Shown here piece by piece: positions 1-64,000 of a stretch of 64,000 nucleotides of DNA. The translations under genes and the position numbers were made by a program. The notes beneath the pieces are model-generated. The model saw nothing but the letters and a program-made list of their open reading frames with translations. It did not search any database and had not been told where the DNA came from. Location of the stretch: positions 53,756,001-53,820,000 of the forward strand of contig NC_086108.1 in assembly GCF_963921235.1 (NCBI RefSeq). Reading direction: 5' to 3'. The DNA comes from Mobula hypostoma. Taxonomy: Eukaryota. Each line of letters opens with the position of its first letter. Positions within the stretch are counted from its first letter, which is position 1.

Positions 1-73
1 ACATTAAATGTTTGTTCATTTCCATGGATGCTACCTGACCTGCTGAGTTCCTCCAGTATTTTGTGTGTGTTGT
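1..73 (+). mobile_element. 3' tail of a Penelope-like element, cut by the window edge
   Basis: GATGCTACCTGACCTGCTGAGTTCCTCCAGTATTTTGTGTGTGTTG is the same tail that follows the hammerhead in the GIY-YIG copies elsewhere in the window. Confidence 0.75.
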
Positions 74-346
74 TTTGAAATGAGACCTTGGTTTCATTTC
101 ATGCCCCATCTCTTCCTCACTGCAGCTGCTGATCAAAAATAAAATCCAGACCATCCGCAACAGGCCGACAACAAATGCCATTTCATTGGCTCTTCACTGA
201 ACCCTGGAACATCTGACAGCAAAGAAGCACACATCAGGATACTCTCCATTGACTACATCTCTGCATTCAATACTATCATCTCCTCAAAGCTAATCAATAA
301 GTTCCAAGACCTTGGCTGCAATACCTCCTTGTGCAACTGGTTTCTT

Positions 347-646
347 TTCTTTTTGGCGTGTGTGTGTGAGCCTGTGCGTGCGCGTCTGTGTCTGCGTGTC
401 CGTTATGATGTCTTTTTCGTGGCTTTTACAAGGCGCGGAGCGAGAGAGAGACTGTGTGTCGTGCTACTCCTCACACAGACATTCTTGCAGTATTTTTCCT
501 TTTATTTCACAAGGTCGAGTTGCAATCTCGACACTCAACCCGGCATGCATGGAAAGCGTACTCGGGGACGGACTCAACTGGGTCGGACATGGGAACCTCC
601 GCTCCCGGGTCCAGCACCGATGTCGTTGCGCCACCAGCCGGCCCAA
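347..646 (-). mobile_element. Young tRNA-derived SINE with a 15 bp TSD
   Basis: TGCAACTGGTTTCTT is duplicated at 332-346 and 647-661. The minus strand begins (TT)GGGCCGGCTGGTGGCGCAACG (A-box-like), is CpG-rich and ends in a (CA)n/A-rich tail. Confidence 0.85.
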
Positions 647-1341
647 TGCAACTGGTTTCTTGATTTCTTCACTTGCAGACCCTGTATTGGCAACAACATC
701 TCTGCTTCACAACCACCATCACCACAGGGGTACCACAAGGCCGTGTGCTTGGACCCCTTTCTCTACTCACTTTATACTTATGACTGTGAGGCTAAGCACA
801 ACTCCAATGCCATGTTTAAGTTTGCTGACAACACCACAATCATTGGCTGAATCAAAGGTGGTGACGAATCAGCGTAGAGGAGGGAGATTGAAAATCTGGC
901 TGAGTGGAGCCACAACAACAACCTCTCACTCAATGTCAGCAAGACCAAGGAGCTGATTATTGACTTCAGGAGGAGGAAACTAGAGGTCCATGAGCCAGGG
1001 CTCATCGGGGCATCAGAGGTAGAGAGGGTCAGCAACCTTAAATCCCTCGGTGTTATTATTTCAGAGGTTTAATCCTGGGAAGTGCTATTACAAAGAAAGC
1101 ATAGCAGTGACTCTACCTCCCTAGAAGTTTGTGAAGATTCAGCATGTCATCTAAACCTTTGTCAAACTTCTATAGATGTGCAGTGGAAAGTATATTGACT
1201 AGTTCCTAGAATGGAAAAGCTTTCAAAAAGTAATGGATACAGCCCAGTCCATCACAGGTAAAAGCACTGTCGCAGGAATGCAGTATCCATTATCCCCACC
1301 ATCCAAGCCATGCTCTCCTCTTGCTGCTGCTATCAGGAAGG

Positions 1342-1403
1342 AGGTACAGGAGCCTCACCAGGTTCAGGAGCCTCACCAGGTTCAGGAGCCTCACCAGGTT
1401 CAG
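1342..1403 (+). repeat. 18 bp tandem repeat, about 3.4 copies, inside the Rex1 3' region
   Basis: Unit AGGTTCAGGAGCCTCACC; it produces the QEPHQV repeats in the ORF track. Confidence 0.9.
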
Positions 1404-1863
1404 CAGTTATCAACCATCAGGCTGTTGAACAAGAGGGGATAGCGTCGCACAACTTCACTCACCTCCAAAACTGAACTGTTCCCTCAATCTATGGACTCAG
1501 TTTCAAGGACTCTTCATCTCATGTTCTTAATATTTATTGCTTATTTATTGTTAATAATATTATTATTTGTTTTTGTGTATTTACTGTGAATGCCCGCATT
1601 CTCAGGATTGTTTGTGGTAATATATATGTACTTTGATAATAATTTTACTTTGAACTTTGACCTGCGTGTTCTTTGGCTCTATCTGAAAGGGTGGTAAATT
1701 CAGGCTCAGTAATAAACTGTGAGCATGGAATTGAATAATTACTGAAAGTGGAAACAATTGCAGGGCAATGTAGAAAGAACTGGGATGCACAATAGGAATG
1801 GCCTGATTTGATTGGCTGCCTTGGGTACTGGAGCATTTTTGGAGCATAACTGTTAGGAAGTTA

Positions 1864-2372
1864 CAGTACTGTGCAAAAGTCTCAGGAACACATATATAGC
1901 CAGGGTGCCCAAGACTTTCGCACAGTACTGCATTTGTCAATGTGGAGCGGAGAGCAAGTTTGTGAATCTGGCAGGAGCAAATGATGTTAAGAATGGTGAG
2001 GGTGGAGTGCTACAGGTGGCAGAGAAGGGGTTCCAGGGTGCAGGTGGAGGGTGACACGGGTGCAGACACACCCAGCCCTGAGATACCAATCAAGGTCATT
2101 TGATTCCAAACAATTGGTTTATTGATTATGACAGAATGTCTCTCTGGTGTTTCCTCCTCCCTCCTCTTTCCCTTCCCCTTATACCAGTCATGATTCCCCT
2201 CTCCCTGCTCTCTTCCCACACTCAGTCCACAACAGAATCAGGTTAATCATCACTGACACATGTCATGAAATTTGCTTCTTTTTGTAGCAGCAGTACAGTG
2301 CAATGCATAAAATTACTAAAATACTGTACAAAGGCCTTAACCACCACAGCCTCAGACATTTGCACAGTACTG
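1864..2372. mobile_element. Tc1/mariner-like MITE
   Basis: TA|CAGTACTGTGCAAA...TTTGCACAGTACTG|TA. Extra internal TIR copies lie at about 1911-1930 and 2319-2337. No transposase. Confidence 0.75.
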
Positions 2373-4344
2373 TAGATTACGATTTATAGAACAGAATTTT
2401 GTTACGTTCAATTCGCATCTCCAAAAGTCTAAGCAAATAGGGAAAACGATCCATGATTTCAATTTTCATCCTGGGGCACTGAACCTTGCTGGAAACTGCA
2501 CATTATCAGTGCTAGGTAGAGACAGTATTGCACTGAAGCGGGAGTTTTCTGCCTCGCCTGCCAACACTCACTGATTGGTCTTTCATTTGAAGGATTTCAT
2601 TTGGATAAGATTGCCGTGCACCCTTGCGACAGTGCGGCGGCAGCTGGGTTCACCAACTTCAGGACGGGTGGACGGAAGGGGAAAAATCAGAAGGGAAAGC
2701 TCTACACAGATCACATCAAAATATCACAGCAACTATTTTCAGGGCTGCTTCTTTACAGATGTTTATAATAAACCCAATGTTTGAAAGAGCTGAGGGTTAG
2801 CAAGGAGGTTAAGAAATGAGGAAATAATTAGCCTTTGAATTATTGCCCAAAAATTATGACATAAGTTCTGGTTTTTGAAGTTAATTGGATGTGTCACAGT
2901 GTCATCTAACTTGGCTATACATCAGCCTGATAGCTGGTTGGAAGAAAACAGTCTGTTCAATAACTTTGCCTGAGCATTCTCATATGAAAATTATTTGTAT
3001 GCCCAGAAAATGTATCAGACATAAAACTTTATTTCAGACCTGGTGCCGGGAGTGATTGGTACAGAACCATTATTTGGGGGAAAAGCCTGCCAAAGCTCAC
3101 TGTCTACCCTCAGGCTTGAAGAATTTCGGTGGGTCAGATTGCAAAGAGTTGGTGCACCCTTGGGATTGCACGGCAGCTTGGTCTGAAGTTTTCAGCGGAG
3201 AAGGATGAAAGGCAAAAGATTTAGCCAAAACTATTTCAGCACAGATCAGAGTGAAACATCTCAGCGGTGCTGCAGATGTTTGTGATAAATGTGCTGTTTG
3301 AAAGCTGGTAAGGGGCTGTTTTGTAAGTTATTGAACAGTGTGCTGGGCCCCATAGAACTTTACCCAGACTGAGTCGAGAGCCTTTGCAGGACAAGGGAAT
3401 GAGTTGGTGAAAAATAAACTTTCCACCAAGAGTTTTTAAAATGCAATAATTTTACCTTGTTTTAGATGAGCCATTGTAAATTTGTATGCACAAAGCGCAA
3501 ATCAATGTGTTCACTACTGTATGATATAAAACAGTGTTTGCAGAATTTGAAATACATAATTTGAAATAAAATAGTGTGTAAATTCTGCAGTGTGCTTTTA
3601 TAGCAGGTGATTGACAGTAGTCTCAACAAGTCTTGATACTGAGCTGTGGCAAAGCAATCTTTACAAGTTATAATAGTGTATACTCCATTCAGCAAATGTA
3701 TTCTCCAACTTCAGCAGCTCATACAAAATACTGTTATCTCTGTTTGATTTAATAGCTCATGTCTGAATATTTTTTGCTGATAGTGTTCCAGCGCTAATTC
3801 TCTGCTAAGCATGTATTCACATTCATAGGAGCTGAAAGGGGTGATGCTTGTTGTACATCCATAGACACCCTCAGCTGGCAAAGATTTTAATGAGGTGTAA
3901 GGTAGTGATTTGTGGGGCTATGTGTGCTAGCTGATGATAGAATGGGTTGAAAGTCGCATGGCTTCCATCAGAGCCGGATGGCGAAGGGTGAGCTCAATGC
4001 TTATCCACCTAGAAGCTCGACAATGCTGACTCTATTTGTGAAGTAGATTATGTTCTTTTCAATGTCACTTCAGACTGAAAAGGGTTTCTTGTTCAAACTG
4101 ACTAGCATGTTCAACCGTTTAATACAAAACACTCCCCCTACCCCCCACTACATCCTAAGTGATAAGTTGAAATTCAGTGATGAAAAACAGTTTCTCACTG
4201 CTCTGTCTGCTGTGAAGTTGTTTCTTGTTTCCACTAAAATCCTTGCCTTCCTCTGCTAAGTGGTGGCTAAGATTTGGGATTCTTGCACTCACTTAGCTGT
4301 GTTAGTTGAGGAAAGGTTGCAAAGAAAATTGCGCCATCATTTTT

Positions 4345-4657
4345 ACATAAGAACAAAAGAAATAGGAGCAGGAGTAGGCCATCTGGCCCATCGAGCCTGC
4401 TCCGCCATTCAATAAGATCATGGCTGATCTGGCCATGGACTCATCTCCACCTACCTGCCTTTTCCCCATAATCCTTAATTCTCCTACTATGCAAAAATCT
4501 ATCCAACCTTGTCTTAAATATATTTACTGAGGTAGCCTCCAGTGCTTCATTGGGCAGAGAATTCCACGGATTCACCATTCTTTGGAAAAAGCAGTTCCTC
4601 CTCATCTCTGTCTTAAATCTACTCCCCCAAAACTTGAGGCTGTGTCCCCTAAAGTTC
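4345..4657 (-). mobile_element. CR1 LINE 3' end
   Basis: ACATAAGAA...ATAGGAGCAGGAGTAGGCCATCTGGCCCATCGAGCCTGCTCCGCCATTCAATAAGATCATGGCTGATC is the typical reverse-complement CR1 3' terminus. Confidence 0.8.
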
Positions 4658-4766
4658 CTTCAAATTTTTAAAGGTATTACCACCTTTATTTTCAGTACCT
4701 TTTCACTCAGTGGCCAGGTGCTCTGGTTTCCTCTCATAGTCCAACGATGTATGAGGTACATTAATT

Positions 4767-5635
4767 CAAACACCAGGGAATCTGCAGATGCCCATTCACT
4801 CCCCCCCATCCCTCCCCACTGATCTCCCTCCCGGCACTTATCCTTGTAAGCGGAACAAGTGCTACACATGCCCTTACACTTCCTCCCTTACCACCATTCA
4901 GGGCCCCAGACAGTCCTTCCAGGTAAGGCGACACTTTACCTGTGAGTCAGCTGGGGTGATATACTGCGTCCGGTGCTCCCGATGTGGCCTTCTATATATT
5001 GGTGAGACCCGACGCAGACAGGGAGATCATTTCGCTGAACACCTATGCTCTGTCTGCCAGGGTAAGGGGCCACACATTTTAATTCCACATCCCATTCCCA
5101 TTCTAATATGTCTATCCATGGCCTCCCCTACTGTAAAGATGAAGCCGCACTCAGGTTGGAGGAACAACACCTTATATTCCGTCTGGGTAGCCTCCAAGCT
5201 GATGGCATGAACATTGACTTCTCAAACTTCCGCTAATGCCCCTCCTCCCCCTCGTACCCCATCCATTATTTATTTATATACACACTTTTTTTTGTCTCTC
5301 CTTTTTCTCCCTCTATCCCTCTCACTACACCCCTTGCCCATCCTCTCTGCTTTTTCCACCCCTCCCCCGTTTCTTTCTCCCCGGACCTCCTGTCCCATGA
5401 TCCTCTCATATCCCTTTTGCCAATCACCTGTCCAGCTCTTGGCTCCATCCCTCCCCCTCCTGTCTTCTCCTATCATTTTGGATCTCCTGCTCCCCCTCCC
5501 ACTTTCAAATCTCTTACTAGCTCTTCCTTCAGTTAGTCCTGACAAAGGATCTTGGCCGGAAACGTTGACTGTACTTCTTCCTATAGATGCTGCCTGGCCT
5601 GCTGCGTTCACCAGCAACTTTTATGTGTGTTGCTG
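4767..5635 (+). mobile_element. Penelope-like element (Neptune-type) 3' part: GIY-YIG endonuclease remnant, pyrimidine-rich UTR and decayed hammerhead
   Basis: ORF 4788-5210 reads PCKRNKCYTCP...FTCESAGVIYCVRCSRCGLLYIGETRRR. 12 bp TSD GGTACATTAATT at 4755-4766 and 5636-5647. A short inverted tail copy lies at 4767-4790. Confidence 0.9.
5535..5570 (+). ncRNA. Degenerate minimal hammerhead ribozyme (PLE)
   Basis: agtc-CTGACAA-aggatcttggccg-GAAAC-GTT-gact. Core G8 is mutated, so it is probably inactive. Confidence 0.6.
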
Positions 5636-5647
5636 GGTACATTAATT

Positions 5648-5745
5648 AGACTCATCGTTTCCATGGGTGCTGCCTGACCTGCTGAGTTCCTCCAGCGTGT
5701 TGTGAGTGTTGCTTTGATCCCAGCATCTGCAGATTATTTTGTGTT
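5648..5745 (+). mobile_element. Second, short PLE 3' tail insertion
   Basis: GCTGCCTGACCTGCTGAGTTCCTCCAGC...CAGCATCTGCAGATTATTTTGTGTT, bounded by TACATTAATT copies. Confidence 0.75.
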
Positions 5746-6690
5746 TACATTAATTGGTCACTGTAATTTGTCCCATGATTAGGTTAGGGTTAATTGAGGC
5801 TGTGGGGTTGCTGGGGCGGTGTGGCTTGAAGAGCCAGAAGGGCCTACTCCGTGCTAAGTAAATAAATAAAATTTGTTAGCTATCTGTAATATCTTCTTGG
5901 TCTTCTGCTGCTGTAGCCCATCCACTTCAACATTCGGCATGTTGTGCATTCAGAGATGCTCTTCTGCACACCTCTGTTGTAAAGCGTGGTTATCTGAGTT
6001 ACTGTCACCTTCCTGTCGGCTTGAAGCAACCTGGCCATTCTCCTCTGGCCTCTCTCAATAACATGGCATTTTCACCCACAGAACTGCTGCTCAATGCATT
6101 TTTTTTTGTTTTTCGCACTATTCTCTGTAAACTGTAGAGGCCGTTGTGCATGAAAATCCCAGGAGATCAGCTGTTTCTGAGAACTCAAGCCATTCTGTCT
6201 GGCACCAACAATCATTCCACGGTCAGTCATTTAGGTCACGTTTCTTCCCCCCCCCCCCCCCAGTCTGATGTTTGGTCTGAACAACTGAGTTGCTGCCACA
6301 TGATTGGCTGATTAAATTAGAGCATTAATAAGCAGGTGTGCAGGTGGTCACTGAGTGTACATTATGTGCTTGAAATATCCGTGATTTGACGAATGTTTGT
6401 ACTGTTGTGGAAAGCACATTTTGCAATAGATTGGGAGGTCAATTCTGCACAGTGACATTAACAGTTTTTTTTTGGGGGGGTTGGTGTTCAGTGGACAACA
6501 GAATGTGGAGAATTAATTGCCTCTTTTCCCGGAAGGGCGTCAAGTCAATTGGCAGGACTGTTGCAGAGATGACCAGTTTTCAAGCCAACAGTGCTCCCTC
6601 CTCTGTTGCACTGTCTAGAACTGAGGAAGTGCTGCATTGCTGAAAGTGCTGGCCACAGTATTGGCTTGGATGTTTAGTCACGGCATTCGG

Positions 6691-6975
6691 AATCAGAGTC
6701 AGTTTTATGATGACCGACATACAGTATGTCATGAAATTTGTTTTGTTTTCAGCAGCAGTACAGTACAGACATTGAAAAAAAAGTTACTGTAACTTTTGAA
6801 AAGAAATCTGAAAGATAAATAATAAATAGTACAAAATGAGAGCGGAATAGCGAGGGGTGTTCATGAACCATTCAGAAACCTGACGACAGTGGGGAGAGTC
6901 TGTACCTAAAACATTGAGTGTGTACATTCAGGCTCCTGAACCTCCTCCCCGATGGTAGCAATGAGAAGAGGGCGT
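6691..6975 (-). mobile_element. LINE 3' end (Rex1-like, AATCAG tail)
   Basis: AATCAGAGTCAGTTTTATGATGACCGACAT...CTCCTCCCCGATGGTAGCAATGAGAAGAGGGC. Related copies lie at 2235-2320, 33795-33866 and 40990-41350. Confidence 0.65.
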
Positions 6976-7067
6976 TGTTATCCACTCCTACCCCACCACG
7001 CAGAATGAGCAGCCCGTCACTAGGAGAGTGCTGTGGATGCAACCCCACATATCTCCTTAGGGTAAGA

Positions 7068-7290
7068 ACATAAGAAGTAGAAGCAGGGTTACGCCATTTT
7101 CCCCTTTGCATCTGTTCTACATTTCAATAAGGATGCAAGTGACCTTAACCCTTTCTGCACCCCCTGATTACCTTAATATCAAAAAAAGTACCTGTTCCTG
7201 TCAAGCATTCTCAGTGACTGAGACTCCGCACCCCTCCTGGGTAAAGATTTCCAAATATTCATTATCCTTTGGGTAAAGATTTTTTTTCTC
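7068..7290 (-). mobile_element. Old CR1 3' end
   Basis: Diverged version of the 4345 terminus (ACATAAGAAGTAGAAGCAGGGTTACGCCAT...). Confidence 0.6.
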
Positions 7291-10133
7291 AATTATGAAT
7301 AACTAAACTTTTTACTTTTGAAACTCTATTCGAGTGCTTGATAACCACAAGTGTTTCTTTTTCTTTTCCTTTTGAGTTTTGCAGGACTTTTTGACAACCA
7401 GCCACCATGCCTGTATTTGATCGTCCATTTTTTTTAAGAGGCAATACATTGCAATCAAGAGGAGGAACTTGGGCCAAGTTTTCTCTTCGATTACCCCAGG
7501 AGACTGACGTTCATGGCCTGACTGCCACCTTGCTTGAAATTGCTCAGCTCAGCTTTAATCTTGGGCCAAGTCAGGTTCAGATCCAAACTCAGCAATTCAG
7601 TTTTTGACAGAGTCACCAGTCAAGCTTTCTGCAAACTCAATTATGACATTCTAATGGTGACTAAATGAATGGTGACACAATGGAATGGCTTTTCTTCCCC
7701 TTTGATCTTGGTACTGTTGGGGTCACCCAGCAATAAAAGTAACCTTAGTGAGCAGGAAAGAGGCCTTCATTCAATTGGCAAAATATTTACCATCTGGATT
7801 GTAGAGGAAACATTATGAAATTCCACTCAGACATTTGAATAATGACTTCATTTTGAATGCACTACAAATCTACCATGTTCTCCATAAAATTCAGATAAAT
7901 TAGAGATGCTGTCAATGAGTGTTTCAAACCAGTAATTACCTCATCTTTACCTGATTACATATTGCTATGGTTAACTTGTTAATAGGCTGCTAAATAGCAA
8001 ACATACTGAAGAAAACTAAAAGGCTTTTTCAATAAAACTCATATTGTATTTCCTTAAGTGCACAACTGTGACTGCAGGCATGATGTCTTGGGGCCATTCC
8101 CCATCCCCCACTTGTGCCTGTGCACCCGCTGTTGTGGTTACACATCTGCCTGCGGCCTGAAGCACTCTGCATCTCTGCTGCCTGCTGTTTTCTATCAGCT
8201 TGCTGCTTGCTTTGAGAAGGTCAAGAGATCGTTGGGAGAGGAGGATTGGGGAGTAAGAGGTTAGGGGAGTAGATTGAGAGGAGTGGCAGTGGACATAGTG
8301 TGGATTAATGGAATCAGGAGAAAGGGGCGACTTGGAGGACTTGACTGAAGTGATCAGCATAGGATGAAATGTCAGGAAAGAAGCGAATGGATTGGGAAAT
8401 AAGTGTGAGTTAAGAGCAAATGAAGAATGTGTGAATGAGAAAGGAAATTGGAAGTGAGATTGGAGTGCAAGGAGAGTTTAGAATGGAGATGGTAAAGGAA
8501 GTTGGAGGGGATTATAGATTAGAAGGAGGACAAAGAAGATTGAGAGAGAAGATGAAAAAGAGATCAGAGGAGGGAAAATGGCCATTTACCTGAGTGAAGA
8601 TCAGGAGCTTGTCTTGCTCACCACAGAGGACATTGGTAGGGGAAGAAAACAGGATCTAGGTCAGAGACTGGGGGGGGGGACAAGTGAGGGGGCTCAGGGT
8701 TAGTAGTGAATGAGGCGAAGATGTCTCAACTGGGGAAATAGACCATGTTTGCACCTCTCTGCTCAACTCTGATCATCTTGTTCCTCAAATCGTCAGTATA
8801 CTAGTGCCATATTATTCCTTTTGTTTATACTTCCATCACAGATTCACACAAATGGCAGTGAGCCTATTTTTACAAAATTCTTTGTAAATCGTGTGCAACA
8901 CCAATTCTGTTGGACTGCAGACATTTCACAGGTCTCACCAATGTAACTGTACACTTTCTGAAGTAAAAGCCATTGTTCACTAGTCCTTGTACCTACTATA
9001 TCACGAACCTTATTGCAATCAATGACTCAAAACCCAATGAGCTCTTAATGATATGTCTCTGTTGAAATAACTGGAACAGCAATAATTTCCAGGATAAAAA
9101 CACAAAAATCAAGAAAAACTGGAAATAATTATATACTGAATTATCTTCAATCTGCATTTGAGCTGTATAAAGCAAGACTCTTGGTTGGATTATTGTCTGA
9201 ATTAGCTGATTTCAATCGAGGTGGCACAAGAGTACCACAGTTAAATTGAGGGCCCTCTATCCAGATGAATCACCAAGGGCACTGTTTGCTAATTGTCATT
9301 AACTGGCTCTGGACAAAAACAAAGTGAATTTGAATGCTGGATTTACGCCCACAGTTGATAGATTTAGTGATGTTTAGTTACTTGGGTAAAGGATTTTGCT
9401 CAAATAGTCGTTTCAAGGAGATGAACAAATATTTCTCATAAATGGTTTGGCATGGACTAGATGGGCTGAAGGGCTTGTTTCTGTCCTGTAGTTTTCTATG
9501 CCTTTATGACTCTAACTGAGCTCCCAGAGCACTGTAACTAATTAGTTGTGTTTAATTTCAATGGTTCTCCTTTATCTGACTGCAAAACTCCTTATCACCA
9601 TCAGTGTCCAGAATAAATATCGCAGATACTTTAATGCTGAATACAGCCATAGTGAAATGTAAAGGCTTCTGCACATTTTCAACAAAAAAAATCTAATTTA
9701 TATTCTGCTGGTGACTGAAAAATTTCAGTAGTGCTGGAGGAGAGTATCTTTTTTAAAAATGCAATCAATTTGTATAACTTTAAAATAGCTCTGCTGGAAA
9801 TGATCACAACTTTATTAAGCCCTACAAAATGGATGGTCTGTTTCTTATCATTTTACTTCACAGACTAAATAGTATGAGGGTTGTATAGCCTTGTATTGTT
9901 ACAGCCATGAGAGAAGGGCTAGACGTCCAAGATGAGTGAGTAGAATTTTCAGTTACTTAGTCCCCATCTGATATTCACTTTCAAAATAAGCAGTTTTGAA
10001 TTATCCAAGTACATTTTGTTTTGCTTAAGCAGTTTCTGGGCAAAGTCAATAGTTTTTTGCTGCAAGGTACTTTAATGCCAATTGACATCAGGATGAAATC
10101 AATATGCATTTATATTCTAGGAAGGAATAAATA

Positions 10134-10793
10134 CAGGTTGAATACCCCTTATCCAAAATTCCAAAATCCAAAAACTTTTGAAATCTGCGATTCTTTTTTT
10201 GAGCACTGACATGATGTCACAAATTCCACAAGGTGCTGGAAAATTTCCAGGCAATGTGTAGGTCTCTGCACACCACAGACTGTTCTGAGACCTCACATCT
10301 GGAATGAACTGAAGTTAATGAAAAATAGATAAACACTGATAAAGTGATAAATGAAGATATTGATCATGTATTGAAAGAGTGGATTCATCAGTGTCAGAGT
10401 GAACATATGTTGTTTATAAAGTGACCAAAGATCTATCATAATGAACTGAAACTTGAAGGTAATTGTGAATATTCATCAGGCTGGTTTCGGAAATTTAAGA
10501 AAAGGCATGGCATTGATTTTTTAAAAAGATCTGTGGTGATAAAGCATCTGCTGATCACGAAGCAGCAGAGAAATTCGTTGATGAGTTTTCCTAGATCATT
10601 GCTGATGAAAATCTAACACACTGAATGGCTGCATCAGTGCATATGTGTGTTGAACAAGTGTAAGACAAAGGGTGCTTACAAAGAAATGATGGCAATCACA
10701 AACTATCTCATTGTATATTCCAAAAACCCGAAAACATTCAAAATCCAAAATGCTTCTGGCCCAAAGCATTTCTGATAAGTGGTAGTCACCATG
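10134..10793 (+). mobile_element. Tigger4/Zombi-like (pogo) DNA transposon with a CENP-B/Jerky-type transposase remnant
   Basis: TA|CAGGTTGAATACCCCTTATCCAAAAT...ATTTCTGATAAGTGGTAGTCACCATG|TA. Internal frames read EDIDHVLKEWIHQ, CEYSSGWFRKFKKRHGI and ICGDKASADHEAAEKFVDEF, with stops and frameshifts. Confidence 0.85.
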
Positions 10794-11849
10794 TATTACC
10801 AAATCTGAGAATGGGAGATGCTGTAAATATTGGAAATGGGAATAAAGGAAAAGAAAATATTATATCAATAACATGATCTTAAAAAGCTTAGGAAAGCAAA
10901 GAGATATCAGAACGTGGAGAAAAAAATTACTGAAGTTGGCAATATCATTGAGAAAGAACTTAAAAGTCAATAGACTTGTATCAAAAAAGAAAAGTTAAAG
11001 AGAAATCTTTGAACATATGTGGCTTTGGTTAGACCAGAGGAGCTTTCTATAGTTTATGGTACCACTAATTAGCAATTAAAAACAAATTGGATAGTGCAGT
11101 TTAGACTTACTAGCATGTTACTGGCAATAAGAAGTTGGGGTTATGAAGAGAATTGTGACAAGTAATGACCAAAAGGTTAGTGAACAAACTATTGGAGATC
11201 TTTGGGATTATTAGGGGTTATAGCACAGGATGGTGCAACAGTAATATGAAAGCTCTCATTTCAGATAATCTATAAGAATGAAAGTAATAAGTATTTGTTT
11301 GGTTTGAGTATGGTCAGAATGAGGTATTCTTCATTACACACTTAAGTTTTTAAATAGGGAATTAATTTTTACAAGAGGGATTAAAAACAGAAGGAATGCA
11401 TTGGAGATTGATATTGGACAGATTGATCATGTGCTTGAAACCAAAAGACTTGTGTTGAATGATCCATTTCAGCACTGGAGGATCTTATCTGAGTCGTGAT
11501 GTTGAGTAGCTGGAGGATATCAAAGAGAGTTTGTGGCAATTCTGTTTCTACCTAATATTTATTGAAGTGCATTTTCCAGCAGGAGTCCCTGTTAACAGTA
11601 GCTGGTAATTATACCGAGTTTAATGGAGACATTAGAAAAGGAGGTTGGCTGAATTGATTGTTTTTATGGAGTTTTGTGAAAGAAAAAAATCAAAATTTGG
11701 AGATGTTGAAGCATAGTACCAGAGTTTATAATCAAGATAGTTGTTAAAGAGGTCAGCTTAAAAACAGCATAAAGTACGTGCAAAGGGCATAAAGATGGTT
11801 GGGATTACTGAGGGTGTATAACCTGAGTCCAAGATTCTACCATCCCACA

Positions 11850-12300
11850 GTTCATACTGTCCTTGAATATGACAAAGCAGGAGGGAATAGAAGAAGCACA
11901 CTCTATAATGAGCTTTTTCTGAGCTACCTGAGTTACTAGTTTGAAACTGGAAAGGAAGGGTTGTCTTATGAGGAAAAGTTGGACAAGCTAAGCTTGTATC
12001 TAAGATTGAGAGGGACAAGCAAGGTTGGAGGAGTAGATGTGGAGAGAATATTTTCCCTTGAAAGATAATCTAATTCCACTTTTTAAAAATGACATTTCAC
12101 CCACTTAGGACTGAAATGAGGCAGATGCTTTTCTCTGAAGGCTGAGACTCTTAAGAACTCTTATTGCCGAGAGGCAGTGAAAGCAAATTATTTGAATATT
12201 TTTAAAAGAGTTAAGTGTACTCTTGAAAAATGAAAAGGTGAAAGTTTTCCAGAGACAGCTGGGAATGTGGATTTGAGGTTGGGCACGGGAGTAGGGCATT
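11850..12300 (+). mobile_element. Old CR1 RT C-terminus and 3' region
   Basis: Decayed GTCTTATGAGGAAAAGTTGGACAAGCT...TAGGACTGAAATGAGG...GAGGCAGTG pattern, as in the other CR1 copies. Confidence 0.55.
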
Positions 12301-12434
12301 TGGCCCCTTGAGACTGCTGCACCATTCAAAAAAATATTGATATACATGGTCAGAGCTGGAGTGGTTTATTGTCTTTGTTCTTCTGCAATCCACTTGAAAC
12401 ATTAGACTTGCTACCCTCCAAAAAATATCAGCTC

Positions 12435-12540
12435 TGGGGAGGCAGCAAGGTCTCAGTGAAGTGTCAGCATAGATTCATGTGCCCAGGCCTGAATGTGATC
12501 TGAACACACAACCTCCTGAACCAAGAGAAGAGTGCTGTAG
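12435..12540 (-). mobile_element. DeuSINE/SacSINE1-like head fragment
   Basis: GTGTCAGCATAGATT...TGAACACACAACCTCCTGA...AGAGTGCT is similar to 41870-41990. Confidence 0.45.
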
Positions 12541-14559
12541 TCGTTAATATATTTGGCTGAAAATGGTGAATCAACACACTTGGAATAGATGTAGAAGATC
12601 GCTACAGTGAAACCTGAGAGGGGTGAGGTACCTTCCCGGTCCATCAGAGAGCTTCTTTGCTTTCATTGCTTCTTGAGGTGGATAAAAGACAAATAGCACT
12701 TTCCTGCTGACATGCAAGCGACAGATGTCAGGAACGAGCAAATAATGAAGGGTAGACCTGACGTGTTAGTGATTAATTGTCACCTTGACAACCTCCATCT
12801 CTGACTGGCTCCACTTCATGCAGTAAATATTCTGAAAGACTGAATGTCCACAACGTGTGTTTTGTTGTCTTTGTTTTTCTGCAGTTTTTCATGATATGGC
12901 ACAGTCAACATCCAACTCTGATGAAACTCATATATGAGGGAAAGACATTGAGTGTCAAGATGAGTGTGGAATGTTGCTTCATCTAATCAGCCCAAAGGAC
13001 GAACAAAATTACTTGAATCCAGAGACTGATAAGTTTTCTGCTAAAAGGCAATCAAGAAACGGGGGGTTGGTACAGGCAAAGTGGTAATAAGGTAAAATCA
13101 TGTCAGCTATGATCTCATGGAATGGTGGAGCAGACGTAAGGGGGTGAATGGGCTGCTTCTGTCCTACTTGTATTCTTTTTTCCTTTAAAAAACAATTTTA
13201 TGGTACTTGGAGAAAGACAGCCTTCTGTAAGGATCAATGACTGATACCATTTTTGTAGACTGTAGTCAATAGTTTATCCTATTTTCTCTTCTTACTAGCA
13301 TAGAATAAATTCTTGGAAACACTTAGCAGGACAGCGAGCATCTGTGGAAAGGAAAACAAGAGTGGATGGTTTGGGTTTTTCATCGGGTTGAGACCAAGAG
13401 CTCTCAGACAGTACAAAGCCAATAAAAAGGAGGGCTTTGCTCTTTTCCAATCTGTTTGCCCTTTGGTCTCCTGGAAGGAAAGCATTATGAGGGATGACCA
13501 GAGGGCCACCCTGACCTGTGTAACTGTGCATTCCCATTAATCACCATTCTGAGAACGGCTGTAAGGAAAGAGAATTGAAGGTAGAAACAAAGAGAAAACA
13601 GATTTTACTGTCATGGCCCCGTGGCTAATTAACTTGCATGCCTCCTCTATATGTCTGCCTGAGGAAAGATTACTTGGGCAAGTTACCAAAGCACTGCTAT
13701 TGCCTGTCCATCTGTAAAACAATGTGAGTCACAGGCTTTAAGAAGCATGAAATTAAGGTGGAGAGATTGACCCCAATGAATTGCATGCATGTGCATGGTA
13801 TATGCAAAAAGAAATGGAAACAAATCTCAGTCCTTTCCGTGGTTTGAACTACTTCATGTCGAAAATAGGGGGAGTATGTAGCTATGTCATCACTGCATAC
13901 TGGTGCACCACACTTGTCTATTATTGGTTTCTCCTCCCTTATCTCCATCATTACACTAGTGTTTCTTTACATTTTGACCCATTAGTTTGCAAAGAGCATT
14001 GTCTGAAAAATACGAGTGCAGATCTTATGCCATTGACAGAAGCTCTCCCTTTCCATGACTATTCTTGACCTTTGTACTTAAATTTGAGAATTACAAACTT
14101 TGTATTTGCCCAGTGCCCAGTACTGTGTGAGTGGGAGTGTTCAGCCTTTACTTCCATCTTTGTTTACAAACTAATGATTTCATTAATCTTTGCAAACTTT
14201 GACTTGAAACTGGGTTTTGTGCCATGGACTATAAGTGTTGGAAATAGGAAGAGGCTGATCTTCTTAAGCCAGGTCCAACTTTTTCTGAGGTTGTGAGTGT
14301 TTAATATCCTGACAGTTTTCTGCCTGATCCTAACTCCTCTTGATTGCTTTCATGCCAAAAGGTGTATTTGTCTCACTTTTGAATGGTCTCAATGACTAAA
14401 CGTCCATACTCCTCTGAGGAAGAGCATTCTCAAAGTTTACAAGCCACAGAATAAAGAGAAGTTTCCCACCTCCGTCTTAAATAGCCAGCTCCTGATAACA
14501 AAGCTTTTTTTATTCTAAAGTCACTCACAATGTCCCCTATTTTATGTATTTTTTAATGT

Positions 14560-15140
14560 CTTCACTGATTGCCTCCCCACTCACATCTGTGCCTGTCTCA
14601 GGTCCTCTACTCTTAAAGTCTAATTCACACATTTGCTACCTCGAGGCTTGGCACTTCTGAGGGATTCCTGGCTCATTCCTCGTTCTACTTTCTCTCAATG
14701 AGAGGTCCAGGGTGAGCCTTGATCTTACTGAAAGTCAAGTTTGAGAACGTACTCCTGGATGTTGTACCCAGTCCTCTTTACTCATTATGCCTGTGCCTGC
14801 TTAGTATGGGCACCCAGTTAAAACAACAGCATCACCTTAATCCTCATCCTTGTTTATCAATCTTCCAAGGTCTGATTACTCTGTAATCTTCTCCTGATAT
14901 ACCAAAAGAGATTCTGTTGATCTTCCCAGTTTGAAATGCTTCACCTTTGAACTCTTAAGAATGAGCTTTCCCTCATAAAACTTATCATCCTCTCTCTCTT
15001 CTTTCAGACCTTTCTTAAAGTTGGAAGTGACCTAACCTAATCATCTAGCCTAATATCACTTTGTACATCAGTTTTCTTTGTTAATGTGCCTGACAGTAAA
15101 TTATTGCCACATTAAAGTGCTGCATAAATGCAAGCTTTGA
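14560..15140 (+). mobile_element. Highly decayed L2-like LINE 3' region
   Basis: CATCCTTGTTTATCAATC...CTGTAATCTTCTCC...TTAAAGTGCTGCATAAATGCAAG resembles L2 3' ends. Confidence 0.4.
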
Positions 15141-15242
15141 AATTGGAGTGCTATGTGTTCTTTTCACAGTAGGCACAAGGATGTTTTTGTCATGAACTCT
15201 CCCCTCCAATCATCAATGGTGACCTGAAGGCCTGGAAAACCT

Positions 15243-15400
15243 CACTAACTCTTCCTTCAGTTAGTCCTGACAAATGGTCTTGGCCTGAAACGTCGACTGT
15301 ACCTCTTCCTAGAGATGCTGCCTGGCCTGCTGCGTTCACCAGCAACTTTGATGTGTGTTGCTTGAATTTCCAGCACCTGCAGAATTCCTGTTGTTTACGT
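15243..15400 (+). mobile_element. PLE 3' terminus with a decayed hammerhead at 15263-15298
   Basis: agtc-CTGACAA-atggtcttggcct-GAAAC-GTC-gact followed by the complete tail. Confidence 0.8.
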
Positions 15401-15639
15401 GTGTTTCCTTCATGACCTCTGTCAAGTACGTAAAAGAAAATATGGCACAAGAGACTGGGGTGGCTCCAAGTGAGTTATGGTTAGTGCGGAGGGCTGGGTG
15501 TCAGCTAGCAATTATTTTTCTAGTTACATAACAAAATGGTACTATTGGTCTGTCACTCACTATATGAAGGGCAAGGAAGGGCCTGATGGAGCGCTACAGG
15601 TGATGATGCAAAGAAATGTGAAAATGAGTGAGGAATTTC

Positions 15640-15866
15640 AGTATAAATCAATCAACTTCCTAACTCCTTGCTTCATCCCTGCTCCCCCAAGTTTCACCAA
15701 TTGCCTGGTGTTTCTCTGTTCCCTCCCTCCACCTTTCAAATCTGCTCCTCAGCCTTTTTTTTTCCCAGTCCTGCCGAAAGGTTTCGGCCTGAAACGTTGA
15801 TTGTGCTTTTTCCTATAGATGCTGCCTGGCCTGCTGAGTTTCTCCAGCATTTTCTGTGTGTTGCTT
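15640..15866 (+). mobile_element. PLE 3' terminus with a decayed hammerhead at 15767-15802
   Basis: agtc-CTGCCGA-aaggtttcggcct-GAAAC-GTT-gatt plus the GATGCTGCCTGGCCTGCTGAGTT tail. Confidence 0.8.
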
Positions 15867-15869
15867 AAA

Positions 15870-16780
15870 TATATTTTAAAATTAGTTTGTCAAATGTACA
15901 TTGAAACATGCAGTGAAGTGCGTCATTTCCATCAAATTTAATCATCGAGGATTGCGCTGGGCAGCCTGAAATTGTTGCCCTGCTTCCGGCACCAACATAG
16001 CATGCCCACAACTTAGTGACCCTAGCCACAACATAGCATGCCCACAACTTAGTGACCCTAACCACAACATAGCATGCCCGCAACTTAGTGACCCTAACCA
16101 CAACATAGCATGCCCGCAACTTAGTGACCCTAACCACAACATAGCAGCTCACAACTTAGTGACCCTAACCACAACATAGCATGCCCACAACTTAGTGGCC
16201 CTAACCACAACATAGCATGCCCGCAACTTAGTGACCCTAACCACAACATAGCATGCCCGCAACTTAGTGACCCTAACCCCAACATAGCATGCCCGCAACT
16301 TAGTGACCCTAACCACAACATAGCAGCTCACAACTTAGTGACCCTAACCACAACATAGCATGCCCGCAACTTAGTGACCCTAACCACAACATAGCATGCC
16401 CGCAACTTAGTGACCCTAACCACAACATAGCAGCTCACAACTTAGTGACCCTAACCACAACATAGCAGCCCGCAACTTAGTGACCCTAACCACAACATAG
16501 CAGCCCACAACTTAGTGACCCTAACCACAACATAGCAGCCCGCAACTTAGTGACCCTAACCACAACATAGCATGCCCGCAACTTAGCGACCCTAACCACA
16601 ACATAGCATGCCCGCAACTTAGTGACCCTAACCACATGTGTTTGGAATGTTGGGGGGGAAGCTGGAAGAGTCATGGGGAGAACGAACAAATTCCATGCAG
16701 ACAGCGGTGGGAATTGGACTCCAATCTTCTAGCTGGCGCTGTAAAGCAATGCCTAACCCTCATGTTACCATGACACCCAT
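15870..16780 (-). mobile_element. V-SINE-like element containing an internal minisatellite expansion
   Basis: The flanks TTTGGAATGTTGGGGGGGAAGCTGG...GGGGAGAACGAACAAATTCC...GGGAATTGGACTC...CTGGCGCTGTAAAGC are the reverse-complement V-domain and tRNA head. Confidence 0.7.
15993..16636. repeat. Minisatellite of 18 copies of a 35/36 bp unit
   Basis: Unit CAACATAGCATGCCCGCAACTTAGTGACCCTAACCA (36 bp), with 35 bp variants (...AGCAGCTCACAAC..., ...AGCAGCCCGCAAC...). No spacers. Confidence 0.97.
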
Positions 16781-18764
16781 GCTATGTATATCACTGTGAA
16801 AAAGACCTCCAGTTAAAACTCTAAAGCAAAACTACATTCTAATTCTATTTTTGCCCAGCCTTTGCAGGTAGTATACTGTTGCATACAACAGAAGCATAAA
16901 TCATGGTTCATGTCCCTTTCTCTCAATTATATACCTTCATTATTATTTCTGTTATGGTGAAAGGAATCTACTGGAATCCTGAACCTGTACTTGTCGGTAA
17001 ACTCTGTACTTTTCTAAGTCTGGGCAGTTTATTAAACGCACTCAGTCTTTCCTGTGGCTGTAATAGATCAAGTCTCTTTCCCATACTGCTTCAAATGAGT
17101 ATCAGGTGATACTGCCCATTTGCCTTTATGCCTTACTTTTTTTTAAAAAAGAGAGATATAGCGATAAAGCAAGCAGTCTGAGGAAGCTCTGTTACAATTT
17201 CCAATAGGACAAGGTTTCATGACACAGGATAGACAGGGATTTCTCAGAAAATGACAGGCTGATGCCTTGATTACTTGGAGGTCTGGTATTTCTTTGTTGT
17301 TTGAACTTTCTTTCAGCAGTTACTACGACTGACTGACTGTTGCTGATTAGACATTTTGCCAGTCAAATTCCTGTGCCCCAGGAACAGCGATCTCTCTTAT
17401 GCAGTTGTTGCAACTGACCAGTCTTTACTTCTTAGATGGAATATTGAATGTCATCTGCATGGCATTTTGTTATTGCAGAGAACTGCAGGCTGCAAAACAT
17501 ACTTTGTTCTTTTTTTCCATCCACTTAAAGACATGGATTCCTGTTTAGTTACAACTTCATAGCTGCGAGATGCTACCCTTTGATAAATGGCCATTCTTTT
17601 TTTGTGCAGTCAGAATAGCCAGAGTTAATACTAATTCAATAACTGGGAATTGTCCCTTGTCAAAACCAAGGTTAACTTAAGCATTTCTGTTGCAATCCTG
17701 ACTGATGTCAATTAGGTCATTAACAATGAGGGTTTGAACCCTTACTAGGGTTTGTTCAGTTCAACTTCACATGTTCTATCTCGTATTGGGAAAAAAATGG
17801 AAAATACATTGTCAGAATATTAAACTAAGTGGATTTAAAAGTTATTTTTTGTGCAGTGGGCAATTTTTAATGACCTGAAATATTGATGGGTATGGAAGTA
17901 TTTCCTACAATCTAACTTTCCCAGTGGGGATCCATTCTCAAGGATATTGCAGTCCAGAGATCAGCTGTCACAGACTTGAAGGGTTTCCCCTCTTTTAATC
18001 ATGAGCTTTGCAGCTGAACTCTCCCATGGTGGACTGGACAATATGAAGAATAGAGTATATAGAACTCGGAGGCACCAGAAAAGAAGAGAAGTGACCAAGA
18101 ATGATCTAGGAAGGTGAGGAGGAAAGAGAAATATCAAGACAGGTTACACTGGTTGAAATAATGCCTGATCTCTACTGGCTGATAAACAAAGTGAACGTTA
18201 ATTGTACAGAAAATAAATCTCCTGTAATGACAAATACGTTTATTGTTCTAATTCTGTTACTGTTCTTCTTGATCATCCATTGTCTAACTCTATGTATCCT
18301 CCAGTTTTTAAAAATTTTTTTAACTATGTCACAGAGAGGAAATTCAAAATGTCTGAAGGTTTAAACAGATCATGTTCAAATGGCTGGGAGAATGCAATGG
18401 AGGAGGGGACAGAGTGGTCTGAGATTATATAGAGAATCGAAGATTACAGTGAGATTTGAAACCACTGATGCCAGGCTGAGAGGCTGTATGATCAATGAGA
18501 GTGGAGTGAGGGGAAAATAAGACTTGGCAGAGAGCTAGGTACAGGCTTTTAGCTTTGATTAATTTAGGGAAAGGTGATTTAGCAGGGAAGAAATGGGAAT
18601 AAAAATTTTAAATTATCCAAATATGAGTGAGATTTCATATGTAGGGGATGAGATGAGAGTGAAGTACACATAGCTATGGAGTCAGTGACAATGGTAGTAG
18701 GACCTGGGGGTCTGAAGCTGTCAGCTGGGAACCCAGGGCTGAGTTAACACAATGTACCTAGAAT

Positions 18765-19316
18765 GTGTTTGTCCATCGTCGACGTCGATGAGGACCTCGA
18801 CATCATTTGATGGTGTTGAGACTAGTGCGTGATTTGGATTTAAGTGAGGGAGAGTTGCACAGCATCAGCCTCACTCTCTCTTCCCAATTCCCATCGGATC
18901 CAGTGGCAAGACAGAGTCGAGACAGCTGGAGATGGGACTAGGCGCAGTGGATGACCAGGACGTCTTCAGTGTCTGATCCTGCTCTACTTGTTCCACGACG
19001 CTTGCAGAGACCGCCTTCTTGACCGTTGAACCTTCCATTGGTCTCAACCACTGAATCTGCTGGAGTCTGTCTTCACATGCTGGGATAGATAACTCCCTAT
19101 CTCACCAAGGGTTTGAGACCCGTCGGCTACCCTCACCCGGTTTAGCCGGCTTTTCGAAGCCGTTGCCCGGGGTGTGGCCGCTGTCGCATGCAAACAGCTC
19201 GGGGAGCCACAGGTGAGAGCTGAGTGCCAGGTGGGGACCAAAGGTGGACTAACCACCTTGAAACAGACGTGGCATGTTTCCCCATCAGAGGGGCTACCCC
19301 TCCCTGCACCCCATAC
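18765..19316 (-). mobile_element. Non-autonomous RTE-related retroposon (RTE-like 5' and 3' ends, no ORF)
   Basis: CpG-rich 550 bp block flanked by CTAGAAT at 18758-18764 and 19319-19325. GGATTTAAGTGAGGGAGAGTTGCACAGCATCAGCCTCACTCTCTC and GGCTACCCTCACCCGGTTTAGCC resemble recalled RTE-SINE termini. Confidence 0.65.
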
Positions 19317-19539
19317 ATCTAGAATACTGACTCACTGCCATACAGTGTGATAGCTTTTGTGAGGATTCAAGAGGAGTCAACCGGGCTCGGCTGCTACAAG
19401 TGACACATGGGGAAACTAAACTTTACAACAGAAATTTATTCCTCACTCCCACCTGCCTGGTCCAAATTCATTCTGAATTTGTTCAGAGTCCAAAAGTCTG
19501 ACAACTCAACAACTGAAAAAAATAAAAATACAATTTAAG

Positions 19540-20460
19540 AGGGAAATAAGGAGGACAAAGAAAGGGTATAAATAAATCCCAAGAAGTTCTATAGTTACTT
19601 GAACAATAGAAGTGTGGCTAAGGGGAGAGGAGGTTCTCTTAAAGATCAGCAGGACTGCTTATGTCTTGTGCTACAGGAGATGGGTGAGATTTTTAATGTA
19701 GTGTTTACTGAGGAAAAAATTGTGGTTGCTCAATAGTTAGTGGAAACAGGTGGAGATGTTTGGAGGATATTCATATTACTAGGGAGGAGTTACTTGAAGC
19801 CTGACAGCATGATAAGTTGAATAAATTCCTAGTACCTGTCCGGGTGCATCCTCGGACTTTGTGGGAGGCTGGAGAAGGAATTGTGGAGGTCTTGTGGAGA
19901 TACTTGTTTCGTTGTTGGCCACTGATGAAGTTGCCCAAGGCATTTCTTCTTCTCGTTTCTGCCACCTGAGAAAGGGGTACAGGAACCTAAAGACTCACAC
20001 ACTCAACAATTCAGGAACAGCTTCCTCCCCTACATCATCAGATCTCTGAGTGGTCCATGAACTCTCAAGCACTATCTCATTACTCCCAATTTTTTTTTTG
20101 CAATATTTATTTACCTAGTAATTTTTAGTTACTTTGTATTTTTGCAATGTAATGCTATCACAAAACAACAAATTTCGCATCATATAAGACACCGATGATA
20201 AATCTGATTCTGATACTGACTAGAAAGTTGGCAAAATGTTGTTCCATTATTTAAAGTGTGCGGCAAGGACAAGTCAGGGAACTACAGCCTGACATCAGTA
20301 GTAGGGAATATGGAATAACAAAATTAGGACAGTGAAGGTTTTTGGAGATTACAAGGAGAGCTTGATCAGTTAGGGAAATGGGTCAAGGAGTAGCAAATGG
20401 ATTTTAATACAGTTAAGTGTGGGGTGAAGCATTCTGGAAAGTCAAACCAGCATGCGACTT
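19540..20460 (+). mobile_element. CR1 ORF2 fragments with a nested Rex1-like 3' end (about 19945-20220)
   Basis: ATAAATCCCAAGAAGTTCTATAG...GATAAGTTGAATAAATTCC...AATGTTGTTCCATTATTTAAA...GGGAACTACAG. The insert ends in GATAAATCTGATTCTGA. Confidence 0.7.
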
Positions 20461-21654
20461 GTATTATCACTTTTCTTCATATTTTTGAGTAATTTCATTT
20501 ATTTCTGACTGGCATTCCACAGTAGCAGAGAGTAGTAATGGATAGGGAACATGTCTATTAGTATCTGCATTCATTAGAGCCAAGAGTTTGTTGAAAGTGT
20601 ATGGACGGTGGCAGACTGGTAATCATAGAAGTAAAAGGTCTCGGTGACAATGTCACTGCACAGTCATCTCTCTGCTCTTCATAGATGTGGCTGCTATGCA
20701 ACGAAGCAATTCCACAAGGAGCAGTTTACTGTGATTGATCAGGTTGGCCCCAGCAAATCATTCACAATGTGGAACAGTGAGAGCACAAGGAAACTAGCTG
20801 AAATTTGAGACCTTGGAGGTGAGAACAGAAGACATGCAGAGCATTTTGAGTCAGAGTGAAAGCAGGCTATGTGAGTGGATTCCAGGCACAACAAGAGCTG
20901 TTTTCGGAGAGAAGGAAGAAACTGTAGGCTAAGAAAATGGTTATTTGGGATTGATCACACCAAAGAGACAACTGCGATGAGGCTAATGGCCTCTCCTATT
21001 ACTTAGCATTTATGAAGCCTCTTTTTAAAGTGTGTGCAAAAGCTCACAACCTAAAGTGATTTGAATGGACCAAATGGATTAGACTGTGTTCTTTAGAAGT
21101 ATCAACTATTAGTCTCCATGTCTGCTCTGAACAATCCCATTTTCCTCAGAATTGTTGAGCCACCAGAAAGAACTATTTCAGGCTTTACTCCAGTCCCAGC
21201 ATGCCAAGATTATAGTGAATCATAACAACGCTTTTTCTTTCCTCTGACTTGATGATTAAAAGATTAAAACCTGGCCATATCTGATGTGGGTTCCTGTCTG
21301 CAAGTCCACACAGGACGTATACCAGATCTTTAATGAGACATTGAAAGAGTTTGAGAAGTCACGGTCTTCATGAAAAAGTAGCTGAGAAAAAATTTATTTT
21401 GGTTTATTTACCAACACAAAATGCAGGTGACCTAGAAATTGGGTTGATTAACATCTATTTTTCATGCTCAAAGGTTAGGCCAATCATTTCGAGATGAAAT
21501 CTCAGCCATTAGAAAATTGGCCCATGGAAGCTACCTGTGCATTTTGTCTTAGTCTGCAGATATTTCTCTAGTGTCAGTGTCACACCTAGTGATATTGCAA
21601 CTCATACACCAAGCATTTCCTCTCTTACTAAAATAACCGGAGCAATTCCTTACT

Positions 21655-21800
21655 GCAAATCAGCTGCACCGAACAGTTGTTTAAAAACTGGGCGCACATT
21701 GCAATGTGATAATCAATGAGGTGCCCATCAAAGGGTCTCCATTGTTATGCTGAGTCATGCGCAGAGCGTCTGCCGGCAGCGTGCTTTTCCTGCTCAGAGT
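21655..21800. promoter_or_regulatory. Candidate enhancer/promoter (dense transcription-factor motif cluster in non-repeat DNA)
   Basis: E-box CAGCTG at 21661, 14 bp palindrome CACATTGCAATGTG at 21695-21708, TCF/LEF ATCAAAG at 21727-21733, SOX CCATTGTT at 21739-21746 and NF-E2/Nrf2/AP-1 TGCTGAGTCAT at 21748-21758. CpGs are locally retained. Confidence 0.45.
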
Positions 21801-21965
21801 ATGAAGCCTGAAGCCTCTTCATAAGTTGTTTCATCACTGAGTGCATCGTCTTCATACACAGTGCGCTAATGTACTGTGGACTAATGTATTGTAACCTCAC
21901 ATCTCACATCTCATAGAGCCTTGGGGCCGCTCAGAGAATGGGATTTGATCAAGGCAGATGATCAC

Positions 21966-21994
21966 ATGGAGGATGCCACACACAAAGAAGATAG
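21966..21994 (+). CDS. Tentative short coding exon MEDATHKED(R/S), host gene unidentified
   Basis: ATGG start and AG|GTATGT donor (phase 2). A possible acceptor CTCATAG at 21916 would give a 78 bp exon with one open frame. Confidence 0.25.
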
Positions 21995-23780
21995 GTATGT
22001 TTTTCTTTGCCTCCATAGTAACCTTTTATGCAGCTGCTCTCTTTGGAGAGATACCGTAAGATCTGATATCTTCCCAGTGATCAGTGCAATAAAGGCATAC
22101 TAGTTTAAAATATTGGGAACTGCACAGATTATTGTGAAACTGTAAACCACAGTAGTTGAATTTTTAATATAGTTTTCCTCATTTTCAGATTTCTGTGCAT
22201 ATAACACAATTGAGCCGCAGCACTGTATGTAGTGCATATTTAGCAGACCAAAACAAAAGTGAAATTTACTTTCTAGGTGGGTGTCTATCAAAATGACCCA
22301 CAATCAATCTTGTACATTTTCCTTTAAGAGGATGTGATTTTTAATACCATTAGCTGACAGTTTATTGAATTTCAGTCTGTTATCAGCTTTGGAGACCTGG
22401 TCTTAGGAAGGGCTGAACTAGACTTGTTCAATTGGAAAGTGCATTTGTGTAAGTTTTGAGTGAGGACTGAAGTGAACTGACCAGAAATTTTTCTGCAAAT
22501 CATTGCCTTAGCTGTCAAAAATCATAAGATTTAAAAAAAATTAGAAACCCAGAGAAGAATGGCAAAGAATATATGCTAAAACTTACATAAAAGACTGGTT
22601 GGATCTCTGCTGGTGGGTTATGTCTAACCTTTTGGACCAGGTCATGGGACAGATGCCAAGGGGAAACACAGAGGACATTCTCTGGTTTCATATCTGAAAT
22701 GAGTAATGTGGAGAGATTAGGAAAGCCTGGATTGTTCTTCATCAACCAGAAAGGATAAGGTCAGATTTAAGAGGTGTTTGAAATTATATGGGACTTTGAT
22801 GGAGGGTCCAAAATGAAATTGTTTCAATGAACATAAGAGTATCGATTTGAGCTAGTTGGCTGCAAAATCAGAAGCGAATTTATTACTTATGCCTCTCTGC
22901 TGCAGCAAGCTATTAGGATTTTTACTTGCTGAAGGGTTAGTGGAAGCAGTAGAATACTCCAAAATGTGATGGGGTGTATGTAGAAAGCAAACAGGCAAAT
23001 AGTAGGAGGGGGGCTTGCTAGGTTCCTGCATGGGCAAGTACTTTTTCTTAAAGCTTTGTTTGTATAATTTAAATAAAACAGCTAATTACATGACTTTCTG
23101 GACCAGATATGGTCCCAGAATGACCACAGATACCTATGAACTACTATTTGGGGTAAAAGCAGAAAATTAAAGAGAAAGAGATGAGAAACTGCTGCATTCT
23201 GGTTCTCAACAAAACGTGGCTAAGCAACAAGAAGCCTGACAGTGTTTCAATTCAATGGGACGACTCTGTTCCACCCAGACAGAAGCACCCTGCCAGGGAA
23301 GTCTAAAGGAGGTAGAATCTGTGCATACGTTAACAAAGATTGGTGCACAAACTCATCTATAGCTACTATTCAGGGCAATTGAACAACTTGTATTTAAAAG
23401 TCAGCTACATTACCTGCTGAGGGAGTTTACTGTAGTATTCGTATGTTCTCGCGCGCCCCCCCCCCCACCCCGAGTGCGAATGCCAAGGATGCACGACTGC
23501 TTTATCAGGTCTTTACAAAACAAGCCTCAGGACAGCCTTTTCCTAATTGTGCGAGACTTCAGTCATGTTAACCTGCAGGACATTTTACCTAAATTCCACC
23601 AACATGTCACCATAGCCACTAGGCAAGCAAACAGATCGGATGTGGTACTTACAAAGCCATCTCGTGCCCTCATCTGGGGCTCTCTGACCACATCTCCATA
23701 ATATTAATCCTAGCATAGTGACCACTGCTGAAAATGGAGAAACCAGTCAAGAGGACTATCACTGTATGGCCTATGAAGTA

Positions 23781-24705
23781 CAGTCGGCCCTCCTTATCCA
23801 CGAGGGATTGGTTCTGGGACCCCTCGCGGATACCAAAAAACGTGGATGCTCAAATCTTTTATTCAGACTGTTTCAATGCGGTGGACCTTAGGACCCAGTG
23901 GAACCCTGGAACTTATTTAACCTGTCTCAGTGCGGTGGGCATTAGGACTTCGCGGCGGAGCTCTTAATCCGCAGTATTTCTGTTCACGAAAATAACCACA
24001 ATCGCAATTTAAAATAAAGTGGAAATAATAAAGCGATCAGAAAGAGGTGAAATGCCATGGGTCATTGGAAAAGCGTTAGGTTAATGTTGGTCAACGATCG
24101 GAACAATTTTAAAGGATAAAATGAGAAAGGCCCTGCCCGATTAAAGCTACAATTATTACTAAGCAACGCAGTGGTTTAATTATTGAGTTTTGGGGTTCTG
24201 GGTTTTTGGTCCTCCATATCATCCCGGCAGGGATGAAAAGCGCACTTGGGAGCGATCTGTCACTGGATTGAACTTGGGAATTTCCGTTCCCGAGCCCGGC
24301 GCTGAAACATACTTTTCTTAAATATTTTATATGCATAGAAAGGTAAAATATATACTATATACTAAGACAAATGTCTGACTAACTGATGCTAAATAATACC
24401 GGATGTACCTGTTCCAACTTACTTAGTAAGAGAACTTCCGTTTTTTTTTTGATCCAGATCCACAATAACCTACGCACATCCTCCCTTATACTTTAAATCA
24501 TCTCTAGATTACTTATAATACCTAATACAATGTAAATACTATGTGAAATAGTTGTTATACTGCATTGTTCAGGGAATAATGACAAGAAAAAAAAAGGTCT
24601 GTACATGTTTGAACAACAAGTGCTGGAAGAGCACTTCCGGGTTTTCTCAATTCGCGGTCGGTTGAACTTGTGCATGCGGAACTCACGGATAAAGAGAGCC
24701 GACTG
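23781..24705. mobile_element. Tigger3/MER2 (Golem)-like non-autonomous DNA transposon
   Basis: TA|CAGTCGGCCCTCCTTATCCACGAG...CTCACGGATAAAGAGAGCCGACTG|TA, with TIRs of about 24 bp and a TA TSD. Confidence 0.88.
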
Positions 24706-24967
24706 TAATCTCTATGCTTCAGGGCTGTTTTGAACGGACTAACTGGCAGATGTTCAAGGAGGCCACCATAAACAGAGAAAACACAGACCCAGTTCACTTT
24801 AGGCATCAAGAGGGCAAAGACCGCCGACACACAAAAAAATTCGGCATCACCTGCCCAGTAACAAACCCCAGTGTATGTGGCTGGGCATCAAGGGCATTAC
24901 TGACTACACAAGGAATAACAGGACCTACTGTACCAGTGATGCCTCCCTCCTTGTTGCTCTAAACAAC

Positions 24968-25865
24968 TTACCTACCACCCCATAAGCTTCCGCATCTAAC
25001 GCATCATCCTCCGCAACTACCACCGTCTCCAAAGGAAACCTAGTACTAAACATATCTTTGCCTCCCCACCTCTCTCCACTTTCCAGACGGATCACTCCCT
25101 CTGTGATTCCCTTATCCATCCATCCCTTCCCACTAATCTCCCGTCCTCACTTATCCCTGCAAGCAGCCAAAGTGCCACACTTGCCCATTCATCTCCTCCC
25201 TCACCTCCATTCAGGGCCCCAGACAGTCCTTCCAGGTGAGGCAACACTTCAGTTTGAATTAGGGTCATCTGTTGTGCCTGATGCTCCTGATGCAGCCGCC
25301 TCTACATTGGTGAGACCCATCGTAAATTGGGGGGATCACTTCATCGAGCACATCAGCTCCATCCACCAAAGGTGGAACTGCACGGTGGCCAAACATTTTA
25401 ATTCTGATTCCCATTCTTGTTCCTCTTGTGCCAAATTGGGGCACCCCTCAAGGTGAAGGAGCAGCACTTTACATTCCATCTGGGTGGCTTTCAACCTGAT
25501 GGTATGAATATCAATTTCTCCTTCTGGTAAAAAAAAATTCCCTTCTTCTTCTCTTCCCCACTCTAGTGTCTTACCTGTTCTCATATGCCTATCACCTCCC
25601 CAAGGACTCCTCTTCCTCCTTCCCTTTCTCCTTTGATCCACTCTCCTCTCCTTTCAGATTTCTACCTCTCCAGCCCTTTATCTTTCCCATTCACCTGGCT
25701 TCACCCATAACCCTCTAGCTAGCCACCTTCCCCTCTCCCCACCTTTTCTGGTGTCTTCCCCTTTCCTTTCAAATCCTGAAGAATTTCAGCCTGAAATGTC
25801 AATCAGTTATTCATTTCCATAGATGCTGCCTGAACTGATGAGTTCTTCCAGCATTTTGTGTGTGT
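24968..25865 (+). mobile_element. 5'-truncated Penelope-like element (decayed GIY-YIG, UTR and tail)
   Basis: Starts at the LTYHP-coding sequence. CAGGGCCCCAGACAGTCCTTCCAGGTGAGGCAACACTTC...CTCTACATTGGTGAGACC. Eroded hammerhead at about 25771-25805. Confidence 0.85.
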
Positions 25866-28672
25866 ACCTTTTATTCATGCTTCGAGACATGCAGCACAAA
25901 GCTACCCTCTGCCAAGTGAGCAGCCACTCTCTGTAACAGCCACAGACATGAGAAGATTTCTGCAGAGAGTCAACCCCTGCAAGACAATCAAGCCAGACAA
26001 CATCCCAGTCTGAGTACTCAGAGAGTGTGCACACTAGCTCACTGATGTATTTGTGGGCATATTCAACATTTCATTCATCCAGGCTGCTGTCCCCAAAGGC
26101 TTCAAATCAGCCACCATCATCCCGGTGCCAAAGAATTCCACATCTTCAAAACTACACGACTATTGCCTGGTGGCTCTGACGCCAATCATGATGAAGTGCT
26201 TTGAACAGCTGGTAATGGCACATATCAAAACGCCATTCCTACCATATTGAGCACTCACTAATATGCTTACCGATAGGACCACTCTATGACAGATGTCATA
26301 GCATTTGTCATGCACCTAGCCCTGACACACCTAGAAAACAAGGACACATGTCAGAATGCTTTGTTTGACATTCAACACTATTGTCCCACAAACCTTGGTG
26401 AACAAACTCCTTCTCCTTGGCCTAAATACACTGCTGTGCAACTGGGTGTTGGACTTCCTACCCAAAAGAGCTCAGATAGTCAGGATACACAACTGCTCCT
26501 CCCTCCCCTTCATCCTCCCCCACCCCCACCCCCCAGGGCTGTGTGCTAAGCCCAATGCAGTACACTCCCCTCACATGACCACATGGCCTAAGCACCCGAT
26601 TAACATATTGTCAAGTTCGCTGGTGACACGACAGTGGTGGGGTTCATCACCAGCAACGATGAGACAACCTACAGGGAGGAGGCGGAAGAGCCTGAGGCCT
26701 GATGCCAGGCAAATAATCCCTTCATCACTGTCAACAAGACAAAGGAGTTGTCAGGGGAATTTGCACCGTTCGCACCCCACTTTACATCAGCGGCACGGCA
26801 ATGGAAACTGTGAGCAGTTTCAACCTCCTGGGAGTGCTCATCTCGCACAGCCTCTCATGGTCCTAGAGCACATTCCACACAATCAGGAAAGCTCACCAAC
26901 GCCTCTACGTTCTGAGGAGAGCTGGACTATACACATCCGTACTCACATCATTCTGCAGGTGTGCAGTAGAGAGCGTCTAACAGGCTGCATCACGGCATGG
27001 TATGGAAACTGTTCTGTGGCAGGCAGGAAGTTCCTACAACGGGTAGTCAACATTGCCCAGTGTATCCCCAGCACCTGCTGACCCACCATCAAGGACATGT
27101 TGTATGTACAGAAAAGAGCCAGTAGCATCATGAAGGATGCCACCACCCAGCTCAAGGACTGTTTGACCCACACCAGGACCACCAGACTCAAAAACAGTTA
27201 TTTTCCCCCAAGCAGCATTATGATCAACACGTCCATTCTCTGACCCACTGCTCCCACAACTACCTTATGTACACACACTCCTCTGCCTAGTGATAATTTA
27301 TGGACATACAATCAATCTGTGTATATAAGCTATCTTATATATTTATATTTTTTACTATTGTGTTCTTAATGTGTTTGTGTTGTGCTGCATCGGATCCAGA
27401 GTAACAATTATTTTGTTCTCCTTACACTTGTGTGCTGGAAATGACGTTAAACAATCTTGAATCTTGAAAAGCTCAACAGAATACTAAATTTTCCAAAGGG
27501 TATCTTCACACTTGAAAAGTTCAAATGATTTAATAAGGCACTGCAAATTATTAAAGGTATTAAAGGCAAATAAAAAACCCAGGGTTATTTAACCAACTAA
27601 AGGACACACAGCCTGATTTTAAAACAGTTCTGGAAAAGGAATTTCCCCAGTCCACAACCATTGGGTCCTAATTCACAAATGCTGATGATGTCACTTGGCC
27701 TGAGTAAAGATGTCACTGTGCCTTTCCCAGTGAAGAGCACAGCAAAAAAAAGTCCTAGTAAAAAGCAGTTCTGCATTCCTCAGGCAGCTTCATGTCTTGT
27801 CAGAAAGTATGGGATTCCCTTTAATGTAACTGCCCAGAACCCTTTTCTCGATGCTGAGTCAAGGCCAACGGCTGCTTCCTGCCCAACGCTGGTGGTGCGT
27901 TAATGAGGCCATGAAGTTGGAATGGTTGTAGCCTCAGATTGCCACAGGCAACCGACAGGAATCTGAATCAAGCAAGTGGTTTCACACCAGAAACCAGCAG
28001 GCACTTAAAATCGACCCCCACCCCCACTTCTGAATGGCAGGTTATCGGATGTGTTAAAGTTCACAGTGAGACTGCCAGCACAGTTACATTAGTGAGTTCT
28101 GAACATGAACGTACATGTCTTGAATTCACATTCAAAATACACAGTTTCATTTGTTGCTATTTAGAGTGAAGAAGTCTCAGGTTATTAGCTTGTGGGAGAC
28201 ACCCAATTCTTGCATTAACCACATCAAAGATGAAAGAGACAGTACAATGTTTGTGAAAAGTGAAGCATGCTGACAGGCCAACAGCTAACTGTTGGAAGAG
28301 CAGCTTTATGATGGATTAGTTGGTCATGTGATGCTAATGTAATGATTCCTACATCACAACGTAAAAGACAAGAGATGACCATTCATTTTTGTGAGCTATA
28401 GTAAGTATAGTATGTCTTTGCTGTTGTAAAGTCCTGGCCAGAGAGATGTTCAGTATCAGGGATCTTCTTCCTTAATTTGCATGATAGAATAAGATCCTTC
28501 TAAGACTTACTGTGTCTAGTACTTATCTCACTTTAATTACTTGCTGATTCATACTGTAGCAAATGATGAGAGTGCTATTTGTTAATTGCTTTTAGTTTGT
28601 TTATGTTATTATTTTAATGCCTGGCATTTTTGAATTTTATTGGTTGTGGAAGTGGTAGAGTTCAAACTCGAT

Positions 28673-28695
28673 ATGGGCCGTTGCGAGTCAGAAGG
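28673..28695 (+). CDS. Tentative short first coding exon MGRCESE(G), host gene unidentified
   Basis: Kozak-compatible GATATGG, consensus donor GG|GTAAGT (phase 2), three CpGs in about 20 bp of unique AT-rich DNA, and an MGxxxS motif. Confidence 0.3.
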
Positions 28696-29094
28696 GTAAG
28701 TTTGATCCGTTCTCCCTACAAACCCCTGCCACCTTGCATTTCTGTTTGTACCCTACACTCCTGGAAATACTACATTAAGAGGGAAATGCTGACTTTATTT
28801 GAGTAACAAATAAAGCATTATTTTCAAATTCTAAACTTGTTTGTCATAGTATTGATGCAGAGGCTGAGAAACATTGTATGCCACAGGGTAGTCACATTGT
28901 ATGTCACAATTATATTTCTGCTTTGCTGGTTATTTCATATACATGGATACAAGTATCACTGTTTCTGGTGGATGTAATCTGACGTGTTTACGTCACAAGA
29001 ACATTCAAATGTGGGCAAGTGAAGAAGGTGATAAGGAATGAAAAAGTGACTTGTTTTGTTATAGTGGCCTACACGATCTCGGGATATTTCTCAC

Positions 29095-29480
29095 CCAAGG
29101 CAGCACTCCTAGTATGGGAACTGCACCAACCTTAATCGCTGGGCACTGCAGAGAGTGGTATGGACAGCCCAGCACATCTGTGGATGTGAACTTCCCTCCA
29201 CTGAGGACATTTACAGCAGCAGGTGCAGAAAGAAAGCCTGGAAGATCATCGGAGACACCGTTCACCCCAACCATAAACTGTTTCAGCTGCTTCTGTCTGG
29301 CAAACGCTACCGCAGCATTAAAGCCAGGACCAGTGGGCTACGGGACAGCTTCTTTCTACAAGCCATTAGACTTGTAAATTCACATGTCTGTACATTACAA
29401 CAGAGTCATAACGCAGAGATTTTTACTCCCTCACATTGTGGGATGGATGTAAGATTTAAGTAAATTCTAATTCTAATTCC
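29095..29480 (+). mobile_element. Rex1-like LINE 3' end
   Basis: VWTAQHICGCELPSTEDIYSSRCRKKAWKII...HPNHKLFQLLLSGKRYRSIKARTSGLRDSFF and a (TTCTAA)n tail. Confidence 0.85.
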
Positions 29481-29499
29481 TGAAATGGAATTCCAAGGC

Positions 29500-29960
29500 A
29501 AAATGCAGTAGGTGTAGGAAATCCAAAATAAAATCAAAACATTCAGCAGGTCAGGCAGTAACTGTGGCAAGAAAAAGATTTAGGTTGACAATTTTTCATC
29601 AGAACTGAGAAAGGAATAACATGAATTTTAAGAAGAGAAAGGTGGGTGGGAAAGATAATAACAAATAGATAATGTGCGAAACAGTAGGTAGGTGAGATCA
29701 AATGACAATTAAAGTGATGTGTAAGACAAAACCTGCAGTCATTGGGGCGAAGAAGGTCAGTCTGAAGAGGATGTGAATTATTGGAGGGAGGCAGAGTGGA
29801 TGCTGGAATTCCATAAATGCCAATTAACTGAATTTTTTGAACTTCAGGTCCAGAAAGAAAGCGAATTTATGTCGAACGTTGTTGGATTGGTATAGGAGAT
29901 AGAGGATGAACAAGTCTGAGAAGGAGTAATGTGCAGAATTAATGTGATATACATTTAGGA
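29500..29960 (-). mobile_element. Old PLE 3' region
   Basis: Reverse-complement tail (ATTCAGCAGGTCAGGCAGTA), eroded TTCATCAGAACTG hammerhead core and purine-rich UTR. Confidence 0.5.
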
Positions 29961-31704
29961 GTTCCTGGAATTCCACATTTGTGGAATGAATAGAACTGTA
30001 CTGAATTGAAGTATCAGCCTTGACGATGTGCAAGATAATTCTACAGTGAGGCTTGAATTGTGATCAGCTGTCTCAGAGGCAGTCAAAGATAACACCATGT
30101 TTTGTATATGGAACGTATTGGTCTGAAGGTTCTGTCTGCCACTGGAGAAACTGGGCCGTTTTGTTTCTATTTTCATTTTCCTGCTGTAATACAAATCCAC
30201 CACAGAAAAGTTCCTAAAACAATGCTTTTTAAAAAAAAATCTCTTTGCTGTGCCCAGCATATTGAACCAGTTACCAGCTTGTGAAAGCTATTTCACTGCA
30301 GGTACCCTTTCTCAACAATACCTGCCGGATTTTTTTGTTAATTGATTTCAATGGTGAAAAGAGTACGTTCTGTAAGGATTTAAAAAAGAATGTAAATCTG
30401 GAGAGAAGAGAGAAAAAGCAGGACAAACAATGACTGGGATTTTACCTGCTGATAAGTAATGACAGTGAAGAATAACGCTGTGCCATCATGCAGGGAGGAT
30501 TAGGCGGTACTTGTCCCCGATTGGTCATCTGTTTGTTTGTTTTGTGTTTCCATGGTGTAAACCCTTGGTTGAAGATTGATCTTCTTTAATTGATTAAATA
30601 TCGTTAATGGGGAAGGAAAGGAATCAATTGGCCATGCAAAGCATCCTCTCACACACAGAGAGAGCTCTTTTCTCTCCATGCTCCTGGTCATACCCTGAAA
30701 TAAAGCATTTGACCATCAGGGCACTGCAGTTAATTAACCTCACAATGATGACATTATTAAGAGATTTGCACATCTAACAAGAGCATGGCAGGACTGACGT
30801 TTTGATTTTTTTTCACGGAAAGCCATACTCATCAGCTCTGCATTGAAATAATATCAACGTGGTCCTTTGACATTCACTTTTACAAACAATTTGGCTAAAA
30901 CCTTTAATGTCATCAAGTTATTATGACAGGCTAAGTCAATGGCTCAGTAGGAAAGTGACCCAGTCTGTTGTTTGAGCTACACATTTCAGGAAGGCTTCAA
31001 GCTCCATTCATAGCTTGCTTTAAAGAAGATTGTTTCACAGAAGCAGAATCATTAATTGATCAAAACATTAGCAGACTGAGAAGAGGGACAAAGTTACCAG
31101 AATAATCCACCCAGATATCTCACACTTGACTCATACTGTAGTGTGGCTTTTGCATGAATTGAAAACAGTGACCTTCTTCATTGTTGAACAATCTGGACAC
31201 TCACTGCCTTGGCCAGAGGATTGTATACTGAAGGATTGTTTCGTAGGGATTGCTGGTATCCATTACAATGCATTCCAGTATAGTTTCTTGGTACTTTCAG
31301 GAGGCAAAGGGGGGGGGGGGGTTGAAAAGACTTATGCCACTTCATACTTGTGGTGTAGAAGTGTCAAAATAGATCATGTAGAAGAGCTGTGTGGTGACTT
31401 GATAATAGCCTCAATTAGATGTGTGCCTCCAGGGTTGGGAGAGTGGAAATCGCAGATATTTATGGAGTATCAGATTTTACTGTGGGCATCATCGGCAGAT
31501 GTTATCATAGATTGGGATGATATCATTCTTAAAAGGATACTTATATTTGTTTTCGTTAAAGTACTTTGTTTTTTCCCCCTATTAAATCATGTTCTGTCCA
31601 TTTTTGTTAAACAGAGTAAACACAGGAGATGGCTGTTTCCGTGGATAAGTTTAGTATGGACATGGTGGAGATCACATCTTGGTTTCCATCCAGCCCCTCA
31701 GTGT

Positions 31705-32240
31705 AGGTGTTATCCATTGGTAGAGCCTATGCCTCTGAGTCAGAAGGTTATGGACACAACTTCTGCTATTGAGCACTAAATGTAGGTGTAATACCATGGT
31801 CAAAGATAACGTTTTTCAGGTGAGACATGAAACTGAATCCCCATCCCCATCGGCCCTCACCACTGGACTGGAAGGGTGCCATAGCACAAGTTTGAAGAAG
31901 AGTCTGCGAGTTCTCTTCATGTCATGGAGCCAGTAGTTATCACTCCTTCCGCAGTGTGAAAACAGATTATCTAGTTGTTATTGTATTGCTTGAACCCATA
32001 GCCTTCTCACTTGAAGGCAGAAGTGTTTCCAACTTCAGCTGAAGCTGACACTGAAAAAAGCAAGGGGAATCAGAAACTTCAGTTATTGAGAAGAGGGTCC
32101 AGTGAGGGTCCTCCTCGGCCCATTAGTTGACTACCAGAGCGCACTTCATTCTTCTGCATTTAAGTTTCAGCCGAGATTTTAGTGCCACATCACATTGCTG
32201 TTTGTGCAAGGTTGTGGTGAAGGGGGGTTTTCCTAAGTGA
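31705..32240 (+). mobile_element. DeuSINE/SacSINE1-like SINE, interrupted
   Basis: tRNA-like head GGTAGAGCCTATGCCTCTGAGTCAGAAGGTT and Deu-domain-like TTTGAAGAAGAG...AAAACAGATTATCT...CACATTGCTGTTTGTG. Confidence 0.65.
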
Positions 32241-35020
32241 AAATGGTCTTAAGCTCGGGGGTGGAAGAATTAGAATTCTCCTGGATGCACAAAAATTAAA
32301 TGCACATCTACAAAACAGAATCAGCACAATTTAATGTATTATATGTAAATTCAATTGGAATATGTTAAGGCACTTCAAGTACAAGACAAACTGTACTTCT
32401 AACTGAAGAAAGGAAATAGACTTCCTGATTTATCTGACCTGAACCTTCATTTTATAATGATTCATCATCTTTCATGAGCTATGTAATCTCTCAGGAGCTG
32501 GGAAATCTTTCACTTGAAATCCCAGGACAGTTAAAAGAATGATATTCGAAAATGTTCTTGCTACATGTGCCAATGAAAAATCAACCCTGAAGCTACGGTA
32601 AGAGCTGAATCAGGTCACTCACCCACGGAGTCTGCTCCGCCCTTCAATTATGGCTGATTTCTAAATAAACCAACATATCCTTCCTCCACTTCTACACAGT
32701 ATACTTTACTGCAGCTCTTTCTAGAAGGAAAATAGCAAATCGCTGTTCATCGTGTCAGTCAACAACCAGTTACAATGATACAATTTTATCTGGGAATAAT
32801 AGCACTGTTTAAATTCAAGCCTAGTTCTGTGTTTGCATCATCCCCTCTCACTATTCCCTTCAGTTTTCCCATGGAATGTGGCATCTCTGGTTGGCCTGGA
32901 AAGGGGAACTGCAGCAGCTCTTGTTGGGAAGACACTTCCATAGCATTGCCGAGCTGTGAACTTCACCCAGAAACCATCAGGGATGGTGAAGCATTTCACT
33001 CTGGCTATGTAGCCAGGAAGTGGCTAAAGCCACATGAGATTACAGATATCACGACCCATGGCAATTTTATAGGGAAAACCGTATGCATTTACTGGAAGAT
33101 TAAGTAAGCTGCAGGTTGCTACCTGCATGTTTTGTGTAAGGCTAAGTGGCTTCTGTTTGCAATGACCCAAAATATGCAGGGAACCTTTGCATTTGGGATC
33201 CAACATTAACCTCTTAATTCTTAATCTGTGAGTTCACCTTGGTGTGAAGACTGCAGGTGCATTTGTTCCAGAGTTGTGTAATGCCTTGTTCACTGGAGGT
33301 ATGTGGATGAGGAAAGCGCCTCACAGTTTTCTGAACATATTTTTAAAAGATTGTAAAACACCAAGTACAAGGGCTTGACAATCTAATTAAATGCTTTGAA
33401 AATGTTGCCTAGAGGCAATGATTGTAAATTCATGAAACTTGTACTTGCTTTTCTCCTAAGTAACACGCCATGGTTGGGATGTTTCATATTTAGTGCCAAT
33501 AAATGGAGAGAGTGCTAGAGCGCTTGGCTGACTGTTACGTTCAGATTATATCAGCCTCTGATGTACCTTTATAGAGCTTGGTTAGCCTATCGAAATTGGA
33601 AGGTCATTAAAAGTTCTCTTTTGTTTCAGATTTTCTTTATTGCTGTGTTCTGCTTCTTACAGTTCCAAAATTGCTAATGTGATTTTCTTTCTTGCTGCCC
33701 ACACTCATCTTCACTGACTTGTACATGGGAAGACTGATCCCTCTCCCAGCTGGCACCTGAAATAACTGTGTCCCCACAATGTCATAGACATTCTTTCTAT
33801 TTGTTAAGGTGAAATTAACAAATTTCACGTCACATGCCAGTGATAATAAACCTGATTCTGATTCTCTAAATGCTCCCCTCGCTGTAACTCGGCATACACT
33901 ATTTTTTTCTCTCGCCTCCAGTTTTGATTTTTAAAAAGTATTTGATCTAGGACATTAATTCTGTTTTTTTTTTTGCTCTGCTGATGCTGCCTGACCTGCT
34001 GAGTAACCCCCAGCATTTTCTATTTTTAACCCAGTGGTGATTATTTGAGCTGTCCATGTGAAGGTGCTAGGAATAAATGTGGGATTTGGACAGTAAGGCT
34101 GAATTTCTGTCTTCATTGCGTCCAGACCACAGTTGGCAGAGGCTACCTTTCCTCCTTTTTTCCCCAATTTTCAGCTTTTGCTCCCCTCCAGGATTCTATG
34201 GCTGGGGTGATCAGAACGTAAATCTTCCCCAAGTGCCCTTTCCAGTTAGAGATATCCTCCATTACAATGGAGCACAGTATGGATCGCTCTCGGTCGGTTT
34301 CTGATACAACTTGTGGATGAACAATCCAGAGTTCAAGCAGTATCAGAAGTATAATTAGTTCTAATTTTACTTCTCGTTCAGCATGCTTGGTTAAAATTGT
34401 CCATCTCTGAGGCGCCTCATGAACTGGATTTAGCACTCTACCTTAGTTCAACAGTTTTTTATATCAATGCCCAGTTTAGCTTTATTAAATCTAGATGAAC
34501 AATTGATATGAAATGTTTACAATGAAAACATCTCTGTGTTTCAAATTAACCACAGTAATGAGGTTTGAGACAGTCATTTGCTAATATGTAACAGTGTGTG
34601 CCAAATTTGTTTCTCCTGTTCATGCAGGATGGCTTAACCCTTGAATGGTTGACAGATTCTAGGAAATCCCATGCCAAGTTTGTTTTCAGTTCATGATAGA
34701 ATTCCTCTAGCAATAAGAATAAATTTGACGTTCCTGAATGACTCAAATAACTACCAAAGGTCTGTCTAATTGCAGATACATTTGACAAACAGTTATATTT
34801 TGTGGTGTTGACTGTATGATAGCAGGTGGGATATTGCAGCCTAGGCTTTGTATGGTTCGACTGCTTTAGGTGGCTGCCCCATGCACTGAAATTAGAGGCA
34901 AAGATTCATAGACCACCGAAAAAGTCCTTTTGGCCCATTGAGTCTGTGCTGACTATTTACAGTAAAATGAGTCTGCAGAAGCACCTTTAACAGAAGAAAA
35001 TATCTCAAAGTTCTTCAGAA

Positions 35021-35062
35021 CCAATTTCACCCGGGATCAATAAAGTATGACTATGACTATGA
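35021..35062 (+). mobile_element. Extremely 5'-truncated LINE tail
   Basis: CCAATTTCACCCGGGATCAATAAAGTATGACTATGACTATGA is the reverse complement of the terminus at 56583-56630. Confidence 0.7.
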
Positions 35063-35124
35063 AGAAGTGTGTACATACAGTATATCTGGACAAAACTGGC
35101 CACTGAACCAAGTGGGACATTTAG

Positions 35125-35950
35125 AACAACATAGAACACAGTATAGAACTGGACAACATATCCAGTGCAGAACATTATGCCAATCTTGATGCCACCTTAT
35201 TTAATTGACCTTCGCCTGTGTATCATCCGTATCCATCCATTCCCTTCATATCTAAAAGCCTCTTAAACTCCACCAAATTGCTTGCTTCACCACTACCCCT
35301 GATAACATAATCCAGGCATTTACTGCACTTTGCATTAAAAAAACTTGCCCCTCACATCACTGTGAAACTTTCTCCTCTAATTTAAAAAACATGCCATTCA
35401 TATTTGACTTTTCTACCCTGAAGTAAAGATTCTGACTGTCTACCTATCCTTGTCTCTCATATCTTTGATGTCTCTCCCTCCCACAATTCACTGCTGTTAG
35501 TGTATCTGTCTTTCCAGCTTTCACAGGGCTCTTTGGTGGTATTGCTCCAGCTTTCACAGGGCTCTTTGGTGGTATTGCTCCAGCTTTCAGGTGCCTATTG
35601 TAGATTGTCCATGATTCAGCTCCATACAGTAATGGAGGAAGCTCGACTGCTCCATAGGCCAAAAGGTTTGTTTGGACCTGTAGGTTACAGTCTGCAAAGA
35701 CTCGTTTCATTATTCTTGCATAGCCTCCACTAGCACAAGGTTTCCTTCTTGAACATAGGCACAGCATTTGTTAGGACCTTGATTGTTGCAAAAATCCTTG
35801 TCAAAGCCCAGAATCTCCTCACTTGCTTCCTTCAACATTCTGGGATATATGCCATCGTGCACTTGGGACTTAAAATATTTAATGCTTTTCAGGAGTCTCA
35901 GCACTACCTTTTCCTCCTCAACCTCAAAATACCACACTCCACCTGCCCTC
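35125..35950 (-). mobile_element. CR1 fragments flanking an RTE fragment (about 35490-35710) that has a 33 bp tandem duplication
   Basis: CR1 DGIYPRMLKEASEEI and RTE-like PPLLYGAESWTIYNRH. The unit TCCAGCTTTCACAGGGCTCTTTGGTGGTATTGC occurs twice at about 35513-35590. Confidence 0.7.
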
Positions 35951-37789
35951 CAAATTCTTATCCACAGTAAATACCACACAAGGTCCTCTTTTAATACCTC
36001 CACCACTTGCTGAGACTACCTGATTGGATGAGCTAAAGCTTGGCTGAAGAGTTTCAAGTAATAGCTTAAAACTGTGGAGTCAGAGATGTTCCCTTTTTTC
36101 AAAACTGACCAGAGTCTTCATAGATCTCTGTCACTTTTGATGTAATTAAGCACATACAATGTATTATATGGGGGTCATGGGATGAAGATCGTGTGCGAAC
36201 ATGGTGATCAGCTGAGACTGATGTGGCACTTCTTACTCAGAGGACAAACTGTTTCCCTTTCTACCTTTCCGACACTCCATTTGCTAGGGAATGCTAATAA
36301 TTTATGTGATAGGGAGGCTTTCTATATAAAAATCCGGGCAATATTCTTTCTACCTCTTTTAATCCTATGAATCCAATTGATTGCCCCTTTACTATGCCAA
36401 AGAGAGAACTAGTTAATTTATCTTAAGCAGGAAGTGAGTTCTCTAATCACACCGTTGACCCTTTATTCATTTTCTCAAGAAACCACAAGAGGAAATTTTT
36501 ATATTCCTTTACATCTTTCCAACTCCTATTCTCAGGCATTAGCCATCATTCCTAAAGCTGGATGTTTCCAGCTGGGACTTGCTGTCTGAAGGAACACTAG
36601 CTGCATGGTAGCTGCTGAACCTGGTCGATTCACAGAATTGATTGGCAGATATCTCATAAATGTAATAGATTGACATAACCTTTCAAAGTCAGAATTCTGA
36701 AATACCACATCATCCCTTGCATTGAAAAGTTCCAAAAACCAGCTGAATGGTCTCTCTGCCTATGAGTCTCATTTTAAATCACATAAAATGAAGAGAAGCC
36801 ACTTTATATTCACAACACAGTAAGTATTAATTTTGTAACTGTTAACATTATGTCCAAAATCACAAACAATGAGAAGTTTGTTTTCGTACAATTTGTGTCT
36901 TGACTTTGTCATCTGACTTGCTCTTTATGGTGTCATCCTTGCTTCCCAACAGTGCCTTTCTGTTCCAATTATTCAGGGTTCCATATAAGGTTGACATTGA
37001 AGGAATTTTGGGCACCCAAAGAATCAAGTGATGTAGGAATCATGTGTAAAAGGATACGTGAGGGACAGAGTCTGCCATGATGTTCTTGAGTGGAGCAGAT
37101 TTGAGGAGCAGCAGCGGTGACTGCTGTTCCATTTCTGCAGGCTCCCATATTCGCACTAAATATGATCAACAGAGTGAAACTGGTGCTGAAGAAACCGTAC
37201 CTCAATATAGTCAGGTCACTCACTTTGCCTCCTTGAGCTGAATTCAGTCCATTTGGCATCAGCTGGAGCTGTCTTTAAATGACTTCTTATAAAAATACTG
37301 TTGGAATGAGTAAGCTAAAGAAGATAATGTATGTTTTATAATGTTATGATTTGCTTGCTCTAATTTGAAGATTTGACAGCTGGGAAAAAATATTCTGGTT
37401 TGGCCATTGTTTGCACTGATATTTGTCGTGTATCTTCTTTCACCACTCTAATCTTGAGAGACAGGCATGACTTAGGTTGTATTACACAGATGGCAACCCT
37501 CATGTTGATATTGAGTTCCGCACATGGCTTTCCTGTTCCAACCACAGCAAAAGAAAACAAAAACCTTTCATCTCATCATATTACATGCTTTCCATTAGTT
37601 CTGCAGGTGGTGTAACAGGTAAATGCATGATTTTTCACCATAAAATTAAAGTCTCTCTGGCTTAATGCGTGGTCTATGCTGAGTGGTCTTGATTTCAACC
37701 AGTTTGCTCTTGAGACCACAAATGTAATTAAGTTGATAATGTCATTATTGTTTGCTGAAAGTTACTGTCCTTCTCTTGCCTTCACATGT

Positions 37790-39040
37790 TCTACTTTTAT
37801 CTCCACTTAACTCTTCCCTTTCTACTGTTTCTCCTTCTCAGAAAACAAGATAGCGACCGGTACCCATTACAAGCTTACAGTTATCGTGATTACACCTCTT
37901 CCCTCCCCACTTCATGTAAGGATTCCATTCAGTCTTTGTCTCTGTAACATTCATTCTGGGATAACATTTCTTTTTGTTTAACTACAGCTTCTCTAATAAA
38001 GGCCACAGGGTTCTCAGCTGCATCTCATCTATTTCTGCCCTTCCTGCTCTCAACTCCTCCCAGCCCAACAAGGATGGAGTTCCTCTTGTCCCCACCTTCC
38101 ACTCCACCAGCCACCATGCTCAGCAGATCACCATCTGTAGTTTATGCAATCTTCAATGAGATTCCTCTAACAAACACATTTCCCCTCCCATCTGCTTTCC
38201 CTGTACCTTTCTCGACTCCCCATCCCTTCACCAGTCACTCCCCTTCTTATCGCCCTTCCCCAAACAACACTGGAGATTCAACACTGCTCTTCACAATCTC
38301 CAGAGATCCAAATAACCTTTCTCAGTAAAGCAGCAATTCACTTGCAGTTCTTGTAATCCATTCTGTGTTCATGATGTGACCTCCACTGTACTGGAGAAAT
38401 GCATATTGAATGGCAACTTTCAGATCACTTCTGATCTGGCCATTTGTGCCCTGTCACTTTTATTTTCCGTTTTCCATCCATTCCCTCCCAGATATGTTTG
38501 TTTACTATTCTAATTAAGTTCAATATAAAAGAGGAACAGTGCATTATCTTCAGTCCAAATGTATTGCTGCACTCAGAACTCAATTACAAATTCAGCTCTT
38601 CAGATAACCAGCCTTTTCTGGTCAATTCTGATGTAAGGCTAACATTAACTTTTCTTTCTCGACAAATCCTACCTCATTTGCTGGGTATTTCCAACATTGT
38701 CTTTTGTTTCAGATTTTTAGCTAATGCATTGTTCCATGTCTCAATATTCCAGCATGATTTTTTGCTTGTTTTATCCTCCCCCTCTAACTGCTCATATTAA
38801 CTAGATCATTTTGAAAGAATTGTATCACACTGATAAACTGGATCTCCGTCCAGAACCTTAATTCCATCTCTTCTCCATCTCTACTCTCTACAGTTTAAAA
38901 CACATGTTCCTCCCCTTTCCAGTGTTGATAGTGGGTCTTTGACCTGAAAGATTAACACTTTCTCTGTCCTCAGAATGCTATCTGAGAATGCTGAGTATTT
39001 CCAGTACCTCATTTCTAATGTACACTTCCATTATCCTAAT
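37790..39040 (+). mobile_element. Old, highly diverged PLE with two eroded tails
   Basis: NKDGVPLVPTFHSTSHH motif (ORF 37974-38159) and tail remnants at about 38620-38740 and 38920-39040. Confidence 0.65.
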
Positions 39041-40989
39041 ATTTTTGTTTTCATTCATTATTTTATAACTTCCTTCCTCAGAAAAAAATTTCACTTTTCT
39101 GAACATAAACCACAGAGAAGATATTTTTCAGCTGTGAAGTACTGTAAAGGGCTGTTGATTTTCACTTAAATTTCTTTCAGAAGATTGATTTAAGAGGTAC
39201 TCTTAATTACATCTTTTGGAGATTGTAAAAGACATTTGAGAAACAACAGTAATAGGGAAGTTAGGGGAATCTTATTAGTGACTTGGACTTATTCAGGATA
39301 GCACATGCAGACTAATTTTGTTGATTTTTATTTGCATCCTAGTAAATAGGAGCTACTTGGTGAATGTTCCCCAGTGATTTTAAGAAAGCATTTGCAAGTG
39401 TTCCTCAATGTAGTTGGAATATGAAGAATCAGAGGCAACCATGTCACTTCAGATGTATAGTGAATAGTTGAGAGGGGAGACTGTTGGTAGGGATAAAAGA
39501 AATATTGTCAGGATGTGACAGATGCCGTTCTCCAGAAATCTGCCCTGGGGCCTCAAGTTTCACAAAGTGTATAGATGGCATGGATAAAAGAATAGCAGGT
39601 TTAGTATCTTAGGAAGGATTACACTGCATAAATGGAGGCAGGAAGTCAAAGGAAAAGTGTATTTTCATGTAAACCTTTTTTCTTGATATGATTTCGGTCA
39701 TCTGCAAGAGGCAGAGAAAATGTTTTTGGTAAAGAACAATCACCAAAATCGTTATAAACAACTGCTGCATAAACAATGAAGATTTTTGAAGTATACCCCA
39801 TGTTTTGTAGGCAAAGGAGCAGAATATAAAGTGCAAACTACAAAGGTGTTATCATGAATTTTTAGACAATTATTCTAACAATTGGATTTCCTGATGTTGA
39901 TTGAAGGATATATTTTGTCCTTGGTATCTTGGTTCCTTTTCCTTGAAGAGTGTTTTGGGAGTTTTCATCTTCACTTATCAAGAAAGACAAAATCATAATA
40001 GTGCTTGTTCTGTCCACTGTAACCAGCTACTGCTGGCAGGGTCACAGCATGTGTCCATTTTCTGTATTGTTTGACCACAAATTTAACATACAATAACAAG
40101 TCATTCTGGACTGATTAACTGCAGGTACTATTAACTTTAAAAGTGTCTTCAGTCTAAATTACAAAACTCCCTCTCTGTGATTTGGAACCTGATATCGAAA
40201 TATGTCCGGAGTAACAGTGCAAACACAATATAATTTAAGTATCACCGGGGCAGTATGATTTAAGATGGGGAGATATGATTTCTGTGGTCTCACATTTACT
40301 GAAGGACATAGCGAAACCAGATCCAGTTATTCACCCTTCCTGTGTTAGAATTTCTAATGGGAACATTAAATAAGGTTACTCAGGGGTAATTGAAGGGCAC
40401 ATAAAAGACACTAAAATGAGGGATCAAATTTCCAAAAAAGCTTAAATGCCTTTGGGCTGCAGTGGCTCATGCCATTAGCAGTGCTGCTCAGCTATAAACT
40501 TATCACCCCACTTTCTTAATGTGAAACATTTTTACTGCCTGTTTAATGGTGCTTTTAATATCTAAACATGAAAAAGTAACTGCAGCTCCATAAAGTAACA
40601 TTAAAGGAGGCCATGTGTTTTAATTTTATCCCAAGATACAGCTAAGATGCTGAAAAATTGGACTTTAACAATGTTGTGTAATTTTTTAAATTGATTTGAT
40701 ACTCATCACAGTTTTATTTTGAGAGTATTTTATAATTATGACTGTTTATGAAAGAATTAAAGTGTAAAATGTTGCTGGTATCTTAACTTAAGGAAATATC
40801 TGAATTTTCTTCAAAAGGGAATTGCTCCCAACTTTATCTGCTCCCACTAATAAGGCATGAGAAATTGGTACATATTTGCTCTCAAATCATTGCCAGCCTT
40901 AAAGATCATAACACTGTACTGATTGGTTACATTTTCATTGGGATTCAGGCAGGTTACGAAGCATTCTGTTAATAACCTTGTTATTTTCA

Positions 40990-41350
40990 GATTCAGGTTT
41001 ATTATCACCAGAATGTGGTGTGAACTTTGTTAACTTAGCAGTAGCGGTACAATGCAATACATGATAATGTAGAAAGAAAAAATAAGTATATCAGTTACAG
41101 TATTTTAGATTTAAAATAGTGCAATTCAGAAATAATATTTTAAAAAGTGAGGTAGTGTTCATGGGCTCATTGTCCATTTAGGATTTGATGGCAGTGGTGA
41201 AGAAGCTGTTCCTGACTGATGTATATACCTTCAGGTTTCTGTGCCTCCTTCCTGATGGTAACAATGACAAGAAGGCATGTCCTGGGTAATGGGGGCCCTT
41301 AATAGTGGACGCTGTCTTTCTGAGGCACTGCTCCTTGAAGATGTCTTGGA
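40990..41350 (-). mobile_element. Rex1-like LINE 3' end
   Basis: TCAGATTCAGGTTTATTATCACC...GAAGAAGCTGTTCCTGA...CCTTCCTGATGGTAACAATGA. Confidence 0.7.
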
Positions 41351-41569
41351 TATTTTCTTGATATTTTTCTTGATTCTGAGAGGTACAGTCTCATTAAAAA
41401 AAAGAGCTTATCTAGATAGCAACTTTCTGATTGCAGTAGTAATTGAGAAGATTATTCTATTGTTTTTGTTACATTAGAGGCATCTATCAGTGATTAAACG
41501 ACATTTCAACTTATTTTTCTATTTAATTTGCAAAAATATATCAAAACCATTTCTTACAGTGGTAATACA

Positions 41570-41995
41570 TGTAACACTGCATTTATAATTAAGGAAGATC
41601 CTCTATTTTCAAAAACTCCTTTCATAGTTGCAGGACATCACAAAGAGCATTAAGTAGTACTCACTCTTGCAAAGCGCAGAACACTAGCTACTGTGTGCAC
41701 ATCAGTGGGTAATGACCTGTAAATCTGCTTTTGTCATTTTGGTATAAGAGTAAATATCGTTGAGGACATGATGACATCCCATACTCTTCTAAGATTGATG
41801 TGCCTCCAGCAGAGAGAGCGGGGGGGGGGGGTGCGGGGACTTTGGTTTAATATCTCATCTGGAAGACTACTTCAGACACTGCAGTAATCATTCAGTGCTG
41901 CACTGAAGTACACACATAGATCTTGTGCTCAGGACTGAGGTTTGAACCTACAACCTTCTGATTTGTGAGAGGGTACTATCTCTGAGTTAAAGATA
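41570..41995 (-). mobile_element. DeuSINE/SacSINE1-like SINE
   Basis: TTGGTTTAATATCTCATCTGGAAGAC...CAGTGCTGCACTGAAGT...TTGAACCTACAACCTTCTGA. Confidence 0.65.
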
Positions 41996-42891
41996 ATATT
42001 TCAAAAACTGGCAAGTTTGGTTTATGAATTGAAACATTCAGAGATGTTTCAACAATGTAATAAACTATGTCAGAGAAAATTCAACTACAGAACCTGGGAA
42101 TCCTTGAGACTGTCTGAGGCAAAGCTTTGATGGAGCATACAATTACAATCATGGTGCTATGAACAACAGACTGTCTTCCGTAGTTAGAAAAGAAATGACA
42201 AGCAATTAATATACTTATTAAGGACACATTTTATTTATTCATCCACTTCATGTTTATGGGATGGATCCAATAGTTTAACAACAAGAATATTGTGCTGAAA
42301 GCTCTAAAGCTTCTGTAGTGCCTGTTGGGTTTTAACACTTAATGTTTTCATCAATCTGAAAATGTGACTCTATAAATGTTCTGCTCGTTTAGTGAGCTAA
42401 TGTTTAATCTAGGTCAGTGATGAGTAGCTGATCATAGCCAGATTGTTCATCAAGATGTGAGCTTTCTGCAGCACGTGGAGGAGGAGATGTACAGGGGGCT
42501 GGAGGTAAATATGATAGTTGGGAGTCAAGGTAAAGGGACCAATCTGTCCCTATCCATTGTGCTAGTAGGAAATTTATGTGCGAATACTGAGTGAAAGCAG
42601 GTGGGTTTTCAATGACATTGCTCTTCCTCAAATGCACGTACAGACGTTAGTTTCACTTGAGTGAAATGCCATGTGGCTACCAGTGCTTGTGGAACTTTGG
42701 TCTGATGAGTGGTCTTCTGCTACTTTTCTATAGCTCTCTCTGGTGAATTAGTATGAACATCTGCTGGCATCTAAAAATTATATAATTAATCTATTTTTAG
42801 TCAGTGCGTTTCTCACTGAGGAAACATATAGATTGAGAATTAACTGTCACAAAGGCATCTTTTGTGTCACTTGTACGCCTTGGCTAATTAT

Positions 42892-42985
42892 CAGCATAGA
42901 GAAAGTTAAGCAACCAGTTACTCACATGAATTTCTCAGCAATTAAATTCATGAGTGTAATTGGTTGCTTAACTTTCTTTATTCTG
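42892..42985. repeat. 94 bp imperfect palindrome/hairpin (42 bp arms, 10 nt loop)
   Basis: Arm 42892-42933 versus the reverse complement of 42944-42985 differs at 5 positions, 2 of which are G-U pairs in plus-strand RNA. Confidence 0.9.
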
Positions 42986-44279
42986 TGACACTAAGGATAG
43001 AGTTTTCAATCATAGAGTAAAGCCCAGCACAATAATTACAGTTTAGATACTTGAGAGGTTTTGGCTGTTTAGTATCCATTCTGGGGATTCCACAGAAATT
43101 CTGCCAAAGTTTCAGCGGGAGATGAGAACATGTCTGGGGTGACTGGCCTTGTGACTGCCACTGCATGCAGATGAATTTATTGTAAAAGTGAGAAACTGCA
43201 GACACTGGAAATCTGAAATGACAACAGAAGATGATGCAAAACCTCCGCAAGTCAGACCGTGTCTGTGAAGGTGGAAGGAGATATAACATTTCAGTGACTT
43301 TTCATCAAATCTCATCTAATGATAAATGATGGACCTGACATATTAACTCTGTTTATCTCTGCAGAGCTATTCCTGACACTTTGTGTCTATTTCCAATTAT
43401 TCCTTTTTTTAAATACAGAAGCAGTCTTTATGAAAGAAAAATGAGTAGATCCCCTGCTGTTATATGTAAATGCATTGTACTTCATAGTAATAGTTCAATT
43501 CTTACCGTAATTAAGCTGTCTTATGCCTAGCCCACAAAATAATGTATGATCTTTAAATGACATAACCTGTAATTATGACAAATAATTCAGCAGAAAAGTA
43601 AGCCATTATTGTAGTGATTTATATATTTTTTCTTTCACGGTCCAAGGTTAAATCTAAACATATAAGTTAATGCTGGTCTTAGAACTAAGAACTATTTAGT
43701 AGCTTAATAATTCTACAATATATCTAACGAATCCTATAATGTCTGATTTGCCCTGAACCAATCTGCTGGATTAATTTTGAGGAACATTGTGGATGTCAGG
43801 TTCAGCTGGGAAAATCGTTTCTTCTCCTTCATTTGATTATTGCACTTAATTCCAATGTGTAAAGACTGTTTTGCTAAACTTTTTCGCAATATTGTAAGTG
43901 CCTGTGTTGCATTACTGTTGATCTAACTTGTACTGTTTATACATGATAGTCATGACACTCTTGTTATAACAACATTTAAAATGTTAAATAGTGTTTTGGA
44001 TTATATTTTGCCATGTGATTTTGTATAATAGAATTCACATAAAGTATAATATAATTATTAAAATTTTTGAAATATGTGAATGCTTACTACATTGTTCATG
44101 GTAAGTTGCTTAATAATAGGGATTTAAAGTGCAAATCAAAATCACTGCAGATCTGAAAATCTGAAAGAAAAGAAAAAGCAAAGCCAAGGAATTCTCATTA
44201 GCTCAGTTAGTTTCTGGCAAGAAAAAGTAAGTTAATTTTTCAGGTTAAAAAGTGTTTTTAATATCTAGTAATAAAGAGT

Positions 44280-44620
44280 TAATAAGATACAGGAGCAGAA
44301 TTAGACCATGACTGATTTTACTTTTCAACCCTATTTTTGTGCCTTCTCCCCATAACCTTTAACTGGTTTACCTGTCAATTTCTGCCCTAAATACACCCCG
44401 TGACTTTCCCTCCACAGTCCTCTGTGGCAATGAATTTCACATATTCACGAGTCTCTGGCTGAAGACATTCCTCTTCATCTCTATTTTAAAGGAACTTCAC
44501 TTTATTCTGATGCTGTGTCCTCAGATGGTAGACTCTCCTACCAATGGAAACATCCTCTCCACATTCACTCTATCCAGGCCTTTCAGTATTGAGAAAGTTT
44601 AAATGAGAACCCCATCACCC
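44280..44620 (-). mobile_element. CR1 3' end
   Basis: ATAAGATACAGGAGCAGAATTAGACCATG...GGCAATGAATTTCAC...AATGGAAACATCCTCTCCACATTCACTCTATC. Confidence 0.75.
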
Positions 44621-46489
44621 AAGCACTATGCTTCTGAATTATTATCTAAATATTTATCACATACTGCGCCTGGCAAAAACATTTAAAGGAAAACAAACTG
44701 TTTATCAAGTGGACAATCACAATGTTTCAAAGGACTTGGCATCCAGTTAAGTACTTTTTCCATTATACCACTGCAGATTAAGAAAGAACCTTGCCACTCT
44801 ATGATTAATGCTGTAGAAGTTCCCCACATCCAGCTAAAAGGACAGCTGGAAACTCAGTTTAATATTAATCCAGAATATGAAACTGATCAAAGTACATTAC
44901 AGTATAATAAGGCAAGCTGTCCACCAAAATTATATCTTTATGTTATAGTGAAGGGAAAATTGTGGTTGGGTGAGGGTGAGGGTGGGGGGTGGAGAGAAGG
45001 TGGTGTGCAAGGATGATAGTGGAATGAAAAATGATAATGATGATAAAATAATTACAGTGCTGATGAAAAACAGGCTCCCAGACTATAGTTTAATTTTCTG
45101 TGGTGGATGGGAACAGTAGACCAAGGACAATTTCCTTATGTAGGAGGACAAGAGTGTTTGAATGGGGCATGGATACATAATTTATCTCATTTCATCTGCG
45201 CAGAGAGAGGGGTGTTCTTGGTGGTCTACCAACGGTTTGCCTTTTTATTGAAGGGAAATATGATGCTCTTTAACTGTTGAATGGGGAGGAAACTAGGGGA
45301 CATCTTTATTCTCACGAGGTTGCATTTGTGGTAGTAAGAACAGAAAAAGAACAAGATGTTGCAAGACAAGGAGTGATATTTTAGGATTGTGACAATGTAA
45401 TGGATAGGGGAGGAGTGGGGCATTGACAAAACAGGAGGTTAAATGACTTCATTCCAATGAGTAGTGCAGTTAGGTTTCAGAATGTGGGACTGCAGTGGTG
45501 AATATGCAAGGTTAATTATCGTATTTGTTGTGGACAAGGCGAAGTTTCCTCAGAGAGAGAGCAGTGGGCGGGTGGTGATTGGAGAAATAATTAAGAATAG
45601 ACTATTCTGTCCCTCACACCTGCTCTGCCATTCAATAACCTTACACGTTGCCACATATTGTGATCTTTGAACATCTCAAAGTCTGTTGATATCTTTCTTA
45701 AATATGTTTAACATCCACAGCTGGATTTCAGAGATTTACTACCTTGGTACTAATCTCAATCCCAATTGCCCCCCTCCTGTTTTCAGGCCATGACCCTCTA
45801 GTTACAGACATAGGAGCCAATCTTCGAGATGTTGCTGTTTTCTTTCAACTGTGCTCATTTTCAGGAGCAAGAATACTGGGTGATTTTCTTTTTTGAATGA
45901 CTTCTGCAGAGCAGAGAAGATAAAGGGGGAGATTCAAAAGAAGTGACCAAAATTATGTGAAATTTCCGTAGAGTGAATAAATTGAAATTATTTGCACCAG
46001 CTGGAGAGATGTTAGTAAGGGGGCACAGGTATAAACCTGGACAGGAATATTTAAGATCTGTGTTCAGGCAAATTTGAATACACTGCTTGAAAAGATGCCA
46101 GAAGTAGTTGATGTTCAAAAAGGAACTCTAATGAAAAATTTTATAGAAGTCTCTGAAGCAGCCTGTCCTTGGTGGGCTGAATAGCCTCCTTCAATCCTAT
46201 GCAATTCTCAGGCACTCTCTTTGCTCGTGGTCAAAGTGGGATTGCCTACAGTCCTGTCAAAGTGTGGAGCAACATGCAGCATTCTTATAAAAGCTACACT
46301 GATCAGTTACAAAACAAGCCCGTCTATGGCTCCATGTCATCAATGCATGATGTATGATGGTGTCGACACACAAGATCTGGACTGTCCAGTCACACTGTGC
46401 TTACCATCCAGTCTAACTATGGCTACACATCCTAAAATCAGAACAGTCACATTTATACCCTTGACCTAAGGCTCCAGCATTTTCTACGA

Positions 46490-46810
46490 ACTTGAGAAAC
46501 AGGAACAGGAGTAGACCAGTTGACCCCTCAAGTCTGCTCCACCATTTGGTACAGTCTTGGTTGATCCAATCTTGACCTCAACACCACTCTCCTGCTCTTT
46601 CCCTGTCACCCTTGTGATTTACGTATCTTTGCCTTGAGAATGCTCACTGACAGCCGCTGGGTTACAGAATTCCAAAGAGTCAGAGCCCTCTGAAAGAAAG
46701 AATTGTTCCTCAATCTATGCCTTAAATGAACCACCCCTTATTCTGCAATTATGGCCCCTAATTCTTGATACCCCCACTAAGGGAAATAATTTCTCGGCAA
46801 TTACCTTGTG
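46490..46810 (-). mobile_element. CR1 3' end
   Basis: GAAACAGGAACAGGAGTAGACCAG...CCCTCAAGTCTGCTCCACCATT. Confidence 0.7.
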
Positions 46811-47711
46811 AACCAAGAGTTCCAATTATTTGAACATAGAGGGTTTACTACAAGTCTCACCCTGAACTTGGTTAAATCAACGTACAGTATATATTTTGTA
46901 TCAGGAGTCATTGGATATCATTCACAAGCTGAGCCCTCCCCCAATTTCAGTTTTCAGAACTCCAACTGAGATCAGCTAATTCAGTACAGACTGGGTATTA
47001 ACACTGGAGCTCAGTTCCATTCATTTAAACCATCAGGGCAGATTAATGGTCACATACTTTTCACATACTGATTTTTCAATTTGTTTAGAACTTTCTCTTC
47101 CTCAGTACCAAAACCTAGCATTTTCCAACATTTAGCATTACTTTTTCCTCATGCATGTTTGCATGGTACACCATATTCATTCTTTAAATTTAAATGAAAC
47201 TGTCTCTGATAAATTCGGCTTGGATCAACATGTGTGTGTAATTTACCTGAGGGAACTTTTCAGTAAACTGGTTTAGATTTATTGGAAGAATATTGGCTGT
47301 GAATTTAATGGTATATAATCAGTACCAGGCCAACTCAATATGAGTAGAGGAGCAGAGTGGTGCCAACAGAGATTACGTAATTTCCATTTTGTCAAGGATG
47401 TCACAAGACATTAGTGGCTCACGCATGTGTGTTAATAGCAAGTAAAAACAAAAGATATCCTGTGGATTTACCGATATGCCATCTGCAATATTAGTGTCCA
47501 AGAGACGTCTCTTAAAATCAATGGTTTAAAATTGCTGAATGGAAAGAATGTAAAGAGTAAAGTTGGCTCTTTGAGGCACCTGCTCTGTGTCTTTGGTCAG
47601 GCTTAGAATCATTCTCTCAACACATAATGCCGCATGAAGAAATATTCTGCAGTACCTTAACAACCATATCAAAAGCAGCCTGCACACAATCATCATAGTT
47701 AATGCTATCTA

Positions 47712-48222
47712 CACTCCGTGGCCACTTTATTTGGTACTTCCTCTATCTAATAATGTGGCCACTGAGTGTATGTTCATGGTCTTCTGCTGCTGTAGTCCAC
47801 CTATTTCAAGGTTTGGAGTGTCATGTGTTCAGAGATGCTCTTCTGCACATTGTTATTCGAGTTCCTGACGCCTTCCTATCAGCTTGAACCAGTCCAGTCA
47901 TTCTCCTCTGACCAAACTCATTAACAAGGTGTTAAGAACTGCCACTCATTGAATGTCTTTTTTTGTTTCTCGCACTATTCTCTGTAAACTCTGGAGATTT
48001 GTGTGTGAAAATCAGCAATTTCTAAGATCTGCAAATCACCTTATCTGGTTCCAACAATCATTCCTTGGTCAAAGTCACTTAAATCACATTTTTTCCCCTT
48101 TCTGATGTTGTCTGAACCTCTTAACCACATATACCTTTATGCATTGAGTTGCTGCCACATGATTGGCTGATTAGAGATTTGCATTAGCAGCCAGGTGTAC
48201 ATAATAAACTGGCCACTGAGTG
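47712..48222. mobile_element. Tc1-like non-autonomous element
   Basis: TA|CACTCCGTGGCCACTTTATT...AATAAACTGGCCACTGAGTG|TA, with an extra inverted TIR copy ending at 47768. Confidence 0.85.
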
Positions 48223-48599
48223 TATTTTTGTTTTATATTTAAGTTTTTGTGCTTGCTACAATGAGCTTAGCTGAACAATGGAGGGAAACTTGCTATTTCA
48301 GCTCTGAAGATTAGTAGACCAGTGGAAAGTCATTTGCGAACTGTGGCCCAGCAATCTGCCTTCACCTGAACTTCAAAGATTGCTTTCGAGTGCATCACAC
48401 TGAATTTCTTCCATTTAGCTCCCTTGTCATTGTTTGACCACCTCTGACTACTGATATGTATTTGGTAATTCTGTGCTGCTTGTGTTTAGTGACTTTGCTG
48501 GATGAAACATGAATTGACACTACCTAACACTGTTTCACGTTGGTTCTGTTGACTATCAGAGAAGGCATTTGACCCAATGGTCAAAACTGAAGAACAGAT

Positions 48600-49180
48600 T
48601 TTGAGTCACACGGCAGGGAAACAGGCCCTTAAGTCAACTATCCAGTACCCATCACTGCTAATCCCACTTTCAACCACTTGGCTCATAGTATTCAGTGTTG
48701 TTTATTCAAGTGCTTGTCTAAATACCCCTTAAATACTGTGGGAATACCTGTCCATCACCTGCAGAAGAAGTGTGTTCCAGATTCCAGTCAGTGTCTAGGT
48801 GAAAATTTTCCTCAGAATCCCCCTAAAGTCCTGCCCCTTACTTTAAACCTAAGATCTCTGATTTAATTTTATTACCCAGCCTGTCTATTCCCCTCACAAT
48901 TGTGCATAGCCGGGTTAGATTCCCGTCAACCTCCAATGTTGTTGGCAAAACACACCCAGCCTAATCAGTCTCTCCACACACAAACATTCCATTCTAGGCA
49001 ATGTCTTGGTGAATCTCCACTTCACCCTCTCTAGTACCATCATATACTTCCTTTAGTGTGGCAACCAGAACTGCCCACTACGCCAGCTGTGGTCTAACCA
49101 ATGGTTTGTATAGTTGTATGATAATCTCTCTGCCATTGTATTATATGTCCCAGCTAATGGTGTTCATTATCCTGCAAGCC
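48600..49180 (-). mobile_element. CR1 3' region
   Basis: GGAAACAGGCCCTT...CTAGGCAATGTCTTGGTGAATCTCC...GTGTGGCAACCAGAACTGC...TGTGGTCTAACCAATG. Confidence 0.75.
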
Positions 49181-50134
49181 ATCTTCAGAGCTCTAAGGTT
49201 GTCAGAGATAAAAGTTGACACAGTCTCTTTCTTTGTACTGTTGCTGAAAGTGGTATTGGATAGAGATTTAAAGGTGGTCATTTTCCTGGTGTGCCTGACC
49301 AGGAAGTGCATTGTTTATGATTGGAAGGTAGCCACCACAGAGTAGCACTGTCCTCTCTTCACCCAGTCTCAACCAGCAGGCATTTTGTCGAACTTGCCTT
49401 TTTGGAGTTTTTCTTTCCCACTTCCCTTCCAAAGGCATGTTGAAGGCACGTGGGAAATTGAACAGCTTAGCTGAGCTATTTGGGGAAGGTGTACTCACTC
49501 TATAATTGAGGCTGTGCATGTCAAACAAGAATTTCAGTGGGAATCTAGAAGGACTGTGCTACACATGCCTCCCCAGTCAGATGGAAACCAGCTTCCTGTT
49601 TGTAAGGTACTTCCTGCTGCACCGACTCATATTAAGGAGGTTTTAACAGGCAGACAACCAGCAAACGCAGTGCAAAGTTCAGTCTAATCTCTGTGGGCGT
49701 TTGAAAACCAGTGATGCAAGTGCATGGTTTAACTGGCTGTCAAAACAAATCTCTTTGTAGTGCAGGAGGCCCTACAGTACAAAGGACTCCACCTCTTTGG
49801 GAGCCAGCTTCAAGAGGAATGGGACTTTTGGCCTACTGAGTATGTGCCGACCATCAAGCACCCTCTTACACTAATATCATATTATTCTCTCCCAAACCCA
49901 TCGAGTTCGCCCGCTCACATACACACTTGGGCAAATTTACAGTGAACAATGAACCTGTCAGCCTGTCTGTCTTTGGGATGTACAAGGAAACTCCTGTGGT
50001 TACAAGGAAAATGTGCGGATACCACACGGCCAGCACTGGACGTCAGGCTTGAACCCAGAACACTGGAGCTCTGAGGAACACTCACAATGTGCTGGAGGAA
50101 CTCAGCAGGTCAATCAGCATTAGTTGAAAAGAGT

Positions 50135-50170
50135 AGTCGACGTTTCGGGCCGAAACCCTTCATCAGGACT
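50135..50170 (-). ncRNA. Minimal type I hammerhead ribozyme, intact core
   Basis: Minus strand: AGUC-CUGAUGA-A-GGGU(UUCG)GCCC-GAAAC-GUC-GACU, with stem I AGUC/GACU, stem II and a GUC cleavage triplet. Confidence 0.85.
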
Positions 50171-51704
50171 GAAGGAAGAATTTTGGGGAGGGTTTGAAGA
50201 ATGCTGGTAATTGAAAAAAACTAATTTGAAAGACAAAATGGTGGGGAGGGGAAGCAAGGAGGTGATTGGCAGGAGAACAATAGTAGAAGGAGGTGGAACT
50301 ATGAGGGAGATGATGTGAAATAGGGATGGAGGAAGGGAGGGGGAGGGAATTACCGGAAGTTGGAGAATTCTACGTTCATACCAAGGGGCTGGAGACTACC
50401 TAGACGGTATATGAGGTGTTGCTCCTCCAACCTGAGTTTAGCCTCATCATGGCAGTAGAGGAGACCATGTATGGACATATCTGAATGGGAATGGGAAGCA
50501 GAGTTGAAGTGGGTGGCTACCGGAGATCCTGTCTGTTGTGGCAGACGGAGTGGAGGTGCTCGATGAAGCGGTCCCCCAATCTGTGTCGGGTTTCACCGAT
50601 GTAGAGGAGGCCGCACCGGGAGCACCGGATGCAATAGATGACGCCAACAGATTCGCAAGTGAAGTGTTGCCTCACCTGGAAGGACTGTTTGGGGCCCTGA
50701 ATGGTGGCAAGAGAGGAGGTGTAGGGACTGATGTAGCACTTGCACTTACAGGGATAAGTGCTGGGAGGGAGATCCGTGGGGATGGACTTGCGGATAAGTG
50801 AGTCGCGGAGGGATCGATCCCTGCAGAAAGCGGAGAGGGGTGGAGAGGGAAAGATGTGCTTAGTGGTGGGGTCCTGTTGAAGGTGGCGGAAGTTGCGGAG
50901 GATAATGTGCTGGATCCGGAGGCTGGTGGGGTGGCAGGTGAGGACAAGGGGAACTCTGTCCCTGTTGTTGTGGTGGGAAGATGGGGTGAGGGCCACCACC
51001 TTCAACAGGACCCCACCACTAAGCACATCTTTCCCTCTCCGCTTTCCGCAGGGATTGATCCCTCCGTGACTCACCTATCCGCACATCCATCCCCACGGAT
51101 CTCCCACCCAGCACTTATCCCTGTAAGCGTAAGTGCTACACCAGTCCCTACACCTCCTCTCTTGCCACCATTCAGGGCCCCAAACAGTCCTTCCAGGTGA
51201 GGCAACACTTCACTTGCGAATCTGTTGGCATCATCTATTGCATCTGGTGCTCCCGGTGCGGCCTCCTCTACATCGGTAAAACCCAACGCAGATTGGGGGA
51301 CCGCTTCGTCGAGCACCTCCACTCCGTCCGCCACAACAGACAGGATCTCCTGGTAGCCACCCACTTCAACACTGCTTCCCATTCCCATTCAGATATGTCC
51401 ATACATGGCCTTCTCTACTGCCATGATGAGGCTAACCTCAGGTTGGAGGAACAACACCTCATATACCGTCTTGGTAGTCTCCAGCCCCTTGGTATGAACA
51501 TAGAATTCTCCAACTTCCGGTAATTCCCTCCCCCTCCCTTCCTCTATCCCTATTTCACATCACCTCCCTCATAGTTCCGCCTCCTTCTACTATTGTTCTC
51601 CTGCCAATCACCTCCTTGCTTCCCCTCCCCACCCCTTTGTCTTTCAAATTACTGTTTTTTTCAACTACCAGCATTCTTCAAACCCTCCCCAAAGTTCTTC
51701 CTTC

Positions 51705-51740
51705 AGTCCTGAGGAAGGGTTTCGGCCTGAAACGTCGACT
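51705..51740 (+). ncRNA. Minimal type I hammerhead ribozyme, intact core
   Basis: AGUC-CUGAGGA-A-GGGU(UUCG)GCCU-GAAAC-GUC-GACU; predicted cut after 51736. Confidence 0.8.
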
Positions 51741-52641
51741 AATCTTTTCAACTGATGCTGACTGACCTGCTGAGTTCCTCCAGCGCATTGTAAGTGTTCC
51801 TTTGACAACAGCATCTGCAGATTATTTTGTGTTTACTGGAGTTCTGAGGCAGCAGTTCCACTAGCTGTGCCACTCTGCTAGTCTGAAGGAGGGAAGGTTC
51901 ACATTTAACTCCCATCCCTGTGAAGAAGGGGATTGGTGAGCTGGACACTGGCAACCCTGGGGAAAGTTTAGGTGAAGGAGTTGAGTGGTTGCCTAGGGAA
52001 GACAAAAGGCAAAAGTGCCTTCCAGCATGCCAGACAGTCAAATTAACAGTGGAGAAAAAAAATCAAAGCTCAGTCTGTAAATTATTTTTTGTTAACCAGA
52101 TTAATAGTTGTCGTTAGTCTTGGTGAGACCTGGATTAGGGAAGGGAGAAATCAACCACGGTACTTGTTCCAATGTGAAGGTGGAAGTGGACGGTGGGATA
52201 GGGTCAGACATGATGGTTGAGCTGTTGGAAGTACTGTTTGTCCTGACTGCTGGGGGAGAAGGTGCCACTTGTGTGAGCGATGAGAGAGGAAGCAAATATA
52301 GGAATATATTATGTTAGAAGTATTTTTAATCCTGGAGTTTCCATGATTAAAGATATTTCTACAATACAAGTGGTCATTTCATTTTATTTTTCTCTAGGTC
52401 TTCCTGACTTTCAGCATGAACCAACCACTCCACACCATTATTTCTCTCCAAATTGAGTCTGGCTCCTTGCTAAGTGTGCAGAAAACAATTTGATCTGGAC
52501 TTATCCCCTGAGATTTATAATCATAGCATCACACAGTCGAACCACATGGAACCAGATCTTTTGTCCCAAATAGTCAATGCCTTTCTATGCTAATCTCATT
52601 TTCCACCATACCTGTGCAAATGCTTTCAAGACACTGTGAAA

Positions 52642-54133
52642 GGTGGGGTGGTAGGTGAGGTCAAGAGGAACCCTATCTCCTGGTAGGATGGCGGGAGGAT
52701 GAGGTGAGAACGGATGTGCATAAAATGGAAGCAATGCGGTTGAGGGCAGTGTTGATGGTAGAGAAAGGGAAGCCCCTTTCTTTGAAGAAGGAGGACATCT
52801 CCTTCGTTCTGGAATGAAAAGCCTCATTCTGAGGGCAGGTGGAGCGGAGACGGAGGAATTGAGAGAAAGGGATGGTGTTTTTACAAGTAACAGGGTAGGA
52901 GGGGGTATAGTCCAGTTAGCTGTGAGAGTCCATGGGTTTGTAATAGACATCAGTAGATAAGCTGTCTCCAGAGATAGAAACAGAGAGATCAAGAAAGAGG
53001 AGGGAGGTGTCAGAAATGGACCAAGTAAATTTGAAAGCAGTATGAGTTGGAGGCAAAGTGGATGAAGACAATGAGTTCTTCATGAGCACAGGAAGCAGCA
53101 CCAGTGCAGTCATCAGTGTAGCACAGGAAAAGTGTGGGACCAACGCTGGTGTCGGCTTGGAACATAGACTGGTCCATGTAGCCAACAAGTAGGCAGGCAT
53201 AGCTGGGACCCATGTGAGTGCCCATGGCTAAACCTTTCATGTGACGGAAGTGGGAGGAGCCAAAGGAGAAATTACTTAGAGTGAGGACAAATTCTGCTAG
53301 GCGGAGGAGAGTGGTGGTGGAGAGGAACTGGTTGGGTCTGGTGTCCAGAAAGAAATGGAGAGCTTTGAGGCCTTCTTGGTTGGAAATAGGAGTGTATAGG
53401 GACTGGACATGCACAGTAAAAATAAGGTGATGGGGTCAGGGAACCTGAAATTATTGAAAAGATCCAGAGTGTGTGAAGTGTCATGGATGTAAGTAGGAAG
53501 GGACTGAAATGGGGGGATAAAACAGAGTTGAGGTATGCAGATATAATTTCAGTGGGGCAGGACCAAGCTGAAACAATGGGTCTACCTGGACAGGTGGGTT
53601 TGTGGATCTTGGGGTAGGAGGTAGAAACAGGAGGTGCGGGGTGCGGGAACTATGAGTTTGGTGGTGGTGGATGGGAGATTCCCAGCGTCGATAAGGTTGG
53701 CGATGGTGTGGGAGACAATAGCCTGGTGTTCCTTAGTGGTGTCCTGTTGAAGGAGTAAGTAAGAGGAGGTGTCTGAGAGTTGTCACTGGGCCTCAGCAAG
53801 ATAGAGATCAGTATGCCAGACTAATACAGCACCCCACTTTCTGAGGGTTTGATGGTGAGGTTAGGGTTGGCGCGGAGGGAGTGGAGAGCAGAGCATTCGG
53901 AAGGAGTCAGGTTGGAATTGGAGAGAGGAATGTTGAAGTTTAGACGGTTGATGCCCCATTGGCAGTTGGCAGTGTAAAGATCCAGAGCAGGCAGAAGACC
54001 AGGGCAGGGTGTCCAGGAAGAGGAGGAGTGTTGAACACGGGAGAAGGGGTAATTGGTGTGGGGTGGAGAGTCCTTGCCAAAGAAATAGGCTCGGAGATGG
54101 AGGTTCCAGAAGAAAAGCTCAACATCCTCAGTG
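52642..54133 (-). mobile_element. PLE 5' segment, decayed reverse transcriptase, inverted relative to its 3' segment
   Basis: VQSLYTPI, GLAMGTHMGPSYACL, LFLCYTDD (YIDD-like), LFLDLSVSI, TDVYYKPMDSH and DRVPLDLTYHPT, with several frameshifts. Confidence 0.92.
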
Positions 54134-55160
54134 CTACCCTACCAGAGATAGGGTTCCTCTTCTCCTCACCTACCACCTCAGCAGCCTCCGTGTCCAGCAC
54201 ATAATTCTCCACAACTTATGCCAACTCGAATGGGATCCCACCACCAAGTGCACCTTTCCCTTACCCCACTTTCTGCTTTCCGCAGGGATCGCTCCCTACA
54301 TGGCTCCCTTGTCCATTTGTTCCTCTCCACTGATCTCCCTCCTGGCACTTACCCTTACAAGAGGAACAAGTGCTACACTTTCCCCTACATCTCCTCCCTC
54401 ACTACCATTCAGGGCCCCAAACAGTCCTTCCACGTGAGGCGACACTTCACCTGTGAGTCTGTTGGGGTCATGTACTGTGTTCGGTGCTCCTGGTGTGGCC
54501 TCCTGTACATCGGTGAGACCCAATGTAGATTGGCAGACCACTTTGCCAAGCACCTACGCTGCAGCAGAAAAAGCGGGATCTGTCAGTAGCCACTCATTTT
54601 AATTCCACTTCCCATTCCCATTCTGATATGTCTATCCATGGCCTCCTCTACTGTTGTGATGAGGCCTCACTTAGGTGGAGGAATAACACCTTATATTCCG
54701 TCTGGGTAGCCTCCAACTTGATGACATGAACATCAATTTCTCAAACTTCCAGTAATGTCCCTCTCCCGTCACCTTCACCATTCCTCATCCTCTTTTCCCT
54801 CTCTCACTTTATCTCCTTGCCCGCTCATCACCTCCCTCTGGTGCTCCTCCCCACTTTTCTTTTCCCATAGCCTTCTGTCCTCTTCTGTCAGACTCCCCCT
54901 TCTCCAGACCTGTATCATTTTCACCAATCAACTTCCCAGCACTTTACTTCATCCCTCCCCTTCCCAGTACTTTACTTCATCCCTCCCCTTCCCAGTTTCA
55001 CCTATCACCTTGTGTTTCTCTCTCCCCCACCTTCTAAATCTACTCCTCAACTTTTTTTCTCCAGTCCTGCTGAAGGGTCTCGGCCCAAAATGTCAAAGGT
55101 ACTCTTTTCCATGAATGCTGCCTGACCTGCTGAGCTCCCCCAGCGTTTTGTGTGTGTTGC
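54132..55160 (+). mobile_element. PLE 3' segment: Cys linker, GIY-YIG, UTR, decayed hammerhead (55063-55098) and tail
   Basis: DRVPLLLTYH...HFTCESVGVMYCVRCSWCGLLYIGETQCRL. Hammerhead remnant agtc-CTGCTGA-agggtctcggccc-AAAATGTC. Confidence 0.92.
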
Positions 55161-56389
55161 TGCTGTATAACTGAAGCATTCCAAACCAGGCCAAAATGTG
55201 GTGAACCTCTACTGCTACCATATCCTTTCTATAGTGTGGTAACCAGAAATGCACACAGTATTATAAGTCTGACCTAACCAATACCTTGTACAGCTGCCAT
55301 ATAACATCCTAACTCTTATATTCAATCTATGAAGTCAAATAAGTTCACTGCCCTATTCACCTATGTTGCCATTTTCAGGGAGCTAGGACTTTGAACTTCA
55401 AAGTCTCCCTGTATGTCTGTGCTTGTTAAATCCCCATTACATGAGCTGCTGATATTACATGACTAAAAATGCATTACATCACTTGTCTTGATTAAACTTA
55501 ATCTGCCACTACTCCACCCAACTTTCCAGCTGATCTAAATTTCTCTATCTATAGGCAATTAACCTCGCTAACTACAAATCTTCATGTCATCAGTAAACTT
55601 ACTTATCAGAGCACAGAACTTCACATTCAAACATCAAAGGTTCCAGCAACAATTCCTGTGGTACAACACTGATTACAGACTTTCAGATAAATAAACCCCA
55701 CCACCACATTCTACATCCTATCACCAAGCCAATTTTGGATCTATTTTCACAAAACCCTTTGGACCCCATGTTCCTTAACTTTCTGGCCAGTCTGCCATGT
55801 AGGACCTTGTCAAAAACCTTGCTAAAGACCACGTGTATCATGTCTACCACCTTGCCTTCACTAATTTTCTTAGTAACTTCATCTAAAATACTTTGGAAGG
55901 GGATCCCAAAATGTGTTAGGCAGGATTTCGCATTCACAAAACTGTGCCAAATCCTTCCAATTGGTCTTTGCTTTTACAAGTGATTATAATTTTTCCAGTA
56001 GTTTCCCTTCTACAGAGATCAGGCTCAAAGGCTTGTAGTTTTCTTGGCTTATTGCCTCTGCCCTTCTTGAACTTGGGAATAACATTCACTGCCCTCCAGT
56101 GCTTTGATACCTCATCCATGGCTAAAGAAGATGCAGACATCTCTGTCAGAGCCCCAGCAATCTCTTCCCTTGCTTCCCATCATTGAGAGAGGTTTTATCA
56201 GGACCTGGAATTTTGTCCACTTTAGTGTGCATCAATATATCTAACACTACTCTTTCCTGATACACACAGCAAAGTCAAAAATCATAGGAGTACATGAAAG
56301 TGTGCACAGGAGCAGTGAACAACTTTTACTTACAGCAGTATCATAGGTACATAGCAGCATTCACGCACAAAAAAAACCAAATTGTAACG

Positions 56390-56584
56390 TCGCAAACACG
56401 AGGAAATCTGCAGATGCTGGAATTTCAAGCAACACACACAAAAGCCAGGCAAAATCTCCCCCTCCCCCTCCCACTTTCAAATTTCTTACTATCTCTTCTT
56501 TCAGTTAGTCCTGATGAAGGGCCTCGGCCTGAAACGTCGACTGTACCTCTTCGTAGAGATGCTGCCTGGCCTGCTGCGTTCACA
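56390..56584 (+). mobile_element. Short PLE insertion: inverted tail (56390-56444) plus forward 3' end
   Basis: CAAACACGAGGAAATCTGCAGATGCTGGAATTTCAAGCAACACAC followed by the UTR, hammerhead and GATGCTGCCTGGCCTGCTGCGTTCAC. Confidence 0.85.
56507..56542 (+). ncRNA. Minimal type I hammerhead ribozyme, intact core
   Basis: AGUC-CUGAUGA-A-GGGC(CUCG)GCCU-GAAAC-GUC-GACU; predicted cut after 56538. Confidence 0.8.
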
Positions 56585-56990
56585 TAGTCATAGTCATACT
56601 CATACTTTATTGATCCCGGGGGAAATTGGTTTTCGTTACAGTTGCACCATAAATAATAAATAGTAATAGAACCATAAATAGTTAAATAGTAATATGTAAA
56701 TTATGCCAGTAAATTATGAAATAAGTCCAGGACCAGCCTATTGGCTCAGGGTGTCTGACCCTCCAAGGGAGGAGTTGTAAAGTTTGATGGCCACAGGCAG
56801 GAATGACTTCCTATGACGCTCTGTGCTGCATCTCGGTGGAATGAGTCTCTGGCTGAATGTACTCCTGTGCCCACCCAGTACATTATGTGGTGGATGGGAG
56901 ACATTGACCAAGATGGCATGCAACTTAGACAGCATCCTCTTTTCAGACACCACCGTGAGAGAGTCCAGTTCCATCCCCACAGTACGCACA
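56583..56990 (-). mobile_element. Young Rex1-like LINE 3' end with a (GACTAT)n tail
   Basis: KRMLSKLHAILVNVSHPPH...RSTFSQRLIPPRCSTERHRKSFLPVAIKLYNSS. Confidence 0.85.
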
Positions 56991-57014
56991 CCAACGACTT
57001 TTATAAATTATAAC

Positions 57015-57835
57015 AATATTGATAGGATGCAGAGATGGGCTGATAAGTGGTAGATGGAGTTCAACCTGAGAAGGTGTGAAGTACTTCAGTTTGGAAAGTT
57101 GAATGTGAAGGCAGAATATAAGGTTCCGGAAGGATTCTTAGCAGTGTGAAGGAACAGAGGGATTTTGAGGTGCACGTCCTTAGATCCCTTAAGTTACTGT
57201 GCAAGTTGACAGGATTGTTAAGTAGGGTCTATGGTGTGCTGGTCTTCATTAATCAGGGAACTGAGTTCATGAGCTATGGGGTAATGTTGCAGCTCTATTA
57301 AACTCTGCTTAGACCACACTTGGAATATAATGTTTAGTTTTGATCATCTTATTATAGGAAGGATGTGGAAGCTTTAGAGAGGGTACAGAGGAGATTTACC
57401 AGGATGCTATCTGGATTGCAGAGCATGTCTTAAGAAGAGAGGCTGAGCAGATTAGGGCTTTTCTCTCTGGAGCAAAGGAGGATGAGAGATTACTTGATAG
57501 GGTTGTGCAAGATGAAAAGAGGCATTGATGCAGTGGACAGCCAGGAACTTTTTCCCAGGGTGGAAATGGCAAATACGAGGGGGCATAATTTAAGGTGATT
57601 GGAGGAAAGAGTAGGGGGGATGTCAGATGTAGTGTTTTACACAGAGAGTGGTGAGCGCATGGATTGCACATCCAAGGATGCTGGTAGAGCCAGATACATT
57701 CAGGACACTTAGACGCATGGATGATAGAAAAATCAAGGGCCATGTTGGAGGGAATGGTTAGATTGATCTTAGGGTAGGTTAAAAGTTTGGCACAACATCG
57801 CTGGCCAAAGGTCTTGTACTGTGCTGTTATGTTGT
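57015..57835 (+). mobile_element. CR1 RT C-terminus and 3' end
   Basis: IDRMQRWADKW; GTTCAACCTGAGAAGGTGTGAAG...GGAGATTTACCAGGATG...GGCACAACATCGCTGGCCAAAGG. Confidence 0.85.
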
Positions 57836-57949
57836 ATACACAACTTTTACAAGAAGGAACACAATCAGAACCCAAAAAAAGCCAATTATAATAAAGCAAT
57901 GCTGCTCAAGATTTCCAACATCTTCAGAATCTCTTGTTTCCTGCATTAT

Positions 57950-58900
57950 AGTGTAAAGTGGTTATAGTGTTGCTCTCTTGAGGTAATGATTGGGGTTGTG
58001 CAGGTTGATTCAAGAACAGAATGGTTGAAGGGAAGTAGCTGTCCTTGATGTAAGGCAAAAGACTTCTGTACCTCCTGCCTGACAGTAGCTACAAGAATAT
58101 GGCATGGTCCAGATGGAGGGGATCTTTAATGATAGATATTGTCATCTTAAGACAGTGCTTCTTGTAGGTAGGACTGAAGCTGGGCAGGGATGTGCCCATG
58201 ATATACTGAGCTGTGTCTACCGCTCTCTACAACTTCTTGCATTCTTGTGCATTTGAATTCCCCTACCTGATCACGGTGAAACCATCAAGATACTTTCAAC
58301 AGTACATATGTGTAAGTTTTGTTAGATTGTTCAGTGACATGATAAACCTTCTAAGAAAGTAAAGATGCTGGTGTGCCTTTCCAATGATTGCATCTATGTG
58401 CTGAGGCTCGCACTGGTCATCCAATAGTTAATGTCCAGGAATTTAAAACTACTGACCGTATCCACCTTTGATCCACCAATATAGACTGGAGCGTGTTTTC
58501 CAGCCTAATGTCACCAGTCTGTTCTTCAGTTTTACTGAGGTTGAGCAAGAGGCTGTTGTTGAGGCACCTGTCAGTCAGGTATTCTAGCTCACTCTTATGC
58601 ATTGACTCATCACCACATGTGATTCATTTAACAACATTGTTGCCATCTTTGAGCAGACCTACTTTTTCCCTAGTTACCCTCTTACCTCTGATGTATTTTT
58701 AAACGATTCTGGAATTCCCCTTAATTCTGTTTGCCAGGACCATTTGGTGTGCCCTTATTGCCCCAAGTGCTTTCTTAAAGTCTTTCCTATATCCTCCATA
58801 AATATCAAGGGACTCATTTGATAACAATTTCCTGTACCTGACATATGCTTCCTCCTTCTCCCTGATCAAGCTCTCAATTTTCTTTGTTTCCCTGATCTTA
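57950..58900 (-). mobile_element. Decayed Rex1-like fragment (57950-58645) and CR1 fragment (58650-58900)
   Basis: CLNNSLLLNLSKTEE (Rex1-like) and IREKEEAYVRYRK...LANRIKGNS (CR1-like). Confidence 0.7.
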
Positions 58901-59599
58901 AGTGGTATAATGATCCATTCCAGCTTAATGCTTGGCTCAGAGTTTTTGACCATGTTGTAAAATCATTTGAACATATGGTGCAGTATTTATTTTATGAAAT
59001 GGAAAATAGTTGACTAGTTCATATTAATAAGTTAATGAAATATAAATAATATTTCAGCTGAACCTGGATGCTGCATTTTAAGACCTTTTCTTTGGATGGA
59101 TGAGTTACTGGTACTATTATTAATAGTTTGAGACCAACTACAGGAAACAAAGGCTGCAAGCTTCCTTAAAGCACTTATTCTTGGCAGAGTTTCCACCGTA
59201 TTACCAGCACAGAAACTGGTGGAGTGGGAACAGTACCAAGGATATTTTTTTAAACTTAATTCTTACAGCTGCGGTGTTGGTAATGGAGGAGGACTGAATT
59301 AGAATTGCAACCAAGTGAAGTTAGGACTAATTCTTTTCCAGTTTTCATATTCTGGTCAGAACATCCAAGGAGGAAGGTTCAGGGGAAAGAAAAAGAGAGT
59401 TTCGGATCCTCCATTATCATAACATGGCAACACAATAGAATAAGCATTTGGCAGAGGAACAGACCTGAGCTCACTAAAAGTAAAGCTAATAAAATTAATA
59501 TTAAAATTCTGTTAGAAAATAATTTGGTAAATGATAGTTGATACCATCGAAGATCTCGTCATAACTATCTGACTAGCATATCCAGTTGACATCCCAATT

Positions 59600-60130
59600 T
59601 GATGGACTACGTCAGACTAAGAGTAGGCCATTCAACCCTTGAGTGTTTTATGTCTTTCAATAAGATCATGACTTAATCTCCACCCTGACTCTATCCTCCT
59701 GTTCTGGCTCCAATTCTGTTAATAGAAATAGAGAGCTTCAAGCATGGAACAGTTGCTCAATTTCACCACACACTGTATCATAGCTTCTATACAATTGCCT
59801 CTTGCTTTGCTTCCTTTGTCAGTAATGAACCTCTTTTACTATGAATATTAATTGTGTCTCACATCAAATATTTTGTCTTTAGGAAATAAAAACTATTCAT
59901 CTCACATATAATGTTCCCTGAACTTATATCTACAGCTTTTTGCATGTGAGAGTTTCACATTCTCTTTGGAAAAACAAACATGATTCCTGACTAATCTGCT
60001 CAATAGGCTAGCTTTGATTTTGAAGTTATATCCGCTTGTCTTAGATATCATGACCAAAGGAAGTGGCTCCTCTGTCAATCCCGTCAAAATCCTGAAAGCT
60101 TCAATCAATGCAGTCCTTGAATTCTGATAA
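59600..60130 (-). mobile_element. Old CR1 3' region
   Basis: GAGTAGGCCATTCAACCCTTGAG...TTCAATAAGATCATGA and the MIEAFRILTG remnant. Confidence 0.5.
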
Positions 60131-61249
60131 AGTGCCAGACAGTTACCAATGATTGAAGCTCACAGGAGGTCTTGGGTAAAGAGCCTTTGAAAAAGCATTG
60201 GATTCGTTATCCCAGGCTTGCATATCCTGTCAGGGGCTGCATCCTTGTTGCAAACTGTTTCAATTCCCAGATACAGTAATATTAAACTTCGTGGCTGGGT
60301 CAGTGAGGCAGCAGTGGACTCTGTGTTCAGATGATACAGCAAAGATTTAAACTAATAGAGTTCAGCATTTGACTAATGATGGAAATTAAAGTCCAAAGTG
60401 AAAACTTGCAAATTACAATATTGCACTGTGAAGTAACACTCTTACTGCCGTGTTAGAAATAATCACTGGGCAGGTTCTATCCCAGGCATGGATTGTGGAT
60501 TCAAGTTCCTAATGGCCATGGTGAAACTGGCCAGACTGCACGCAAGTACCATGTTATCTGCTTTGTCAGTGTGATTAAAGTGGTCTACCAGGATATAGAT
60601 GAGTATATTCTGTATCAGATGCATTGTGATCTGGAGGGAAATGGAATTTGGTAGGTTAACTCTTTTTTAACCAGCACAGACGCAGTGGGCCAAATGATGA
60701 CCTGAGTGTTGTAAATGTTGGGTTATAACATTAATTTCCATGCACAGAGGGAACAAGCAAAATAAATAATGCAGAGTCCTCAGAGATGTTAATTGGCAAT
60801 ATGTTTGTTTGCTCTTTGTGAGGTTTTGTTGTCTTCACATGGGCTTCCTCTATAACACTAACAGATCCTGAAGTAATCAATTAGCTACAAAACATTTTGG
60901 AACATCTAACAATTGTGGAAGGTGATACATAATTCCATTTTCATTTTTGATGTTGATCATATCTAATGGGGTAGAGAAAGTACTCGTGAAGATAAGTTTT
61001 GGTCTTTCCAGTACAGCAAAACAAATTCAGGGGCATTCTGCAAATTCAGGACAGGTTTGAAGGTTGATTAAAAGTTTGAAAGACCTGCTGGTGTAAATAT
61101 TTGAGACCAGAACATGAGAAATGGCCAGTTTCAGATATGGGACGAGGTTCAGCATTCCACAGGGAAGAAACAAAATACAGTAGAATTAACACTCAATAAT
61201 ATTTTGCATTCTCTCAGGAAGTGGCTAACATAGTTTTGAGGTGCTTGGA

Positions 61250-61500
61250 AGTAGGTACAAGGGGCAAGTTTTTCACACAATGAGTGGTGGGTGAGTGGAA
61301 TGCACTGCCAGCGAAGGTGGTAGAGCTGGATACAATAGGGGTTTTTAAGAGACTCTTAGATAGGTACATGGAGCTCTGAAAAATAGAGGGCTATGTAGTA
61401 GAGAAATTCTGGGCAGTTTCTAGAGTAGGTTACATGGTTGGCACAACATTGTGGGCCGAAAGGCCTGTAACATGCTGTAGATTTCTACATTTCTATGTTT
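61250..61500 (+). mobile_element. CR1 3' end
   Basis: GAGTGGTGGGTGAGTGGAATGCACTGCCAG...GGCACAACATTGTGGGCCGAAAGGCCTGT...TTCTATGTT. Confidence 0.85.
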
Positions 61501-63454
61501 TGTGACTGTTGTACTAAATTCAAAGGACATCCTCCTCCATGTTCCCAACAACCTTGGTATTCTGTTGATAAGTTAAGAAAGCATATTAGACGTGCAACAC
61601 AACACTGAAACTGACTCTTCAATTGACTCAGGAAAAGATTGTCAAAAGCAATCCCTGAATAATAGCAATGCCTGTTTAAATTCTTCTGGGACTCTTATCC
61701 AAATAGCATTTGTTATCCCTTCTTGTCCATAATTGATATACGCTGATGCACTAGATAACAGATTTCTGGCATTAGAAGCAAATGTCACTACTGCAAGCGC
61801 CCATCAATGAGGCAATGCATTGGAACAGTTCCAGCATTTCAATAAGTTATAAATGCCCTGGAACAAAAAAAATGCCAAGTATTATTCAAAATAACCATAT
61901 AGCATATTGGAGCGCTCAAGTTTTCTTAGAGAACATGCTTGTTTTGTCCTGCATTATTATTGGAGTAACTTGCTTAGATTAGGCTATTTTTCTGCACATG
62001 TCTTTTAGAAATTTAAAATGAAAGGCAGATAAATATACTGCACTAGTACAGAAAATAAAGAACAGGATGGTTCCAGGTTCAGTATGTGGTTGGTAGTTAT
62101 CTGATCCCAGCCAGACCACAACATTCCTGCTGCACAGGCATGGCCGGAGAACAGAAACAGGAGGAAAAATAAATTTAATCTACTCCTGATCGCCATCCAG
62201 TGATCCAGCTGGGTAAGCACACATCTGGAGGGCGATTCATTGAGCAGTCAACTGCAGATGGTCTTAGTTTTCTAGAAGTTAGAGCAGAGCAGGAGTGTTA
62301 AATCAACGAGTTCAGGGTCTCCGCGTAATTAGAGTTAATCCAACAGGAGTGCACTGCACTGATTTTTATTTCTGCTGTGGATATTTTTGGTTTGTTCTTT
62401 CTGGGTGTTTTCATTAGGTGACTCCACCTTCTGGTGCCTCTTTGACCAGATGTCTCAGGAAAATTGGTGCGTGCCAGGATATCTGAGAACACTCATGAGG
62501 CTTGCGCAGTCTTAGTGCAGCTTGTGAGAGACTGGAGTTCTTATCCAGGCAAGATCTTGTGTGAAATGAAGACACAAGTGACAGTAAATGCTGAAATCTG
62601 AAGCAACGATCAATCTGCTGGAAGAGCACAGCATTTGAGTGCATCTGTGTTAATATTTCAGATCAAAATCCTGTTTCAGGACCTAGTGAAAAACCAGAGG
62701 GGAGGCAGAAAGAGGGACTCACAGAACTTCCATCTGAGAGAGAGAGGAGGAAAACTCCTTCAAAGCTGGCACTCCTTGAAGAGACTTTGCAGTGCAGCAG
62801 TACAATGGAGGAATGAGACTGATTTCCTTCCATTGATGCAGTTGGGCTGCTGAGGTCCTCAAAAGGATCATTTGTTATCTTCTATGAAAGTTGAAATATA
62901 CCCATTCTGATAACTGATGTGGAGCACATGGATAAGAGGAGAACTGAATCTCGGGTCACCAATGCTAACTGAACACATGCATGAGCTATGGCTGCAGTCA
63001 CACTCATCTTCACACATTCACTTCCATCAATCTTAATGAAATTGGAAGTGTATACAATCATGGTTTCTTAGTGTTGCTGACCGAAAGTGAACTTCCACAG
63101 CATGGTGTCTCAGTTTTAGGAGCAGAGGGTAATGTAGCAAAATATGTGTATTAATAATCTGGAGTCATTCTGGAGAGCAGTGCCTGCTTGCGTTGCACAT
63201 ATTGTGTTAGAGTCAGTGAATGTGTGCTTACCCAAGAGGGATAATAAAGCACCACATTTCTCAAGCCCATACCCGATTAAAGTACATTTGAATGTAGTAT
63301 CTGTTGGAGTATCACTAAATAAGGTAGACAACTTGCGCACAGCATTCTTCTACGAACATGAAGGAAATAGATGACCTGAAGTGGAAGAAGTTAGATGAAA
63401 GGAAGTGATAGAGATAGAAAAGTAAACATCCAGTGTTGTTATTGAATGCTTATG

Positions 63455-63785
63455 AATGTACCTTTTTCCCAGTGTTGAAATATCTAATGCCAGAGGACAT
63501 GCATTTAAGGTGAGGGGGGTAAATTCAAAGGAGATGTGAGGGGCAAGTTTCCCCTCCCACACAGAAAGTGGCAGGTGCCTGGAAGGCACTGCCTGGGGTG
63601 GTGGTAGAGACAGATACACTAGAGACTTCAAAAAAAAATGTTTCAATAGGCACATGAATGAGGAAAGTGGAAGGATATGGACGTTATGTAGGCAGAAGAG
63701 ATTAGTTTAATTGACCATTTGATTACTAATGTAATAGGTTCAGCACAACATTGTTGGCTGAAGGGCCTGTTCCTGTACTGTTCTA
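63455..63785 (+). mobile_element. CR1 3' end
   Basis: CCAGAGGACATGCATTTAAGGTGAGGGGG...CAGCACAACATTGTTGGCTGAAGGGCCTGTTCCTGTACTGTTCTA. Confidence 0.85.
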
Positions 63786-63875
63786 GGTGCCAATGAGTTG
63801 GCTTCGAGAGCAGAAAACCCAAGAGCGAAGTGATCATTTTCAATGCTGAATTGAACTCAATGTTATTTTGGTCTC

Positions 63876-64000
63876 AACTGTGGCTCTGCAGCATTCTTAT
63901 CCTGTAGGTCAAAAGATTGTGTGTTCAAGCCCCACTCCAGAGACAAAGCTAAAAGTCTCAGCCGGCCCCACATTCCAGTCCTGTGGTGGGACTGCAGGGT
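63876..64000 (+). mobile_element. DeuSINE/SacSINE1-like head, running off the window
   Basis: CAACTGTGGCTC...GTCAAAAGATTGTGTGTTCAAGCCCCACTCCAGAGAC. Confidence 0.55.

Follow-up and report, generated by a model that had tools for sequence, protein, structure and literature searches.

How does a retroelement come to leave two copies of its own 3' end, joined head to head, at one target site? The question is raised by a Penelope-like element (PLE) insertion in the window, that is, the whole 64,000-nucleotide stretch of DNA analysed here. In our estimate, with a probability of roughly 0.7, the unit is a single non-coding head-to-head insertion in which reverse transcription was primed twice, once from each of the two nicked strands of the target. 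The layout has already been published for PLEs and is common in this genome, and the locus is ordinary in itself. It is one data point; the origin of the inverted copies and tails of PLEs can be tested by counting.

Anatomy of the insertion

The unit and its host repeat comprise the following features (window coordinates, with the source of each assignment in parentheses).

49990..50076, minus strand: 3' part of the host SINE, left boundary approximate (continuity with the sequence from 51851 in other genomic copies)
50062..50076, plus strand: left copy of the target site duplication (TSD), 15 bp, the last 3 nt of which match the element too (flank comparison, empty site)
50077..50992, minus strand: left arm, a 5'-truncated PLE copy of about 916 bp that includes 50890-50992 and ends at the tail-less site (mapping to family copy L099)
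50135..50170, minus strand: minimal type I hammerhead motif, G10.1-C11.1 pair retained (motif search following the description in PMC4209133)
50353..50992, minus strand: putative remnant of linker, zinc finger and GIY-YIG domain, frame broken near 50521 (Pfam, E = 0.0038, below the cut-off)
50993..51835, plus strand: right arm, a 5'-truncated PLE copy of 843 bp that ends at the tail-bearing site (mapping to L099)
near 51033, plus strand: 10-bp deletion in the right arm (arm alignment)
51059..51523, plus strand: open C-terminal frame of 154 aa with zinc-finger linker and GIY-YIG domain, without RT (PF01541, E = 3.7e-5, above the cut-off)
51705..51740, plus strand: minimal hammerhead motif, core retained, G10.1-U11.1 wobble (motif search)
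51803..51835, plus strand: PLE tail, 33 nt (arm alignment, end comparison)
51836..51850, plus strand: right TSD copy, one mismatch (flank comparison)
51836..51880, minus strand: 5' part of the host SINE (other genomic copies)

The inverted arms, 50074-50889 and 50993-51801, are 93.65% identical over 819 alignment columns, which confirms the near-identical inverted repeat of about 800 bp described in an earlier note on this DNA. Between them, 40 of 806 columns hold substitutions, and there are three indels, of 10, 1 and 2 bp. Transitions make up 32 of the 40 substitutions and CpG transitions 15 of the 40, when scored against the family majority; the 10-bp deletion listed in the earlier note was seen again, but its statement that the differences were mostly CpG transitions was too strong. 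Apportioned between the arms, 17 of the substitutions fall to the right arm, 22 to the left arm and one to both.

The left copy maps without a break to reference positions 1944-2875 of L099 and the right copy to reference positions 2049-2908, in each case at 92.9% identity. Because the left copy is continuous on L099, the 103 nt that do separate the paired arms (50890-50992), previously described as a spacer of about 110 bp, are not separate DNA but the 5' extension of the left copy itself. The two copies meet head to head with an overlap of 2 nt at the central junction. The tail is confined to the right arm, making the unit asymmetric, and each arm carries element sequence that is missing from the other.

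Identity of the element

The GIY-YIG match (PF01541) at the C-terminus supports the assignment of the unit to the endonuclease-bearing (EN+) PLEs and bears out the PLE identity proposed previously. A related longer copy, L178, contains the RT motifs MDVQSLYT and YIDDY (read by eye) in a frame of 620 aa, with the linker CKRKCYTC and then the GIY-YIG domain; this arrangement, with RT upstream of EN in one ORF, is missing from the truncated unit studied here. According to the published description, a CX2-5CxxC linker preceding GIY-YIG marks the Neptune and Nematis clades (PMC8557442). Such a linker is kept in the family, as in L178, but is mutated at this locus, where the last linker cysteine is a serine in both arms; the cysteine codon TGT occupies this position in 100 of 105 family arms. 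The element is probably a Neptune-type PLE, judged against Nematis by linker motif and host range. A Pfam search for host genes in 132 frames of at least 75 aa (of 149 frames, the 17 in or near the unit being left out) yielded no match; short exons would escape such a search.

One insertion event

The unit interrupts a SINE, since the join of its two flanks is crossed by 4 of 11 other genomic copies of this repeat. We take the part at 49990..50076 to belong to a tRNA-like SINE with a B-box-like GGTTCAAGCC, and the part at 51836..51880 is presumably its A-box-like 5' part; ARAGORN found no tRNA. One TSD, with 14 of 15 positions identical, brackets the whole unit. Furthermore, single contigs of runs X9 and X10 (organisms C and D) link the left flank to the right flank across an empty site with one copy of the TSD. 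The single TSD and the empty site in two organisms confirm that the two arms result from one insertion event. The earlier note had argued for a single event from the TSD within a SINE and had named an orthologous empty site as the way to check it; the argument holds, and the site is cleanly empty in both C and D.

Both outer junctions are present in contigs of X1 and X5 (organisms A and B), which enter the element by only 23-27 nt, less than the 31 nt of our bridging rule, and the flanks in organism B have 18 mismatches to the window in 989 bases. From these comparisons the insertion is likely to be older than the split between A and B and younger than the divergence from C and D. None of the listed contigs of X1, X2, X5 and X6 bridges the central junction; in the contig search of these four runs, residual depth near the single-copy level was recorded over 50972-50991, outside the listed contigs.

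Two independent insertions, in which a later copy landed at the 5' end of an earlier one and conversion between the arms followed, would agree with the differences between the arms (40 of 806 sites), and conversion could also account for the variants that the arms share. However, one TSD surrounds the unit, the empty site is clean, junction mapping detected no second TSD at the centre, and across loci the arms belong to the same subfamily and follow a one-tail rule (see below). This scenario is largely refuted and has, in our view, only a very slim chance of being correct. An assembly artefact created by a chimeric fold-back read is hardly credible given that the arms differ by 6% and have unequal ends, that both outer junctions recur in organisms A and B (23-27 nt into the element), and that the same layout with TSDs is found at 37 other loci.

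Two-armed units are common in the genome

The 3.48-Gb assembly contains 2410 matches to an exact pattern that combines two motifs of the family. We took a position-ordered sample consisting of 60 of the first 67 matches listed, leaving out 3 that were already in our set, 2 partner arms and 2 visibly divergent copies. Fifteen of the 60 sampled copies, about a quarter, are two-armed, and in 3 of these 15 the arms measure 780-835 bp; the count excludes L151, whose second arm is very short, and also L174 and L175, in which one arm is incomplete and a TSD is missing. Scaled to the 2410 matches, units with arms as long as those described here can be estimated, roughly, at a hundred genome-wide. Of the copies that match the right arm best, this locus aside, 12 of 29 also have a head-to-head partner. 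The excluded L151 (645-1795) lies within a perfect 14-bp TSD; all that is left of its second arm is a short inverted piece and about 9 nt from the tail-less end, and apparent single copies may hide tiny second arms of this kind.

The unit had been likened to a nascent element with long terminal inverted repeats (TIR), of which other copies with the same central junction might be expected. The central junction motif occurs once in the genome, at this locus, and the junctions are all different across the 38 units examined, which argues that such units are not recopied as TIR elements. A non-autonomous TIR or fold-back element was accordingly rejected as a candidate, no further copies with the same ends and centre having been found.

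Family statistics and the origin of the two arms

One tail-bearing and one tail-less end are found in 41 of 42 two-armed units, the present locus included, and in all 15 units of the position-ordered sample. The lone exception to this one-tail rule, L099 (3293-6121), is close to full length, carries tails at both of its ends and lacks a TSD. A TSD was detected in 38 of the 42 units and measures 14-15 bp in 25 of these 38, and pairing the flanks of different loci as a control gave such a repeat in 0 of 300 cases; the element ends of five loci were set by hand before this tally.

The 5' ends were mapped in 38 units, using coordinates from two reference copies, several of them hand-adjusted across gaps. 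The spacers range from 25 to 1870 nt with a median of about 440 nt, are no shorter than in shuffled pairs (permutation P = 0.67), and reach 30 nt or less in only one unit. The longer arm, i.e., the one extending further 5', is tail-less in 23 units and tailed in 15. Arm starts have a Spearman correlation of -0.34, which is probably a sampling effect. Both arms carry the same subfamily haplotype in 15 of the 16 scorable pairs (18 in total); in 20,000 shuffles the number of concordant pairs averaged 3.8 and never exceeded 11. The TSD-flanked units L102 (3673-4945) and L007 (1208-1935) have arms of different haplotypes, in the former at two linked sites and in the latter by a 7-bp indel near the arm edge. 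Discordant arms of this kind are not obtainable from one self-copying strand; alternatively, ectopic conversion could also give rise to them.

At the present locus, the arms share three non-CpG variants, one of which turns the last linker cysteine to serine. Patterns pairing these variants match only the two arms genome-wide, compared with 2410 matches to the majority pattern, and the genome pattern search did not reveal a source copy with all three. In 31 arm pairs, which include the false pair L130 and the complex unit L121, shared private variants number 12 per 12,929 columns against a background of 0.10 per 1000 in unrelated same-subfamily pairs, that is, sharing is about nine times the background. 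Any of three origins would account for the shared variants: a rare source RNA that may have been defective, a single cDNA copied by fold-back, or subsequent conversion. The sharing speaks against priming by both target strands, as do the two tails of L099.

Fold-back deserves consideration in the form of a hybrid route, whereby the top-strand cDNA (left arm) folded back and copied itself into the right arm, and the tail came from a second, short cDNA. The three private variants common to both arms are compatible with such a route, as is the loop of only about 25 nt in L124, and self-priming has been proposed for inverted PLE junctions (PMC3846280). At this locus, however, 2 nt of pairing would have to close a loop of 103 nt, and the 33-nt tail would call for a second primer all the same; moreover, the route does not sit well with the long spacers of the family or with the discordant arms of L102 and L007. 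We regard it as unlikely. As the name of a mechanism, the "fold-back" of the earlier note is not supported, because each arm has sequence that the other lacks and the truncation points are unrelated in 38 units; the family statistics favour two-primer synthesis.

Experiments on PAc, a Poseidon element of the anole (Frangieh et al. 2024, PMC11167929), bear on two-primer synthesis. In the published account, the PLE protein nicks and extends both strands in vitro, reverse transcription has two adjacent internal start sites, which delimit the tail, the start site shows no strand preference, the protein is predicted to form a dimer, and hammerhead cleavage is unnecessary for insertion. From the one-tail rule, the unrelated truncation points, the haplotype data and this reaction, we infer two primers and independently truncated cDNAs. 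Under two-primer synthesis, the element nuclease would nick the target at two points separated by 15 bp. Of the two 3' ends set free, one would prime cDNA synthesis at the site that includes the tail and the other 33 nt further upstream on the RNA, at the tail-less site. Synthesis of the two strands would stop independently after about 840 and 920 nt, and the cDNA ends would be joined over the 2-nt overlap and then filled in. Both templates would likely have come from one source locus with the three private variants, and given that one of these changes a zinc-finger cysteine, the source may be defective and may have been moved in trans.

Hammerheads and the predicted hairpin

Both hammerhead motifs possess the core CUGANGA, GAAA and UH, helices I and II, and the palindromic 15.2-16.2 positions, and by sequence are minimal, dimer-type motifs. 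The minimal metazoan PLE hammerhead is described as lacking helix III, and one tested single motif did not cleave (Cervera and de la Pena 2014, PMC4209133). The motifs found here resemble it in the short helix I, the extra base before G10.1-C11.1, the palindromic 15.2-16.2 and the missing helix III; they differ from it in the conserved 10.1-11.1 pair, which is G-U in the right copy. Opposite-strand hammerhead pairs 100-700 bp apart had already been noted in the same paper. An Rfam scan of 49000-53000 at E <= 5 detected no hammerhead family, and the isolated motifs showed no hammerhead fold in their MFE structures (z from -1.2 to 0). The claim of an intact hammerhead at each outer end is thus upheld for the core, which is present in both arms, but not for the right arm as a whole, with its G-U pair, nor by an Rfam match. 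Because a single motif of the minimal class did not cleave, hammerhead self-cleavage at this locus is unlikely.

Either strand is predicted to fold into a structure with about 800 long-range pairs, the longest helices being 88 and 114 bp, in which 26-27 of the 28 nt of the hammerhead pair with its antisense copy. The hairpin and the masking of the ribozyme in read-through RNA, as envisaged previously, hold as folding predictions. It is improbable that the unit is transcribed and that the hairpin serves as a source of small RNAs or as an editing substrate helping to silence the family. The predicted fold and masking would suit such a role, and PLE small RNAs have been reported in a rotifer (PMC3846280), but the arms decay evenly (17 and 22 changes), as expected without constraint, and with about a quarter of the sampled copies two-armed the locus would be dispensable. 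Being one of an estimated hundred or so units with arms this long, it is not special as a silencing trigger. No RNA run was listed in the sequencing-run search, which is uninformative on expression. The unit has decayed since its insertion, and it most likely does nothing.

Other repeats in the window

Additional PLE sequences are present in the window. The region 52642-55161 contains an older copy whose identity to the young family is 70-76% and which has undergone an internal inversion of the L1-like kind; its minus part is the RT region and its plus part the 3' end, with an overlap of 40-60 bp, and a TSD search for this element was negative. In a short PLE stub at 56394-56583, the left side is an inverted piece of the tail and the right side an arm with a hammerhead; no TSD was found for this stub. 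At 5555-5748, two PLE 3' ends lie in direct tandem, the first tail-less and the second tailed. Apart from PLEs, we observed a tandem array of 18 copies of a 36-bp unit with CCCTAA (15993-16636, 95% matches) and an AT-rich, imperfect 94-bp palindrome (42892-42985, 81% self-complementary, no TSD found) that is possibly a MITE remnant.

Relation to known systems

L1-like internal inversions account for 8 of 48 junction rows in the same PLE family, a further point in favour of two-primer synthesis. In L1 twin priming, the second target strand primes a second cDNA, and the cDNAs are joined over short overlaps; the RNA position used by the second primer is further upstream, and the two parts do not overlap. 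The unit described here resembles the products of twin priming in the use of the second target strand and in the joining of ends over short overlaps, but here both cDNAs would begin at the 3' end, with 810 nt copied in each of them.

As far as the published descriptions go, insertions of EN+ PLEs contain an inverted, 5'-truncated copy with a tail of 30-40 bp at one end (Craig et al. 2021, PMC8557442), and the same layout, usually head-to-head, occurs with TSDs of 8-10 bp and has been ascribed to proposed self-priming (Arkhipova et al. 2013, PMC3846280); Pen2a_Av, for example, has a 9-bp TSD and a 31-bp tail. The known inverted layout of PLEs, mentioned in the earlier note, matches both descriptions. 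The present unit is similar in its head-to-head copies, one-sided tail of 33 nt, single TSD, GIY-YIG C-terminus and hammerhead near the 3' end. It differs in that the arms are long truncated stubs (840 and 920 bp) without RT, the TSD is 14-15 bp rather than 8-10 bp, and there is no palindrome at the centre.

With PAc, the family would share two RT starts that define the tail and two strands that are nicked and extended (PMC11167929). The accessible text of that paper reports no strand difference in the start site, whereas here the ends differ in 41 of 42 units, and it does not tie the reaction to head-to-head insertions. In the literature covered, the layout is described and we found no paper linking it to two-strand priming; a bioRxiv preprint (10.64898/2026.07.22.740005) has, in its accessible text, no bearing on this link.

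Implications for PLE integration

Through the one-tail rule, the unrelated truncation points and the few mixed-subfamily pairs, insertions in the genome are connected with the in vitro reaction, in which there are two start sites and both strands are used. With no strand preference in vitro, the one-tail rule is left unexplained by the account of PMC11167929. We tentatively suggest, as a possibility about which we retain some doubt, an asymmetric dimer whose two subunits, each able to hold its own RNA, would prime the two strands at fixed, different RT starts. If true, this would account for one tail per insertion, independent truncations and occasional arms of two subfamilies. It would also replace the self-priming proposal, and the hundreds of units in this genome would make it countable. 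The family-wide pattern is thus a modest, testable lead on PLE integration.
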